From an uncultured virus (IMG/VR IMGVR_UViG_3300032073_000002) (Duplodnaviria; Heunggongvirae; Uroviricota; Caudoviricetes): DNA of 64,000 nt. The notes below the pieces were generated by a model that was not told where the DNA came from, did no database searches, and was given only the letters and a program-made list of their open reading frames with translations. The stretch is from the IMG/VR virus record IMGVR_UViG_3300032073_000002, one strand, 5' to 3'. Of this stretch, positions 1-64,000 are shown piece after piece (the stretch's first letter is position 1; each line of letters starts with the position of its first letter). A program made the translations under genes and the position numbers.

Positions 1-13
1 TGTAGTCAAGGCC

Positions 14-166
14 CTAATCGTCGTATTCAAATACCTCTTCTATTGTATCTTCATCCATTTGTGCGCCACAAAATGGACAATGTTCGATTCCATACTGGTG
101 TGAATCCATTTCATGTTCTACTATGCACTCTGATTTACAGTCGTTGCAGTGTAATCTAATCTTCAA
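14..166 (-). CDS. small zinc-ribbon protein (50 aa, TTG start; not in ORF track)
   Basis: Manual translation MKIRLHCNDCKSEC...HCPFCGAQMDED...; CxxC and CPFC pairs; AGGAGA RBS upstream. Confidence 0.65.
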   Translation of the reverse strand: MKIRLHCNDCKSECIVEHEMDSHQYGIEHCPFCGAQMDEDTIEEVFEYDD

Positions 167-407
167 CTTTATCTCCTACGATTTCCTTGAAAAAGTTATC
201 ATTTGATTTAGCTTTACCATCAATCATTCCGAATGGTAGTGGTCTATCAATATCTTTTTTAAAGAAATCTTCCCCACACGTGTAAATTCTAATCTCTACT
301 AAATCTTTATCAAGTGTTCTTGCAATATGCTCAAGTCTTAAATCTATAGCTGTCTGGCTATGTTTTACATTGAGATATACATGAACTTGTTTCATTAGTC
401 TTCCCAA
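156..407 (-). CDS. hypothetical protein
   Basis: 83 aa ORF coupled to its neighbours; no motif recognised. Confidence 0.55.
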   Translation of the reverse strand: MGRLMKQVHVYLNVKHSQTAIDLRLEHIARTLDKDLVEIRIYTCGEDFFKKDIDRPLPFGMIDGKAKSNDNFFKEIVGDKVED

Positions 408-649
408 ACGTCTCCGTGTTTTACGAACTCTGCAAGTTTGTCATATCCACCTATGTAAGTCCAAGTATTTTCTGTTTCTCTGACTCTGATTTGTGGAAAG
501 GTTCTTGCAGTTGGAAACTCTTCAAAGAGTTCTTCTCTTGTGAAGTCTGTGTCCAACTGTTTGTAAGTGTATTCTAGTCCTTCTTTCTCACATAAAGCTT
601 TTGCTTTATCACAGAATGGACATTGTGTTTTTCCAAATATTTCTATCAT
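395..649 (-). CDS. glutaredoxin
   Basis: CPFC active site, TFPQI cis-Pro motif, IGGY; next to nrdAB. Confidence 0.9.
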   Translation of the reverse strand: MIEIFGKTQCPFCDKAKALCEKEGLEYTYKQLDTDFTREELFEEFPTARTFPQIRVRETENTWTYIGGYDKLAEFVKHGDVWED

Positions 650-650
650 A

Positions 651-1262
651 TTAAAATCCCGATATTTTTGTTAAATGTTTATATTCCAAGCATTTGTCAC
701 ATTCACCACATTGGTTTGGGTAACCTAATGCACATGAATTGACGTATTGTCTTATATCCACTGGTATTGATGACCACTGTTCCATCTTGGTCATTCCACC
801 AAGAGGTGGATAAAGTCTGTAGTTGTGATTCTTGTTCATCAACCTTGCATAGAATTCAAATACTATTTGAAACTCCCATGCACGTGGCACCCATGGCCAA
901 TCAGAATAGTGTTTATGGTCATCTGCATAGTTTATCATCCCACTGTTCACACCCCAATAGTATTCTTCTATATGTGGGAACTGAGTCAATGCACTTAAAC
1001 ATGCAATTGACCAATGTCTAGCAGAATGAAAGTATTCTTCTGACCTTTCATCATGGTCATATTTAGGATGCTCATGAGTAATCAAATCTACATCCAACAT
1101 ATCACATATCTGTGTAATATTACTATGTAGTTGATTTGCTGTTGTGATGGGGTTGTCCCATAGTGAATGTAGTGCAATAGGTTTCTTACCTTTCTCTACA
1201 CACCAGTTTAATAAAGCAGTAGATTCAACCCCACCACTGAACATGACAACACAATCGTGCAT
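651..1262 (-). CDS. QueC-like PP-loop ATPase
   Basis: N-terminal FSGGVES PP-loop; C-terminal C-x6-CGECDKC Zn site. Confidence 0.7.
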   Translation of the reverse strand: MHDCVVMFSGGVESTALLNWCVEKGKKPIALHSLWDNPITTANQLHSNITQICDMLDVDLITHEHPKYDHDERSEEYFHSARHWSIACLSALTQFPHIEEYYWGVNSGMINYADDHKHYSDWPWVPRAWEFQIVFEFYARLMNKNHNYRLYPPLGGMTKMEQWSSIPVDIRQYVNSCALGYPNQCGECDKCLEYKHLTKISGF

Positions 1263-2359
1263 TACAACTCAAAGCCTTCAAACGTATCGTCGTCTACGTC
1301 CTGTTTTATACCCCCAATTAGATAGGATTCTATTTCCGTCTCTTGTGGTGCATTCTGTAATCCTCTACTGTTGAACCAATGTGATGTCCAAGGTAAAGGG
1401 TTGTTTGTTGAAGAGATATCAAACAATGGATTCAGACCCAATGCACGTAATCTTTTGTTTGCTGTGTACTCTACGTATTGTCCAAGTAATGCAGTAGATA
1501 GTCCAATCATAGAACCATCCTTAAATAAGAAGTCTGCCCAATCCTTTTCTTGTTGGACTGCATCACGATACATATCATATACTTCCTCTTCACATTCTTT
1601 CATGATTTTTAACATCATTTTGTCGTTCTCTTGTTTCTTATAAGCTTTAAGAATGTGTTGTGTGATTGCAAGATGTTGTGCTTCGTCTCTTGCAATAAGA
1701 GATATGATTTTTGCACTTCCTTCCATCTGTTTTAACTCACCAAATGCAAAAGAACATGCAAAGGATACGAAGAAACGAACTCCTTCTAAGATGTTAACTG
1801 ATACCAATGCAAGGTATAATGCTTTCTTAAGCTCGTAATCATCAACTTTAAGACCTAGTAATCTACGTCTTCCTAGTTGTATAAACTTATCATACTTTTC
1901 TGTTACCTGTTCTGCTCTAGCTACAATTGCTGGTTCGTCTAGGATTGTGTCAAATATCTCACTAGGGTCACTATAAACATTCTTTATAATATGAGTATAA
2001 CTTCGTGAATGAATAGTCTCCATGAAATCCCATGTGATAATACAAGACTCAAGTTCAGGCAGGCTCACAAACGGTAAGAATGCTATGGATGGAGCTCTTC
2101 CTTGAACTGAGTCGAGTAAAGTTTGATACCTCAAGTTAGAGGTAAAGATGTGTTTCTGTGCGTCAGAAAGTGTTTGGTAATCACCTCTATCTTTCTGTAG
2201 GGATACCTCTTCGGGTCTCCAAAAGAATGATAGTTGTGTCTGTGTTAGTTTGTCAAATATAGGATACTTGAATGTGTCAAATCTTTGCGTGTTTAATTCC
2301 TCACCGAAGAACATGGACTCTTTTGTAAAATCTACATTTTTTTTGTTAAATACTGTCAT
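1262..2359 (-). CDS. nrdB: ribonucleotide reductase class Ia beta subunit
   Basis: FFWRPEEV, ETIHSRSY (radical Tyr), EGVRF, RDEAQH, PQETEIESY. Confidence 0.97.
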   Translation of the reverse strand: MTVFNKKNVDFTKESMFFGEELNTQRFDTFKYPIFDKLTQTQLSFFWRPEEVSLQKDRGDYQTLSDAQKHIFTSNLRYQTLLDSVQGRAPSIAFLPFVSLPELESCIITWDFMETIHSRSYTHIIKNVYSDPSEIFDTILDEPAIVARAEQVTEKYDKFIQLGRRRLLGLKVDDYELKKALYLALVSVNILEGVRFFVSFACSFAFGELKQMEGSAKIISLIARDEAQHLAITQHILKAYKKQENDKMMLKIMKECEEEVYDMYRDAVQQEKDWADFLFKDGSMIGLSTALLGQYVEYTANKRLRALGLNPLFDISSTNNPLPWTSHWFNSRGLQNAPQETEIESYLIGGIKQDVDDDTFEGFEL

Positions 2360-3369
2360 TCCTTCACGGCCCTCTTTTTTCTTGTGTCTAATTCAAAATC
2401 ATCATAATTATTTGCAAAGTTAGCTTTCTTATCTACTACGTTATGATATATGTTTGCAAACTCTTTAAACCTTTTTTTGGTTTTACCTGTTTCTGCATCA
2501 TTATATACACCAGTTTCAACATTGTATGTCTCATCTGCATATCTATGTGGTCTTCCATCAAACGATAGTGCAAAATGGTCTTCCATATCTGTATGCATTT
2601 TGTCTATGTTCAACAACTTACTATCTTCATTGAAGAAGTGTAAGAAGATGTGATACGAGTAGTCACCTACTAAGTAATCTCTCCAGTGTATTACATTAGG
2701 CCCTTGATATAATAAAACATCACCAGGCTCTAAACTTATTGGAATACCTCTTCTATTTCTATGTGATATCCCTTGAGATATATCATACACTTCATCCATG
2801 CAACCCATGTCGACATAGTTATCATCATTCTGTACCCATATCTTCCATGGTGCATTATCATCTGTTTTATAATCTAAACAGATTGTTGCACTTATTTCAC
2901 ATGATGGTCTATCAGTGTGAGCTCTTAGATATGCACCTCTTTCATATTTCCGAGTGTAAGAGTATGTTTCTCTTAACCCCATATCAATTACGTTATCTAA
3001 TTTTTCCTTTAGCCATCTATGTAGGGAAACTGCCATCGGAGTGCAGTAATTAGCTTTAGATTTTCCTAAAGAATCTTTAGGTGAGTTTTGAGTGATTTCA
3101 TGTTCTCTTTTGAATATTGCTTCATCCCATGCACCATTGTGTTCAATAGTCTTCCATGTATCTAATGATAAGTTAATAATATCTTTAGGAATGAAATTAC
3201 GTAAGACAACAAACCTGTCTTTCATTAAGTCCCAAGTTAGTTGATTGGTTCTACCACTTATTCTTAAATGGTTCTCTCCATCCTTATCCATTCTCTCGTC
3301 GTCGGGATACGTATATATTACAGTCTTTTCATCATATGGCACAGGCATCGCAATCTTCCTCATCTTCAC
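2356..3369 (-). CDS. 2OG-Fe(II) oxygenase-family protein inserted between nrdA and nrdB (start may be 3348)
   Basis: YSYTRKY..GAYLRAHTDRPSCEISATICL, LEPGDVLLYQG..HWR (HxD...H triad). Confidence 0.8.
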   Translation of the reverse strand: MKMRKIAMPVPYDEKTVIYTYPDDERMDKDGENHLRISGRTNQLTWDLMKDRFVVLRNFIPKDIINLSLDTWKTIEHNGAWDEAIFKREHEITQNSPKDSLGKSKANYCTPMAVSLHRWLKEKLDNVIDMGLRETYSYTRKYERGAYLRAHTDRPSCEISATICLDYKTDDNAPWKIWVQNDDNYVDMGCMDEVYDISQGISHRNRRGIPISLEPGDVLLYQGPNVIHWRDYLVGDYSYHIFLHFFNEDSKLLNIDKMHTDMEDHFALSFDGRPHRYADETYNVETGVYNDAETGKTKKRFKEFANIYHNVVDKKANFANNYDDFELDTRKKRAVKE

Positions 3370-5650
3370 TTGGTGCAGAATGCATCATTGGTGGTATGTA
3401 ATCATTAGACGCTGAATTAGGGTCTGTAACTACATCCTCTACTTTACCATCCATTGTGTTTTGGTAATATGATGTCTTCCATCCATACTTGTATGTGTTC
3501 AACATGTCTTGAGCCATGACTGATACTGGTACTTCACCCTTGTCATAATTTTCGGGGTTGTAAGACCAGTTACCACTAATCGCTTGGTCAAAGAACTTTT
3601 GCATCACTGCAAGTACTTTAATATATCCTTCATTACTAGGCATATCCCATAGTAACGTGTAATTGTTTTTAAGTATACTATACTGTGGAACTACCTGTTT
3701 TAGGGTTCCTTTTTTACTTTTCTTGACTGAAAGGTAATCTCTAGGGGGTTCTACTCCATTCGTTGCATTAGAGACCACGCTAGAGGACTCTGAAGGCATC
3801 TGTGCAGTAAGAGTTGAGTGTCTTAGACCATGTACTTTGATGCATGTTCTAAGTTTATCCCAGTCACATTGTAACTCATTTGGTGTGATACTGTCAACAT
3901 CCTTTTTATAGGTATCGATGGGTAATATTCCTTGTGCATACTTAGTTTTATGGAAGTATTCACATGCACCTTTCTCGGATGCAATCTGATTAGATGATTT
4001 TAATAACTCGTACTGGAATCTCTCGGTTAGTTCATGTACTAATCTATGTGCTTCGGGGTCATCGTACTTAACCTTATTCTTTGCAAGGAAATGTGCAAGA
4101 CCAATGTATCCTATTCCTAATGAACGTCTTGCTCTTGTTGATTTCTCAGCTGCAATCACTGGATATTTCTGATAGTCTATTAGTTCTTCTAACCCTCTAA
4201 CTGCAAGGTCACATAAAGTACTAAGTTCATCAAAGTTCTTTAAGATACCTATGTTAACTGCAGATAGGATGCACAACGCAATCTCACCTTCCCCATCAAT
4301 ATGACTGATAGGGTCGGTGGGTAGTGTTATCTCTTGACATAAGTTACTCATGTTAACCTTGTCGATAAAACTACTATGCGTATTGCAATGGTCTATATTC
4401 ATAATGTAAATACGGCCAGTCTCTGCTCTTTCTTTTAATAAACTTGTAAATAATTCTCTTGCACCAATCTTCTGTTTAGGAATACTGGTTGCACGTTCAT
4501 ACTTTTCATAGAGTTCATCAAACTCTGGCGTTCCAAACGCCTCGTATAAACCTTTAACATCATGTGGTGAGAATAATGATATATCTTCATTCTTTAAGAA
4601 TCTCTTATAGAATAGTTCTGATATCTGTATAGAGTAATCTAACTTTCTTACTCTGTTGTCCTCTGTTCCTTTATTGTTTTTAAGTACGAGGATATCTTCG
4701 ATTTCTTGATGCCAGATTGGGAAATGTACCGTTGCACTTCCACCTCGGACGCCATTCTGTGTGCAACTCCTAACCGTTGCTTCAAATTTCTTAAGAAAAG
4801 GGACAACTCCAGTATGTTGAACTTCTCCACCACGTATCTTTGACCCAATTCCTCTAATTCTTCCTGCGTTAATTCCAATTCCAGCTCTTTGTGCAACATA
4901 TTTTCCGATTGCCATGTCACTCGAAAAGATTGAATCGAGTGTGTCGTCTGAGTCAACCAAGACGCATGATGCAAATTGTCTGAGTGGAGTTCTGACCCCT
5001 GCCATGATGGGTGTGGGTATGTTAATTTTAAACTGTGATATGGCATCATAATATCCTTTGACATAACTTAATCTACTCTCTTTATAATCTTTAAATAACG
5101 TCATTGCAATCATCATGTACATGAACTGTGGTGTTTCATATAATGTGTTACTTGACCTGTCTTGTACCAAATACTTGTCCACAATTTGTTGTAGACCAGC
5201 ATATGTAAAGTCTAAATCTCTTTGGTGTCTTATAAACCTATTACACTGATTTATTTCATCTTCAGTATAATAATTAAGAATGTCTTTATCATACACACCG
5301 TAATCTATATTTCTATTGATAATATCCAATAGTGGTGGATAGATTTCTGAGTCTTTCCACTTGGTGTTAAAGACCTGTTTCTGTACACCAAATAGTAATA
5401 ATCTTGCAGCTACAAACTGATAGTTTGGATTGTCCAGTGAAATTAAATCACTTGCACTTTTTACAAGGATTTGTTGTATGTCTTTTGTTGTAATACCATC
5501 ATAAAATTGTAAACCACTATTCATCTCGACGGATGATTCTGATACACCTGTAATATCTTTACAAGCTTTCTCCATCATTCTATGAATCTTTTCCAAGTCA
5601 ATGTTCATTTTTGAACCGTCAGACTTGATTACCTTGAACTCTGCATTCAT
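3332..5650 (-). CDS. nrdA: ribonucleotide reductase class Ia alpha subunit with ATP cone
   Basis: VIKSDG ATP cone, QFASCVL, SNLCQEI, C-terminal CDAC, KTSYY. Confidence 0.97.
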   Translation of the reverse strand: MNAEFKVIKSDGSKMNIDLEKIHRMMEKACKDITGVSESSVEMNSGLQFYDGITTKDIQQILVKSASDLISLDNPNYQFVAARLLLFGVQKQVFNTKWKDSEIYPPLLDIINRNIDYGVYDKDILNYYTEDEINQCNRFIRHQRDLDFTYAGLQQIVDKYLVQDRSSNTLYETPQFMYMMIAMTLFKDYKESRLSYVKGYYDAISQFKINIPTPIMAGVRTPLRQFASCVLVDSDDTLDSIFSSDMAIGKYVAQRAGIGINAGRIRGIGSKIRGGEVQHTGVVPFLKKFEATVRSCTQNGVRGGSATVHFPIWHQEIEDILVLKNNKGTEDNRVRKLDYSIQISELFYKRFLKNEDISLFSPHDVKGLYEAFGTPEFDELYEKYERATSIPKQKIGARELFTSLLKERAETGRIYIMNIDHCNTHSSFIDKVNMSNLCQEITLPTDPISHIDGEGEIALCILSAVNIGILKNFDELSTLCDLAVRGLEELIDYQKYPVIAAEKSTRARRSLGIGYIGLAHFLAKNKVKYDDPEAHRLVHELTERFQYELLKSSNQIASEKGACEYFHKTKYAQGILPIDTYKKDVDSITPNELQCDWDKLRTCIKVHGLRHSTLTAQMPSESSSVVSNATNGVEPPRDYLSVKKSKKGTLKQVVPQYSILKNNYTLLWDMPSNEGYIKVLAVMQKFFDQAISGNWSYNPENYDKGEVPVSVMAQDMLNTYKYGWKTSYYQNTMDGKVEDVVTDPNSASNDYIPPMMHSAPSEDEEDCDACAI

Positions 5651-6684
5651 ATTTTCTTGTACTCCATAAGTTTTAAGTTTGCCGAAAGACCTTCAAATGT
5701 ACAAGCATTAATGATATCTATTATTTCACTTTGACTCAATCCACTCATTATCATATCGTTTATATCTTTACAGTTTGCAATACGTCTGTCGTCCCATATG
5801 CAAACTTTATATCCTAACTCAATTACTTCCTTAAGCTTCTTGAGTATCTCTTCATTACGAGGTTCATTATCATAAATGATAATTGCATTATCTTTTATAC
5901 CATCGTCTATTTTCTTAAAGTCACTACCCCCGACTGCAATACTATTGGGTAGGAATAAACTATCTATAGGGCCTTCGGTAACATAGATAGTTTTTGTCTT
6001 GTCCACATTTTCTATGTTATAGATGAGTGGAACATCATCTAGGAGCCTCATTGTAAGGTATCGTAATGGTGAGTCATTAATTGCTCTACCCGATACTCCT
6101 ACGAGTTCCCCATCCTCTTTAAAGAATGGTAATATTATTCTTGGGTCTGTCCCAAGAACTCTGTCTTTATACTTCTCATGAAGAAGACCAAGAGTTTGTG
6201 CTGACTCTACAAACCATAGAGTGTCAATCTTGTCTTCGGGAACTTTCCTGTTCTGTAGATATTCTCTTGCAACTTGTTTCTCTCTAGCAGGAAACATAAT
6301 CGCTGACAAGTCAACTTTAATCATATTTAGTAATTCTGTTTTTGGAGTGAACTTGAATTCATTTGCACTTGGCATCTTATGACCCGAGGCATGTTTTTTA
6401 GGTTTCTTACCACTCTCTGTTAACCATTCTTTAATGTACTCTTTATGTAGTACAGGGAAATGGTCTTTGATAAAATTTACACTAGATGTGGATTTACCAC
6501 AATTGTGACATTTGTATATAAAACTTTGTTCTACAACGAAATGATACCCACGTGCTTTGTGTTTATTCTTTTGAGAATCTCCACAATATAAACACCTGTG
6601 ATTCAGTGTTGTATCACCCTTCCATTTTGCAAGCTCTAGAGAACCCACACACATAGAAAGATATTTTCTTTCTAACCATAGCAT
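5647..6684 (-). CDS. gp61: DNA primase (T4 gp61-like); start probably MLWLE at 6684
   Basis: Zn-binding CLYCGDS...CHNC, TOPRIM EGPIDSLF, DNEPRN, KDINDM. Confidence 0.93.
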   Translation of the reverse strand: MLWLERKYLSMCVGSLELAKWKGDTTLNHRCLYCGDSQKNKHKARGYHFVVEQSFIYKCHNCGKSTSSVNFIKDHFPVLHKEYIKEWLTESGKKPKKHASGHKMPSANEFKFTPKTELLNMIKVDLSAIMFPAREKQVAREYLQNRKVPEDKIDTLWFVESAQTLGLLHEKYKDRVLGTDPRIILPFFKEDGELVGVSGRAINDSPLRYLTMRLLDDVPLIYNIENVDKTKTIYVTEGPIDSLFLPNSIAVGGSDFKKIDDGIKDNAIIIYDNEPRNEEILKKLKEVIELGYKVCIWDDRRIANCKDINDMIMSGLSQSEIIDIINACTFEGLSANLKLMEYKKI

Positions 6685-6690
6685 ACATTC

Positions 6691-6719
6691 ATTATACATG
6701 AATACATGCTAAAATACAA
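6691..6719 (-). promoter_or_regulatory. sigma70-type promoter for primase
   Basis: TTGTAT-N17-TATAAT, 6 nt before ATG. Confidence 0.65.
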
Positions 6720-6737
6720 GGTGTTTTTTAAACTAAA

Positions 6738-6923
6738 TTAACCGTCGATTAGAGCTTGAACACGTGCTACTTCTGTGTCCCAAGCTGCTTTTGAAGTGTC
6801 ATATGATGTCTGAGCAAGAGCTCTTCCATCTGTTCCTTCTGCTGGAGCTCCGTCCATACTTGGTTCTGTTGCTACCAATTCTGCCATAAACTCTGTTAGA
6901 GTCATAGAATCTGATATTGCCAT
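6738..6923 (-). CDS. hypothetical protein
   Basis: 61 aa ORF with GGAG RBS. Confidence 0.55.
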   Translation of the reverse strand: MAISDSMTLTEFMAELVATEPSMDGAPAEGTDGRALAQTSYDTSKAAWDTEVARVQALIDG

Positions 6924-7393
6924 TATACTTCTCCGTTATGTTCTGTTGTTGGTTCTTCTACTTGATGTTCTTCATGAGACATTTCTTCTTCCATTTCATG
7001 AATAGGAGCCATATAAGCTGCCCAGTCGTTTGACCAATCATCTTCTTCAGTTCTCATCCACTCACCTGCTACTGAGTCGTAACATGCATCTGTATCGATG
7101 TTAGTAGACAAGTTATACTCGTCTTCATCCATGTCATTTGGTTGCATCCAACACTGGTAGATACAATCCCAATAAGCATCTTCACCAAACCCTTCTGGGC
7201 ATGGGTGAGTTGGTGTTTCGGGATGGATATAATCACCTTCACTAGACTCTGTGAATACTACAGAATAGTCCTCGACATTTTCTTCTTCGTGTGGTATATT
7301 ACCAAGTGTATGTTCAATATCTAACAACATTCCACGAATGTCGTATAGTAAGTGTTCGATTTTTAGACGAGGGTCTAAGTATTTGTCTGACAT
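6923..7393 (-). CDS. acidic hypothetical protein
   Basis: AGGAG RBS, TATAAATA late promoter upstream; very D/E-rich. Confidence 0.6.
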   Translation of the reverse strand: MSDKYLDPRLKIEHLLYDIRGMLLDIEHTLGNIPHEEENVEDYSVVFTESSEGDYIHPETPTHPCPEGFGEDAYWDCIYQCWMQPNDMDEDEYNLSTNIDTDACYDSVAGEWMRTEEDDWSNDWAAYMAPIHEMEEEMSHEEHQVEEPTTEHNGEV

Positions 7394-7423
7394 GATTTCT
7401 CCTAGAAATATTTATAATTGTAT

Positions 7424-8599
7424 TTAGTCTTTTTGAAGTTTCTTCACTCTCTTTTTTGGTACTTGAAGCACAATTCTTTGTGTTTCTCTTAACTTTTTAG
7501 TATGTCCTTTTCCTTGTATCAATCCTAATGATGTAACCAATAATAGAATTGCCAGCGGGTCAAATACAAAAATCAGCATGTAAATTACCCATCGAACCGC
7601 GTTGTCAAGGTACTTGACAGAATCCTCTTGTCCGTATATTACCTCTGCAATATACTTGATTGGGCCTACTTCACGTTCTAAATTGAGGATAATTTGTTTA
7701 CTCTCAAACATCTCGTCTTTGTATTCATCTATTATATCATAGGACTCATCAATCAACAAGTTGAATTCATCGGTCTTTGCAATTATCTCATTTGAATCAC
7801 CTGTAGATGATTGTTGTAATCTCTTTATCTCTACATTTGCATCATCAATAGTCTTCTGTGCTTGAGCTCTATAACGGTCAATGTTACTCTGTTGTTCTGC
7901 AATGTCATCTCTTATCTGTTCTCTTTGAGTTGATTGTTGGTCAAACAACGTATTTGCCTGTTGAACATAGTCTATAACTTCTAACTCATCCTGTGTAAAT
8001 ACTCCCCCTTCTGAGGTAGTAATAGTCTCAATCCCTTTCTCTCTAAGATTGCTTACAGCCGTGTCTAGTGCAGTCACAGAACCCCTTAGAGATGTTATTT
8101 GACCCTTTGCATAGTCTATATCCCCTTGAACTCTGTCCCATGCACCATCTCTAATAGTTTCTTGTTGTTTGATAGACTCTGATACATCTATCTTTGCACC
8201 CCCAAGATTGTCTATCCTGTCTTGATAGGTTTGTATCTTGTTCTCTTCCCTTGCAATCTGATTCTCGATTCTATCAACAATAGATTGTGCTTGTGCAGTA
8301 TCCCCTGTTTGTTCTGAATGTGCTTTTGATAGGTATCCAAATATACCCAGTGATGTAATTAACATGAGAACGAATACTGAAAATACAAGATAGTATTTCA
8401 TGTAATTGAGTTTTTCCCATGCAAGATGTAGATAAGCTGCAGTTACGACTTTACCAAATTCTAAAGCACCTGCCATAATTACAACACCCATGAAGGCACC
8501 AGCAAATATTGTTGCAAGACCTAACACTGAGAAATATGCAGCTATTGATGCAATTCCTAGGGACGTAATTACCGCGAGGTAATTCAAAAATCTGTTCAT
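7424..8599 (-). CDS. multi-pass membrane protein with a long coiled coil
   Basis: Three N-terminal TM segments, heptad coiled coil, C-terminal TM (IFVFDPLAILLL). Confidence 0.75.
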   Translation of the reverse strand: MNRFLNYLAVITSLGIASIAAYFSVLGLATIFAGAFMGVVIMAGALEFGKVVTAAYLHLAWEKLNYMKYYLVFSVFVLMLITSLGIFGYLSKAHSEQTGDTAQAQSIVDRIENQIAREENKIQTYQDRIDNLGGAKIDVSESIKQQETIRDGAWDRVQGDIDYAKGQITSLRGSVTALDTAVSNLREKGIETITTSEGGVFTQDELEVIDYVQQANTLFDQQSTQREQIRDDIAEQQSNIDRYRAQAQKTIDDANVEIKRLQQSSTGDSNEIIAKTDEFNLLIDESYDIIDEYKDEMFESKQIILNLEREVGPIKYIAEVIYGQEDSVKYLDNAVRWVIYMLIFVFDPLAILLLVTSLGLIQGKGHTKKLRETQRIVLQVPKKRVKKLQKD

Positions 8600-8602
8600 A
8601 AT

Positions 8603-9403
8603 CTATCTCTTGATGTTTCTACGCAAGAGAGTATATAAAGCATTTGGTTCATACTTTTTATTTCTTTTATATCTCTTCTTGAAACCAATACTACTTGCAT
8701 CGGTTGAAACAGCTGCACCAGTGGCATTCATAGGTGCATCTTCTTTTAATTTTCCGAAGTTCATGAATTCCATGAGTTCGGATGCAAGTTTTACTCCTGC
8801 TTCATAATCTGAAGGATAGTGTAATCCTGCTATAACTCTACCAAACCCACTAATCTTTGCACCGTTCATTAATCCAGCACGGTGTTGTGGGTATAATCTA
8901 CTATAATACTCTGCAACTACAAATGGTTGGACTGTATGTCCACTTGGGTATGAAGGTGTCTTTGCAGTATCGGTTACATATCTTTCAAAATCCATACCTA
9001 ATTCTTCTGCAACTTGATATGGTCTTGCACGATTGAAGTGATTCTTATGATGTTTGATTATAGGCTTACACTGGTCTTCAAGATACTCTACATCATCTAC
9101 ATCATAATCTAAGTCCTCTTTATTCATATATTCTTTGATATAATAAGTTGAATCTTCATCACATTTAAGATATTCTTCTTTTTGTTCTTCTGTTGCACCT
9201 GTAACGTGTTTCTGTATTTCTTGCAATTCTTTAACAACTGCATTACCTTTAGGAAACTGTCCTAACATTATAGTCTCCCAACCTTCACTCCATATCTCTA
9301 GGTTTTTGTACTTTGCTTTTTTAAGTTCTTCTTGTGGTTTGAAGACCATATGGTCTATGTCTTCATCTAGAAAAACTGAGAGGTGTTTATTAGTATACGT
9401 CAT
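8603..9403 (-). CDS. PAP2-superfamily acid phosphatase/haloperoxidase-fold protein
   Basis: K-x6-RP (KNHFNRARP), YPSGH, R-x5-HYPSD. Confidence 0.85.
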   Translation of the reverse strand: MTYTNKHLSVFLDEDIDHMVFKPQEELKKAKYKNLEIWSEGWETIMLGQFPKGNAVVKELQEIQKHVTGATEEQKEEYLKCDEDSTYYIKEYMNKEDLDYDVDDVEYLEDQCKPIIKHHKNHFNRARPYQVAEELGMDFERYVTDTAKTPSYPSGHTVQPFVVAEYYSRLYPQHRAGLMNGAKISGFGRVIAGLHYPSDYEAGVKLASELMEFMNFGKLKEDAPMNATGAAVSTDASSIGFKKRYKRNKKYEPNALYTLLRRNIKR

Positions 9404-9974
9404 CTTCTGTTACCAAGACTCTATCTTCGTTGATATAACCAATGTAAACATCTATTCCAAATACTTTAGAATGATGTTCCATGATTGAAATTTCTGATTT
9501 GTGTGGATATTCTATATCTAACTGTTCTAATCTTCTACGTAAGTGATACACTCCACCAGCCTGTAATTTACCGACTGACATAGATTCTTCTAGAACCTCT
9601 GCATCTACCTTACCCAGTTCTTTTAGATGTCTATAGAACTTCTCACATAGTTCTTCCATTTGGTCTTCTTCTAACTCATTCTGTTCCTTCAACATAAGAA
9701 GTGCAACAGCATAAGATGCAAATTGTGATTTACCAAATGGTACCTTGTTTATTATTTTCTTTAGATTGAATACTACACGATGTAGAGGTGTCAAGGAAGC
9801 TTTCTCTGCAGAAGTTTCGGGTTTGTTGTCAACCATCTTTCCGTCAACATCTATCTTTTTAATTCTAGTTCCTTTGTTGTCGATAAACCCAAATTTATAT
9901 GCCTGCATCTTCTCCCAAGGTGTTGTCAACATCTTGAGCATTCTAAAGACTATTAAAGTATCTACTATTCTCAT
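9390..9974 (-). CDS. conserved T4-like phage hypothetical protein
   Basis: 194 aa ORF behind a CTAAATA late promoter. Confidence 0.65.
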   Translation of the reverse strand: MRIVDTLIVFRMLKMLTTPWEKMQAYKFGFIDNKGTRIKKIDVDGKMVDNKPETSAEKASLTPLHRVVFNLKKIINKVPFGKSQFASYAVALLMLKEQNELEEDQMEELCEKFYRHLKELGKVDAEVLEESMSVGKLQAGGVYHLRRRLEQLDIEYPHKSEISIMEHHSKVFGIDVYIGYINEDRVLVTEDDVY

Positions 9975-9999
9975 ATATCTATTTAGGTGTTTTGAGCAG

Positions 10000-10075
10000 T
10001 GGAGCTCCCAAACCGATTCGAACGGTTGACCTACTGATTACAAATCAGTTGCTCTACCAGCTGAGCTATGGGAGC
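10000..10075 (-). tRNA. tRNA-Thr(UGU) with encoded CCA
   Basis: Reverse complement GCTCCCATAGCTCAGCTGGTAGAGCAACTGATTTGTAATCAGTAGGTCAACCGTTCGAATCGGTTTGGGAGCTCCA: full cloverleaf, anticodon TGT, TTCGAA T-loop. Confidence 0.95.
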
Positions 10076-10447
10076 TTACAATTCTCTCAATCTTTGTGCA
10101 ATCACATCGTCAATTGGTAATTCGGGTTCGAAGTCCTGTGTGATGTAATCTAGGTATAGTAGTAAGGTTTTGATTGAAGACCAATATCTATCTTCTTTTA
10201 TTTTGAATTTCAACATTCTCATACATGGTTCGTATCCAAATACATTGAATAGACATATAAGATGATTGAGTAACAGGCGTTCTCTTAGTTCACCACTCTC
10301 ATGGTATCTGAATAGTAATCTTTTAAGATATCTGAATCTACGTAAATCCTCTTGGAAGTCTTCCATGTCCTCACATTGAGGGTCATCATAGTGCTTCATA
10401 GCATATGCAGAAAAGTTTTTTGCTGTTAGTTTGTCAAAAAGACTCAT
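10076..10447 (-). CDS. conserved T4-like phage hypothetical protein
   Basis: AMKHYDDPQC...EDLRRFRYLKRLL...LLLNHLICLFNVFG pattern typical of T4-like phages. Confidence 0.7.
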   Translation of the reverse strand: MSLFDKLTAKNFSAYAMKHYDDPQCEDMEDFQEDLRRFRYLKRLLFRYHESGELRERLLLNHLICLFNVFGYEPCMRMLKFKIKEDRYWSSIKTLLLYLDYITQDFEPELPIDDVIAQRLREL

Positions 10448-10503
10448 AATATAATTTTAAATAGTGGTCTACCATGGTATTTAGTAGACCTCTAAGGAAG
10501 GTT

Positions 10504-10902
10504 TTAGACCAATGAACCGTATACTTTGTAACTGTTGTTCATTAACCTTTCGTATTTCACATTAAGTGAAACTAGTTTTTCTTCTTTTTCGAACTCATCA
10601 TGTGGTGTATCCACTGATTTTCCAAATGTTTCACCATATCTTGAGAAAGAAAGGTCAAACTCTCCACTTTCGTTGAACTCAACATCATCATGTTTCATCA
10701 TTGCAAGTCCAAGTTGTTCGAGTTTTGCCTTCATTTGTTCGACTGCAGCTTGTGGGTTCATGTATTCTGAACTTGCTGTATGTCCTAAGACAGCATTGAT
10801 TTTAGCCTTAACTTCTGCATCATCAATGTCGTGTGGTATTTCTGTTGAAGAAAGTCCACCAACTTGTTTTGTTTCTGTTATGAATTGACTGAATTTTTTC
10901 AT
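10504..10902 (-). CDS. probable internal head protein
   Basis: N-terminal MKKFSQFITE resembles the T4 capsid-targeting sequence. Confidence 0.6.
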   Translation of the reverse strand: MKKFSQFITETKQVGGLSSTEIPHDIDDAEVKAKINAVLGHTASSEYMNPQAAVEQMKAKLEQLGLAMMKHDDVEFNESGEFDLSFSRYGETFGKSVDTPHDEFEKEEKLVSLNVKYERLMNNSYKVYGSLV

Positions 10903-10912
10903 AATTTTTTTC

Positions 10913-11140
10913 CTATTGTGCGTCGTAGTAATTTTTATTTAGTTCACCACGAACTATTGTTTCACCGACTTTTCTACATTTAATGTAGACTCTTTCTGTA
11001 TTACCACCAATCGATGTAAATGTTCTAATACCGTTTGTTACAGTTCCGTTGGATTCGGAGTATGTTTCTGCATCTGATTTAGTTGCAGCGTTATCATACT
11101 CCCAAATTCCACCCGAACCTGTGACTGCTACGTACGCCAT
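10913..11140 (-). CDS. hypothetical (possibly virion) protein
   Basis: 75 aa ORF within the late cluster. Confidence 0.55.
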   Translation of the reverse strand: MAYVAVTGSGGIWEYDNAATKSDAETYSESNGTVTNGIRTFTSIGGNTERVYIKCRKVGETIVRGELNKNYYDAQ

Positions 11141-11148
11141 TACTTAAC

Positions 11149-11721
11149 TTATGCTACTGCAGTAAGTGTACCAGCTGCAGTTCCAATACCTGCTATTGAG
11201 GTAATTGTTGATACAGTTGAAGTACCTTTGTCTTTAATGGTTCCACTGTTTAGTGATACTGGGTTTGCACCAAAACTTAGTACATCATCAGCTGCAATCG
11301 CTGCATTCGCTGCACCGTATGTAATTGTGAATGTAAGTTCATTAGTACCTGTTCCACTTGCATATGATAATACATGTGGGCCTCTTCCACTTCCACTACC
11401 TTGGTTACCGTTAGTAACTGATAGTTGAGGTGTTCCAGTAACGTCTACTGCTTCGTTAAATATAACTTTTGCAGATAGAGTTCCACCAGCAGAAACGTCC
11501 CATCCAGTTGAAACCCAATCGATATCAGTGATATCAGCTGCTCCAAGAGCAGTTGTAAGTGCAGAACTAGACCATGCGACTAATACTTCAGTCAATGTTC
11601 TTGAACCCACTACTTTTTTTAATTCCCAACCATATGGTTTAGCTTGAGTATTTGTTTTGTCGGCTGCAGATAACCAGTTAGGTTTTGATTCTGAACCACT
11701 TGTATGTCCCCAAAGTGCCAT
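11149..11721 (-). CDS. putative virion structural protein (Ig-like, G/S/T-rich)
   Basis: MALWG start, FNEAVDVTGTPQL and YASGTGTNELTF Ig-like motifs. Confidence 0.6.
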   Translation of the reverse strand: MALWGHTSGSESKPNWLSAADKTNTQAKPYGWELKKVVGSRTLTEVLVAWSSSALTTALGAADITDIDWVSTGWDVSAGGTLSAKVIFNEAVDVTGTPQLSVTNGNQGSGSGRGPHVLSYASGTGTNELTFTITYGAANAAIAADDVLSFGANPVSLNSGTIKDKGTSTVSTITSIAGIGTAAGTLTAVA

Positions 11722-11741
11722 TTTATTTCTCCGTTATAGAT

Positions 11742-12287
11742 TTATTTAGCGACTCTTAATATTGTATCAAAAGTCTTTTTAAAAGATTTTATATCTTTTT
11801 GTAAAAGTCGTGAGTATTTATCTCTTAAGGCGGGCTTAACAGACATTAATGCCTGATAAACTTTGGCTGCATCTTGATGCTTTACCTTCAACTTTTTCAT
11901 ATCATCCGTTCTTACTTCCGTATCTCGTTTAGTATCAATCATTTTTGATAACTGAACAAGAACGTTTGCATCGGGTCTTAATTGCATTCCCTTTGCTTTT
12001 GAGTTAAAAGCATCGATTGCTCTATCGATAACCTCATCCTCTTGTGCTTCTGAATACTTTCCACCAGCCATTGTACTGATTTTCTGTATCATCGCACGCA
12101 ATTCTTTCTCTGATTTTGCCTTTGATACTGCACGTGCAATCTTCTTATTGCCACCGTCACTCATCATTGCAAAATCTGAAGCCTTCTCCATTACGGCATT
12201 GGTCTTCTTTGCAGCGTCTTTTACGTATCCTAACTTCTTAAGTTTCTCCTTAAAAAGTTTGTATCTCGCATCACCTTTGACGCTCAT
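11742..12287 (-). CDS. basic hypothetical protein, probably internal head
   Basis: K-rich ORF coupled to the upstream gene. Confidence 0.55.
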   Translation of the reverse strand: MSVKGDARYKLFKEKLKKLGYVKDAAKKTNAVMEKASDFAMMSDGGNKKIARAVSKAKSEKELRAMIQKISTMAGGKYSEAQEDEVIDRAIDAFNSKAKGMQLRPDANVLVQLSKMIDTKRDTEVRTDDMKKLKVKHQDAAKVYQALMSVKPALRDKYSRLLQKDIKSFKKTFDTILRVAK

Positions 12288-13976
12288 TTACTTCTCGTCA
12301 AAGTGTGTAATTGTTGAAGGGTCACCATATGATGATTTACCTCTTGCAACTGCATCAAAGTCTCTGAGTTTCTTCTTAGTTCCACTCATAACGATTACTG
12401 TATCTTTCTTACCTTTATCCATAGTAATCTTTAAACCCATCATTTTTGCAGAACGAATAAATTTTTGTTCTTCGGGTTTCTGCATTCCTTTAACTCTGTA
12501 AGTAATCATCTCTTCTGAAATAGTATCTCCTTCCATGTTGTCACCCATTTTCTGCATCATTCTTTGTGCAAGGTCGACAAGTGTAGAGATATTTGACTTC
12601 TCCATTTTCTTTTTGTTTTGGTCGTTTACTTTACTGTAGATTTGTGTAATCATTGATGCAGTAAACATATCAATCATTATACCACCAACTTTAGCTGCAC
12701 CTTTAGTGTCAACAATCTTTTGAACATCTGGCATAAGGTTTTTACCTTCTGAGATTGTTTCTTCACCTTTAAGTAATTTACCTGTTTGAAGTGTTCCGAT
12801 AAGTGTAACGACTTTATCTCTTGCATCTAAAATTGATTTATAAGTATCGTTGTGTTTTGTATCTTTGAGTTCTTTATCACCCATTCCAGTGATTTTTTGA
12901 TAACCTTTTAATACGCTTTGCATATCTTTAGAAAGTTTTTGTACTGCTTTAATTTCTTTATCAGTTGTTTCTGATACTTCTTCTTTCTTATTCTTAAGAG
13001 ACTTACCTTCTTTTAATCCTTTTAGATTACCACGGTATTTGATTTTATCTTTACCTTCTTCTACTTCGTCTTCTTTAACTACTGCTTGACTCCAACCACC
13101 ACCGTGGTCTTCTGCAGTCTTTAGTTTACTTAATGCAACATATAGAGGTTGCAAGTCTTTACCATCATCATAATCGGTTGTTTTACTGTAAGATTTGTCA
13201 ATCATAAGACCGACTTTGTATGCACTTGAACCTTCCATTGGTGTTGAGTAAACTGGTTTTTGTTTGATTTTGTTTTTCTTACAGTATGCATCAATCATAT
13301 CTGTTGCTTTAATGAAGTCTTTCTTGTTTTCTTCTGAAGTGATTCTGTCTCCTTTACCACCTCTGAACTGAATGTAGAAATCTACACATCTAGGATACTG
13401 TTTGTCACTGTAAGGTTTGAACTTCTCGGAAATGATGCCTTCATCAAGGATGTCCATTATGAAGTCTTCTACATCGTCTTTATGACCAACTGCTCCAGTT
13501 GATGATGCCCAACCTATTAAATCGTCTTCTACCTTTTTAGGTAAATCTTTGTTGTTCTTTCTGAAATCATCAATTGCTTTTCTGTGTTTTGTGATGAGTT
13601 TCTTCCAGTCTTTATCTCTTGGATACATTTTGATTACTTTTTTGTAATCTTCTTGAAATTGGAATTCTTCGTTTGCATACTTCAATGCATTCTGAACTTC
13701 TTTTGATTTTAGAATCTTATCACCGTAGAACTTTTTAATTTCTTGTCTTGCAATAGTGTCTGCACCACCAAGGTCAAGTGCAACTTCTACAGCTTTCTTA
13801 ACTTCGGGGTCACTGACTTTATTTCTTCTGAAGTATGTAGATACCTCTCTACCTGTAAGTTTTTGTTTCCCATATGGGCCCAAAGGATTGACTTTACCAT
13901 CCTTATCTAAAACTTTCTTTGCTTCATGAAATAAATTCATTCTACTCTCCAAATATTGCGTATGATAGAATCGCAT
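12288..13976 (-). CDS. large modular K/E-rich protein, probable internal head polyprotein (start may be 13940)
   Basis: Modules separated by [LIV]-x-E motifs (FHE, ISE, VEE, LKE). Confidence 0.6.
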   Translation of the reverse strand: MRFYHTQYLESRMNLFHEAKKVLDKDGKVNPLGPYGKQKLTGREVSTYFRRNKVSDPEVKKAVEVALDLGGADTIARQEIKKFYGDKILKSKEVQNALKYANEEFQFQEDYKKVIKMYPRDKDWKKLITKHRKAIDDFRKNNKDLPKKVEDDLIGWASSTGAVGHKDDVEDFIMDILDEGIISEKFKPYSDKQYPRCVDFYIQFRGGKGDRITSEENKKDFIKATDMIDAYCKKNKIKQKPVYSTPMEGSSAYKVGLMIDKSYSKTTDYDDGKDLQPLYVALSKLKTAEDHGGGWSQAVVKEDEVEEGKDKIKYRGNLKGLKEGKSLKNKKEEVSETTDKEIKAVQKLSKDMQSVLKGYQKITGMGDKELKDTKHNDTYKSILDARDKVVTLIGTLQTGKLLKGEETISEGKNLMPDVQKIVDTKGAAKVGGIMIDMFTASMITQIYSKVNDQNKKKMEKSNISTLVDLAQRMMQKMGDNMEGDTISEEMITYRVKGMQKPEEQKFIRSAKMMGLKITMDKGKKDTVIVMSGTKKKLRDFDAVARGKSSYGDPSTITHFDEK

Positions 13977-14823
13977 CTTGCATGATGATTTCTGCCATAT
14001 CTTCTCTAAACATTGTGTCGCCTTGAAAGTCTTTTACAAACTTTTCATGCATTCTATTTGTTAATACGATGTTCTCTTCGTAACCCATAACTTCACACTT
14101 CTTTAAGTGTCCTTGTATCAGTTTACCGTATTTTTGTGAATCAGGAAATTCTTTCTCCTTCTTCATTAATTTTGTAAGGTCACTTAAAATTTTATTTAAC
14201 TTAGGTGCCTTGTAAATGAAAGGTTTTTCATTACCGTGCTTTGCTATAAGAGCATCTACTTGTTTGTAATAATCTCTACTTGCCTCAGTAACAGGGGTTT
14301 TTAGATTTTTTTTTTCATCACCAAGTTTGATAAACTTCTTTGAAGGTTTTGCTTTCTCTTCTATTCCTTCACCGAATGCACCCATAAGAATTTTCTCAAA
14401 TCCTTTGTCTTCTTTAATACCTAGTTTTTTGATTTCAGCTTTGATTTTTTTGTTGATATCACCAACTTCTTTTGTTGCAACTGGGCCTTGTGCAACTAGT
14501 TTTGCTTTTTGCATAAGAAGGTCTGAGTATTTTGCATACTTTCCAGCCTTCTCGTTGAATGTTTCTGTCTCTTCAATTTCAACTGTTTCGGGTAACTTAA
14601 CTTCTATTGCTTCTTTCTTTTCGTCTTTACCTTTCCAGTTCTTATCGATATAGTCATAGAATTCTTTTTCTTTATCACCTTTAAGTTCTGCTGGAGATGT
14701 TACTCCGAACTTCTTAAGTGCGGATTGGAAAAACTTCTTGTAGTCTCCACTCTCTAATACGATTGCATTGGCAGCTGCAAGTAAGTCTGCAGATAGACCA
14801 TGTCCTAATCCTTCAAATTTCAT
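13942..14823 (-). CDS. K/E-rich probable internal head protein
   Basis: YKKFFQSALKKFGVTSPAEL..KEFYDYIDKNW module; VLE/IEE/VTE sites. Confidence 0.6.
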   Translation of the reverse strand: MKFEGLGHGLSADLLAAANAIVLESGDYKKFFQSALKKFGVTSPAELKGDKEKEFYDYIDKNWKGKDEKKEAIEVKLPETVEIEETETFNEKAGKYAKYSDLLMQKAKLVAQGPVATKEVGDINKKIKAEIKKLGIKEDKGFEKILMGAFGEGIEEKAKPSKKFIKLGDEKKNLKTPVTEASRDYYKQVDALIAKHGNEKPFIYKAPKLNKILSDLTKLMKKEKEFPDSQKYGKLIQGHLKKCEVMGYEENIVLTNRMHEKFVKDFQGDTMFREDMAEIIMQDAILSYAIFGE

Positions 14824-15362
14824 TGTTTTAATTCCCCTTTTTCGAAGTAGTCAAACATTTTCTCTTTACCTGCCTCATCGAGACGTAAAGACTTTGCAAG
14901 TCTACCTAACATGTTTTTTTCTGTAAGTTTTTCTACTGTTTTCTCAAAGGATAAATTTTCTTCTATGACTTCTTCTTGAACCTCTTCCATTGCTGGAAGT
15001 TCACCCATCTTTGCAGTCATTCTTTTGAATCCTTTAGGATTTTGTTTCTGCATAGCTTGTAGAACTTTGACATCTGTCATGTTCATAAGATTTGCAATAC
15101 CACTGACTTCTTTTTTGTCCTTAGTTTTGAAAAGTTTAGAGATTTTATCTCCCATTCCCTCTTCAGCAATAAATTCTTCTATATCTTCTACTTCGGGAAG
15201 AGTGTCTTCAACTTTTTCTTCCTCAAGATGAGCTACTAATGCTTCAATTTCATCGGAAATAATATCCTCTGCAGTCTTTTCTATCGTGCCTTCTTTACGT
15301 GGTTCGACATAGTTACGAACTTCGTCTAATTTCTCTTTCCAATTTTCTGATTTATAACTCAT
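14820..15362 (-). CDS. acidic hypothetical protein, probably head-associated
   Basis: Late promoter 5 nt before ATG; contains EEFIAE. Confidence 0.6.
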   Translation of the reverse strand: MSYKSENWKEKLDEVRNYVEPRKEGTIEKTAEDIISDEIEALVAHLEEEKVEDTLPEVEDIEEFIAEEGMGDKISKLFKTKDKKEVSGIANLMNMTDVKVLQAMQKQNPKGFKRMTAKMGELPAMEEVQEEVIEENLSFEKTVEKLTEKNMLGRLAKSLRLDEAGKEKMFDYFEKGELKQ

Positions 15363-15370
15363 AGTCTTAT

Positions 15371-15703
15371 TTATGTAATTCGTATCCTAACAACAAGATT
15401 TCCTTGTCCTTTTATCAACCTGTGGTAGGTCATTTTAGGAATATAATACTCTTCTCCTTGATTTAATAATATAGGTAACTCGTCATCATGTTGTAATGAC
15501 CAGTTAGTACCACTTAATACACTAACCTGTCGAGACTCTCTGTCTCTATGCCAGACCAGTTCTTCTTCCAATACACTGTCTTCGAACTCTCTTATAACGT
15601 AAGGTACACCTGTACCATGTTGTTCCTCTACCTTTTCGGTGTAAGGTTTAGTCGAGCTCTGGATGGTAGTTGTCTGTTTTTCTATTGTATCCATAGTAAC
15701 CAA
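15371..15703 (-). CDS. cupin-like protein
   Basis: ELVWHRD...G..YYIPKMTYHRL cupin motifs; start uncertain. Confidence 0.6.
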   Translation of the reverse strand: MVTMDTIEKQTTTIQSSTKPYTEKVEEQHGTGVPYVIREFEDSVLEEELVWHRDRESRQVSVLSGTNWSLQHDDELPILLNQGEEYYIPKMTYHRLIKGQGNLVVRIRIT

Positions 15704-15907
15704 AATCGTTAGGCTCTAAATCGAACACTTTTTCGACATAATTCTCTGCAACATTCTCTGCATATGTCTCTGAATGGTCATGCACCTTTCTTGTTGCATT
15801 CTCATTCCTTTTACTGTTTGTAAGGTCTACTTCCCAACCTAAGTCTGTTTTAAATACTTCTGCCTTTCTGTTATCCTTAACGTAACTGTGATATAATTCT
15901 CTCATAA
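15648..15907 (-). CDS. hypothetical protein (start probably MRELY at 15907)
   Basis: ORF behind a CTAAATA late promoter. Confidence 0.55.
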
Positions 15908-15930
15908 TGTAACCTACACCTATATTTAGA

Positions 15931-16467
15931 CTACCAAAAAAAATCTCCCCCACCACTCAAACCTAATTGTTTTGCGTAGTACGGTAGTCGACATGCCCAA
16001 TAGCCTGCCGTAGTCTTATCATTCTTTGTGTCACACTGGTGTCTTGCAACAAAAGATGCTCTTGCCTTCTTGTTATTCAGTTTTACTTTCAACCCTGTAG
16101 TATCTCCCCATGAGATTTTCTTAATTTTATCTCCGTCCTTTACATAGACATAGTATTTCTTACTACCACCAACTTTAGGTGAGTTGAGTTTAACGTCTTT
16201 CTTGTCTTCTTCTTCCATAATCATAGGACAATCTAAAGGAACAATGTTCCCTTCGTATACTTCGAATTGACCTAGGTCTGTTTCTATGATTTGTTTGTCG
16301 ACTTCTGTGAGTGTGTACCTGTCTTCAGCAATAAGCTTTCGTGCTTCTTTGATGATTTCAAAGTACATCATTGACCCCAATCGGAATGGGTTATCTGTAA
16401 GGTTGATACCTTCTGACTGCAAAGACTCTAATGTTTCGTCTATTGCGACTTCTCTCAGCGTTTTCAT
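15931..16467 (-). CDS. conserved T4-like phage protein, probably virion-associated
   Basis: MKTLRE start; KKYYVYV...ARHQC..K..AGYWAC. Confidence 0.65.
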   Translation of the reverse strand: MKTLREVAIDETLESLQSEGINLTDNPFRLGSMMYFEIIKEARKLIAEDRYTLTEVDKQIIETDLGQFEVYEGNIVPLDCPMIMEEEDKKDVKLNSPKVGGSKKYYVYVKDGDKIKKISWGDTTGLKVKLNNKKARASFVARHQCDTKNDKTTAGYWACRLPYYAKQLGLSGGGDFFW

Positions 16468-17141
16468 TAATCTTCCAAGTCTACCTCTTCGAACATAGGC
16501 ATAAGTGCTTTAACGACTTGTCCCATGACTGCTGGGTCTATATTTGCAATAAACTCTGATTCTTTTCTTTTAAGATTTTTGATGTTTTTAATTTTGTTGT
16601 GTATATTAGTATACTTTGCTTCTTCAAGGTTTTTACCTTCATCAATCATACTGTAAGAAGACATACCAAATTCTTTATGTATTCTATTGAGTAATTTCTT
16701 TTGGTCTTTTGGTTTAACTCCTAAAATAATGAGTGCGTTTCTACCGTCTTTTTTATATTTGATACCCTCGTCATCAAGCATCTTCATTACTTTTGCTCTA
16801 TATCTAGAGTCTTGTGAAATACCAAATATTTCATTTACTTCTTCAAGTTCTTCACCTATAGGGACACAGTTTGGTACTTGTTTACCATTTTTCATCTTGA
16901 ACCCTTTCTGAACATAACCATCCCAACATGCTTCTTCTAGTTTCTCTTCATTATAAGGAAACCCTTTTAATGGATTAGGATACTTAGAAGAGAAATGTTT
17001 CTTCTGTCTCTGTTCATTGACCACTTTAACTTGTGATAGATACTTCTCTACTTGTTGGCCTGGTGTATCGTCTTGATACGCCTTTAAAGTTTCATCGGTA
17101 CCCACTTCGTGTACTCCGTTGTTTGTTTTATTTCCACTCAT
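16467..17141 (-). CDS. conserved modular T4-like phage protein
   Basis: EACWDGYVQKG.K.KNGKQVPNCVP motif; LEE-separated modules. Confidence 0.65.
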   Translation of the reverse strand: MSGNKTNNGVHEVGTDETLKAYQDDTPGQQVEKYLSQVKVVNEQRQKKHFSSKYPNPLKGFPYNEEKLEEACWDGYVQKGFKMKNGKQVPNCVPIGEELEEVNEIFGISQDSRYRAKVMKMLDDEGIKYKKDGRNALIILGVKPKDQKKLLNRIHKEFGMSSYSMIDEGKNLEEAKYTNIHNKIKNIKNLKRKESEFIANIDPAVMGQVVKALMPMFEEVDLED

Positions 17142-18091
17142 TTGATACCTCTTAGTTTTAAAATAGTATTATAACTTTCTGATTTCGTTTCTGCTTTCTT
17201 TCTGTCTGCATCACGTTTTGCTTGAATTTGTTTGTCTGCTGTCTCTTTCTCTTTCTGACCATCGATTCTTTCTGTTTCTCTCTCGTGTCTTTTAGTTAAA
17301 GCTTCAAGTTCATCCTCTTGTCTTAGTTTAAGTCTTTCAAGTTCACCTGCCTGTTTTGCTTTTAACTCCGCTGCATCTACAGCTGCATCTTCGAATAGTT
17401 CATCACCTTCTAGATTGTCACCGAACTTAAGAAATAGTTTACCTTTCTCTTGTTTCTTATCGGTAACTTTATGTTTAATCATTGCACCGATTGTGTTGAT
17501 GAGACCAATACCTTTTTCGGGATTCTTTTTGAGTTCATCTTCCATTTTTTGACCAACCTTTTTCATGATTAAATCAATAATATCACGAGCACTGGTAACT
17601 AGTTTTCCTTCTTGGACTGACTCAGATGCACCAGCTTTCTTTGCAAGGTCTTTATCTGCACCACCCCATGTTCCTTTACCTTTAGTAATGAAAGAGTTTA
17701 CTCTTGCATGTCCCCATTGCTCTGGAGTAGTGCCTGGCCTATGACCAGTCTTCCATGCAGCCACACCTCTGTTATAAACCTGTTGTAGGATACCTTTGGA
17801 AATACCCGATTTGTCAGCTTTCTTTGCAAGTGATTTACCAGCACCTTCGTACATATCTTTATACTTCTTAGTGTGTTTCGAAGGTTTGGTATCTGCATTA
17901 TGGTCGCCAGGTGCAGGGCCGTCTTTCTTCTGTGCAAAATGAGCTGCACGTTTTTGTTTAGTAGACTTAGACATTTCGTCACCATCAGCATCCTTTGCGT
18001 AATACTTAGATGGTTGAGTACCTTTACGGTCTTCAATATCTTTGTCTTGTTTGACTTTTCTTTCGTTAAGTATAGAGTCTAATATGTCCAT
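17138..18091 (-). CDS. conserved T4-like phage protein, probably internal head
   Basis: SGISKGILQQVYNRGVAAWKTGHRPG..PEQWGHARVNSF domain; late promoter. Confidence 0.7.
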   Translation of the reverse strand: MDILDSILNERKVKQDKDIEDRKGTQPSKYYAKDADGDEMSKSTKQKRAAHFAQKKDGPAPGDHNADTKPSKHTKKYKDMYEGAGKSLAKKADKSGISKGILQQVYNRGVAAWKTGHRPGTTPEQWGHARVNSFITKGKGTWGGADKDLAKKAGASESVQEGKLVTSARDIIDLIMKKVGQKMEDELKKNPEKGIGLINTIGAMIKHKVTDKKQEKGKLFLKFGDNLEGDELFEDAAVDAAELKAKQAGELERLKLRQEDELEALTKRHERETERIDGQKEKETADKQIQAKRDADRKKAETKSESYNTILKLRGIK

Positions 18092-18099
18092 AGTACTAT

Positions 18100-19383
18100 T
18101 TATCGTTTTTTAGCATCTAATTCTGCTTGTTTCCAGTTGAGGGCTTGTTTGTTACTAGGGAATGAACCACTCCAACCTAGAAGTTTTGTGTATAGTTTGA
18201 GAGATTTCTTTTCTAAAGATTTAAGGTCTTCATCATTTGTAATCTCTACATAATCTCTACCAAATATCTTTTTCAATGCATCTGCATTTTTTCTAGATTT
18301 ATCCCAGTCTTGTTTAACTATTTCTTTGGGTAATTTTCTAGGTCTCATTTCGTTTCTTTTTTGTGCGTTGTCTAATGATGCACTGACAAATAACATCTTA
18401 GACTCATATCCTAGTGCATCTAATGATTTCTTATATTTTTGTATTTTAGATATGTTTGCACTAGTAGTATCAAATATCATTCCAAGTCTACCACCAATAT
18501 AGTTGTTCATATTCTTTGTAGTGATATTCTTTGCTTTTGCACGGATAGGGTCAACTTTATCAAAGTCTGCACCACGTAAATCAAGTGACATTCCTGCCTT
18601 CTTTAATCCATTTTCAAAAGCTGCATCTGTATTAACTAACTTTAAACCAAGTGCTTTTAGTGATAACTTTTGTACCACTGTTGACTTACCACTTCCAGGC
18701 CCACCACTAAAGAACACTGCTTTGAATGTACCTTGGTCATAGACTCCTTCATTGATTAAATCTTCAATCATATAATCGGGTAGTGTGGATTCTACGATAC
18801 CCATTCCTTTACGGATATCTTTGTATAGTTGTTCTACATCTTTTTTATTTCTAGATGGAACACCTTGTGCAAATGCTTTAAAGTCACCAACTTCTGCAAG
18901 AGCTCTTAACTTAGATGCACTCATTCCACTTAGGTCATCTGCATCGGGGTCTCTCTCTCCTGCTGATACAATTTGTATATCATCAAATTTGTAGTAGCCG
19001 TGTCTTGCTTTTACTCCGTTGTATTTCTTGAGTAACATTTCGAACTCTTTGATTCTATCTGAACCAACTACCATCTTTACACGTTTAAAATTTTGTCTAT
19101 GTAATTCATTTGCAATCTCGAATACAGTACGTGCTTGTACGTCTGCAACTATCTTACCAAAGAACTTCTTAAGATATCTTACTTTGAGTTTATGGTCTAA
19201 TGGATTTTTCTTTTTGTCGTTTGAATGAGATGAGAAAAGCATTGGTTGATAACCACCGCTGGTTTCTTTTTTAAGCTTGTCTACTAATTTTGCATGACCT
19301 GTTGTGGGTGGATTGAATCTACCGAATGTAAATACAACACCCTTGTCTTTTGCTTCTGTTAAAAATTTACCGAATTGTTTCAT
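18100..19383 (-). CDS. HIGH-superfamily nucleotidyltransferase fused to a P-loop kinase
   Basis: FGRFNPPTTGH (HIGH-like), VVGSDR, MSASKLR; C-terminal GGPGSGKS, IFDTT, RNEMRPR; N-terminal MKQFGKFLTE. Confidence 0.85.
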   Translation of the reverse strand: MKQFGKFLTEAKDKGVVFTFGRFNPPTTGHAKLVDKLKKETSGGYQPMLFSSHSNDKKKNPLDHKLKVRYLKKFFGKIVADVQARTVFEIANELHRQNFKRVKMVVGSDRIKEFEMLLKKYNGVKARHGYYKFDDIQIVSAGERDPDADDLSGMSASKLRALAEVGDFKAFAQGVPSRNKKDVEQLYKDIRKGMGIVESTLPDYMIEDLINEGVYDQGTFKAVFFSGGPGSGKSTVVQKLSLKALGLKLVNTDAAFENGLKKAGMSLDLRGADFDKVDPIRAKAKNITTKNMNNYIGGRLGMIFDTTSANISKIQKYKKSLDALGYESKMLFVSASLDNAQKRNEMRPRKLPKEIVKQDWDKSRKNADALKKIFGRDYVEITNDEDLKSLEKKSLKLYTKLLGWSGSFPSNKQALNWKQAELDAKKR

Positions 19384-20585
19384 TACTTATCCCAATTTTT
19401 GATTGCAGTGAAGTTGTTAAATGCAAATTCCATACGGTCTACAAGTTTAACAGCTTTACCTGTTCTGTCGATTGCAACGTAACCTTCGGGGTTAACTGCT
19501 TCGAATCCGTTTGCAGTCTTTTTGAATGTTCCGATACTCTTTACTCTATTTAGGGCAACAATAATAATCTGTTTTGCAACTACCAAGTGACCCATGAAAC
19601 TAGTAAGATTAGTAATAAACTTTTTAAGACCTCTAAGTTCTCTTGAAAGGTCTTCACCAATCTCTGTTTTAATTAATTTGTGTTTCTCTGTTTTAACACC
19701 ACCAACAACTTTATCTTTCCAATATCCTTCAAAGTGTTTAATGTACCCATCGAATGATGGATTGAACTTACCTTGTCTGATTAATGAGTTACAGTAAGTC
19801 TTATAGGATGCACCAGCACCTTTCTTTGTGATAGTCATCTGTATATCTTGAAACTTCTGTAAGTCTTTCCTAGTAATACCATGGAAAGCTTTACCTGTTG
19901 CAGTCAACTCTTGTGTTAGTTTGAGAGTCTCCTTTGAAGTCATTGAACTATTACCACTGACATCTTTGTATGATGCATCATCTATCCATACATCACTACT
20001 AGAACCTAATTTAGATATGTTTGCACCAAATGATGCACTCAATCCTTCTATAGTACTACCCTCGTATGTGGTGTGGAATACAATGCCCATCTTAGAACCT
20101 GCTATAACTTTACCAAGGTTTGAGGATTCATCCACTGCATATAAAATTGTGTTTGGTTGAAATGTTATGAATGATTTACCATCTATCTTTTGTGTTTTCT
20201 TATCGTTTGTATACATCAAGTCACCTTGCATGACATTTGACCAAGATAGTTTAGATAGATATTTGAATGATGTTAAGAATTTCTCTTTGAGTTGTCCACT
20301 TAGTTCTTCTGCATTTTTTATATCATGTTCAGAAGTGTAGAACAATGGTGTCTTATTGAATAATGATTTCTTTGCAACAAAGAATTGACCAGTCTCGGGG
20401 TGTTTTCCACAGAAAATAGCAGGAGCTCCATCCCATTTAACAGTCATGTTTACAGAACTAGAAGAATTACCCTTCATCATGTCTCTTAGACCTTGAAGAA
20501 AGTTAATTGCACCACGACCACCATCAATTCCTTGATTGATGATTTCGTCTTCTAAATGTTCTAAATGTAGATTTTTTGCACTCAT
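19383..20585 (-). CDS. conserved T4-like protein with RNA/DNA ligase-like nucleotidyltransferase motifs
   Basis: TVKWDGAP (motif I KxDG), QGDLMY, PEGYV, VKLVDR (motifs IV and V). Confidence 0.65.
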   Translation of the reverse strand: MSAKNLHLEHLEDEIINQGIDGGRGAINFLQGLRDMMKGNSSSSVNMTVKWDGAPAIFCGKHPETGQFFVAKKSLFNKTPLFYTSEHDIKNAEELSGQLKEKFLTSFKYLSKLSWSNVMQGDLMYTNDKKTQKIDGKSFITFQPNTILYAVDESSNLGKVIAGSKMGIVFHTTYEGSTIEGLSASFGANISKLGSSSDVWIDDASYKDVSGNSSMTSKETLKLTQELTATGKAFHGITRKDLQKFQDIQMTITKKGAGASYKTYCNSLIRQGKFNPSFDGYIKHFEGYWKDKVVGGVKTEKHKLIKTEIGEDLSRELRGLKKFITNLTSFMGHLVVAKQIIIVALNRVKSIGTFKKTANGFEAVNPEGYVAIDRTGKAVKLVDRMEFAFNNFTAIKNWDK

Positions 20586-20592
20586 AATAGAT

Positions 20593-20629
20593 ATTATACA
20601 CCAAAATGGTGTCCTTGTCTACTATTTAT
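20593..20629 (-). promoter_or_regulatory. tandem late (ATAAATA) and sigma70-type (TAGACA-N17-TATAAT) promoters
   Basis: Both elements are visible directly upstream of the ligase-like gene. Confidence 0.6.
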
Positions 20630-20636
20630 GCATTTT

Positions 20637-21026
20637 TTAGCTGTCTGCTAGGGTTGTATCACCAGCATCGATTCTTGCTTGGATGTGAGCCATGTCTGTT
20701 GTATAAGAATCTATTGAACCTTGAATGGTTGCAACCATTTCTGAATTATATTGAAAGTCACCTGCTGGAGAACCGTTTTCTGTTCCTTGCATTTCTGCAT
20801 ACATATCTACAAAGTGTTGGTCTAATTCATTTTCGTTTACACCTTGTGCATTATGCCAAACTAAGAATGCTTTTCTACCAGCTCCTGTCCACTCTGCTGG
20901 AGATGTAGATGATTTAGATGCACCAGTGAAGTAAGTTTTGTCCACTCCATTATGCCAATCCAATTGGTCTTGTAATTTGGTTTTAGCTGCAGTTTGAACT
21001 GCAATTAGGTCTGTAAGTTCTGACAT
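20637..21026 (-). CDS. hypothetical protein
   Basis: 129 aa ORF with GGAG RBS and late promoter. Confidence 0.6.
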   Translation of the reverse strand: MSELTDLIAVQTAAKTKLQDQLDWHNGVDKTYFTGASKSSTSPAEWTGAGRKAFLVWHNAQGVNENELDQHFVDMYAEMQGTENGSPAGDFQYNSEMVATIQGSIDSYTTDMAHIQARIDAGDTTLADS

Positions 21027-21056
21027 GTATAACTCCGTATGTATTTACTGAATTAT

Positions 21057-21233
21057 TTATGTTTTGGAGAGCGGTGTCGAATGTAGTTTATCATCGATTT
21101 TATCGATTTTCTTTGATATTTTCTTAGAGGCGGTATCGTTATTCTCTCTTTTGGCTTCTCGGAGTTTCTTCTTCAATGCAATTTTTTCTTCAATTGCACT
21201 TATCACATCTGTCGATTTCAAGTTAGTAGTCAT
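21057..21233 (-). CDS. small basic coiled-coil protein (58 aa; not in ORF track)
   Basis: MTTNLKSTDVISAIEEKIALKKKLREAK...; TATAAATA upstream. Confidence 0.55.
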   Translation of the reverse strand: MTTNLKSTDVISAIEEKIALKKKLREAKRENNDTASKKISKKIDKIDDKLHSTPLSKT

Positions 21234-21262
21234 AATATAGTAGTATTTATAGCATCTATATA

Positions 21263-21914
21263 TTATCCAGTAATAACAGTATCTTCAATTCTCATGATAT
21301 CAGTTCCCTTTATTCTAATGTTACCCGATAATGTTATCCTAGGATTAGTACTTAAGTTTGGTGATACTGCATGATAGATGTGTGATGGAAAGAAGTATAG
21401 AGTTCCTTTACCTTTTAAAGGTGGTACATAATCTACTGAGGTTCCGTAAGCAAGTAAAAACTCTTTTAAACAAACTTCACTATTAGAAGCATGTCTGTTC
21501 TTAAATACAATATGTGAGTCTCCAGCTTGATGTATGTAACACCATGAGAAATCAGAAAACTTATCACCTTGATGGTCATGTGCATCTTGGAATCCATGTT
21601 CTTCATATACATTAATCCAAGGAACTTCTAACACACTTTTCAACATTTGATTTGGGCCTAGAGATTCTAGATAGTGTTGAAATTCATCAAATACAGTATC
21701 AGTTACAACATTGTAATCTACATTATTATTCTCTTCCACACCTTGTGATGTTTTACATTTACTGAATGTAAATTCTTCTTTACATAACTCATCAATGTCT
21801 ATGGTTTTAAACCATTCATCTATACCGTCTGAATTTATTGTCACTGCTGTTATAGGGTGTCCCCATAACAAATCGTCAGACCTTAAACTCTGAGAAGTCT
21901 CTTCGTTGTCCATC
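21263..21914 (-). CDS. putative 2OG-Fe(II) oxygenase (start uncertain)
   Basis: WINVY..HGFQDAHDH, GTLYFFPSHIYHAV, RITLSGN. Confidence 0.8.
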
Positions 21915-23276
21915 ATTTCTTCCTCTATCAAATACAGGAACATCATCATTCTCAACGGCTGAGTCAATGAGTTCTTCCTGTGCTTCTTGTTCACAGTCAT
22001 AGAGTTTCATTCTACTTCTGTCTACACCAATGACAAACCTTTTAAATACGGTTGGGTCATTGTATCTATTCTTTAATTGTTTTACTACCATTTGGTCTAG
22101 TTCTTCTAGTTCATCGGATGTAATTAATGCAAACATAAAGTCTGCAGTCGCTGGTAATCCAAATGATTCTGAAGTATCTGTTAGTTCCACATCTGTAGAA
22201 CCATAACCACTACGTGTTGTTTGTGTTGCACTCATGATTGGTACATCAAACTCTACTGCAAGTCCTCTGAGTTCCTCTGCAATACTCTTAACTAGAGTAT
22301 AAGAGTTTGCACCAGCTCCTGGCTTGACTCTTGCACTTGCACAGATATTTAGGTAATCGATATAAATCATATCGGGTTTAAAATCTTTCTTGATATTCAA
22401 CTCTTGAAGTAGATGTCTGAAGTGACCTACATGAGCTGATGCAGTTGGATATTCTTTTACAATAAGTTTACCTTGTGTCTTCTCTTTGATTTTATCAATC
22501 TTTTTATCAAACTGTTTCTTAGATAAGTCGGGTAAATCTTTCATAGGAATGTTCAATGTATTTGAATCAATCCTCTCTGCAATTCTTTCCTCTGACATTT
22601 CCAATGTAATGTAAAGTACATTCTTGTTCATCATTAAGTTTGCAGATGCCATATGACACATGAACAATGACTTACCAACACCAGTACCAGCAAGACATAT
22701 GTTTAGAGTTTTGTTTGGTAATCCACCTTTGGTAACTTTGTTGAAATATTCTAAATCAAATGGAAGTTTCTCTTCTTCAGTGTGATAAAAATCAAATCTC
22801 TCATCTGAGTTTTCAATGAAATCGTGACCAATGTTAGTGTCAAACGATACAGATAAAGCTTCTTTTAAAAGGTCGGGTATTTCTCCAGTCGAACGTTGGG
22901 ACTTTTTGTCGATGACTTCGATACTGTCCATGACTGCAATATAGATTGCTCTATCTTGACACCACTTTTCAGTTTCTTCCACCAACCAATCGATTGGTGT
23001 GTCTTCTTTGTCCTTACTAATACTATCTACAATAGTTTTTGCACTAGATAAAACACTGTCATTGAGTGACGAGTTGTTATCTAGATTTATGAGAAGTGCT
23101 TCCACTGTAGGTGGTTTAGTGTACTTGTCGAAATAGGAACCTACTTCGTTGAACACGGTCTTCTCGTCCGACTCGGAGAAATACTCTTCCTTAAGGAATG
23201 GTATTACCTTCCTTGCAAACTCTTCACTCTGAACTAGGTTGTTCAGTATCGTCTGTTCTAGTCTCACTGTTTCCAT
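21876..23276 (-). CDS. gp41: replicative helicase (T4 gp41, DnaB-like)
   Basis: [35 protein letters not shown]. Confidence 0.96.
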
Positions 23277-24279
23277 ATTTGAAATATTCCTGTGCTTTCT
23301 CTTCGAGAAGTCCCATCACCTCGGGGGTAAAGTGTTTCTCGGGATTGTTATTAATTGTCTTACCGAATTCGGTTTTACCTGTAGGTAGTTTAACACGAGT
23401 TCCTTCTTTTGTAAAGACGCCAAATGCAAGTGCCATGTCTAATAGACCATAGTACCTATCCAATCCTTTCTCATAAGAAAGTCTAACATCCACTATTCTA
23501 TTCTCAACTGTCAATCTTGACTTTGCATTCTTACAGTGGATTATATTTCCGATAACTTCTGTTCCATCTTTCTCTTTTTTCTTTGAAAGATAAATGATTG
23601 ATGATGCAGCGTACTTGAGTCCACTACCACCACCCATTTCTTTCTGAGGGAACATAGAACCAATCACATCATATGTGTGGTTCGTAACTATCATAGGAAC
23701 ACCAACACGTCCTAGTTTAAGAGTCAATACTCTGAATGCACCTTTTACTACTTGGGCTCTCGTCATATCTTTTGTCTCTTTACCTTCTGCAGTGTCTTCA
23801 ATTTCTTTAGTAGTTGATAACATACCAAGTGAATCTAAACACATCATCATAGGTGGACGTTTGGATTTTGGGGTTTCTGCATACTTATCTAGTATGCTGA
23901 TTGCTTGATTTCTGAATTCTTGTACAGTAACAACTGGTACGATTACCATTCTATTGGAATCAATTCCTCTAGATTCAATCATATCTTTTGATATTGCTGA
24001 CTCAGACTCAAAGTATATAACTGCAGAATCGGGATTATCAGATAGGAATTGTTTTACCATGCCTAATGCAAAGTAAGTTTTACCTGTTGCTGATTCTCCT
24101 GCGATTGCAGTAATTTTGTTGTCGGGAAGTCCACCGTATAGTGAACCACTTAATAATGCATTGAAAATGTGACTACCTGTGTCTACAAAGGTATCAACAT
24201 CCCCAGCTGCAACACCGTCGGAAACTACATTTGCATATTCGTTTCCCGATGCTTTTACTAAATCTTTAATAAATGACAT
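23224..24279 (-). CDS. uvsX: RecA-like recombinase
   Basis: [28 protein letters not shown]. Confidence 0.95.
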
Positions 24280-24303
24280 AACACTTCTCCATAATGTATA
24301 CCT

Positions 24304-24332
24304 ATTATAGTATATAGTTGGAGATTCGACAA
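24304..24332 (-). promoter_or_regulatory. sigma70-type promoter for uvsX
   Basis: TTGTCG-N17-TATAAT. Confidence 0.55.
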
Positions 24333-24339
24333 GGGGGTT

Positions 24340-24522
24340 TTATAGTTTTTTTTCTATTTTTGTAAGTTGTTTTCCAACTTCTGACATCTTCATATCAAAC
24401 TTAGTATGCTCTTTCATCATTGATGTAAGCTTTGATACGTTTACTTCCAAGTGGATTATAAAGACAAAGATAGTTAATATCATCGCTATATAAAAACAGT
24501 CCATAGCAGTAATAATCATCAT
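24340..24522 (-). CDS. small membrane protein
   Basis: N-terminal TM followed by a coiled segment. Confidence 0.55.
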   Translation of the reverse strand: MMIITAMDCFYIAMILTIFVFIIHLEVNVSKLTSMMKEHTKFDMKMSEVGKQLTKIEKKL

Positions 24523-24523
24523 T

Positions 24524-25036
24524 CTAACTTACCTTATCAATCTGTTCTTGGGTAACAGTTCCTTTCTCTACGAGAAGTTTACGATGTTCCATGTGACGTT
24601 CTGTAGTAGTGTCCTTGTTCTCACCAGTATATTCTACTGCATGATGGTCAAGAATCATTTGTTTATTGACTGATACTCTTTCAGTAGATTCGAATGTCTG
24701 ATGTCCTTCTGATTCATCCATCCAGTCTTCGTCTGAGTCCACTTTATTGACGAATAGTTCTCCAAGTATTCTTCCGAATTTTCCTTTGTCGTGAGATACG
24801 AGGGTAATATCACCTTCTGATAAAAGATGTGTAAGATGTTTCTTAGATGCTTTACCAAATAATTTCTCCACTAAATCTCTTGTACGTGACTCGGGGGTAT
24901 CTATTCCCATAAGACGCACTCTTTGTTTTTTTAGAACTGTAGAAAAGCCTAAGTCAATATCGACATCAACTGTGTCGCCATCTACTATTTTCGAAATTGT
25001 TACGTGAAACTCACTTTGTTTAAACTTTGTCGCCAT
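24524..25036 (-). CDS. thermonuclease (SNase-like); start probably MATKF
   Basis: IVDGDT, VRLMGIDTPE, KGKFGRILG. Confidence 0.85.
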   Translation of the reverse strand: MATKFKQSEFHVTISKIVDGDTVDVDIDLGFSTVLKKQRVRLMGIDTPESRTRDLVEKLFGKASKKHLTHLLSEGDITLVSHDKGKFGRILGELFVNKVDSDEDWMDESEGHQTFESTERVSVNKQMILDHHAVEYTGENKDTTTERHMEHRKLLVEKGTVTQEQIDKVS

Positions 25037-25040
25037 GAAC

Positions 25041-25463
25041 TTATTTAGGATAATTATGTCTGCGATGTGACAATTTTGTATCGTAATCAATCATCGCTCT
25101 TCTGATTGCATCTTCGGCTAACACACTACAATGTAATTTGATTGGTGGTAAGTCTAATGCATCTGCAATATCTTTATCTTTGATTAGTTTTGCTTCTTCT
25201 ATCGTTTTACCCATCATCATATCAACAAACATAGATGAACTTGCAATTGCACTTCCACAACCATAAGTCTTAAACTTTACGTCAATGATTTTTTCTTCGT
25301 CATCTAATAATAATTGAAGTTGCATCACATCCCCACAAGCTGGTGCGCCTGCAAGTCCTGTTGCAACATGAGGGTCATCTCTGTCTAGAGAACCAACGGA
25401 GTGTTTTTTGGGGTTTTGGAGTACGGCTTCAAATCTCTCTACTACTTCTTTACTATATGCCAT
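25041..25463 (-). CDS. iscU: Fe-S cluster scaffold protein
   Basis: GAPACGDVM, GCGSAIASSS, LPPIKLHCSVLAEDA. Confidence 0.95.
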   Translation of the reverse strand: MAYSKEVVERFEAVLQNPKKHSVGSLDRDDPHVATGLAGAPACGDVMQLQLLLDDEEKIIDVKFKTYGCGSAIASSSMFVDMMMGKTIEEAKLIKDKDIADALDLPPIKLHCSVLAEDAIRRAMIDYDTKLSHRRHNYPK

Positions 25464-25471
25464 ATTAGTAT

Positions 25472-27964
25472 TTATCCGAAAAACGAATCAAGCGAGGCAA
25501 CTGGTTCTACATTCCAGCCAATCTTTTCTATAACCACCTTCAATGGTTCTATGAATGACTTGTCAAATTGCATGTCATAATTCAAATACTTGTGTAAGTC
25601 CATTTCTCTTGGTAACACATTTAGAAATGATATGACGTTTTCGTTGATTGGGTTAGGTGTTGTGAGATATGTAAAGTGTAGTTTCTCTCCACTCTTAATC
25701 AACTCATAACGTTTGTGAATGTTCTTTTGTTTTAGGTGATGATTGTAAAGTAAGGCACCGCGTACGTGTATGGGTGTACCCTTGGTGTAAATCATTGTTG
25801 GGTCTGCATACTGTCCGAGATTATTACAACCTCTTGGTGAAGACATTTCTTCGGGTGGTAACCTACGGAAGTCCATACGAGCACCTTCAACAAAATCCCA
25901 TAGTTCTTCTTCGGTTCCTTGCATCACAATCTTGAATGCATCTGTAAGTTTACCTCTGACCCATTGTGGTGTACTGGACTTTGCAGTCTCAATACCCATC
26001 ATCTTGAGTTTGGGTTCGGCTAGTCTGACTCCTTCGTTGTCGATGACGTTGAGGATGTATCTTTTCTTTGCAGTCCAAATCCCACGGTCTGCGATGACCT
26101 CTCTCCCCATTTCCATCTTCTGTTCGTAGGCATTGGTGTACTCTGCAAGTTCTCTGAAGCCCTCATCAAGAACTTCTTCCATGTGGGATTTTGCAATTGA
26201 GTCGATGAAGTTTGTGATTTTGGTTTTGTTCGTTTCATTAGGCATTACCTTCTGTATCAGTTTGTCTAGTGTTATGTAAACAGAATCAGTATCCATTGCA
26301 ACAACATAGTCTTCATCTGTCTTGAGTGTGGTGTTCAACCAATCATTGATTGTCTTCTCTGCATGTTTGATAATCAACTGACCCGACAATGTGATTGCCT
26401 CTGCAAGTTGTGGGTCAAAGAATGCAAAGTATTGATTTGCCAAAGCACCATAAGCTGAGTTGAGTGCAATCTTTCTAACCTGTTGGTTATTGTAAGAACG
26501 TTTGATTAATGTATTGAGTTCGTTCTTACGTTTCCTATCTGTACAAGTTTGCAGTTCCTTCTGATACTCAATCATTTTACCCTTCCACATCTTACGTTCG
26601 TCATAGAACTTCTGCATAAGTTCGGGAAGGAATCCTTGTTTGTCGTTAGAGAACCTAGCTCCGTTTGGTGTGATACCGAGTGCGCCATCAACAATCGTTT
26701 CTTTGTTGAATAATTTTTCTACAGATGTATCAGTCAATCCTCTTTGCATCTTCTCGGGTGAGATATTATACTGCATGATGATGTGTGGATACAGTGAGTT
26801 CAAATCGAATGAGACGACCCATTCATGTTTACCCACGATAGGTTCTTTGACATATGCACCTTGAATTCTATCACCCTTTGTCTGTGATAGTTTCTGTGGT
26901 GGTGTTGCAATCTTCTGTTCCTTGAGGAAGTTGTAGATGATTGTCTCCCAATACTTAACCATACCAAATGTATCATTGTAATTACATTTTGCATTATAAG
27001 ACATTGCAAGAATCAATTCCATCAATCCTAGTTTGTCTTCTAGGTCTTCTACAAGGGTAACATCCTTTACATTGTATGCAAGGAACTTGGAATAGTTTAG
27101 TCTGTATAGATGATGAAGAGAACCTTCCTCTTCATAACTCACCTTGGCTTTACCTAATTCTACTTGTGCAATGTGGTCTAGTCTGTAAGACTCTTGATTT
27201 ACGAATGTATGTTTTTTGTACAGTTCTAGGTAATCAATTACATTTATTCCGTAAAGGTTGAAGACCTGTTGGGTTGACCCCCAATTGGTTTTGAATTCTC
27301 TGATATCACACATGTTCCATGGTGAAAACTTTTTATGTGATTCTGAGCCGAAGACTCTGTCCACACGATTACAAAGGTAAGTAATGTCAAAAGTGTTAAC
27401 ATTCCACCCAGTAATGATGTCGAACTTTTCTTTTCTCCAGTACTTGATGAACTGTTCAAGTAGGTCTTTCTCATCCTGTGCTTCATGATATGTTACGTTC
27501 GCTGGTTTGTCATCCCACGGCCCAATCCCGAATGTGTGAGCCATGAATCTAAATGGTTTGATTGTAATTGCATTGACCTTCTCGAAAGCTTGCATGGGTT
27601 CGGGAAACCCATCTTCACATTCACACTCAATATCGAGTGTTGCAATCTTGATAACCTTTGGGTCATACTTAATATCACCTTGAAACTTGTCTGCAATATA
27701 TGTATAGATGTATCTATCGTATCCATGGATTTCCATTCCTGCTGTTCCAGCAAATTTTTCACGGAACTTTCTTGCACCACCCATCGAACTGAGATTTACA
27801 GCCTCAAGGTTCTTCCCATCCAATGACTTGAATGCAGAAGGTTTTTTTGTTGGGACGTAATGGTTTGGACGGTAGTCCACAGACATTTGAACCTGTTTCT
27901 TACCTTGATAACCTTTTACGAGTATTTTGTCGCGTGTTCGACAGACATTTGTGTAGAAATCCAT
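25472..27964 (-). CDS. gp43: family B DNA polymerase (T4 gp43-like)
   Basis: DIE exonuclease I, SFDLNSLYP, KIALNSAYG, MDTDS, KKRY. Confidence 0.97.
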   Translation of the reverse strand: MDFYTNVCRTRDKILVKGYQGKKQVQMSVDYRPNHYVPTKKPSAFKSLDGKNLEAVNLSSMGGARKFREKFAGTAGMEIHGYDRYIYTYIADKFQGDIKYDPKVIKIATLDIECECEDGFPEPMQAFEKVNAITIKPFRFMAHTFGIGPWDDKPANVTYHEAQDEKDLLEQFIKYWRKEKFDIITGWNVNTFDITYLCNRVDRVFGSESHKKFSPWNMCDIREFKTNWGSTQQVFNLYGINVIDYLELYKKHTFVNQESYRLDHIAQVELGKAKVSYEEEGSLHHLYRLNYSKFLAYNVKDVTLVEDLEDKLGLMELILAMSYNAKCNYNDTFGMVKYWETIIYNFLKEQKIATPPQKLSQTKGDRIQGAYVKEPIVGKHEWVVSFDLNSLYPHIIMQYNISPEKMQRGLTDTSVEKLFNKETIVDGALGITPNGARFSNDKQGFLPELMQKFYDERKMWKGKMIEYQKELQTCTDRKRKNELNTLIKRSYNNQQVRKIALNSAYGALANQYFAFFDPQLAEAITLSGQLIIKHAEKTINDWLNTTLKTDEDYVVAMDTDSVYITLDKLIQKVMPNETNKTKITNFIDSIAKSHMEEVLDEGFRELAEYTNAYEQKMEMGREVIADRGIWTAKKRYILNVIDNEGVRLAEPKLKMMGIETAKSSTPQWVRGKLTDAFKIVMQGTEEELWDFVEGARMDFRRLPPEEMSSPRGCNNLGQYADPTMIYTKGTPIHVRGALLYNHHLKQKNIHKRYELIKSGEKLHFTYLTTPNPINENVISFLNVLPREMDLHKYLNYDMQFDKSFIEPLKVVIEKIGWNVEPVASLDSFFG

Positions 27965-27970
27965 ACAGTA

Positions 27971-27999
27971 ATTATACTACAGTGGGTCTATTCTGTCAA
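27971..27999 (-). promoter_or_regulatory. consensus sigma70 promoter for gp43
   Basis: TTGACA-N17-TATAAT, 6 nt before ATG. Confidence 0.8.
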
Positions 28000-28224
28000 T
28001 GTTCTTTTGTTCTCGAAATCGAAATTATTTAGAGCAGCCGACTTGATATCTGTCCAGTATGAAATTCTTTCTAATTCTTTCTCTACTGTTTCCATTGTGT
28101 CGGGATGTTCTGCAACACCTACTGCATTTTTTGTGAGGACTTCTACATTGATTTTGTGTTTCTCAATCATTGCATCAGCCTGTTTGATTTGTGCGTTAAG
28201 CACTTTTGATGTAAAATCTACCAT
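27988..28224 (-). CDS. conserved phage hypothetical protein
   Basis: NAVGVAEHPDTMETVEKEL motif; coupled ORF. Confidence 0.6.
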   Translation of the reverse strand: MVDFTSKVLNAQIKQADAMIEKHKINVEVLTKNAVGVAEHPDTMETVEKELERISYWTDIKSAALNNFDFENKRTLTE

Positions 28225-28490
28225 TATTTATTTCCAGTTAATACCTTGTAGTTTGTTGCAAGGTTTGGTCTAGGTTCAAAACATGCCACTACTCTGACTT
28301 TTGATATGTCAAAGGTAAAATCCTTTGCATAAGGAATCCATGGAGCTAGACCCACTTCCATTTGTTCCCCTTCTACTGATACGATACAAGCATGTGCTTC
28401 TTCTACAGTATATTTAAAAAACGACTCTTTCACTTTACCAATAACAACGTCTCCGTTTTCTAAACGGAGACACTTGATAAGATTAGACAT
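28224..28490 (-). CDS. Sm-like fold hypothetical protein
   Basis: IKCLRLENGDVVIG...GLAPWIPY pattern. Confidence 0.55.
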   Translation of the reverse strand: MSNLIKCLRLENGDVVIGKVKESFFKYTVEEAHACIVSVEGEQMEVGLAPWIPYAKDFTFDISKVRVVACFEPRPNLATNYKVLTGNK

Positions 28491-28932
28491 TTAATACAAG
28501 CTCCTGTAGTTCTTTCGAACGTCTTCCGACCTGTCCAAACCATTTGGAATCTTCCATTTCATATGCCATTTTTTTCCAATCATGAGCTCTAGCTGCACCT
28601 ATCATACCTTTAAAGTATCCTAGTCTTGTTGCACCTAAGTTAAAAGTCATGTTGACTAATACATGTTGTATATCTTCGGGTAGATTATAAAATGCTTCAT
28701 CGCTTCCAAAAACATGAATTGCTTCTGCAACGTGTTTATCAAAATCATAATCATATACATCATCAACTCTTTGTTGTGATACTGGTGTTCCAACTGGTTG
28801 ACCATGTTCGGGGTCACCTTCTTTGATTAGATGTCCCACTCCAAAAGTTAAGTATCCTAATGAGTCTGCATAGACTTCTAATACTTCACCTTCGTGTCTT
28901 TTAATTTGTTCCTTCAATATTTCCCTGTTCAT
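28483..28932 (-). CDS. phage lysozyme (GH24, T4 lysozyme-like)
   Basis: HEG....YADSLGYLTFGVGHL (E/D/T catalytic pattern), NMTFNLG, DSKWFGQVGRR. Confidence 0.9.
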   Translation of the reverse strand: MNREILKEQIKRHEGEVLEVYADSLGYLTFGVGHLIKEGDPEHGQPVGTPVSQQRVDDVYDYDFDKHVAEAIHVFGSDEAFYNLPEDIQHVLVNMTFNLGATRLGYFKGMIGAARAHDWKKMAYEMEDSKWFGQVGRRSKELQELVLNV

Positions 28933-29087
28933 AATTCTTGATACTCTCCTAAGTATGTTCCACCGTTGTCGGCAATGTATTGTGCAACTTTAGCATCAAA
29001 GTCAGACTCATCCGTATAAGTTATTTCGGGATAAATCATTTCTCCGTTATCTAGTTGTATTTTTACTTGTCTTGCATTATTTGGCAT
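28929..29087 (-). CDS. small hypothetical protein (52 aa; not in ORF track)
   Basis: MPNNARQVKIQLDNGEMIYPEI...GEYQEL fills the gap with coupled ends. Confidence 0.5.
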   Translation of the reverse strand: MPNNARQVKIQLDNGEMIYPEITYTDESDFDAKVAQYIADNGGTYLGEYQEL

Positions 29088-29382
29088 CTTGTTCTCGTTT
29101 CATTTGTTCATCGACCAATTCCATGAGGATTTCACCCATGAGGTCATTTAATTCACTATTATTTAGGAGTTCCTCAAGTCCAATATCTGTCTTTTCTTGG
29201 CCGTGTGGAAACCTTCTTATAGTTCTTTGGAAGTTAATATTTGGTTTACCTTCTTCGAATTGTAACTTACCATATTGGTATACTAATCCATCCCATTCTC
29301 CACCAGTCAATTCAATAGCTGCATCTTCTTCGGATGGATTTTCTACTACCATGTAGACCTTTTTATCAAATAATTCTGGCAT
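29077..29382 (-). CDS. conserved phage hypothetical protein
   Basis: AIELTGGEWDGLVYQYGKL motif. Confidence 0.6.
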   Translation of the reverse strand: MPELFDKKVYMVVENPSEEDAAIELTGGEWDGLVYQYGKLQFEEGKPNINFQRTIRRFPHGQEKTDIGLEELLNNSELNDLMGEILMELVDEQMKREQDAK

Positions 29383-29899
29383 AAATTTCTTCCTCTATTT
29401 TCATAGATGATTCTATTGAATCATTATCACGAATCTGTAGTTGTCCTAACAAGTTCATGTTTGTTAATATATTATTTATCTGACTTCTTCTTCCCTTTAA
29501 CCACACTTCTGATTGTGTGTCTCCTCTTTCTGCATGACGATTATGTTCTTCTTCTAGTCCTACAGTAAGTACATAGACTCTTGCTTCATGATTATCCATT
29601 AACCATTCTATGTCTACTCCTCTAAAGTATCTGTCACCTTCTATAAGAACATGTTTGTATGCAATGTTCATTGCTTCAATGAACTCTCTAAACTGTGGGA
29701 TAGAACCGTGAGAGAGCTTATCAGTTCCGCCGAATGTCTCTCCCTCGGGATATTGACCGACTACTAATATGTCACCATGTTCTTGGCACTTAAATAGTTT
29801 CATCGGTTCAATTAGATTGGGTTCATCTAACCTAGAGATAAGTCTTCTCATGAGAGTTGACTTTCCCGAACATGGAACTCCACCAACCATTATAATCAT
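29366..29899 (-). CDS. P-loop kinase (nucleotide/DNA-base kinase-like)
   Basis: GGVPCSGKST, FGGTDKLS, LIEGDR, RHAERG. Confidence 0.75.
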   Translation of the reverse strand: MIIMVGGVPCSGKSTLMRRLISRLDEPNLIEPMKLFKCQEHGDILVVGQYPEGETFGGTDKLSHGSIPQFREFIEAMNIAYKHVLIEGDRYFRGVDIEWLMDNHEARVYVLTVGLEEEHNRHAERGDTQSEVWLKGRRSQINNILTNMNLLGQLQIRDNDSIESSMKIEEEIYARII

Positions 29900-31032
29900 A
29901 GTTCTACTATCCTTCCACTTTCATCACAATGTGGTGTTTTATCTTGAGGTATAAATCCACCCCACTGAAAGATTTCTCTGAACTTCCATTCAAGTTCCAT
30001 GAAGTTAAGTCCCATCTTGTGATAGTCAAGAGAATCCGTAAATCTTCTTACACATTCTTCTATGAACCACTCGTATCTTGCAAGTGTTTCTATTCTATCA
30101 GACTTTAAAGTCATTGATGAGGGATTCTCAACATAACCATATAACATGATAGGTGTTTGATACTTGTTATAAAGCTTCATACCATCCCACAGTATCCTGT
30201 GACATGTAGTCTTCTTCTCAAAACAATAACCTAACTCAGTTACATCTTTGTTTCTTGCTCCAGCCCATCCCTTTCCAAGAGAGTTTAGAATTTGGTTTGC
30301 ACCCTTACCATCTAACGGTAGAATGTTTCTGTTCTTTCCTCTCTGTCTGTAGACCTTATATAGTAAACATGAAGTTGATAGTTCTTGAATAGTACTCTCT
30401 GAACCATCGTCATTTACTTCTGTTACATCGACATAATTGACAATCTCTTCATCTGTCTTTAAACGCATACCATCATCTGTTGATGTGATTTGTTTTAAGA
30501 ATGAGATTATCTCTTCTTCGACTTCTTGATTGATTGCATTTGCATCAATCGCTTCTACTACACCTCTAATGAAGTCAATATCTTTATTAGGTTTAGATGG
30601 TAGGTTAGTATTGTTACAAACATACTTAAATGCAATGTTGTCCTTTTGGACTGGTGCATCTTCATACACATCTACTAATAGATATTCCCAACCACTTTCC
30701 GTTGCAGCTTTGTATCTGTTGAATCCACTTCTTAGAATGAAGTTTCCATCAGCAGCGACTTGTACAAATAATGGTTCTTCTGAATGTAACCAACCTCTGT
30801 ACTTGAATGAAGTTTTAATCTCAATAACATTTTGAGTGAGATTGATTTCTTCTCTCGGTTGCAATGGTTCCCCTGTAATAGGGTCAATGATGTGAATCTT
30901 ATCCTTGTGTACTACAAGTCTTTTCTTGAATTTACAAGTTTGATAAGTTTCTTTGGGTGGACATAGTTCTCGGGTGAGTTCTATATCGTAGCTCTTTTTT
31001 AAACCTGCGAACAGGTGTTGTTGTGTTGTCAT
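29896..31032 (-). CDS. hypothetical protein with a ParB/Srx-like N-terminal domain
   Basis: QPR...PLFV...ILRSGFNRYKAA resembles the ParB GxxR motif. Confidence 0.5.
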   Translation of the reverse strand: MTTQQHLFAGLKKSYDIELTRELCPPKETYQTCKFKKRLVVHKDKIHIIDPITGEPLQPREEINLTQNVIEIKTSFKYRGWLHSEEPLFVQVAADGNFILRSGFNRYKAATESGWEYLLVDVYEDAPVQKDNIAFKYVCNNTNLPSKPNKDIDFIRGVVEAIDANAINQEVEEEIISFLKQITSTDDGMRLKTDEEIVNYVDVTEVNDDGSESTIQELSTSCLLYKVYRQRGKNRNILPLDGKGANQILNSLGKGWAGARNKDVTELGYCFEKKTTCHRILWDGMKLYNKYQTPIMLYGYVENPSSMTLKSDRIETLARYEWFIEECVRRFTDSLDYHKMGLNFMELEWKFREIFQWGGFIPQDKTPHCDESGRIVEL

Positions 31033-31115
31033 TTTTACTCCTTATCCCACGGGGATATGATTTGACGTTTGATGTCCAAAAGGAAACGTTCCAGTTGATA
31101 CATTATTATTTAGGT

Positions 31116-32117
31116 CTAGAAAAAGCTGTCGAGTGAACCTTTCTCCTCATACTTTCCAGCATGTGGGCCGATAGGATTCTCAGTCTTTCCAGCTCTCCCT
31201 TTAGTTGCAACATGTTCATCACAATATGCAACACATGATAACCTTACTCCTTCACCAGTGATAGGTGATACACCATGCAATTCATTTGAATCTGCAATCA
31301 GTACGTCTCCATCATCTGCTTCAATAGCAATACCATATCTAGGGAAACATAAGTATGCACCCCCAAATTCTCCAATACGGAAGACACACATAGTTGTCAT
31401 TCCGAACTCTAAATCTTTTCCATCCAAATGTGCAGACATCTTTGCAGTCCCACCAGTTGAATATTTGTTTGCAGATAACGCTGTCATAGGAGCTCCACCG
31501 ATATGGTATTTCTCTTCTATACATTCATCTGCAAATGTTCTTTGCATATTCCATATCTCGGGAACTGCAGTCTTTAATGCTTGTTCATTTACTTGTGCAA
31601 TCTGTTGAAGGGTTTCAAACTTTTCTTTGTTTGCTTTCTTATCCATCCAACCACTTGCCTTAATCATTCCTGTGAATCTGCCACGTTTATACCCGATTAG
31701 AACTGAATGAATCTCATTTGCTTCTGCAATACGATTGAACTCACCGTTCTTCTTTAATGGATAATAACTGTTTGGAGTTCTTAGGACATAGTCTTTACCT
31801 TCGATTAATCCTTTTGCTTTCATTTCTTCGTGGTCGATAGGCCCGGCTGCATTTGCTCTCATTGTAGATGTATCATCTATAGAGAACAAAGTGTCTTTAA
31901 CTGTTCTATAAGTTTTACCTTTGTATGCTTTCTTTACTATACATGCAAGTAAAGTTTCACCCATGAGTGTACCATGAGGTTTGTATATTTTAATAGTATC
32001 ATCTTCTACACCAATGGATGAGATAACAGTGTCATAAGAATCTTCAGTAAGATACTTACCGTTCCATTTCTTAAATGTTTCTTTAAATCCTAAGTCTTTT
32101 GTTGCAGTGAATTCCAT
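31116..32117 (-). CDS. TET/JBP-like 2OG-Fe(II) dioxygenase
   Basis: SAHLDGKD (HxD), LHGVSP (H), RLSCVAY (Rx5a); overlaps the C5-MTase gene. Confidence 0.75.
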   Translation of the reverse strand: MEFTATKDLGFKETFKKWNGKYLTEDSYDTVISSIGVEDDTIKIYKPHGTLMGETLLACIVKKAYKGKTYRTVKDTLFSIDDTSTMRANAAGPIDHEEMKAKGLIEGKDYVLRTPNSYYPLKKNGEFNRIAEANEIHSVLIGYKRGRFTGMIKASGWMDKKANKEKFETLQQIAQVNEQALKTAVPEIWNMQRTFADECIEEKYHIGGAPMTALSANKYSTGGTAKMSAHLDGKDLEFGMTTMCVFRIGEFGGAYLCFPRYGIAIEADDGDVLIADSNELHGVSPITGEGVRLSCVAYCDEHVATKGRAGKTENPIGPHAGKYEEKGSLDSFF

Positions 32118-33364
32118 GGTTCTAATATTTGTCCTTTAATGTTTTCGACTAGGTAATACATACATAATGGTGCAACCATCAATCCTATTCTTGCACCTTT
32201 ATCATTGTAGTCACCAGTCATTTTATAATCATTTGGTAGAGTCATTAATCTCACCATTTCTTTTGGTGTGTAAATTCTTCTACCACTGTGATGGAAATGA
32301 TTACCACCCATAAACTTGGGTTGACATCCCTGTTCAGTTAATGAATGGGCTGGTAAATGTTTAGGAACTATTCTTGACATGTAGTAAGAATGTTTCTCGT
32401 CTTCGGGTTGTATGTGTCCGTTTCTAATCTGTTCTTGGAACCAAGGTTTAACAATGTGGTCTCCAATAGAAACATATGCTTGATTGTCTCTCTCATGTAG
32501 TATAGGTGTAACTCCACCACATGGGCCACAATCCTTGAACTTCTCATCGGGATGTTGTTCAAAACCATTTACCCAATGTCCTTTTGATGAATCGTCCATT
32601 GCAGTTTCTAGATAAGCTGCATCCTTCATATTCTCTTCATCGGTTTCTAAATCTTGAATTGCATCTTCAATGGATGCAAATTCTTTAACTGGGTCGGGGA
32701 AGACTGAAGACATACACATCCAAGGCATTCCAATACCTTCTAGTACATCATCACGTACACCAACCATGAATACTCTTTCTCTCTTCTGAGGTACACCATG
32801 CTGATGTCCCTTCATGATTTTCCAAGTCACTGAGTATCCTAGTGCTTCGAAATCATTTACCATCTTGTTTAGATGGTCTCTTGCATAGTCCATCGAGAGA
32901 CCTTTCACGTTCTCACATACTATAACTTTAGGCATTAACCCTTCAGCAATCCTAATCATTTCCCATGTTAGGTCTTCGATGTTCTGTTGCTTCATACCAT
33001 ATGCCATCTTCTCTTGATTCCATCCTTCTTTCTTGGAACCTGCCATAGAAAATGGTGGACAAGGTGGTGACCCATCCATGATATCTAATTCATATTTTTT
33101 AAGTCCAGTCAGCTCCATGATTCCTTCTGCAGTGACTTCTTTAATGTCTCTACATTCATGAACTGTATTGGGGAAATTTTCTAGGTAGGTGTCAACATGA
33201 ATCTGTTGGAACTCGTTCATGTATCGAACGTCACCACCTGCGAGTTTGTAACCACATGAAGAACCCCCACCACCAGCAAAGAAAGTAATGTAATTAAACT
33301 GTTTACTTTCACTGTTACGATGAAGGTCTTCTAGGTTGTATTGAAAATATTTATTACTCATCAT
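32090..33364 (-). CDS. DNA cytosine-5 methyltransferase
   Basis: FAGGGG (I), GSPPC (IV), ENV (VI), QKRER (VIII). Confidence 0.92.
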   Translation of the reverse strand: MMSNKYFQYNLEDLHRNSESKQFNYITFFAGGGGSSCGYKLAGGDVRYMNEFQQIHVDTYLENFPNTVHECRDIKEVTAEGIMELTGLKKYELDIMDGSPPCPPFSMAGSKKEGWNQEKMAYGMKQQNIEDLTWEMIRIAEGLMPKVIVCENVKGLSMDYARDHLNKMVNDFEALGYSVTWKIMKGHQHGVPQKRERVFMVGVRDDVLEGIGMPWMCMSSVFPDPVKEFASIEDAIQDLETDEENMKDAAYLETAMDDSSKGHWVNGFEQHPDEKFKDCGPCGGVTPILHERDNQAYVSIGDHIVKPWFQEQIRNGHIQPEDEKHSYYMSRIVPKHLPAHSLTEQGCQPKFMGGNHFHHSGRRIYTPKEMVRLMTLPNDYKMTGDYNDKGARIGLMVAPLCMYYLVENIKGQILEPWNSLQQKT

Positions 33365-33370
33365 GACTCC

Positions 33371-33400
33371 ATTATACAGTATTTAGCACAATGCTGTCAA
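33371..33400 (-). promoter_or_regulatory. sigma70-type promoter for the MTase operon
   Basis: CCTTGACA-N18-TATAAT. Confidence 0.7.
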
Positions 33401-33408
33401 GGCGGTTT

Positions 33409-33936
33409 CTAAAGATTTTCTAATAGATTTTCTGGGCTTGAGAATTCGTAGGGGTCGGACTCTGCATTGTCTTGATAACCATCTTCGATAAATGCTTTTT
33501 CAATTACACCATCATTAACAACTATTGCATATCTCCAAGACCTATATCCAAAACCAAGATTTGATTTAGAACATTCTGCACCAATCAAGTGAGTGAACTC
33601 ACCGTTACCATCGGGAAGAGGGTAAACGTTTTTGATACCTAATGATTCGAACCATGAGTTCATTACGAATGTATCGTTAACTGATACACAGTAAATCTCA
33701 TCAATACCTTTTTCTTGGAACTTCTCAAAGTTCTCATCAAAGCCAGGCAGTTGTTGAGTTGAACATGTTGGTGTGAATGCGCCAGGCAAACCAAATACAA
33801 TTACTCTTTTACCAGCAAACTGTTGTTGTGTGTCTAGTGTTACGAATTCACCACCGACTCTCTGTGGTAGGATTACTTCGGGTACTCTAGTTTCCCCTTC
33901 GATAATTTCTAATCCCATTATTCTTTCATCTGTCAT
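33409..33936 (-). CDS. peroxiredoxin (Prx5/redoxin type); start probably MTDER
   Basis: LPGAFTPTCS, SVNDTFVM, DGNGEFT, RSWRYA. Confidence 0.92.
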   Translation of the reverse strand: MTDERIMGLEIIEGETRVPEVILPQRVGGEFVTLDTQQQFAGKRVIVFGLPGAFTPTCSTQQLPGFDENFEKFQEKGIDEIYCVSVNDTFVMNSWFESLGIKNVYPLPDGNGEFTHLIGAECSKSNLGFGYRSWRYAIVVNDGVIEKAFIEDGYQDNAESDPYEFSSPENLLENL

Positions 33937-34000
33937 ATCTAATCTCCATAATAGTAGATACACCCATTATAGTACAAATGGGTGCATCTGTATATAGGCT

Positions 34001-34420
34001 TTATGAGATTTTAATTTCTAGAGGTTTATCTTCCTCGGGAATTTCTCTCACTAATTGAATAGATAAAATACCATTCTCAATATGTGCTGAATCAATTACA
34101 ATATCATCTGCAAGTGTGAATGACCTTTTGAAAGAACGAGTTGCAAGAGATTTGTGTACAAATTCTCTTTCATCTTTTTCTTCTTTCTTACCTTCAATGA
34201 TAAGTTGGTTCTTCTCTTTAGTAAGAGAGATTTCCTTCTTGTCAAATCCAGCAACCCCTAACTCCACGCTGAAATCTTCATCACTGTGTTTCACAATGTT
34301 GTAAGGTGGGTAGTTTGTTGAATCGTGCAAGTGTTCTGCACGGTTTAATAGTTGAACGGTTCTGTCGAACCCTATTGCGAATGGGAATGATTTCCCGAAT
34401 ACGTCATCGTATATAGTCAT
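34001..34420 (-). CDS. hsp20: small heat shock protein
   Basis: NYPPYNI, AGF, RSFKRSFTLAD, ENGILSI. Confidence 0.93.
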   Translation of the reverse strand: MTIYDDVFGKSFPFAIGFDRTVQLLNRAEHLHDSTNYPPYNIVKHSDEDFSVELGVAGFDKKEISLTKEKNQLIIEGKKEEKDEREFVHKSLATRSFKRSFTLADDIVIDSAHIENGILSIQLVREIPEEDKPLEIKIS

Positions 34421-34452
34421 AGCTTTCTCCTTTATTAAGCAAGTTTATAATG

Positions 34453-34580
34453 TGCAACCTCTAATGAGCATTGCATTAATGTTCGAGAACCGAGCTCTTT
34501 TGAAGAAATGGGGTCACTTGATGTCGGCGTTGCCCAATCCAAGTTCCAAATCCGAGCTCTTTTTAAGTTCTCTTACAATG
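34453..34580 (-). ncRNA. candidate structured leader RNA upstream of hsp20
   Basis: GAGAAC/GTTCTC and GAGCTC/GAGCTC nested stems plus a TGCAA/TTGCA hairpin, downstream of TATAAATA at 34582-34589. Confidence 0.4.
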
Positions 34581-34626
34581 GTATTTATAACACCATACTA
34601 CTATTATAAGGACTTTTTCTAAAATT

Positions 34627-35241
34627 TCAAGACCTTTTTGAACAATTTCTTTCTGCACCATGCCAGACATTATAGTTATTACCTACAACTAATGCCATTA
34701 AAAGATTTATATTATCCATAGTTTGTGGAGTTAGAGACTCTCGTTTTATATCAGATTCGATTGCAGGCAAGAGAACGATTGTTTTAACAAGAAACATTTG
34801 TGGTACTGATGGTTGTTCACCAATAATCGGATTCATTTCATAAACACAATTGTATTTAAGTCCACGATAAGTTGTATAGATATCTGCAAGTTGTAATGTG
34901 AGAAATGTAGCCCACTGCTTAGTTGAGATTGGTTCAGATGGTGTAAACTGTGACTGGAACTGATTTTCCTTTAACTGTAATTCTATCAACTTCTGAGAAT
35001 GCTCTAGATGGACACTGTCTATATGTTGCTTCGCCCAACAACACGTCCACCCCATCATAATTTCGTGTTTGGCTTTCGAGTCTAGCTCCGAGGTTAACTG
35101 CATCTCCAATGACGGAATAGTCAAATCTAAGTTCTGACCCCATGTTTCCAACGATGCACTCCCCAGTATTAATACCAATGCCGACATTGATAGGCGGGAG
35201 ATTAAGTGGTTTAAGTTCTTCATTGAGTTCCTTGGTTGCAA
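34627..35241 (-). CDS. membrane protein overlapping the 3' end of the cyclase gene (start uncertain)
   Basis: LQLADIYTT..GL....EMNP pattern with hydrophobic segments; last gene of the operon. Confidence 0.55.
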   Translation of the reverse strand: MQPRNSMKNLNHLISRLSMSALVLILGSASLETWGQNLDLTIPSLEMQLTSELDSKAKHEIMMGWTCCWAKQHIDSVHLEHSQKLIELQLKENQFQSQFTPSEPISTKQWATFLTLQLADIYTTYRGLKYNCVYEMNPIIGEQPSVPQMFLVKTIVLLPAIESDIKRESLTPQTMDNINLLMALVVGNNYNVWHGAERNCSKRS

Positions 35242-36775
35242 TTAATATTTCTTCTGCAGACTTCACTGCCATCTCGGCATGGTCGGGACAATCCATGGGA
35301 GCATTCCAAAAACTCATAATACAGTCGCCCATGTATTTATCTATAGTTCCACCATTATTTAGAATAATTTTTGTCTGTAAGTCTAGGAATTTATTAATTA
35401 ATTCAACTAATCCTTCGGGGTCATCATTCTTCATGAACGCTTCGCTTATGGGGGTGAACCCACATATGTCCATAAACATGAAGGTCATCTCCCTTCTATC
35501 TCCACCAAGTTTCAATTTTTCGGGATGTTTTTGAAGCTCTTCAATCATGTCGGGTGATAAATACTTTTGGAACTGCTTCTTGATTTGTTGCTTTTCTTGG
35601 AAAGTTACATAGTATTTGTTAAATGATGCATGTCCAAAAACAACTAAGGAGGCCAACGATGAAAAGAAGGTATCGAAAAGAACGAGCTCTGAAGTCCAAA
35701 TATAATAACTCCCGCCAATCTGGCATACTACAAGCAATAGACTCCCTACCCCCGAAAGAAGTGTGGGAGCTTTGTAGACCAAACCCAATATCATTAGTAG
35801 GACTATCAGAAGAAGAACAGACTCTAAGGATTCAAGATAGTAGGATTGTTGTATTTGAACTCCTGTCAAAACGGTTTGGAGCAGGTTCGCTTGCACTTCA
35901 TGGGGATACATTACTCCCATTGGGGTTGAAACTGGATTATTCAAACCCTCTGCAGTCAGACCCCACACGAGAATCTTATTTTCGAAATTAGATTCGGGTA
36001 AATCTACAGCAGAAATTCTATGGAATTTATTCCAGTAGGATACCATTACATCACTGGTTGGAGTGGTGGTTATCGGTTTGTCTCTTCCCATCCGTACCCA
36101 CTCTACACCAGTTTCGGGTGTAATCTTTGTCTGATAACTAGGTTCACCTTTAAGAGCTCTTAAAGCTTCTAACATTAGTGATGGGTATACTTCATCGTTT
36201 GCCGTAACCAATAGGGGTACAGACCGCGTAGTACCATCAAAATTTGGTGTTCCAGTGACAGCTGGAGTAGCCGTCACAACTCCAACCCCATAAGTATTTT
36301 CCATCAGTATTGAGATGGGTGAGACGATTCCATCGAAGTTCCAAAGAAAATCTTTTGGATTACCACCACCAAATGTTGAATTACCTACAAATGGTGCAGA
36401 ACCTTTTTGAATTTGTGATGTTGGAGCAGCTCCAAGGATTGTGAGACGGTTGACTAATCCCTCTGCAAATATCGGGTCTTGAGTTGGGTCTCTGTCGGGT
36501 TTAGAAAATAGCATACCAAAAATATGAGTATTGCTATAATGGGTATCAAGAAGAAGGTCACGGTAAATACCACGACGTATAGGATATTGTCCAAAAGTTT
36601 CAAGAGACTTCTCGTCGATGTCGACAAGAACGATGTCATCCACATAAAATTCTCCTTGTTGTTGATGTAAGTAATCGAACCATGTCCAAGAGATATTCTC
36701 TATGAAGTATGGGTTCCAAATCTTAAGTGTAAATAGTAAACCTATTGTTACTAATACTGTCTTCCAGCTGTACAC
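34934..36775 (-). CDS. CHASE2-domain class III adenylate/guanylate cyclase (GTG start at 36775 likely)
   Basis: N-terminal TM; CHASE2 motifs IVLVDIDEKSL..FGQYP and GVMYPHEVQAN; three TMs; FMDICGFT, DKYMGD, GIGINTG, IGDAVNLGARLE. Confidence 0.9.
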   Translation of the reverse strand: MYSWKTVLVTIGLLFTLKIWNPYFIENISWTWFDYLHQQQGEFYVDDIVLVDIDEKSLETFGQYPIRRGIYRDLLLDTHYSNTHIFGMLFSKPDRDPTQDPIFAEGLVNRLTILGAAPTSQIQKGSAPFVGNSTFGGGNPKDFLWNFDGIVSPISILMENTYGVGVVTATPAVTGTPNFDGTTRSVPLLVTANDEVYPSLMLEALRALKGEPSYQTKITPETGVEWVRMGRDKPITTTPTSDVMVSYWNKFHRISAVDLPESNFENKILVWGLTAEGLNNPVSTPMGVMYPHEVQANLLQTVLTGVQIQQSYYLESLESVLLLIVLLMILGLVYKAPTLLSGVGSLLLVVCQIGGSYYIWTSELVLFDTFFSSLASLVVFGHASFNKYYVTFQEKQQIKKQFQKYLSPDMIEELQKHPEKLKLGGDRREMTFMFMDICGFTPISEAFMKNDDPEGLVELINKFLDLQTKIILNNGGTIDKYMGDCIMSFWNAPMDCPDHAEMAVKSAEEILIATKELNEELKPLNLPPINVGIGINTGECIVGNMGSELRFDYSVIGDAVNLGARLESQTRNYDGVDVLLGEATYRQCPSRAFSEVDRITVKGKSVPVTVYTI

Positions 36776-36939
36776 TACTGAATCCAGCAGACGGGATAAA
36801 CACACCAGTAAGGATTAGCAAATCCTAACATCCATAATATAAAAATCCACAATGGGATTTGTATCCATGTTTTCCCCTTTGACCACTCTCTGAATTGGAT
36901 GGCATATGGAACCATCTTGTTAAATAACCACTGTTTCAT
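36775..36939 (-). CDS. small Trp-rich membrane protein (54 aa; not in ORF track)
   Basis: MKQWLFNKMVPYAIQFREWSKGKTWIQIPLWIFILWMLGFANPYWCVYPVCWIQ; stop overlaps the cyclase GTG. Confidence 0.6.
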   Translation of the reverse strand: MKQWLFNKMVPYAIQFREWSKGKTWIQIPLWIFILWMLGFANPYWCVYPVCWIQ

Positions 36940-37581
36940 TTAGTCACTCTGTGTAATACTTATTGTACATCCACCAGCAGTTACACAATTTTGTGTAAGA
37001 TTGTATGACTTTGCTGTAGAACCAGTCTGAGTTAGATTCAAGTCTGTTTTATATGAACCTTGTAATCTGATTTGAGAGTTATGATTTGCACTCCCTGTTT
37101 GAGATATGTTAGTATCAGAACCATCTGTATTACCATAAAAATATGTATGGTTGTAGTGACTTCCACTACCCGATTGATGTAAATCATGGTCTACACTATC
37201 TGCATGAATGTCTAGGTTGTGTGTATGTGTACCACTCTGATATACATTTACTGTATTACTATTACCCCATATGTGTCTACCATATGTTGCACCACCTAGT
37301 TGTTGAACTGATTCTGTATTGTTTGTTCCATCTACATCACCACCCCAACTTTTTCCAGAGCCCCAATAGGATACCCAAGAAATAGAATTACCACTTCCTT
37401 GTTGTGATAAGTTGAAGGTATTGTTTGCGTGTGCAAATGTGAAGTTGATTGTGTTATCAAAACCAACTTGGGATATGTTAAGGTCTGTCCCATCACCGCT
37501 TGCAACCTGTTCGACATGGACGTGGTTGTCCCCAGCCCATGCTACAGGTGTCAATAAAATTAATAATAAAATTCTTTTCAT
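36940..37581 (-). CDS. secreted curlin-like repeat protein, His-rich (CsgA/CsgB-like)
   Basis: Signal peptide MKRILLLILLTPVAWA; repeated Q-x-G-x-x-N/H units. Confidence 0.75.
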   Translation of the reverse strand: MKRILLLILLTPVAWAGDNHVHVEQVASGDGTDLNISQVGFDNTINFTFAHANNTFNLSQQGSGNSISWVSYWGSGKSWGGDVDGTNNTESVQQLGGATYGRHIWGNSNTVNVYQSGTHTHNLDIHADSVDHDLHQSGSGSHYNHTYFYGNTDGSDTNISQTGSANHNSQIRLQGSYKTDLNLTQTGSTAKSYNLTQNCVTAGGCTISITQSD

Positions 37582-37588
37582 ATTCTTT

Positions 37589-37735
37589 TTAGAATAACCA
37601 TTGAAATAATAAACATAAGACAACTCCCTCACCGAATGCCAACCACATCATGTGGTAGTCATCTAGTCTCATTGCTTCTTGAAATCCAAAGATTTGTTTT
37701 TCATGCCATGAGCGGAACTTTTCTATGATATTCAT
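37589..37735 (-). CDS. small membrane protein (48 aa; not in ORF track)
   Basis: MNIIEKFRSWHEKQIFGFQEAMRLDDYHMMWLAFGEGVVLCLLFQWLF; AGGAG RBS. Confidence 0.6.
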   Translation of the reverse strand: MNIIEKFRSWHEKQIFGFQEAMRLDDYHMMWLAFGEGVVLCLLFQWLF

Positions 37736-37743
37736 ATATTCTC

Positions 37744-38883
37744 CTAGTTTGTTTGTGTGATGGTGATATTTAGAGACGAACCATCACCCACCCTTATTAG
37801 TGACTCCTTTTCGTCTGTTACAGTTCTAATATTTGCTTGAGCATATATAGGGAGTCTAATAGAAATAATTCCATTCACTTCCCTGTAGAACCATATCTGA
37901 CCAAGACCCTTGTCTACAATTGTATTGTATTGAGTGTCTTTATCAAAGCCTGGCAGAGTTCCGTCAATACGAACCACTCCGAAGGCATTAGATACTTCTC
38001 TATCAATACCAACCTTACGGTCAATATCCAAGACAACATCTAGTAAATCCTGTAGGAAATCGACATCTAATAAATCTCTGTCGAGTTCCGTGTATTCTAA
38101 TTCATCATCCTCAAAGTAATTTTCTTCTAGGTCATTGAACTCTAAGAAATCTACATCAAGAACATTGTTACTATCATTCTCGTTACTTCTTTGTTCTTCT
38201 GCAACTTGTTCATTCACCTCGTCGGGTGGACTGACAATGAATAAGTTGTCAATTAAACTGGGTGTAATCCCATTAACCACTACTGGTTTAGTTGGTGATG
38301 AGTCATATGTAGAAACCATAGTTGCTTGATAGGCCTCATCTAATAATACTTCACCGCCTGCATTACTAACTAAAATACTTCCCGAAGGAGCTCCCCATTT
38401 ATCAGGCAGCAATATAACAAGTGACCTTCCGATTTCATCAATACTTGTAGTGAAGTCGGTGCCGTTGACTGTTATCTGTGCAGTCGGGGTAGTTATATTT
38501 ATGTTAGCTTTCTTAATTTTTCCACCAAAACCCGAAGCAAATCGGGCGGTGCCTTGTGCCATTCTTATGGCCATTTTGGACTTGGATGGGTCGGGGTCAT
38601 AATAAACCTCGTCTATCCAAACCTTGGTATGTTCTGTTAAATCCAACTCTTCAGTTCCTTTGAACTGGATTTTCATTCTACCGTTTACGGTTTGTGCTGT
38701 ATCATACATCAGCACATCGGGTAACTCGGATGCAGAGAGAATGGTTTCTGAACCGTCTCTCTGTAAACCCGCGTATCCTTTCTGTTCGACTATTTCACCA
38801 ATTGGTTCAGCTGCAATTGCAAGTGAACCAATCAGAAGAAAATTAATCGTTATCGTCTTTTTGAACGATGTCAATATTTGCAT
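37744..38883 (-). CDS. secreted FecR-domain protein
   Basis: Signal-like N-terminus; D...T..GRMKIQF, LTEHTKVWID, GTARFASG, ITTPTAQITVNGTDF. Confidence 0.8.
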   Translation of the reverse strand: MQILTSFKKTITINFLLIGSLAIAAEPIGEIVEQKGYAGLQRDGSETILSASELPDVLMYDTAQTVNGRMKIQFKGTEELDLTEHTKVWIDEVYYDPDPSKSKMAIRMAQGTARFASGFGGKIKKANINITTPTAQITVNGTDFTTSIDEIGRSLVILLPDKWGAPSGSILVSNAGGEVLLDEAYQATMVSTYDSSPTKPVVVNGITPSLIDNLFIVSPPDEVNEQVAEEQRSNENDSNNVLDVDFLEFNDLEENYFEDDELEYTELDRDLLDVDFLQDLLDVVLDIDRKVGIDREVSNAFGVVRIDGTLPGFDKDTQYNTIVDKGLGQIWFYREVNGIISIRLPIYAQANIRTVTDEKESLIRVGDGSSLNITITQTN

Positions 38884-39571
38884 TAGAAGTCACGAAGCTC
38901 ACATCAATAATACCACTACATGACTGACCACTTGGACAACCTGTATCTGAACCCGATTTTTGAATGATATCTATATCATTGCCTGAACCAGTTAAGACTG
39001 CAGTAATTTTATTATCTGTTGCGTCTGCCTGAATAGTATTAATGTCATTTGTTGAACCTGTAACAGTCCAGTTCCAAACAGCATTGTCACTATCTATCTT
39101 TGTTGTGAATACATTACTTGAACCACCTACTACTAAGTCCCAGTTTAAGTATTCTGCAGACTGGTCGTATCCAACATCAATATCAAATGTGTTAGATGAA
39201 CCTGTAACAGCTCCTAACATATTTAAGTTATCTGCTGAACCTTGATAACCAACGTTCCAATCCATTGAGTTTGAATCACCAGTAAAAGTTAAATTTACTG
39301 TTGAACTATCTGCAATGAATGGGCCGTATAGTTTGTTACTGTCACCGAATTGTACTAGTGTTAAACTATTGGTAGCACCAGTCAATAACATATCTATTGA
39401 CGTACCACTAAAGTCATCACCACCAACTTTGTTACCATAACCTTTTTGTGTTATGTTTAAAGTAAGCGCAGTACCCGATTGTTGTAACCAAACTTCATTA
39501 TCGTCTGCTCCAGCAAATGCTAAAGTTGACGCTCCTAATGTTAACATCATGAGTAATATTTTATTCTTCAT
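38843..39571 (-). CDS. secreted curlin-like repeat protein
   Basis: Signal peptide ending ALA-type (LAFA); ~23-26 aa repeats with G-x-x-N (QKGYGN, QFGDSN, TGDSN, TGSSN, GGSSN, TGSTN, TGSGN). Confidence 0.75.
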   Translation of the reverse strand: MKNKILLMMLTLGASTLAFAGADDNEVWLQQSGTALTLNITQKGYGNKVGGDDFSGTSIDMLLTGATNSLTLVQFGDSNKLYGPFIADSSTVNLTFTGDSNSMDWNVGYQGSADNLNMLGAVTGSSNTFDIDVGYDQSAEYLNWDLVVGGSSNVFTTKIDSDNAVWNWTVTGSTNDINTIQADATDNKITAVLTGSGNDIDIIQKSGSDTGCPSGQSCSGIIDVSFVTSNANIDIVQKDDND

Positions 39572-40469
39572 CTGTTATTTCCTCTGTTGAATGTTTCTCG
39601 TTCCTTCCATGAGTTCCATGTGGGTGTCGATGTCCATCCTTTATTATCCAAAAGTCTCTATCATGACCTTGGTATATTAGTTCCAAGACGGCAAGTTCTA
39701 TCGCTGAACGAGTTGCTTTTGTAACTCCCTCATTGGCTGCGACGCCATCTTCCATTTCCACTAACTTCGTATCCATATCAACGAAGCGGAATACATCATA
39801 ACCACCACCTGTACTAAGAATCGTTTTCTGAGTCTGTACATTCAGCAAAATTTCACCTGTTAAAGTTGATATTCCTCTCAACGATATGGTGACAACATCC
39901 CTACGATAGGAAGCACTTGAACCAATACCTAAGTATCTTGCGCCTCTACCACCGCTTTCAATGTTAGTATCATAACCAACTATCCCACCGTCAAGCAGGA
40001 TACCAGCAAACAGCAATGGTTGAATACCTGTTGGAGCATTCTCATTTCCATCTTGGTTTGCAAAGTCTTCTCTTGCAGAACGAACTATTTGACGCTCTCT
40101 TATTAGTGCATCTAAGTTTGTTCTTTCTACAACTCTAAACCATTTACCTTTTCCAGCAGTCTTCAAGGCATCAATCAAAAATGATTCTGCACCTTGGGTT
40201 ACTGCAGTAGAGAAAGATGCAATTCCATCTTTACTCTTACGTTGTCCTGTCTTATCTTGAAAAGCGTATACTGCAACTACTGGCATCGTATCCGCTGCTG
40301 GTAAATCAGACAACTCTTGATAAGTAGGTATATTTACCACTTCTGCTTCTTCAACGCATGTACCTAACCTTTCCATCACAATGGAAGAACATGAGTCTGT
40401 CATGCTGGGAATACTAGCACACCCACTCATGAGTAGAACTAGTAGTCCTACTGTTAGTATATTTTTCAT
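39561..40469 (-). CDS. csgG: curli secretion outer-membrane lipoprotein
   Basis: Lipobox LMSGC; VAVYAFQDKTGQRK, FSTAVTQGA, WFRVVER..LDALIRERQI, GGIVGYDTN..SGG.GARYLGIG. Confidence 0.9.
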   Translation of the reverse strand: MKNILTVGLLVLLMSGCASIPSMTDSCSSIVMERLGTCVEEAEVVNIPTYQELSDLPAADTMPVVAVYAFQDKTGQRKSKDGIASFSTAVTQGAESFLIDALKTAGKGKWFRVVERTNLDALIRERQIVRSAREDFANQDGNENAPTGIQPLLFAGILLDGGIVGYDTNIESGGRGARYLGIGSSASYRRDVVTISLRGISTLTGEILLNVQTQKTILSTGGGYDVFRFVDMDTKLVEMEDGVAANEGVTKATRSAIELAVLELIYQGHDRDFWIIKDGHRHPHGTHGRNEKHSTEEITDEE

Positions 40470-40472
40470 TGT

Positions 40473-40934
40473 TTAGAAGCTTCCTGTTCCTACTGGTATA
40501 TCTAAAACTGTTGTTGTTCCATCTTCAGTAACAATTGTTAATCTTATGAAATCGACACCATCTTCCCCAGTCATTCTTTCATATGTAACAGTGTTTCCTT
40601 CCATTACAAATGTACCATAATTAGCTGCAGTTCCATTTGAGAACATATTTTCAACTAACTGTTTTGCTAACTGAGCGTAGATTCTACTCTCTACGTTCCT
40701 TAAAAATTTGGCAAGCGTTGTATTCTGAGCTTCCCTATCTGCTTTTGCAATTGCATCTTCCAAGTCTTGCTTTATTTTATCACGTCTTGACTTCTCTTGA
40801 TTTTCAATTGTAAGATAATGTGCAGATATTCCTATTCCACTGAAGCTTGGACTTTTAAATTTGTGAACAATTTCATCTGCACTTACACTAAGTGCAAAAG
40901 AAATACTAATTATTATCGCTGCTATTTTCTGCAT
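40473..40934 (-). CDS. csgF: curli assembly protein CsgF-like (start probably MQKIA)
   Basis: Signal peptide, then EIVHKFKSPSFSG matching the CsgF N-terminal pore-binding peptide; directly upstream of csgG. Confidence 0.8.
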   Translation of the reverse strand: MQKIAAIIISISFALSVSADEIVHKFKSPSFSGIGISAHYLTIENQEKSRRDKIKQDLEDAIAKADREAQNTTLAKFLRNVESRIYAQLAKQLVENMFSNGTAANYGTFVMEGNTVTYERMTGEDGVDFIRLTIVTEDGTTTVLDIPVGTGSF

Positions 40935-41223
40935 TCTTAACCTCTTTCTTTTTTGCGTTCTCTTTATATTCAAGAACTACGTCTACCTTTTGTTGTAAAC
41001 GAATTAAATCTTGGTCTAACATTCTCACTTGGTCAATAACTTTGATAAGTGCAAAATGCTGTTTCTCTATTTCGGGTTCTAGTTTTTCACCTACAAACCA
41101 CCAAATATAATAAATGAAATATCCCAGGCCAACCATCATGACAATAGGAAAACCATATTCATTCAGTAGAGTAACTAACGTGGGGTCTGTATTTGCTACA
41201 ACTTCAACAACTTCAGTTTCCAT
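40906..41223 (-). CDS. single-TM coiled-coil membrane protein
   Basis: YGFPIVMMVGLGYFIYYIW TM followed by heptads. Confidence 0.7.
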   Translation of the reverse strand: METEVVEVVANTDPTLVTLLNEYGFPIVMMVGLGYFIYYIWWFVGEKLEPEIEKQHFALIKVIDQVRMLDQDLIRLQQKVDVVLEYKENAKKKEVKNAENSSDNN

Positions 41224-41224
41224 G

Positions 41225-41521
41225 TTAATCTCTTCTTACGTCGAGCTTACCGTCTTCTATAAAGTTTTCTGCACGTGCAATACGTTCTATGTCGGGTCTC
41301 AATTCAAGTGCTGATGAAACTAACATGTCAATCTTAATCATTTCATTTGACATTGTTCTCGCACGGTTTTCTAAGGACTTGCAGAACATCGTTAACGTTT
41401 TTATATCGTCAACAACACCCTCAAGGATTTGTTTGATAACAGTAAAGATAAAGAATCCCATGACTATGCTTCCAGCAATTGGGGCTCCCACTTCACCTAT
41501 CAACTCAAATATCTCATTCAT
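41225..41521 (-). CDS. single-TM coiled-coil membrane protein (paralog-like of the previous gene)
   Basis: VGAPIAGSIVMGFFIFTVI TM followed by heptads; first gene after the late promoter. Confidence 0.7.
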   Translation of the reverse strand: MNEIFELIGEVGAPIAGSIVMGFFIFTVIKQILEGVVDDIKTLTMFCKSLENRARTMSNEMIKIDMLVSSALELRPDIERIARAENFIEDGKLDVRRD

Positions 41522-41526
41522 GCAAT

Positions 41527-41533
41527 TATTTAT
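41527..41533 (-). promoter_or_regulatory. gp55-type late promoter of the curli/cyclase operon
   Basis: ATAAATA 5 nt before ATG. Confidence 0.65.
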
Positions 41534-41556
41534 TCTTTTTACTTTCTTGTAAGCGC

Positions 41557-41586
41557 AAAAAAGGGACGATAAACGTCCCTCTTTTT
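41557..41586 (-). terminator. Rho-independent terminator
   Basis: AGGGACG-TTTAT-CGTCCCT stem-loop followed by a T run. Confidence 0.8.
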
Positions 41587-41602
41587 CAAACTCTGTTAAG
41601 AG

Positions 41603-41854
41603 TTACTTCAATTGTTCACGAATTTCGCTGATAACTGCAGCCTTTGCGCCAGATTTTTTAACCTTAAGGTTCTTCTTTTCTGCAAGTTCTACTAGTTGAT
41701 TCTTTGTGAGTTTCTTCAACTCTGCAACTGTAGGTGCTTTAGGCTTTGCTTTGGAAGGAACAGATTTAGGTTTAACCTTTTTATCTTTTCCTTTAACAAC
41801 GAAAAACACGACCGCCAATACGAGTAGTAATACTATCCCTGTTGTACTGTCCAT
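41603..41854 (-). CDS. membrane-anchored protein with a Rho-N/HeH-like C-terminal domain
   Basis: TM, K/P linker, ELKKLTKNQLVELAEKKNL..K.A.I. Confidence 0.65.
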   Translation of the reverse strand: MDSTTGIVLLLVLAVVFFVVKGKDKKVKPKSVPSKAKPKAPTVAELKKLTKNQLVELAEKKNLKVKKSGAKAAVISEIREQLK

Positions 41855-41871
41855 AATGTTCTCCTAATTAT

Positions 41872-42066
41872 TTACTTATCCAATAATGGATTTTTATCCT
41901 TTGCTTTTCCTATTGCTAGAGCAAAGACTTCTATGTATTTATAGCATTTTGCCCAAAGAGCATCGTCTTTAGGTGTATCTGTAAGCATAACAATCACTGA
42001 ACAAATCGAAATGATTGCTGGAATGGCTGACATAAATGCCCATACACTACTTATAAAGTCCCACAT
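41872..42066 (-). CDS. small membrane protein (holin-like candidate)
   Basis: TM + LTDTPKDD + amphipathic helix. Confidence 0.55.
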   Translation of the reverse strand: MWDFISSVWAFMSAIPAIISICSVIVMLTDTPKDDALWAKCYKYIEVFALAIGKAKDKNPLLDK

Positions 42067-42103
42067 ATGTTATCTCCTATTAAAGTTTAACAGAAGTATT
42101 TAT

Positions 42104-42529
42104 CTATTTGGAACCACCAATAGAGTATTTAGTGGTTAATTTCCAGTTGGATTTCTCTTTGTATGGTATGATTTTGATTTGAGAGAGGGGTGCGTTCGGT
42201 TCTTCTATCTTAGAAGGGTCGACTAAAGTTACGAGTTTCCACTGTGCTAGCAGCTTACAGATAGTGTTTCTTCTACCGATATCTGACTCATCTATGTTGG
42301 TAGGTTTACCATCTAGTTTGAATAGTTCTTTGAAGTGAGTGATGTAATACTTACCACGTTTGTGTAGTATGTGACAAGATTGAAATAGTTCTTGTTCTCT
42401 TCTTGATGCAACTCCTATGCGTGATAGTGTTTCCCTTATCTTAAGGAAGTCATCTTTTTCGGGGAAGGTTACCTCTACGAGGTCTTGTACTATTTTATCT
42501 TGTGCATCATCCATTGTTATTACCACCAA
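42104..42529 (-). CDS. regA: translational repressor RegA
   Basis: DDFLKIRETLSRIGVAS, QSCHILHKRGKYYITHFKELF.LDG. Confidence 0.95.
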   Translation of the reverse strand: MVVITMDDAQDKIVQDLVEVTFPEKDDFLKIRETLSRIGVASRREQELFQSCHILHKRGKYYITHFKELFKLDGKPTNIDESDIGRRNTICKLLAQWKLVTLVDPSKIEEPNAPLSQIKIIPYKEKSNWKLTTKYSIGGSK

Positions 42530-42899
42530 TATTCATTCTGTCTTTCAACTCACGTAACTCTTTATCAGATAAGAGAGTGTATAAATCTTTGGCCTCTCTT
42601 GTTGACATCTGATAATATTGTTTTACGACATCGAGTTTTTTACTAACATATGGTTTAGACCACTTTGAAAATCTTTGTCGTTTTCGTAAAGTATTTAGGA
42701 AAAACACATATTGAAGACGGTTGTCTAGACCGTGTCGACAGTTCATTTCGTTAGTAAAGAAAACAGAATCTTGGTGGTAAGACAAAGATTTGTTTATTAA
42801 GAATGGTTGATATGCTTTCTCTTCGATATCATCAACCATGATATCAGTCTTATCGGAAGAGACCGACTTGACAAAATCGAATGGATTTCGTTTTGCCAC
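42507..42899 (-). CDS. gp62: clamp loader small subunit
   Basis: YQPFLINKSLS...NEMN...RKRQRFSKW; located before regA. Confidence 0.9.
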   Translation of the reverse strand: MAKRNPFDFVKSVSSDKTDIMVDDIEEKAYQPFLINKSLSYHQDSVFFTNEMNCRHGLDNRLQYVFFLNTLRKRQRFSKWSKPYVSKKLDVVKQYYQMSTREAKDLYTLLSDKELRELKDRMNIGGNNNG

Positions 42900-43160
42900 T
42901 TATGTATTTCTTATGTAAGAATCTAGTAGTGCTTGACCAGTTAGAGCTTTACCAAAGTATACAGTTTCACCTGTTGACTTTATCTCTCTTTTCACAACAC
43001 CGTTGTTATATTCAATGTCCATCACTGAACCATCGTTACCTCTTGTGTCGTACCACATTGAAGTAAAGGAATGTGCATGAAGTGATTTAACACCCTGTGA
43101 CCATTTCTCAGCTTCTAGTAGCAGTCTTTGTCGTTCTACTGTTTCATTATATTCTGTCAT
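42900..43160 (-). CDS. hypothetical protein
   Basis: 86 aa ORF coupled between gp44 and gp62. Confidence 0.6.
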   Translation of the reverse strand: MTEYNETVERQRLLLEAEKWSQGVKSLHAHSFTSMWYDTRGNDGSVMDIEYNNGVVKREIKSTGETVYFGKALTGQALLDSYIRNT

Positions 43161-44095
43161 TTGAACTTACATTCTCCCATGATTTCAGTTAGACAAGCAA
43201 CAAAGTTTATCTCTGAATCCATTGCAAATGCAGACTTGTATTGATAGTCTGCAATAATTAACACACACGCTGGAATTGATTGGGGTTCCAATTGTAATTC
43301 CAGTGCATTGAAAACCTTTCTGAATAATGAATTAAAATCATTATCAGAATTAGTCCCGACCCACTTTCTCATGGCAGACCAGTTCTTCTCTTTAATATTA
43401 TTTATCAAAGGGGTTAACTTTTCTTCGGATAGTGTTGAAATCAATCCACTATCAATTACACCACTGACACCATATCTCTGAATCTCATTCAGACATCTTC
43501 GGAAGTCGGGGAAGAACTTCATTATAAGTTCTGCAAGTACCCTTTCATCTGCATCAATCTTTTCAATCTCACAAATGTTTTTACATCTGAGTAACATCTG
43601 TTGTGCAAGTTGTGGTTTTTGTTTTGGTGTAATACTAAAATCGATTACTGTAGTTCTAGAATGTAATGGTGGAATAATTCTATTCTTATAATTACATGTA
43701 AAGATAAATCTACAGTTGGATGAGAACTCTTCTATGAAGTTTCTCAAAGCTGGTTGAACTGAATCTGCAGATATGTAATCTGCTTCATCTAAGATTACAA
43801 CCTTTGCACCACCCGATAATGAAACCGTTGATGCAAAGTTTTTAATCTTTGTTCTGAGTGTGTCAATCAAACGTCCTTCGTCGGAACCATTGATTACTAT
43901 AAAGTCTGCATCGAGTTCGTTACACAGTGCTTTTGCAACTGTTGTTTTACCAACACCTGCTGACCCACACAATAATAGATTAGGTACTTCTCCATTCTTT
44001 ACAAATTCCTTAAAGGTTTCTTTAAGTTCTTTTGGAAGTATCGTATCATCAATAGTCTGAGGACGATACTTTTCTACATAGAGAAATTCATTCAT
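43157..44095 (-). CDS. gp44: clamp loader large subunit (start MNEFLYVEKYRP)
   Basis: EKYRP, GSAGVGKTT, DEAD, SR motif. Confidence 0.95.
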   Translation of the reverse strand: MNEFLYVEKYRPQTIDDTILPKELKETFKEFVKNGEVPNLLLCGSAGVGKTTVAKALCNELDADFIVINGSDEGRLIDTLRTKIKNFASTVSLSGGAKVVILDEADYISADSVQPALRNFIEEFSSNCRFIFTCNYKNRIIPPLHSRTTVIDFSITPKQKPQLAQQMLLRCKNICEIEKIDADERVLAELIMKFFPDFRRCLNEIQRYGVSGVIDSGLISTLSEEKLTPLINNIKEKNWSAMRKWVGTNSDNDFNSLFRKVFNALELQLEPQSIPACVLIIADYQYKSAFAMDSEINFVACLTEIMGECKFK

Positions 44096-44206
44096 GAGAG
44101 CAAACCCCCCACCGAGTTTGCAGTGCAGTCCACCCAATGATGAGTGAGGACTACTCCCGCGTATATTGCAGAGACTGGCACAATATTCACACTATTATTA
44201 TATAGG

Positions 44207-44875
44207 TTAGGCATTGTATTTGCTGTCAGGCTCCAGTGCAATAAAGTATTCCAACTCTACATCTGCATTGTTGAAATGAGATATACCTTTTGATGATACT
44301 TGAACATCATAGTTACCATCTAGAATTTTAAGATTCTCCATCTTGAAATTCATTTCATAAGAAGTTCCATCACCTTCACCTACGATTCTTGAGAATGTAT
44401 TAGAGGTATCACTCTTCTTGTCTGTGACAATCAATGTCACATTAGTACCATCTGATTTGAGAATCAAATCATTAACACCTAGGACAGCTGCAGCTTTCTT
44501 AAGGTCGGTCAATAATGTTGACGTTACTTTGAATTCTATCTCTGCCTCTGGCATAGTTATCATTTTTTCGGGTGCAGTTACCATTCCTTCAGCTGCATAG
44601 AAATATGACAATGAGGAATTGTTATCTGCCACAGACAATGAGGAATCATTGAATTGGAAGTCGGGGTCATCCATTAAGGATGTTGCACCTAAGAATTCTG
44701 GCAGGTTGTAGATACTGAAGTCTTGAGGGAAGTCCTCAGCCACAGTTGCTACTGCAAGAATGTTTTTCATATTGGAAATAGTTTCCAGTTTGTTGCCTGT
44801 TTTGACTCGAATGCCCGAGTTGATTGTAGAGAAGTTCTTTAGAACATCTTTCGTATCATTACTAATTTTCATCAC
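44207..44875 (-). CDS. gp45: sliding clamp
   Basis: LKNFSTINSGI, IYNLPEFL, YFIALE; position before gp44. Confidence 0.93.
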   Translation of the reverse strand: MMKISNDTKDVLKNFSTINSGIRVKTGNKLETISNMKNILAVATVAEDFPQDFSIYNLPEFLGATSLMDDPDFQFNDSSLSVADNNSSLSYFYAAEGMVTAPEKMITMPEAEIEFKVTSTLLTDLKKAAAVLGVNDLILKSDGTNVTLIVTDKKSDTSNTFSRIVGEGDGTSYEMNFKMENLKILDGNYDVQVSSKGISHFNNADVELEYFIALEPDSKYNA

Positions 44876-45171
44876 TAGTTAGTCTCCTTATAATTATCGT
44901 GGTTGTACAAAGCAAGGAATCCATAATGAATTACCTTGAGAAGGTCAGCACGATTATAACCACCCTTCTTGCCGTATCGTTGTGCATATTTCATCACGTT
45001 CCCGATACAAAATCCTTCACCGTGACCACCATCCATAATAAACTCAGTTGCCTGAAACTTATCTTTGGAATAATGTTCACCGTATGTTTTGTCTACGTAG
45101 AGCTTGAACTCCTTGAGGAGTTCTTGCTCATTGTATTTGTAGTCTATTGTTTGAACTTTTTTACCAAACAT
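44875..45171 (-). CDS. DUF3310-like protein
   Basis: TYGEHY...GFCIGNVMKYAQRYGKK...DLLKVIHY. Confidence 0.7.
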   Translation of the reverse strand: MFGKKVQTIDYKYNEQELLKEFKLYVDKTYGEHYSKDKFQATEFIMDGGHGEGFCIGNVMKYAQRYGKKGGYNRADLLKVIHYGFLALYNHDNYKETN

Positions 45172-45177
45172 GATACC

Positions 45178-45206
45178 AGTATACTCCTAGTACCCTGTTT
45201 CGTCAA
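45178..45206 (-). promoter_or_regulatory. sigma70-type promoter
   Basis: TTGACG-N17-TATACT, 6 nt before ATG. Confidence 0.65.
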
Positions 45207-46455
45207 CAGGGTTTTCTGAAATTTCTTCAGCATTCAAATCTATCCCAGCATCAATCTTGGAATAGAGGTCGAGGATACTATTTCTAGTCTCTTCGTCGAA
45301 CCTTGAAATACACATAGTGATTGACTTGAGTTTGTCATTGAACATTCTGAATGCATTGACAATGTGAACCAATCTTCTAGTCGTAACAACATCATCAATA
45401 CCACCTTCGTAATATGTTTTTCTGATAATGTCAGCCCAGTCAACAAGCTTCTCAACGAAGTCTGCATCAACGTCACCAGTCAATTCCATTTCTTTTGAAA
45501 GGATTGACTTCTCAGTTTTCACTGGTGGATATTCTTGTTGCATTGTGATTGCAAATCTTTCCAACATGGCTTCGTTCATGATTTGAGTTCCTATGAACTT
45601 TCCATCATCGGAACCTTGTCCTTTAGTGTTTGCAGTCGCAAGGATTGTGAAACCCTGTTTAGGTGAAACCCACTCACCAGTTTTCTTGATTAGGTATCCT
45701 TTACCTTCAAGAACTGATTGTAGACACATCAACTTGTTTGAACCAAGGTCGACTTCGTCTAATAGAAGTACAGCACCTTTTCTCATTGCTTTGATAACTG
45801 GCCCTTCTCTGAAGACAACGTTACCGTTTACTAAAGTGTGACCACCCATTAGGTCATCTTCATCTGTCTCGATGGTGATGTTAACCCTGTAGAGTTCTCT
45901 CTTCAATTGAGCACACGTTTGTTCAATCATAAGAGTTTTACCATTACCACTCAGACCAGTAACGAATACTGGAAAAAAGATTTTGGATTTAATAATATTC
46001 TTGACATCTTTGAAATGTCCAAAAGGAACATAGTTAGACATCTTCTCGGGAATGATTTTTACACCATCGTCAAGTAGATTGACTGACTCTGTTTGAGCTG
46101 CAACTGGCATGTTACTTGGGGAAGCAACAGCTGCAATTGGAGCAGGTTTAACTGGAACAGGAGTGGCATCATCTGAATACCCACCATTGTAACCAGTAAT
46201 AACAGCCTGAAGGTTGTACAACAAAGGCCCAGTCTCTTGAGCTTCTTTGAAGTTATACTTCGAGGATTTTATCCATGAAGGGAAATAACCATCAAAGGCA
46301 TCTTTGATTTCTTTCCTTCCAAAGGACGTTTGGTTAGGGAATTTAGAAACGAGTTCTCCCAAAAACTCCGCCCTGTCGGGTGTGTAAGAAAATTTCTTAC
46401 CGTTTACATCAATTGAATTTGTCATATAGTCTCCGTTTTCAATTTGTTTTCTCAT
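45187..46455 (-). CDS. cobS: MoxR/CobS-like AAA+ ATPase
   Basis: GLSGNGKT, LLLDEVD, ATANTKG, NEAMLERF. Confidence 0.85.
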   Translation of the reverse strand: MRKQIENGDYMTNSIDVNGKKFSYTPDRAEFLGELVSKFPNQTSFGRKEIKDAFDGYFPSWIKSSKYNFKEAQETGPLLYNLQAVITGYNGGYSDDATPVPVKPAPIAAVASPSNMPVAAQTESVNLLDDGVKIIPEKMSNYVPFGHFKDVKNIIKSKIFFPVFVTGLSGNGKTLMIEQTCAQLKRELYRVNITIETDEDDLMGGHTLVNGNVVFREGPVIKAMRKGAVLLLDEVDLGSNKLMCLQSVLEGKGYLIKKTGEWVSPKQGFTILATANTKGQGSDDGKFIGTQIMNEAMLERFAITMQQEYPPVKTEKSILSKEMELTGDVDADFVEKLVDWADIIRKTYYEGGIDDVVTTRRLVHIVNAFRMFNDKLKSITMCISRFDEETRNSILDLYSKIDAGIDLNAEEISENPVDETGY

Positions 46456-46462
46456 CTTTTAT

Positions 46463-46495
46463 AGTATACTAAAAAGCTGATGGCATTGTCAAGGC
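46463..46495 (-). promoter_or_regulatory. early promoter, GCCTTGACAATGC class
   Basis: GCCTTGACAATGCC...TATACT, 18 nt spacer. Confidence 0.75.
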
Positions 46496-46497
46496 TG

Positions 46498-46767
46498 TTA
46501 TTTAAGCTCTTCAAATCTAGTTCCCATCTTCTCTAGGCATTTTACTACACCTTTTTTATTTTTCTCAGTCAAATAGTTCTCACCTTTATTGACCCATATC
46601 CTAAATGCAAAACATTCTTTTGCTTCAGTTTTACATTCCTGTATCTTTGGACAATTATGGAAGGTGCATGGGGCAGGCCCAACATCCATAACTGCATCTG
46701 CAAACTTTGAATAATCAGTTTGATGATTAATGTAATATGCTTCGTCTACTCTTAATGGGTCTCTCAT
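46498..46767 (-). CDS. Cys-containing hypothetical protein
   Basis: PC...C....C......C.AF..WV pattern. Confidence 0.55.
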   Translation of the reverse strand: MRDPLRVDEAYYINHQTDYSKFADAVMDVGPAPCTFHNCPKIQECKTEAKECFAFRIWVNKGENYLTEKNKKGVVKCLEKMGTRFEELK

Positions 46768-49154
46768 GATATCTCCTTAATAAATTCATTTGTTAAAAAC
46801 CTTGAAGTTGTTTTTGCTTTCTGATTCTTTTTGAAAGCAGCCAACACTCTAGACTTCTTGGCATCGACCAAGTCATCATCTAATTCGTCTGAACCATCAA
46901 CACCAAGTGAAGAAGTTGCAGTCAAGAACATTTTGTTGTAACCGTGACAGTCGACAACCAATCCATTCTTCCTAATCTCAGCCCAGATTTGTCTGTCATT
47001 ATCCCACCATGTATCTTTCATAGAAGTGTATTCCATGATGTCATGCATGTCTCTTTTCTTATCAAGAACAAAGTAACCAGTCACAGTGACGTTACAAGTT
47101 TTAGATAACCAAGACAATAGGTTCTGAGTTTTTTTGAAAGAGTCATCGTATCTGTTATATCTACTATTGTTAATGTTCTTTAGAGGGAAAACTTTATTAT
47201 CGAATGGGTCAAGTATCTCAGTTACTTCAGAAATATCCCAAGGGTCAATACCTTCTCCTCTTGCCCATGCATTCTTTTCTGAAGAATCAACATTGAGTAA
47301 AGAACTTCTATGTGAGAATCCATCTGTTATTACTGTTAGGATTGACTTCTCAATTCCATAAGCTCTGTTGAACTCGGGAAGTAATTTTCTCATGACAACT
47401 AAACAATGGTCAAGAGGTGTACCACCTAATCTGTAACTCATTGGTCTGACATTAGTATCGAAGTAGAAGTAAGGGTCATCTTCATAACTGATTGCATACT
47501 CACCATCGTAAAAACTATTGTGAGCCTTCTCCATTTTTGGAGTGCTTCTCCAACCGAACTTTCCTAGGAAATGATTCATCCAAAGAGCCCCGATGTTAGT
47601 CATCATTTCTTGATACTTCTTATTGTTCATTTCATTTGAGAATAATTCAACAAGGTATCCATCATCATGAGTATAGTAGTCATCACTATTCTTAGAGTAT
47701 GCATCACTGAAGAGATAAACTCTGTGAGGGATGTTTGCTTTTCTGCAGAACTCTGAAAGAATAACTGCTTGTTCTAATAACTCAGCACAACTGTTTGCAA
47801 TTGAACCACTCCAATCAAGTAAAACATTTAGACCATGATTTTGTCCATCAGGCAAGTAAGTAACTCTTTTGAAAACATCATCAACGATTTGGTATTTTGC
47901 AAGTTTGTTCATATCTAACTTACCAGTTTTACCACTGAAAGCTTTAACACTTCTTTGTGCAGTCTGCTTCATTTCAAATTCTTTCACCATGTGAGCAACA
48001 ATCTTTTTGTTTCTATCAATCAATTTCTTTCCAGTGAAGACTGACTTCTTATAATTTTTCTCAGCATTGTGACCTCTGATTTTTCCTTCTTCAGTCCAGT
48101 AGTCATTCCAATCTGTAAGAACTTGATTGTGACCAATGATAATATCAGTTGACTCAGCGTTTTTGAATCTCTCTCTCAAATTGATTTGTTCTCTCCATGC
48201 TGGTTTGTCATCAAGGAACATTTCTTCATTGTTATGTGCATGATGTTCAGTGATAGATTCTCTAGCACCATTCTCACCATCGTAATCTTCGGGACTTGCA
48301 ACACCACCTTCTTTAGAAGTACCAGTAGTTTTTTTCTCTGTCTCACCTTCTACATCGTCTTCTTCACCATCTTCGTCTTGGTCACCATCACCATACTCGG
48401 GAGCTTCGGGAAGTTTGTCTTCCTCTTCACCATCTTCATCTGAATCTTCTTCACCATCTGAAGTATCATCATCATATTGGTCATCACCACCTTCACCATC
48501 TTGGAACTCATTCTCTTCTTCGTCACCTTCTTCTTCGTCACCAAGGTCGAACATTTTAGGAACAATTGATTCGTCACTCTCATCCCTAGTCTCATTTTCT
48601 TTTGACCAGTTGTAGATTGCTTCAGCACAAACTTCAACTTCTTCCCAAGAAGTACAAGCCTCTGCCATGTCTAAGAATTCTTGTTCTTGTTCTGTCAATT
48701 CAATTTGAACTCTTGAACCACACTTAGTAATCAAGTTGATTTTGTCAATGCATGAAAGTGTGTTCAAGTCTCTTCCTTTAAGACCAAAGAAATCCTTTTC
48801 CATCAACTCATTGTATGCAGTGTAGAAAGATTTTCTCAATCCTTGGAATTTGTTCTTGATTGCTTTCTCAATCCTAACGTCTTCAACAACATTAAGATAT
48901 CCTTTAAGTGTTTTGTTTTTTGTCAATGCATTATGAAGACCCTCGTAAGGTGTATTCAATGCATGTCCAACTTCGTGACCCATGAACAAGTCATAGAGTT
49001 CGTCACTGATATCATCTTTGAAAGTAGGACAAGCAAGTATCCTATTCTTTACATCGAAGTATGCAGTTGGTATTGGTTTATGAACAATAGTAATGTTCTC
49101 AGTTGCCATTAGTTTGGCAAGTTGGTCTTTTTGGTTTCTTTTTGTCTCAGTCAT
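46764..49154 (-). CDS. CobT-like protein: HExxH metallopeptidase-like domain, acidic linker and VWA domain
   Basis: HEVGHAL, NVVEDVRIE, D/E-rich linker, DWSGS MIDAS, GGTPL, ITDG. Confidence 0.82.
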   Translation of the reverse strand: MTETKRNQKDQLAKLMATENITIVHKPIPTAYFDVKNRILACPTFKDDISDELYDLFMGHEVGHALNTPYEGLHNALTKNKTLKGYLNVVEDVRIEKAIKNKFQGLRKSFYTAYNELMEKDFFGLKGRDLNTLSCIDKINLITKCGSRVQIELTEQEQEFLDMAEACTSWEEVEVCAEAIYNWSKENETRDESDESIVPKMFDLGDEEEGDEEENEFQDGEGGDDQYDDDTSDGEEDSDEDGEEEDKLPEAPEYGDGDQDEDGEEDDVEGETEKKTTGTSKEGGVASPEDYDGENGARESITEHHAHNNEEMFLDDKPAWREQINLRERFKNAESTDIIIGHNQVLTDWNDYWTEEGKIRGHNAEKNYKKSVFTGKKLIDRNKKIVAHMVKEFEMKQTAQRSVKAFSGKTGKLDMNKLAKYQIVDDVFKRVTYLPDGQNHGLNVLLDWSGSIANSCAELLEQAVILSEFCRKANIPHRVYLFSDAYSKNSDDYYTHDDGYLVELFSNEMNNKKYQEMMTNIGALWMNHFLGKFGWRSTPKMEKAHNSFYDGEYAISYEDDPYFYFDTNVRPMSYRLGGTPLDHCLVVMRKLLPEFNRAYGIEKSILTVITDGFSHRSSLLNVDSSEKNAWARGEGIDPWDISEVTEILDPFDNKVFPLKNINNSRYNRYDDSFKKTQNLLSWLSKTCNVTVTGYFVLDKKRDMHDIMEYTSMKDTWWDNDRQIWAEIRKNGLVVDCHGYNKMFLTATSSLGVDGSDELDDDLVDAKKSRVLAAFKKNQKAKTTSRFLTNEFIKEIS

Positions 49155-49160
49155 AAGTAT

Positions 49161-49193
49161 ATGCTATCATTAGCTGCATGGCATTGTCAAGGC
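49161..49193 (-). promoter_or_regulatory. early promoter, GCCTTGACAATGC class
   Basis: GCCTTGACAATGCC...TAGCAT, 18 nt spacer. Confidence 0.7.
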
Positions 49194-49379
49194 CTAGAGC
49201 GTAATAAATTTTCTCCTTGATTTAGAGAATTGTTTCATTGGGGTTTTGAAGATGATTTCTTCTTTGGTTCCAGTCTTGATATATCCAACTAGATGTCCAC
49301 CATCATTGACCATGTAGGTATGATTTGGTACATTGACTTTGGAGTCAGACCAGTCTGTAATCTCTTTTAGGTATTTCAT
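49194..49379 (-). CDS. small early hypothetical protein
   Basis: 61 aa with GAGG RBS; PNHTY...FSKSRRKF. Confidence 0.65.
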   Translation of the reverse strand: MKYLKEITDWSDSKVNVPNHTYMVNDGGHLVGYIKTGTKEEIIFKTPMKQFSKSRRKFITL

Positions 49380-49407
49380 TCCTCATCCTTTTTCATAATA
49401 TACACAT

Positions 49408-49440
49408 AGTATATCAAAAAGCTTGAGGCATAGTCAAGGC
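49408..49440 (-). promoter_or_regulatory. early promoter, GCCTTGAC(A/T)ATGC class
   Basis: GCCTTGACTATGCC...TATACT, 18 nt spacer. Confidence 0.7.
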
Positions 49441-49444
49441 AAGA

Positions 49445-50113
49445 TTAGCGTGGGATGTAGGAGTTTTTTCTGTGGATTTGGTGTTGGTTTTCGTCTAGGT
49501 TTATTCTCTCATCGATAATCATTTTGTCTTCGATGTCTGTAAACCACATTGAAATAGTATGTCTAGGGCCTCTCCTTACAGCACTAACGCCATGTTCGAG
49601 GTAAAGACCTTGAAAAAGAAGACCACCAGCGGTCTCTATGGGATGCGTATGGCCTATTGGATAGGTTTCACTGGGTGGGAAGTAGGTTTCACCACCTCTA
49701 AAGTTATCATTTAGATATAAAATGCATGTCCATTCTCTTGAATTTCCTGTCTCGGGAACTGCATCTTCGTTAATTTCTGAGTTAGAATAGGTATCAAAGT
49801 GTGGGATTTGAACTCCACCTATGTCCCATTCGTTTAGTGCCATCATTTCGGGATAGAAATGTTGTCCAGTTTCATTGAATATATGTGATGTGCAAATTTG
49901 AGCTGCACGTCTAAAACAATCACGTACCCAAGATGTTCTTATGTGACAGAAATCTATGGCACGATAGTCTGTACCGTCACCAACTGTTCTTAAATGTTTA
50001 TGCGTTAGATGATACTTTATCAGACTCTGGCAGTCCATCGGACTCAGTATGTTCTGAATTGTTATCGGCTGATACACTTTGTATGTATTTTGCAAGTGCT
50101 TGTCGTTTCTCAT
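49445..50113 (-). CDS. prolyl-4-hydroxylase-like 2OG-Fe(II) oxygenase
   Basis: PHFD, ILYLNDNFRGGET.F, EHGVSAV..G.R. Confidence 0.85.
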   Translation of the reverse strand: MRNDKHLQNTYKVYQPITIQNILSPMDCQSLIKYHLTHKHLRTVGDGTDYRAIDFCHIRTSWVRDCFRRAAQICTSHIFNETGQHFYPEMMALNEWDIGGVQIPHFDTYSNSEINEDAVPETGNSREWTCILYLNDNFRGGETYFPPSETYPIGHTHPIETAGGLLFQGLYLEHGVSAVRRGPRHTISMWFTDIEDKMIIDERINLDENQHQIHRKNSYIPR

Positions 50114-50612
50114 ACTCTATTCTCTTAGCTCTTTCTTTAGGTCGTGATTTTAATGCACGGTCTAATTTCAATTTTGAAGCACGTTGTAAGAAGATGATAC
50201 CATTAAGATGGTCGACTTCATGTTGAACACATCTTGATGCAAGTCCATCTAGACTTATAACTTTTTCTTCACCTTGTGCAGTTTGATATTTTAGTTCTAT
50301 CATTTTTGCACGTTTAATCATAAGGTACATATCGGGAAACGATAAGCAACCTTCTTTCATTAAATCTGTTTCTTGTGATACCTTTGTTATCTCGGGATTA
50401 AAGAAACAAACATTTCCTTGGTCTTGAGATTTCATTACAAAAACTCTTGCATCCAATCCTACTTGGTTTGCACTCAAACCTATTCCACCAAATCTATCCA
50501 TTGCTTCACTAAGTGCAGTTTCTATTTCTTCTGCATCCTTTCTTTCTTCAAAGTTGAATAGTTGTGGGGGTGTTCTTAAAACCTTAGAGGCTTCTTCTAT
50601 CAATTGATACAT
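49998..50612 (-). CDS. def: peptide deformylase
   Basis: GIGLSANQVG, EGCLS, QHEVDHL. Confidence 0.95.
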   Translation of the reverse strand: MYQLIEEASKVLRTPPQLFNFEERKDAEEIETALSEAMDRFGGIGLSANQVGLDARVFVMKSQDQGNVCFFNPEITKVSQETDLMKEGCLSFPDMYLMIKRAKMIELKYQTAQGEEKVISLDGLASRCVQHEVDHLNGIIFLQRASKLKLDRALKSRPKERAKRIEYEKRQALAKYIQSVSADNNSEHTESDGLPESDKVSSNA

Positions 50613-50614
50613 AA

Positions 50615-51958
50615 TTATTTCTTTAGTAGACCGTTATATTTTACGGCAAGGTTATAAAATTGTCCGAGTTTCTTAAGTCCAGCATGACCTGCCTTGTTAG
50701 TCCTCACTGACATCTGCATGGTGTACGTTGTATCTTTCGATGCAAGGTGTAGGAACCAATTCTGTTTTGATGACTTTGAAGCTTCTGCTTTGATAAACTT
50801 AACTACTGGTAAGAATACTCCGAGTTCATCATCATCTGTAACCTGTTCATACGTGGAACCAATTCCTTTAATAACTTTAGTTGGAACGCCTGGAGCTTCA
50901 CGTAAAATCTCTGTCTTTATATAGTCAAATGCTTTGCCACCCATTTTACCATTCTTATTGAATAGGTCTATCAATGCTTGTCTGACTATCTCTAAGTGTT
51001 CATTATAATACTGTTCATACTTGGTGTTGTTAGTCTTATCAAAATCTTTTAAAACTTGTGCTGTAACCTTTCGGTCTTTACTATCATATGTTTTTGCAGA
51101 AGGCATACCTTCAATCTTAGAGTATACTTCTTTATGTAACTTCTGAGATAACTTAGGTACATTGTTTCCTTCTTTAAATGCTTGAAAGATTGGGTTAACA
51201 TATGTGTTGAGTTTAGGTTCAGAAGTTTTCTTACCACCTGCTTTGAGAGAGGTTCCTAAGATTGCACCATCTGTAAACTGTAGAAAGATGTCGCCTGGAT
51301 GTTTGGGTGGAACGCCAGATGGTTTTGCACGGTATCCCCAATAAACATTCTTGATTGACTTTGCTTTCATTTCGTCATAGATATACTTTGTAATACCTAT
51401 TGCATTCTCTACTTTCTCTTGGAACTTGGATGACTCTTCTGCCTGTGCAATGAAATCCTTTGCAGCCTGTTTGTCTACACTGCCTACACATTTTAACTTG
51501 TCTACATCCTGTGTAAGTATCCAATCATAGAATGATGATACTGATTTAGGTTTGTAATTTTTCTCCCATGCAATGCAAGGGAATAGTTCTGTGATACTTG
51601 AGTTTAGTGTTGTCTCATTCATGCCACCACTCTTGGGTTTAAACATGATGATTGCACGGTCTCCATTGATTGATGGAATAAAGATAGGGTCAAAACTTGA
51701 TAGAGAACTTCCTTTAACTTCTGCAGAGATATCTGCATTCCTTAATTTCTTTTCTACATCGTCTCTATCTCCGTCTCTGTCTTGTGTCTTAACGACAAAA
51801 ACTGTAGTCCTACTGTTAGACTTTTTATGTTTCTCAATTGTTAGTCCATCGGTTACTTCAGAAGGTAAGTCTTTAACTTCTAATGATTCATCGAGTGTAG
51901 GAATATCAAGTCTGATATCCTCAAGCTTAGGTTCGAGTAATTGTTCGAATGTTTTCAT
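50615..51958 (-). CDS. late protein with a capsid-targeting-like N-terminus and a possible PD-(D/E)xK nuclease domain
   Basis: MKTFEQLLE; TLNSSITE; PGDIFL....G..LGTSLK; own late promoter. Confidence 0.55.
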   Translation of the reverse strand: MKTFEQLLEPKLEDIRLDIPTLDESLEVKDLPSEVTDGLTIEKHKKSNSRTTVFVVKTQDRDGDRDDVEKKLRNADISAEVKGSSLSSFDPIFIPSINGDRAIIMFKPKSGGMNETTLNSSITELFPCIAWEKNYKPKSVSSFYDWILTQDVDKLKCVGSVDKQAAKDFIAQAEESSKFQEKVENAIGITKYIYDEMKAKSIKNVYWGYRAKPSGVPPKHPGDIFLQFTDGAILGTSLKAGGKKTSEPKLNTYVNPIFQAFKEGNNVPKLSQKLHKEVYSKIEGMPSAKTYDSKDRKVTAQVLKDFDKTNNTKYEQYYNEHLEIVRQALIDLFNKNGKMGGKAFDYIKTEILREAPGVPTKVIKGIGSTYEQVTDDDELGVFLPVVKFIKAEASKSSKQNWFLHLASKDTTYTMQMSVRTNKAGHAGLKKLGQFYNLAVKYNGLLKK

Positions 51959-51971
51959 AATACTATTTATC

Positions 51972-53687
51972 CTATTCTGCTAGTCTAGAGAAGTTTTTGT
52001 ACTTCTCAAATCTTAACACATTACTGAACTTATCATATAATGTATCACCTTTATGACTAATGATAAATGCATTTACTCCATCTGTCAAGGTGTTTAACAG
52101 CTTTAAGAATTCATCTGTACCAGCAACATCTAAAGATGAGTCAAAGACTTCGTCTAGAATTAATAGGTTAGTGTTCACACTATTCTTCATTCTTGCAACA
52201 CTTCTCCATGTGAATAGAAGTGCAAGGTCGATTCTCATTTTCTCACCTTGTGAAAAGTTTTCGTATTTGAATACGTCACGGAATCTTGATTTAATTGTTT
52301 CATCGAATGATTCATCCAACTCAAATCCAACATAGAATTCTAATTGTGCAAGATACTTATTAATAAGCTTATTCATGATAGGAACATACTGTTTAATAAT
52401 CTTTTCTTTAACACCTTGGTCTCTAAGTAACATAGTTGCAATCTCATAGTAGTGTGTTCTGTCTATAAGAGATTTATGTTTGGTATGTAGAACATCTAAT
52501 TCATCTTCACCTTTGGTGATTCTTTCATGTACATCTGTACCACCATCGGATTCAATTTTTAAGGTTTCTATTTCACCATTAATTTTTTGGATATATTTTT
52601 GATTGGATAGGATTTCTGTTTGATGTAATCCTACTTGTCTTTGGATGTCGTCGATTTGTGACTGGATGTCACTGATTTCGAGGATTCTTTTTGAGGCACT
52701 GGAAACTCCATCTTCAATCTGTTGGAGTGCGAGTGCAATCTCCGTTGCCTTCTTATTCTTTGATTCGAGATGTTCTTTCTTGTGTTCCTCATCTAATCCT
52801 TGTTTACATGTTGGACATTCATCATTCTCTTCATAGAACTCAACTTCTTTTAATGCTTTCTTTCTTGCAGTAGTAAGTTGTTTATCCATTTCTTCTAAGT
52901 CTTTTAACTTTTTAGTAACGGAATCTTTATCGGAAATTGTTAACTGTATAGTTGCAATCTCTTCACTGTTAGTATCTATAACTTCTAACAGCTCACCTAT
53001 ATGAATGTTAGTATCTACTACTGTTTTTTCGAACTGAGTAATCTTTGCCATTCTATTTTCTGTCATGACTTTTACTTGTTCGTTCAAACCATTGAGTCTC
53101 TCTTCTAAGATTTCAACTGCATGTTGTGTATCTTTAACTTCAATTATATGTGCAGCCTTTTTCTTTCTAAGAAGCTGCATCATTGTTGTGAAGATATTGA
53201 TATCCAGTAAATCTTCTACCAATTTTCTTCGGTCTTTTGCTCTAAGTTGCATGAAGGGTGTGAAGTTAGCAGAACCAAGAATTGCAACCTGTGTGAATGA
53301 ACGATAAGACATTTTAAGAATATGTTTTTCAAGATGGTCTTGATAGTCTCTTACTGTTGCATCTTGGTTAACAAGTATGTCATCAACATAGAGTTCAAAA
53401 ATATTTGGTTTTGCGCCACGGATTATTTTGTATTCTTTTTTACCGATATAAAACTCTATCTCAACGACTAGAGCTTTCTCATTGATACTATTAATAAGTA
53501 ATTCTTTTTTTAGATTTCTAAATCCACGTCCGTATAATCCGAAACACAATGCATCTAATAGTGTAGATTTACCAGCACCATTCTCTCCAAGGATAAGAGT
53601 GGTTTGATGTGTATCTAATTCTATTTCAGTAAATTTGTTTCCCGATGAAAGTAAATTCTTCCATCTTACCTTTGTGAAATTTATCAT
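51972..53687 (-). CDS. gp46: recombination endonuclease ATPase subunit (Rad50/SbcC-like)
   Basis: GENGAGKS, CPTC zinc hook, FSQGE, LILDEVFD, ISH. Confidence 0.96.
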   Translation of the reverse strand: MINFTKVRWKNLLSSGNKFTEIELDTHQTTLILGENGAGKSTLLDALCFGLYGRGFRNLKKELLINSINEKALVVEIEFYIGKKEYKIIRGAKPNIFELYVDDILVNQDATVRDYQDHLEKHILKMSYRSFTQVAILGSANFTPFMQLRAKDRRKLVEDLLDINIFTTMMQLLRKKKAAHIIEVKDTQHAVEILEERLNGLNEQVKVMTENRMAKITQFEKTVVDTNIHIGELLEVIDTNSEEIATIQLTISDKDSVTKKLKDLEEMDKQLTTARKKALKEVEFYEENDECPTCKQGLDEEHKKEHLESKNKKATEIALALQQIEDGVSSASKRILEISDIQSQIDDIQRQVGLHQTEILSNQKYIQKINGEIETLKIESDGGTDVHERITKGEDELDVLHTKHKSLIDRTHYYEIATMLLRDQGVKEKIIKQYVPIMNKLINKYLAQLEFYVGFELDESFDETIKSRFRDVFKYENFSQGEKMRIDLALLFTWRSVARMKNSVNTNLLILDEVFDSSLDVAGTDEFLKLLNTLTDGVNAFIISHKGDTLYDKFSNVLRFEKYKNFSRLAE

Positions 53688-54754
53688 AAGTAAGTGTGTT
53701 CGTCCAATGCTTCATTATATAAGGTCTTCATAATCTCGTCGAGTTTTTCTTTCTTACCTTGTATCTCCAACCCATCAACATACTTGGATAATATGGTTAG
53801 GGTATCATCAACTCCTTCGATTTCATCATCGTCAAAGAAATCCATATGTTTATTATCATCTACGACTGCAACATGTAAAGGGTTAGATGCATGTACCTTG
53901 TCTAGGAATGAATCAAACCAGTAAGGATTATCTTTATTAACAACAATAACCTTTACAAACTTACCCTCAAATCTTGAGTAGTCAATCTCTTGCAAGGCCT
54001 CGAAATTTTCTATCTTACCATCATCATAATATCCTTTCTCAAACATAGTCAAAGGATTATGTACTGGGGTAAGTTCTTTTGTTTCTGTATCAAAAATATG
54101 GAAGTACTTTTTATCATTATAATCTGACCAAGTAAATTCCATTTGTGAACCTAAGTATCTAACATTCTTCACTTCTGATTTGTGATGGAAATGACCACTG
54201 TATACTTGTTCAAATCTTTTAAGATATGATATGTCTAGTCCATGTTGACATGTCATGTTAGGTAATAGTAATGCACCTTCTATCTCGAAGTGTCCCATAC
54301 AGTGAGTTGCAGCTGCAGTCTGCATGAACTCTACCATGTCTGCATAGTTATCATTGTTAATCCATGGTACTAATGCAATTGGAAAGTCATCGTATTCTTT
54401 TACAATAGGGTCGGCATATACGGTAATATTAGGTTGATTATAAAGAAGTAACTCGGGTGAATTAACATCATTCGTATTCTTATAATATGTATCATGGTTA
54501 CCTAGAATCAAGTCCATCTTGATTCCTCTCTCATTGAGTGGGTCTACAAAGTGTTCGATGTTTGCTTTCATCGATGCAAAGTTTACATACTTACGTCTAT
54601 CAAAGTAATCACCCATATGGATAATCTGTTTGATGTTATGTTCATCTAGATATGGGAAGAATATCTCTTCATAAAAACGTCCTTGGTACTTGGACATTTC
54701 AACCATATCTGAACGGACACCACAGTGGGTATCATTTAATATTGCTATCTTCAT
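53684..54754 (-). CDS. gp47: recombination endonuclease nuclease subunit (Mre11/SbcD-like)
   Basis: DTH, GDYFD, GNHD, GHFH. Confidence 0.96.
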   Translation of the reverse strand: MKIAILNDTHCGVRSDMVEMSKYQGRFYEEIFFPYLDEHNIKQIIHMGDYFDRRKYVNFASMKANIEHFVDPLNERGIKMDLILGNHDTYYKNTNDVNSPELLLYNQPNITVYADPIVKEYDDFPIALVPWINNDNYADMVEFMQTAAATHCMGHFEIEGALLLPNMTCQHGLDISYLKRFEQVYSGHFHHKSEVKNVRYLGSQMEFTWSDYNDKKYFHIFDTETKELTPVHNPLTMFEKGYYDDGKIENFEALQEIDYSRFEGKFVKVIVVNKDNPYWFDSFLDKVHASNPLHVAVVDDNKHMDFFDDDEIEGVDDTLTILSKYVDGLEIQGKKEKLDEIMKTLYNEALDEHTYL

Positions 54755-55308
54755 TCAGTAAAGTTTTCTAAATTTTTATTAGCTTTCTTTTTCTTATTTT
54801 TTGATTTACGTGGTTCATACTCTACACGATTCATATTCTCTTGCATCCACTCTACGTTAGAGTTGACTAGTGATGGGTCATGTTGACCATCGATAGTTGC
54901 AAATGAATCCATAGTAATAGATGATTCCATGATTTGTTTTTGTTTGATGTAGACTTGTTTCTTTTCCTTCTGAATCCTTCTTAAGAAAGCGTAATAACAA
55001 ATCTGAGTGACATATGCAAATGCATTGTTTGATTTTTCAACGTTAAAGTTACCAATGTATTGGATACAATTTTCGATTGCATCACAAATCATTTCGTCAC
55101 GGTAAGTATAGTTGATGAAATTAGGTCGAGTGGATAATCGGGTTGCAATCTTATAGATGCATTCACCAATGTATTCAGTCATTCGAGGGGGTTGTTTCCC
55201 AGCATCATTTGCTTCTTTAACTAAAGTATTAAACTCTGCAACTGCAGCTGTAAACTCCTTGTTATTGACGTAATGTTCTGCTTTTTTGGGGTCTTTTTTT
55301 GTAGTCAT
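54751..55308 (-). CDS. gp55: late sigma factor
   Basis: HYVNNKEF, RPNFINYTYRDEMICDAIENC, AFAYVTQICYYAFLRRIQKEKKQ. Confidence 0.95.
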   Translation of the reverse strand: MTTKKDPKKAEHYVNNKEFTAAVAEFNTLVKEANDAGKQPPRMTEYIGECIYKIATRLSTRPNFINYTYRDEMICDAIENCIQYIGNFNVEKSNNAFAYVTQICYYAFLRRIQKEKKQVYIKQKQIMESSITMDSFATIDGQHDPSLVNSNVEWMQENMNRVEYEPRKSKNKKKKANKNLENFTE

Positions 55309-55314
55309 GTATAC

Positions 55315-55343
55315 ATTATACCTCTTTATCGTAGTATTGTAAG
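55315..55343 (-). promoter_or_regulatory. sigma70-type promoter for gp55
   Basis: CTTACA-N17-TATAAT, 6 nt before ATG. Confidence 0.6.
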
Positions 55344-55431
55344 GGGCTTTTTAAATTAAAATTTATTTATAAAAGCCTATAGACAAATGAAAAATGTGTG
55401 ATAAAATGAATATGTCCCAAGGGGGATATAC

Positions 55432-55599
55432 TTAGCTAATCAATAGAACGAGTATGAATTGTAACGTCCCGATTAATACAAAGAATGAAATCCCGAGGAA
55501 AATGCAGATGAACATAATGTCGAGGGGATTTAGGTCGACCTTTTCCTCTTTACCTAGACCTAATAATAGCTTCGCGACAATCTTAAAATAATTTTTCAT
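55432..55599 (-). CDS. small membrane protein (55 aa; DUF2970-like pattern; not in ORF track)
   Basis: MKNYFKIVAKLLLGLGKEEKVDLNPLDIMFICIFLGISFFVLIGTLQFILVLLIS. Confidence 0.55.
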   Translation of the reverse strand: MKNYFKIVAKLLLGLGKEEKVDLNPLDIMFICIFLGISFFVLIGTLQFILVLLIS

Positions 55600-55846
55600 T
55601 TATAAAAAACATACCCAGCATCATAAAGAATACAGTCACCTGTATAACTGCTGGTACGACGACGAATAATTGCATTGCAGAAAAGTCACCCTTCATAAAG
55701 AAGTCTTCTTCATACCATGTTTCTAATTCTTCGTTCGTTGCTTCCTTCACAGTATTATTTAGTAAGGTTAATTCACCCTGTTTTAAAGATGTCAAGTCGT
55801 ATACTGATTGTCTGACTACGGGTCTCTTCCAAGAGTCGTGCTTCAC
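55583..55846 (-). CDS. small membrane protein
   Basis: C-terminal TM; coupled to cytochrome c. Confidence 0.6.
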   Translation of the reverse strand: MKHDSWKRPVVRQSVYDLTSLKQGELTLLNNTVKEATNEELETWYEEDFFMKGDFSAMQLFVVVPAVIQVTVFFMMLGMFFINEKLF

Positions 55847-56286
55847 TTAAGTTCAACCTCAATAAATTTACCAATCATATTGATATCTGCATCTGACAAC
55901 ATACCTGCTTGAGCCCACATCGTGGAACTCATTGCACCGACCTCACCTCTATTCTTATAAGTGTTAAGTCTGTCAACTATGTAATCTGCAGATTGACCAG
56001 CAAGTTTTGGGAAGACTGCCATACCTTGACCTTCTTGACCATGACAAGCTGCACAACCACTCCATAAACTTCTGATTTGACTAAACTCATCTAAGTTTGC
56101 AAGAGCTTGTTTTGCTTGTAACTGTTCTACCACAGTTCCGTTTAGTTCCACATACTCTGCATAACACATACCAGTGCAAGACTGATTACTGCTATATCCT
56201 GTGTACTCTAGATTAGGGTAAATTTTAAGTGAAAAGAATGCAAATATTACCATGCATCCTACTAGTGTCATTCCTAATTCTTTCAT
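55843..56286 (-). CDS. membrane-anchored class I cytochrome c (c553/c4-like)
   Basis: N-terminal TM; CAACH heme motif; FPKLAGQ; distal Met in MWAQA. Confidence 0.9.
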   Translation of the reverse strand: MKELGMTLVGCMVIFAFFSLKIYPNLEYTGYSSNQSCTGMCYAEYVELNGTVVEQLQAKQALANLDEFSQIRSLWSGCAACHGQEGQGMAVFPKLAGQSADYIVDRLNTYKNRGEVGAMSSTMWAQAGMLSDADINMIGKFIEVELK

Positions 56287-56402
56287 AACATTTGAATGTG
56301 TTGTTTGAATCTTTCCAAATCTCTAACTGCTCTTAAAGCTCCAGGCTCTCTGTCCATAAAGACCCATGATGTTAAGAGTATAAAAATAAATGGATATTTC
56401 AT
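56283..56402 (-). CDS. small protein (39 aa; not in ORF track)
   Basis: MKYPFIFILLTSWVFMDREPGALRAVRDLERFKQHIQML; ATGA coupling at both ends. Confidence 0.5.
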   Translation of the reverse strand: MKYPFIFILLTSWVFMDREPGALRAVRDLERFKQHIQML

Positions 56403-56482
56403 TTTGGGTTGTATATATAAATCGCTATTAGTATTATTACTTGTAAGGATAGTCCGCTGACTAAGAAACCTATATCAGACAT
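56399..56482 (-). CDS. tiny membrane peptide (27 aa; not in ORF track)
   Basis: MSDIGFLVSGLSLQVIILIAIYIYNPK; coupled. Confidence 0.45.
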   Translation of the reverse strand: MSDIGFLVSGLSLQVIILIAIYIYNPK

Positions 56483-56576
56483 TTGGAATCAATCCAAATA
56501 TAGATGCACAGAAAATCAGACAGAGGCCTATCACCTCTGCCTGTTCTCGTAGTTTATTTTTGTTTCTCTCAAACAT
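56475..56576 (-). CDS. tiny membrane peptide (33 aa; not in ORF track)
   Basis: MFERNKNKLREQAEVIGLCLIFCASIFGLIPNV; coupled. Confidence 0.45.
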   Translation of the reverse strand: MFERNKNKLREQAEVIGLCLIFCASIFGLIPNV

Positions 56577-56743
56577 TAATATCCTTTGTAGGACATAAAC
56601 ATTACCATAAATGGTAGAGCAAAAGGAAGAGTCATCAGCACTAGAAATTCGATAGTGTCACAGATTGTACACACTTGTGGTGATTCTGCGACTTCTCTAG
56701 CTTTTCGCACCATGCTCTTCGCAATGTAGGTTGCTGTGGACAT
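56576..56743 (-). CDS. small membrane protein (55 aa; not in ORF track)
   Basis: MSTATYIAKSMVRKAREVAESPQVCTICDTIEFLVLMTLPFALPFMVMFMSYKGY; AGGA RBS. Confidence 0.55.
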   Translation of the reverse strand: MSTATYIAKSMVRKAREVAESPQVCTICDTIEFLVLMTLPFALPFMVMFMSYKGY

Positions 56744-56829
56744 GGTTTTCCTATTAGTTAAGTTATAAAAATTTTGTATATCCTGTTATAACCATGGATT
56801 ATACGCACTTATTTAGACAAATTAAAAAC

Positions 56830-57291
56830 CTAATGAATTGTTTTCTTAGGGTCAAGGTCTTCTACATCGAATTCCTCTTCAATCATCTCTAAGTCTTCGG
56901 GGATTAAAGACTCCATTACTTTATTCAAGTAATCACGTCTTACATCTTCTGCGGTTATCTTTTGATTAGTTAAAGGGATTGATTGTGTTTCAACCATCTC
57001 TAACCATCTAGAAGAAGCTTCATCATAAAAGGGAATGAATTGTTGGTTCATTACACTTCTATATAACACTTGGTCTACTGGTAACATAATAATTGGGTCT
57101 TCACTCAAGGGTGCATACGGATAAAACGTAGCAAGTGTATTGAGTTTGTCTTGAACAGTTAGTTGACATATCATAGGTAAAGTTATTTCAACACCGTTGT
57201 TTGTATCTCTTACCATACCCACAATCTCACTACCAGTCTTCAGTTTTACAACCTCGTACTTTCTGTTTGTTAAATCTTGTGGTGATGTCAT
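56830..57291 (-). CDS. conserved T4-like hypothetical protein (Sm-like fold)
   Basis: VVKLKTGSEIVG motif; located after uvsW. Confidence 0.65.
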   Translation of the reverse strand: MTSPQDLTNRKYEVVKLKTGSEIVGMVRDTNNGVEITLPMICQLTVQDKLNTLATFYPYAPLSEDPIIMLPVDQVLYRSVMNQQFIPFYDEASSRWLEMVETQSIPLTNQKITAEDVRRDYLNKVMESLIPEDLEMIEEEFDVEDLDPKKTIH

Positions 57292-58688
57292 TTTAAGTCG
57301 AACTGCCTTATCTCGTAGTTAAAGTTTTCTTCGTTGTATATATTTATACGTTCTTTAAGGTGATTGAGAGTATGATTTTCATATTGTAAGTCATCTGATA
57401 TATCAAATAATTTCATTTTAGTTTTACCCTCAGCCTTACGAAGTCCTCTACCTATAGATTGAAGGTTTCTTATTCGACTTTTTGATGGTGATGCAAAGAC
57501 AATATTGTCTATACGTTTTATATTAACACCTGTAGAGAAGGTGCCGTATGATGCTAGTATGACATTTTCATTTGAGTTCTCGACATACTCTCTTACAGCT
57601 TCACGGTCATCAACATCCGTTCCACCATATACGTAATGTAGTTTGTCTTCTAGTCTCTTCTGCATTTTTGCATGAAGAACAGTTCCATGTTTCTCTACAA
57701 ACTGAAACAATACTAGAGTGTTCCCCTTAAGGGAATAGACAAGGTTACATAAAAATTCATTTCGTTTATCATTCGATACAAGGTAATCCATTTCTTCTTG
57801 GTATGTCATTTTCTTTTGTTTAGTATGACGGAGTATGACACAATCAATAGATAAATTTGCAATCGTACCTTTGTCCATTAATTCTTTTGTTGATATGACT
57901 TTCTTGACTGGGCCAAACAAACCCTCTAGTTGTAGTCTATGTACTTCTGTTCCGTCTAGTGTACCAGTACAACCAATTCGTACTGCAGTAGTCTTCATCT
58001 TCTCAAGAATACCTTTCAATACGTTTGCTTTAAATAGATGTGCTTCGTCTCCTATAACTACATCAAACGATTGCATGACTTCTTTAGGTGCTTTACTAAA
58101 ACTTTGCCATGTTGATATCGTAATGTCAGAAGGGAAAACAGGTTTACCACTATAAATTTTACATATCTCTTTATCATATCCATACTCCTTAAAGTCTCCT
58201 GCCATCTGTTCCACTAATGATGTAGTAGGAACAATTATTATTGTTTTCATGTTATAGTATCTGGCCAACATATAAATGATAAGAGACTTACCACTTGCAG
58301 TGGGTGACAACAAAAGCTGTCTACCATATTTAATTGTGGATTCAAATGCTTCTATCTGATAGTCTCTAGGTTCAAAAGGTAAGTTTAAATCTTTGATGTT
58401 CCAATCTTTTAATTTGTGTTTATGTCCAATGACATCACCAATACCAGCAAATGCATATCCTCTTTCTCTACAGAACTCATCTACGTATGGTAGTAATCCA
58501 ATATAAATTTTGTGTGTTTTGATTGAGAAAAGATATACCTTACCATCCCACCATTTGTTCTTATAACTTGGCATGAATTTTGCGTTTGGTACGGTAAAGG
58601 AAAAGTAATCATGTAGGTCTTTGGCTAAACCATCATCACAGTCTACCCTCATGAAACATTCATCTACCTTCGAGACTGTGACTTTCAT
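57288..58688 (-). CDS. uvsW: SF2 DNA helicase
   Basis: PRDYQ, SPTASGKS, DEAH, TGT, QSIGRGLR. Confidence 0.95.
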   Translation of the reverse strand: MKVTVSKVDECFMRVDCDDGLAKDLHDYFSFTVPNAKFMPSYKNKWWDGKVYLFSIKTHKIYIGLLPYVDEFCRERGYAFAGIGDVIGHKHKLKDWNIKDLNLPFEPRDYQIEAFESTIKYGRQLLLSPTASGKSLIIYMLARYYNMKTIIIVPTTSLVEQMAGDFKEYGYDKEICKIYSGKPVFPSDITISTWQSFSKAPKEVMQSFDVVIGDEAHLFKANVLKGILEKMKTTAVRIGCTGTLDGTEVHRLQLEGLFGPVKKVISTKELMDKGTIANLSIDCVILRHTKQKKMTYQEEMDYLVSNDKRNEFLCNLVYSLKGNTLVLFQFVEKHGTVLHAKMQKRLEDKLHYVYGGTDVDDREAVREYVENSNENVILASYGTFSTGVNIKRIDNIVFASPSKSRIRNLQSIGRGLRKAEGKTKMKLFDISDDLQYENHTLNHLKERINIYNEENFNYEIRQFDLK

Positions 58689-58689
58689 T

Positions 58690-59403
58690 TTACTTGTATG
58701 GATATCCTACGAACCATCCCACTAGGGAAGTTCTACATCCTCGTGTGACTGGTGTAACTTGATGGTGTACAAATGAAGGGAACAATACTAATGAACCCTT
58801 TTGTTTTGCAGAATTTGGAATCTGTCTATACCAATCTCTCATGTCTCTCGTATAATCATTAGGTGTAAGTGTATCCTTTGAACGGATATCTTCTATCCAC
58901 TGAAAGTTACCACCTTCATATTCATCGGGGTCTGTTAACTGAATAGAGAAACTTAGTTTTCTAATCATACCACTATTTGCATATGGTTCATCACTAGCAT
59001 CTGTATGCCATGTATAGAACCCACCACGTGAACCTTGTTTTGCATGATAGACTGTATGTTGTAGTGGTTCTACTTTTTCTATGTCGACATTCCAACCACA
59101 TTGTTTCATTCCCATTGCAACTGCGTCTTCAACCTTTGTCCAAACATCACCTAAGTTTTTCTGTGCATCACCGTAAATCCATCTAATATCAGATGCTCTA
59201 ACCTTATCTACAATTTGACCACCGTCTCCACCAGCTGCTCTTTCTTTACCTCTGTCTTCTCCATCGGGGTCTAAGTCTAATCTTCCACCTTGACCAACTG
59301 CAGCTGTTTCTAGAGGAAACTCCATTGCCTTACCATTAATAAATTCAACTTCTTCAGAAGTTAATAGTTCGGGATATGTCCATAAGTAATTTTTTAGATT
59401 CAT
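58690..59403 (-). CDS. 2OG-Fe(II) oxygenase (P4H-like); start probably MNLKN
   Basis: WHTD, RKLSFSIQL...YEGG, FPSFVHHQVTPV..G.R.SLVGW. Confidence 0.88.
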   Translation of the reverse strand: MNLKNYLWTYPELLTSEEVEFINGKAMEFPLETAAVGQGGRLDLDPDGEDRGKERAAGGDGGQIVDKVRASDIRWIYGDAQKNLGDVWTKVEDAVAMGMKQCGWNVDIEKVEPLQHTVYHAKQGSRGGFYTWHTDASDEPYANSGMIRKLSFSIQLTDPDEYEGGNFQWIEDIRSKDTLTPNDYTRDMRDWYRQIPNSAKQKGSLVLFPSFVHHQVTPVTRGCRTSLVGWFVGYPYK

Positions 59404-59846
59404 TATTGTCCAGCCATAAACTTTCTCCAATCGATAGTGTTCTTAATCGTTTGGTGTCTCCATGTTATGTTCTGCATACACTCTTTAAGAAAGTCTACAG
59501 TAACCTTGAGGTACTCAATTTTTGCATTGAGTTCTTGTAAATCTTTATCTGCATTGAAGAAGATACTCATATCGTTCTTCATTATTTTTAGACCATTGAA
59601 TGGGTCGGGTTCCCAACCTAGTTCTTTAATTCTATCGTCATCCATTTTTCCATTGAACCACAACCATTTATCTTTAAGTAAAGAGTTATAGTTTTCTTGG
59701 TATTTTTTAAGGACTAGAATCTTACTGGTTAGTAAGTCTTGATATTTTGCATGAAGTTTTGGAACATCTAACGATGCCGTATCCAATTCTATATCATCTA
59801 TTTCACAGTCACTTGCCCATTGGGCTTTTAAATCATCTAAAGTCAT
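59403..59846 (-). CDS. uvsY: recombination mediator
   Basis: D.EID...LD...PKLHAKY...IKNTIDWRKF; position before uvsW. Confidence 0.9.
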   Translation of the reverse strand: MTLDDLKAQWASDCEIDDIELDTASLDVPKLHAKYQDLLTSKILVLKKYQENYNSLLKDKWLWFNGKMDDDRIKELGWEPDPFNGLKIMKNDMSIFFNADKDLQELNAKIEYLKVTVDFLKECMQNITWRHQTIKNTIDWRKFMAGQ

Positions 59847-59875
59847 AATATATATTATACCACAAATGTGTGATA

Positions 59876-60412
59876 TTAACTAGTGGTTTCTATGTCGTAG
59901 TAAGTAAATTTAAACTCTATAGTGGCTACTACAGCCTCTCCGTCTGCACCCGATTCAAACTCTAATCCACTCAAACTGATTGGGAAACAGTCATGGAATC
60001 TAAAGTATTTATTGGGAATATTTTTGTTGGTTGTTGTAATCAAAGTTATGTCTGACATTTCTTTATCAGTTCCACCTAGAGATGCAGATGTACCAGTTGT
60101 AGTTTGTTTACTACCAACATAAGATGCATAATCAGATGGGTCTTTGATTGGTACGATTGCATTCATCCAATCGTATACTTCTTTAAAGTTTCCTAAGTCT
60201 TCATCGACTAAGAAATCTACCGAGAGATTTTCAAACGTAACCTTGTCGCCTGGAAAATATGCGTCCAATCCAACACCAGCACCCTGTGCAATTTCTGTAA
60301 ACTGCACGCCAGGAATATTACACTTCTTAATATAGTATTCTGTTGTGGGTATCTTATCAATAAGAAGTCTAAAATTATTCTTATTGAGAATGGACTTATT
60401 AATATCAACCAT
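59876..60412 (-). CDS. gp3: tail completion/terminator protein (gp3/gp19-like fold)
   Basis: NIPG...PGDKVTFENL.VDFLVDEDL.N..EVYDW...FPISL; T4-like synteny. Confidence 0.8.
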   Translation of the reverse strand: MVDINKSILNKNNFRLLIDKIPTTEYYIKKCNIPGVQFTEIAQGAGVGLDAYFPGDKVTFENLSVDFLVDEDLGNFKEVYDWMNAIVPIKDPSDYASYVGSKQTTTGTSASLGGTDKEMSDITLITTTNKNIPNKYFRFHDCFPISLSGLEFESGADGEAVVATIEFKFTYYDIETTS

Positions 60413-60617
60413 GTACTTTAGTTATCCTTTTGTTTGAAGTGATATCATGATAGTCATCACCTCTATACTCTCTTAAGGTTGTCTCTTCACAAAGATAACC
60501 GTCTTGAATATAAGTTGTAATGGTCTTACGACTCAATACATTTGTTGTTTCAACTCCATTAGGAAAAACAGATTTCTCCCATGGCCCTTCTTTCACATTG
60601 ATTTGTTTATCATACAT
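60405..60617 (-). CDS. hypothetical protein (start probably MYDKQ)
   Basis: GGAG RBS and CTAAATA promoter upstream. Confidence 0.6.
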   Translation of the reverse strand: MYDKQINVKEGPWEKSVFPNGVETTNVLSRKTITTYIQDGYLCEETTLREYRGDDYHDITSNKRITKVHG

Positions 60618-60636
60618 AATATTTCTCCGTATATAT

Positions 60637-61440
60637 CTATTTAGGTGTTTGGATATGCCAGAACCTACGGAAGTGAACATAATTAGGCGGTATGGTACCA
60701 AACTTAACTGGTTTATTAGGATTCGTAGGGTGTAAATCTTCTGTTGTCCAACTGTATACATCTCTTCTATAGAGTTCATTTTCTACAATAACACCGAAGT
60801 CGGTATTCAAATCTTCATCATCATACCTTGTATAAGTCTTACCTATCTCATCTAAGTAATCTTCTACATGTTTGTCATTAAAGAAAGCTTCCCAATTATC
60901 AAACCCATTGAAGACTCTACTATTTTTTCTTTGGTGTTTTGATTGGCCTGGTATATAATCCCATTCGGTCACTTCTTCTTGTCTCATCCATGGTTCAGCT
61001 GTTGGTTTTGTATTGACTGCAGTTTCTAAAAACATTTCGTCTGTATGATTGAATGCTCTTCTTAAATCATCGTAAATATTTTGAACATGATATAGAGTAC
61101 CAAAGTGTATAATTAAATCCCACTTCCTATCAAATGACCACTCTTCATTATGATTGATACACAACTTCTCTGAGTCTGTGTCTATACCATCCAATAGTTC
61201 TTGTCTTGCATCTGCATAGGAAACTGTTGCACCTAGTTTCTCAAAGTGTCTACCAACTAGTCCATGTGCAGTTCCTAGTTCTAGGATAGTCTTCCCATCA
61301 AACCAGTCTTCACCTTTACAATCAATAACTTTTTTAACTCTTTTTTCTGTTGGTAGGTACATTGTATCTATTTGACCTGTAGTTTCATTCTTCCATTTAA
61401 AGAAACCTTCCAACCCTTCACCATACTTTATCATCTTCAT
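60637..61440 (-). CDS. class I SAM-dependent methyltransferase (start MKMIK)
   Basis: ILELGTAHG motif I, DAR, FGTLYH. Confidence 0.8.
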   Translation of the reverse strand: MKMIKYGEGLEGFFKWKNETTGQIDTMYLPTEKRVKKVIDCKGEDWFDGKTILELGTAHGLVGRHFEKLGATVSYADARQELLDGIDTDSEKLCINHNEEWSFDRKWDLIIHFGTLYHVQNIYDDLRRAFNHTDEMFLETAVNTKPTAEPWMRQEEVTEWDYIPGQSKHQRKNSRVFNGFDNWEAFFNDKHVEDYLDEIGKTYTRYDDEDLNTDFGVIVENELYRRDVYSWTTEDLHPTNPNKPVKFGTIPPNYVHFRRFWHIQTPK

Positions 61441-61467
61441 ATAGTTATTTATCGCGTATAAATATAT

Positions 61468-61500
61468 GCCTTGACAATGCATATCGTATTTTGGTATACT
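61468..61500 (+). promoter_or_regulatory. plus-strand early promoter, GCCTTGACAATGC class
   Basis: GCCTTGACAATGC...TATACT, 18 nt spacer; same class as the promoters at 46463-46495 and 49161-49193. Confidence 0.75.
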
Positions 61501-61506
61501 TGTAAG

Positions 61507-61823
61507 GTAGGAAGTCGAGACGGAAGATAGATGGTTGTGAGAGGTTGTTCCGTATAGACAAGGTGTTCCACACTGTTAAAGTCAATTAAGACGTGGCATA
61601 TAATCGTGAGGTGTGGATAGAATCCGAACAGAGAAGCTCTAGAAATTCTTGACGAGTTGGGATAGGGACGGTAAACGAACTTCCGTATGGTCAATACCTA
61701 TTGACCTAGATAAAATTGGGGTAAGGCCTCACTAGAAGGACACGGTGTAAAGAATTGGGTTCATACCCAAGACATTGAACGATTCAGTCATGCTAAAAAA
61801 AACCCCTCGAAAGAGGGGTTTTT
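61507..61823 (+). ncRNA. candidate ~320 nt structured non-coding RNA
   Basis: Bounded by a promoter and a terminator; no plus-strand ORF of note; several complementary stems. Confidence 0.55.
61795..61823. terminator. bidirectional Rho-independent terminator
   Basis: A-run-CCCCTC-GAAA-GAGGGG-T-run; follows gp23 on minus and the candidate ncRNA on plus. Confidence 0.9.
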
Positions 61824-61857
61824 AGTATTCCAATTAAGGAATGAGAACCTAAGTTCC

Positions 61858-63168
61858 TTACAGAATGTTTGACACTGCAAATTTTCTGTAGTATTGGTTA
61901 GTACCAGCAGTTGCTAGACCATCACGGCCTGACATGTTGCCAGTGTCAACGAATGGGTTTGAAACCATGCCGTATCTTGTTTTGAAACCAATTTTTGGTT
62001 GGAATGTGTTCTCACCAACTGCACGAACCATTTGTAATGGAACGTATGGGCAATAGAACATACCAGCATCATAAGGGTTAGTTCCTCTATAACCTACTGT
62101 TAAGTAGTCAACACCAGCATATGGGTCAACATATACTTTAACTCTTCCGTTTAAGATACCAGCAAATGTATTGCCTGTGTCGTCAACGTTTAAGTTAGTG
62201 TTAAGAGCAGGAGCGTAATCTAATACACCTGCCATAGATAGAGCAGAAGCTACATCAGATGAACATAGGATAAAGTTACCTTTTCCTCTACGTGTATCTT
62301 TAGCGATGAAGTTGCTTTCTCTTTCTATTTGGAACAATAATCCTTTGAATTTCTCAACTGACCATCTTCCGTTTGCGTCAACGTCAAGGTTGAACGTACC
62401 AGCAGAAGCTGTTGCAGCTGCACCAGTTTTTGCTTGGATGTTAACATTTCTGATAACTTCACGGTTGATTTCAGCAAGAATTTCTGATGAAAGAATATTT
62501 GCTAGTTCTGATTCTGCGTCAAGACCGTGGATTGCTTTGAGGTCTTGTGCTAATTCGAGTGTGTACTCAGCTTTTAATGCTCTGGATTTTGCAGTAACAG
62601 TTGCTTTCTCAATGGTGAATGCCATTTGAGCGAAACCGTTTGATGCTTCAACGTCACCAAGTGCTTCTGCACTTGCTGTTGACATTCCCGCACCTGTATC
62701 AGTCGCATATGAACCATTGAATGGGTCATTATTACGTGCTGCTAAAGGGCCGTCTGCGACAACTTGGTTGTCATTGGAATATTTAGTATCTGCTTCAGCA
62801 TGTAATGCTTCAGTTTTACCTTCTCTTCCTACAGATGGATAGTCATTATATCTTGCTTTCATAGCAAATATAAGTCCTGTTGGGCCTGTCATAGGCTGAA
62901 CACCACAAATGTCGTATGCAACGAGATTTGGCATAGCTCTACGTACTAATGAAATCAAGATTGGATTCCAGTTAGCAACTGCAGAACTTCCAGTAGCATT
63001 TAAAGGTGCTGCTTCCTCAAGAGCTTGACCTTCTTCGAAAAGGGCCTTCTCTTGGTTTTCAAGGATTACAGCAGTAACAGCACGCTTGTAGTTATCTTCG
63101 ATTTTTGGTAAATCGGAGTGTTCTAGAATCGGTTGCCACTTCTCTTGTAAGTTTTCTGATAAAAACAT
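61858..63168 (-). CDS. gp23: major capsid protein
   Basis: LVRRAMPNLVAYDICGVQPMTGPTGLIFAM, KSRALKAEYTLELAQDLKAIHGLDAE, FQPKIGFKTRYG. Confidence 0.98.
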   Translation of the reverse strand: MFLSENLQEKWQPILEHSDLPKIEDNYKRAVTAVILENQEKALFEEGQALEEAAPLNATGSSAVANWNPILISLVRRAMPNLVAYDICGVQPMTGPTGLIFAMKARYNDYPSVGREGKTEALHAEADTKYSNDNQVVADGPLAARNNDPFNGSYATDTGAGMSTASAEALGDVEASNGFAQMAFTIEKATVTAKSRALKAEYTLELAQDLKAIHGLDAESELANILSSEILAEINREVIRNVNIQAKTGAAATASAGTFNLDVDANGRWSVEKFKGLLFQIERESNFIAKDTRRGKGNFILCSSDVASALSMAGVLDYAPALNTNLNVDDTGNTFAGILNGRVKVYVDPYAGVDYLTVGYRGTNPYDAGMFYCPYVPLQMVRAVGENTFQPKIGFKTRYGMVSNPFVDTGNMSGRDGLATAGTNQYYRKFAVSNIL

Positions 63169-63185
63169 TTTATTTTTCCTTTAAA

Positions 63186-64000
63186 TTATCCTAATGGATT
63201 TAGTTTAGTTATTGCTTGAGTGTACTGTTGCATATCGGGAGCAAGTACTGGTTCTTTCTCTTCAGAAATTTCCCCTGTTCCTTCTTCTACAATAGTATCC
63301 TCAACTAGTTTATCAACATCACTTGGGAAGTAAGCTTCAGCGATTTCTGCAATCTTCTCAGCGAAGTCTGCTTCATCTTTGAAGTCTACACCATTTGATA
63401 ATGATTCTAGCTTCTCTTTTTGTGACTCAGACAAACTGTTACCAGCAGTCTTTACCACGTTACTTCTCTTGAGGGCATCTAACTCTTCTGTAATGTCAAT
63501 ATTTTTACTGACTTCACCATCAAGTTTCTGTTCCATCTCGTCGAGACGATTTGCGAGTTCATCGATTACGTTATACTTATCTTCGGGAACGTCAACATAA
63601 TGTTCTACGAACAATGTTTTCAATCCGTCGATGAAGTTTTCAGTCATCTCTGCTCTCAATCCTCTTTCAATTGCAAGTTCGTTTTCTTTCGTCCACTCTT
63701 CTGCAACATAAGAAAGATATTTGTCAACGCCTTCTGCGAGGTCGGCTTTGACTTTTTCTACTGAGGATTTTAATTCTTCTGAATATTGATTTTCTAAAGA
63801 CTCTTTAATCTCTTCTACTTTAGATGAGACTGCAGCCTTGAAGATAGTTTTTGCTTTCTCTTGATTCTCTTCTGAGATATCTAGTGCTTCTGAGATTTTA
63901 GATAGGTCGTCTTCTACTTCAATCTCGACTAGATTTGCTTCGAGCTCTGCAGAAGTTTCTTCGTCAACGATTTCCTCTTTGACTTCTTCTTCCTCTTCTT
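63186..64000 (-). CDS. gp22: prohead core scaffolding protein (5' end outside the window)
   Basis: KTIFKAAV, YLSYVAEEW..ENELAIERGLRAEMTENFI.GLK.LFVEHYVDVPE; directly upstream of gp23. Confidence 0.92.
   Translation of the reverse strand, partial: EEEEEVKEEIVDEETSAELEANLVEIEVEDDLSKISEALDISEENQEKAKTIFKAAVSSKVEEIKESLENQYSEELKSSVEKVKADLAEGVDKYLSYVAEEWTKENELAIERGLRAEMTENFIDGLKTLFVEHYVDVPEDKYNVIDELANRLDEMEQKLDGEVSKNIDITEELDALKRSNVVKTAGNSLSESQKEKLESLSNGVDFKDEADFAEKIAEIAEAYFPSDVDKLVEDTIVEEGTGEISEEKEPVLAPDMQQYTQAITKLNPLG

What the first reader, a model, noticed from the sequence alone, without database searches (positions are those of the whole stretch)
61468..61823. Orphan ~320 nt structured plus-strand RNA with its own early promoter and terminator
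Seen: the only clear plus-strand transcription unit in 64 kb. It has a GCCTTGACAATGC-type promoter matching three early minus-strand promoters, no meaningful ORF, and it ends at the bidirectional terminator behind gp23. Complementary segments include ACGGAAG(61520-26)/CTTCCGT(61680-86), TCCACAC(61567-73)/GTGTGGA(61611-17), GGTCAAT/ATTGACC (61689-706) and TTGGGT/ACCCAA (61755-70). It lacks tRNA, tmRNA and RNase P end signatures. Inference: an early phage ncRNA, for example a protein sponge, anti-defence decoy, 6S-like RNA or ribozyme, possibly of an undescribed class.
Basis: partly seen in the sequence, partly recalled or inferred. Interest (0 to 1): 0.8.

Follow-up and report, generated by a model that had tools for sequence, protein, structure and literature searches.

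The report
New triple-knotted RNA of marine phages
This stretch is a real gene for a tightly folded non-coding RNA of about 285 bases with three pseudoknots; it belongs to an uncatalogued family carried by uncultured ocean phages, and it probably acts as a decoy or scaffold for a host molecule, but its job is not yet shown.

Summary
Confirmed, with corrections. Window 61506-61790 (+) is an RNA gene between a sigma-70 promoter and the hairpin behind gp23 of an uncultured marine T4-like phage. I recovered 89 distinct full-length homologues in 20 clusters, 53-89% identical to the window. On 19 aligned sequences, 99.4% of cells pair and 21 of 33 pairs change on both sides. Three pseudoknots covary. 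G-U outnumbers A-C 189 to 9, which points to the plus strand. The promoter hexamers are kept in 37 of 37 close homologues despite 21 different spacers. The antisense ORF is not conserved. Metatranscriptome contigs from three studies lie within the predicted ends, but strand is not shown. Rfam has no match. 23 of 89 copies abut tRNA-Asp or tRNA-Glu, and some close phages lack the RNA. Best reading (about 50%): an early, stable, trans-acting decoy or scaffold that displays two invariant loops, like raiA, ROOL or GOLLD but with its own fold. This scan noted what is probably the same family twice before on other DNA.

The parts
61471..61500 (+). Sigma-70-type early promoter: -35 at 61471-76, 18-nt spacer, TG, -10 at 61495-61500
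   Evidence: both hexamers kept in 37 of 37 close homologues with upstream DNA, 21 distinct 18-nt spacers; same promoter family on the minus strand
61457..61464 (+). T4-late-promoter-like TATAAATA, the only plus-strand copy in the window; probably incidental
   Evidence: present in 3 of 37 close homologues
61506..61790 (+). Structured ncRNA, about 285 nt; start expected at 61506-61508
   Evidence: Homology boundaries; covariation; RNA-library contigs at 61506-61622, 61507-61742 and 61521-61787
61510..61684 (+). P1: 61510-14 with 61680-84, plus 61516-17 with 61676-77; closes the 5' domain
   Evidence: 5 of 5 pairs in 39 of 39 close sequences; cognate duplex -7.14 against swapped -4.81 kcal/mol, 0 of 5000 permutations
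61520..61553 (+). P2 hairpin, 61520-25 with 61548-53, carrying a 21-24 nt G/U-rich loop with a conserved core near 61530-37
   Evidence: 5-6 bp helix in 20 of 20 clusters with many different sequences
61562..61625 (+). P3: outer 61562-64 with 61623-25, inner 61567-73 with 61611-17; tolerates insertions near 61575 in L362, L407 and L354
   Evidence: Cognate -11.79 against swapped -5.80, 0 of 5000
61581..61597 (+). P4 hairpin with the invariant 9-nt loop 61585-93
   Evidence: Outer pairs covary, inner pairs never vary; motif was also a search seed, see caveat in the full report
61602..61784 (+). Pseudoknot 1: 61602-07 with 61779-84 (6 bp)
   Evidence: 87-88 of 88-89 sequences paired at each position; 2-7 same-branch double changes at each of the five variable pairs
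61632..61672 (+). P5 (about 61636-41 with 61663-69; extra pair 61632-61672), purine-rich internal loop, P5b (61648-49 with 61655-56)
   Evidence: the window carries a 1-nt insertion in the 3' strand
61650..61790 (+). Pseudoknot 2: loop 61650-53 with the 3' tail 61787-90 (4 bp here, 4-9 bp in homologues)
   Evidence: Cognate -5.95 against swapped -4.04, 0 of 5000; columns not alignable, so no per-pair count
61689..61706 (+). P6: 61689-93 with 61702-06; its loop forms pseudoknot 3
   Evidence: 88-89 of 89 paired at each position
61696..61746 (+). Pseudoknot 3: 61696-98 with 61744-46 (3 bp)
   Evidence: Central pair 89 of 89 paired (63 C-G, 26 G-C), 6 same-branch double changes; both outer pairs have a compensatory variant
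61717..61731 (+). P7 hairpin, optional
   Evidence: 73 of 73 paired at all five pairs; absent in 16 of 89
61748..61772 (+). P8 with terminal hairpin 61755-59 with 61766-70
61795..61823 (.). Bidirectional intrinsic terminator shared with gp23 (A8, hairpin 61803-18, T5)
   Evidence: a hairpin of this layout follows 36 of 39 close homologues
61858..63168 (-). Major capsid protein gp23, convergent neighbour
   Evidence: Pfam Gp23, E 7.7e-146; best cultured match Methylophilales phage Melnitz, 66.9%
60637..61440 (-). Methyltransferase-domain gene, divergent neighbour, not linked to the RNA
   Evidence: Pfam Methyltransf_23; absent beside most homologues
61449..61694 (-). 81-codon ORF, not a gene
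   Evidence: No Pfam hit; start out of frame in homologues, stops and frameshifts vary

Best explanation
The locus encodes a free-standing RNA that acts in trans. Host RNA polymerase transcribes it from a strong sigma-70 promoter at the start of infection; in other phages it is cut out of a transcript shared with tRNA-Asp or tRNA-Glu. It folds into a compact multi-helix body in which two pseudoknots lock the 3' tail into the core and a third ties the 3' domain together, which should make it nuclease-resistant and long-lived. Helix sequences drift freely, while two unpaired loops (61585-93 and the core of the P2 loop) and several purine-rich junctions do not. The most likely use is to present those loops to a conserved host partner, a protein or a tRNA, and so to sequester or scaffold it, helping the phage take over translation or blunt a host response. 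Shown: gene boundaries, promoter conservation, fold, plus strand, non-coding nature, accessory status. Weakly supported: transcription. Inferred: early timing, stability, the partner and the benefit. The probability that it is a genuine structured RNA gene is about 0.97; the confidence below is for the decoy or scaffold mechanism.
For: Covariation in every helix tested. Invariant nucleotides fall in loops and junctions. In the window nothing lies downstream to regulate: a terminator and a convergent gp23 follow. Own promoter pattern in 53 of 89 and a same-strand tRNA within 40 nt in 23 of 89. Single copy in 5 of 5 positive contigs, none in two related genomes estimated 83% and 77% complete. 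No convincing phage-encoded partner: only 5 short ORFs, two of them probably antisense shadows, were shared by three positive genomes and missing from two negative ones, so the partner is more likely a host molecule. raiA RNA has a conserved exposed linker, written UUAGA(C/A)GUAA and proposed as a recognition site (PMC12968392); the invariant loop here reads AUUAAGACG followed by UG.
Against: No partner, host or phenotype was identified. A ribozyme or a ligand-binding RNA would show the same pattern of conserved loops in a knotted core. The likeness to the raiA linker is 7-8 bases, untested statistically, and sits in a hairpin loop rather than a linker. Transcription rests on unstranded contigs from runs chosen for holding this stretch, and one of the four runs covers 28 of 30 bins like DNA. 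Folding energy is no better than shuffles. Invariance of the two loops is partly built in by the search seeds.
Confidence: 0.5

Rival explanations
1. A tRNA-handling RNA: the P2 loop pairs with the 3' CCA end of tRNAs, as the T-box antiterminator and the RNase P L15 loop do (recalled), and the RNA processes, protects or holds tRNAs.
For: A UGGU run is present in the P2 loop of 89 of 89. 23 of 89 copies abut tRNA-Asp or tRNA-Glu, on either side. Multi-domain size.
Against: The loop motif was a parsing criterion. No RNase P or T-box model matches. Most copies have no adjacent tRNA, and co-transcription alone explains adjacency (argued for ROOL and GOLLD in PMC5737381). The nucleotides after pseudoknot 1 are not a conserved CCA end: ACCA follows in 4 of 89.
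Confidence: 0.15
2. A new ribozyme class with another chemistry, such as self-cleavage, ligation or DNA or RNA hydrolysis.
For: Three pseudoknots and invariant junction nucleotides.
Against: RNA contigs of 236 and 267 nt run through most of the body without a joint, which argues against efficient internal self-cleavage. No Rfam ribozyme matches. The group I reading failed: the pair that would be the guanosine-binding G-C is G-C in 56, T-A in 31 and C-G in 1 of 89.
Confidence: 0.12
3. A ligand-binding RNA: a riboswitch-like aptamer used as a metabolite or alarmone sponge, or in cis in some phages.
For: In several distant members a gene follows directly in the same direction. These phages do use riboswitches: glutamine aptamers lie behind gp23 in L087 and L093.
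Against: In the window clade a terminator and convergent gp23 follow (35 of 39 with gp23 antisense within 1.5 kb). Downstream genes differ between clusters, and no expression platform is evident.
Confidence: 0.1
4. A base-pairing small RNA that targets a phage or host mRNA through one of its loops.
For: Long single-stranded conserved loops.
Against: The 13-base motif occurs once per positive contig with no second site on either strand. The fold is far more elaborate than pairing needs. It overlaps no mRNA. Host targets could not be searched.
Confidence: 0.06
5. A selfish or hitch-hiking cassette, such as a remnant of a mobile intron or a guide RNA, with no benefit to the phage.
For: Patchy presence, sharp boundaries, several insertion sites and both orientations behind gp23; DNA identity of 89-94% where gp23 proteins are 80-92% identical fits lateral exchange.
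Against: No nuclease, transposase or reverse transcriptase was seen beside the close homologues examined; single copy; repeated compensatory changes over deep divergence.
Confidence: 0.05
6. The conservation comes from a protein read from the minus strand (61449-61694), and the structure is incidental.
For: One minus-strand frame is stop-free for 38-92 codons in all 20 clusters; variation is slightly higher at its third positions (0.28 against 0.23).
Against: No shared start codon (none found in 10 of 20 clusters); frame-breaking length changes between anchors; stops at varying places; G-U to A-C ratio of 189 to 9 favours the plus strand.
Confidence: 0.02

Closest known systems
raiA motif RNA (PMC12968392; abstract, parts 1-3 of 6 of the text and search passages read)
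   Same: Size class of 200-300 nt, trans-acting, multi-junction fold with pseudoknots, optional peripheral stems, and a conserved exposed single strand of similar letters.
   Different: raiA has two pseudoknots made by an internal linker and a P1 joining the 5' and 3' ends, and occurs in Bacillota and Actinomycetota. Here P1 closes only the 5' two-thirds, the 3' tail makes two of three pseudoknots, and all copies whose context was examined look like marine phage DNA. No Rfam match.
GOLLD and ROOL RNAs (PMC12286853 and PMC5737381; search passages read)
   Same: Ornate phage RNAs of unknown function, often near tRNA genes; ROOL also has three pseudoknots.
   Different: ROOL averages 581 nt and GOLLD often exceeds 800 nt, against 264-304 nt here. 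No Rfam match. No covarying self-complementary kissing loops were seen, and oligomerisation is untested.
Phage T4 RNA C and RNA D (PMC3014915; one passage read)
   Same: Small RNAs of unknown role transcribed from the tRNA region of a T4-type phage.
   Different: Much shorter (recalled); no direct sequence comparison was made, and blastn of this RNA found no match to cultured phages beyond the terminator hairpin.
Candidate viral structured RNAs of Fremin et al. 2023 (PMC10690425; passages and four supplementary files searched)
   Same: Same source collection (IMG/VR) and same kind of covariation evidence.
   Different: Their candidates are 29-151 nt, so the whole RNA is not among them. A fragment could be: the sequence and alignment supplements could not be read.

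Membership tests
raiA motif RNA | Match to the Rfam covariance models | tested here: not met
   0 matches at E<=10 for the window RNA; none over the RNA in 23 locus scans of homologues. That a raiA model is in this Rfam copy is recalled, not shown by a call.
raiA motif RNA | P1 formed by the 5' and 3' ends; both pseudoknots made by the linker between P5 and P6 | tested here: not met
   P1 closes 61510-61684 only; the 3' tail forms pseudoknots 1 and 2; raiA layout
raiA motif RNA | Conserved exposed single strand UUAGA(C/A)GUAA | tested here: inconclusive
   Similar but not identical loop at 61585-95, in a hairpin
GOLLD / ROOL | Length above 500 nt and match to the Rfam models | tested here: not met
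   264-304 nt for cluster representatives; no match
GOLLD / ROOL | Phage-borne, often next to tRNA genes | tested here: met
   23 of 89 abut a tRNA, 42 of 89 lie within 1.5 kb of gp23
GOLLD / ROOL | RNA-only nanocage assembly | not testable with these tools
   Needs mass photometry or cryo-EM
Group I intron | Invariant G-C pair with a bulged neighbour in P7, and a P4-P6 domain (recalled) | tested here: not met
   The candidate helix (pseudoknot 1) is unbulged and the candidate pair varies among G-C, T-A and C-G; the RNA interrupts no gene
RNase P RNA | P4 with a bulged U joining conserved regions I and V, and P1 joining both ends (recalled) | tested here: not met
   No Rfam match; topology differs
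tmRNA / tRNA | tRNA-like acceptor and T arms, CCA end, tag reading frame | tested here: not met
   ARAGORN negative; plus-strand frames through the core are short and variable; no conserved CCA
6S RNA | Single long rod with a central bubble (recalled) | tested here: not met
   Multi-branched fold with three pseudoknots; no Rfam match
Self-cleaving ribozymes | Site-specific self-cleavage | not testable with these tools
   No Rfam match; needs an assay

The most novel reading that the evidence does not exclude
The RNA is a new kind of phage-encoded tRNA-handling machine: a protein-free, triple-pseudoknotted RNA that grips tRNA 3' ends through its invariant P2 loop and either processes them as a new ribozyme class or shields them from host tRNA-targeting defences and starvation sensing during infection.
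Probability: 0.15. Interest if true: 0.92.

Novelty: new variant of a known kind. Interest (0 to 1): 0.7.

Why it matters
Complex bacterial and phage RNAs above 200 nt are few, and several (raiA, ROOL, GOLLD) still lack a function. This adds a new fold with three covarying pseudoknots from ocean phages, turning up in RNA libraries of several independent studies. It is small enough to synthesise, probe, assay for catalysis and solve by cryo-EM. Because it sits alone between a promoter and a terminator here, and beside tRNAs elsewhere, it makes the old question of what tRNA-region RNAs of T4-type phages do directly testable. I rate it a new RNA class within a known broad kind; a catalytic or tRNA-binding activity would make it categorically new.

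Tried and rejected
Group I intron remnant: prompted by an optional 3' module in L093, L084 and L292; rejected because the would-be G-binding pair varies and the module is a separate cargo, found even after a tRNA-Asp in L466. T-loop mimicry by the P4 loop: rejected because the bases that would open the T-loop are paired and covary in P4. D-loop mimicry by the P2 loop: only 2 of 38 phage tRNAs carry the same 6-base pattern and 17 of 38 a looser one, so inconclusive. Pairing of the P2 loop with the P4 loop: possible on paper, no compensatory change among the top 60 pairs. My first P5b register and the outer P8 pairs were wrong and were replaced. Coding on either strand: rejected. Partner protein by gene co-occurrence in 3 positive and 2 negative genomes: nothing convincing. 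Scan 24 returned 82 stretches with no family member. GTDB genomes: 0 hits with a 23-base pattern that fits the main subfamilies but not the L402, L604, L407, L606 or L354 types; the second scan had a wrong gap length and says nothing. Cultured phages and plasmids: no match beyond terminator hairpins or short chance pieces. No covariance model could be built, so remote homologues were sought only by exact patterns and nucleotide HMMs. Absence of RNA-library cover over 61001-61500 in three runs is not taken as evidence of silence. Runs X20-X22 (small or no share) were not used. Literature searches found no description of this family; the Minerva preprint 10.64898/2026.09.22.753630 (abstract and outline only) covers other RNAs.

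Full report
Setting. The window is part of a T4-like phage genome read almost wholly on the minus strand: gp23, a gp19-like tail protein, UvsY and a 2OG-Fe(II) oxygenase flank the finding, and 68 of 76 ATG-started ORFs of 100 aa or more are on minus. The best cultured gp23 match is Methylophilales phage Melnitz at 66.9%, so the clade is uncultured. The window also encodes IscU and peptide deformylase. PMC5332604 (passages read) links an IscU-carrying marine phage to SAR86; that is only a host guess, untested here. No whole genome was held.

Observation. Nothing matches in ARAGORN or Rfam: the 6-kb scan gave only sub-threshold hits, those overlapping the element driven by the terminator, and the RNA alone gave 0 at E<=10. 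Folding energy is not evidence: z is -2.13 with the terminator and +0.42 without.

Homologues. Of 80 gp23 loci fetched, 1 carried the element; among ten close ones printed (79-86% gp23 identity) nine lacked it. Of 462 pieces holding the 13-base seed, 322 scored 30 bits or more with an HMM, 274 parsed, and 48 were dropped, most cut by contig ends, some with an insertion, a deletion or a missed anchor. They reduce to 89 distinct full-length sequences in 20 clusters at 90% identity, 53-89% identical to the window. In the close clade the RNA is 89-94% identical in DNA while gp23 is 80-92% and neighbouring proteins 51-84% identical in amino acids, and similarity stops at the promoter and at the terminator.

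Promoter and terminator. All 37 close homologues with upstream DNA keep both hexamers at 18-nt spacing with 21 different spacers; 36 of 39 have an A-run, hairpin, T-run terminator downstream. Across the family 53 of 89 have a promoter pattern just upstream, 23 of 89 abut a same-strand tRNA (12 with tRNA-Asp on the 5' side; 2 tRNA-Asp and 9 tRNA-Glu on the 3' side), and 42 of 89 lie within 1.5 kb of gp23: 35 antisense, and 7 on the same strand in a clade whose gp23 is only 61-66% identical.

Structure. On a plain MAFFT alignment of 19 sequences, 33 pairs from the well-aligned part pair in 99.4% of 627 cells; 21 pairs change on both sides; 0 of 500 shuffles reach this; slid controls give 31-44%. 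The structure was derived from these sequences, and P1-P3 were left out there because MAFFT is off register between subfamilies. For those helices and pseudoknot 2 I compared own against swapped strands among the 20 cluster representatives: every helix gave 0 of 5000 permutations. A few representatives were mis-anchored in that test, which weakens rather than inflates it, but relatedness is not fully removed. A tree-based count on the 89 sequences shows repeated same-branch double changes: 7, 2, 6, 7 and 4 at five pairs of pseudoknot 1, 6 at the central pair of pseudoknot 3, 7 in P5b, 6 in P6 and 7 in P7. Pseudoknot 3 emerged from an unbiased mutual-information scan; in the 16 sequences without P7 only its central pair is kept. 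Over 33 pairs there are 2583 Watson-Crick, 189 G-U, 9 A-C, 74 other and 82 gapped cells, so the plus strand is the folded one.

Caveat on invariance. The P4 loop was a search seed and the P2-loop core a parsing rule. However, loci found with other seeds, including distant L265 and L270/L275, carry the P4 loop where they cover it, and distant loci found by the P4 loop carry the P2 core.

Coding. The 81-codon minus ORF starts in frame only in the window, through a 1-nt insertion; homologues show stops and frameshifts. One minus frame stays open for 38-92 codons in all clusters but has no shared start and no clear third-position signal.

Expression. 20 of 22 listed runs hold the stretch or part of it, 15 on record as RNA, from 11 studies. 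I laid 4 of them. Contigs with no differing letters span 61507-61742 (X5), 61521-61787 (X6), and 61506-61622 and 61593-61718 (X15), from three studies; two start within one base of the predicted start, though the X5 contig has 11 unmatched letters before it. X1 covers 28 of 30 bins and runs across the promoter, as DNA would. These are assembled contigs from runs picked for holding the stretch: they give no strand or level and are a weak hint only.

Distribution. One copy in each of five positive contigs; none in two related genomes of 151 kb and 140 kb, estimated 83% and 77% complete. None in GTDB genomes by one valid pattern, in cultured phages or in plasmids. No partner gene tracks it.

How it works. 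A cis role is excluded in this clade by the layout. The fold buries the 3' end, helices drift and loops do not, and no phage protein accompanies it, so I favour a stable early RNA that binds a host partner (0.5). Rivals are a tRNA-handling RNA (0.15), another ribozyme (0.12), a ligand sponge (0.10), a pairing sRNA (0.06), a selfish cassette (0.05) and a coding artefact (0.02). None of these functions was tested.

Comparison. It lives like GOLLD, ROOL and T4 RNA C and D, and resembles raiA in size and in one exposed motif, but fails membership of each where testable. The searches named under Tried and rejected found no description in print; unread supplements of PMC10690425 could hold a fragment, and subscription-only papers were not searched. 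Two earlier notes of this scan describe what is probably the same family on other genomes. The first prompted my search for tRNA-linked members and reported two pseudoknots; the second, seen, reports three, as found here.

Verdict. A real, uncatalogued, triple-pseudoknot RNA class of marine T4-like phages; function open; interest 0.7.

Noticed in passing
L087:1874-1990, L093:1835-1898; similar sequence seen by eye in L014 and L117: Glutamine riboswitch aptamers above the Rfam threshold, single or tandem, on the gp23 strand just behind gp23 and upstream of a 47-60 aa basic peptide gene. Not found in the window.
   Followed up: partly
L084, L093, L292, L466 and others, directly 3' of the RNA or of tRNA-Asp: An optional module of about 55-60 nt folding as a hairpin with two internal loops, inside the same promoter-terminator unit; no Rfam match. 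Possibly a second small RNA class.
   Followed up: partly
L316, L320, L450, L453 (3' of the RNA) and L419 (3' of tRNA-Glu): A different element of about 100 nt closed by a 9-bp stem, with no Rfam match.
   Followed up: partly
L362:510-604 and copies L396, L406, L423, L633: A roughly 95-nt insertion inside the RNA at the P3/P4 junction; L407 and L354 have other insertions in the same domain.
   Followed up: partly
L327: A shortened copy lacking the 3' strand of P1, P6 and P7, still followed by tRNA-Glu; a pseudogene or a minimal form.
   Followed up: no
L433: A mosaic copy with the P2 stem of the distant L265 type in a close-clade body, suggesting recombination within the RNA gene.
   Followed up: no
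L082, L084, L089, L100, L117, L135, about 90-310 nt upstream of the RNA, minus strand: A conserved 72-73 aa protein gene of unknown family often sits divergent from the RNA; seen by eye also in relatives lacking the RNA.
   Followed up: no
window 55843-56286, 25041-25463, 39561-40469, 49998-50612: Host-like genes: a small protein with a CxxCH heme-binding motif, IscU, a CsgG-like protein and peptide deformylase.
   Followed up: no
window 33373-33400, 46465-46495, 49161-49193, 49408-49440 (minus strand): A family of early promoters with GCC before the -35 hexamer and an 18-nt spacer.
   Followed up: partly
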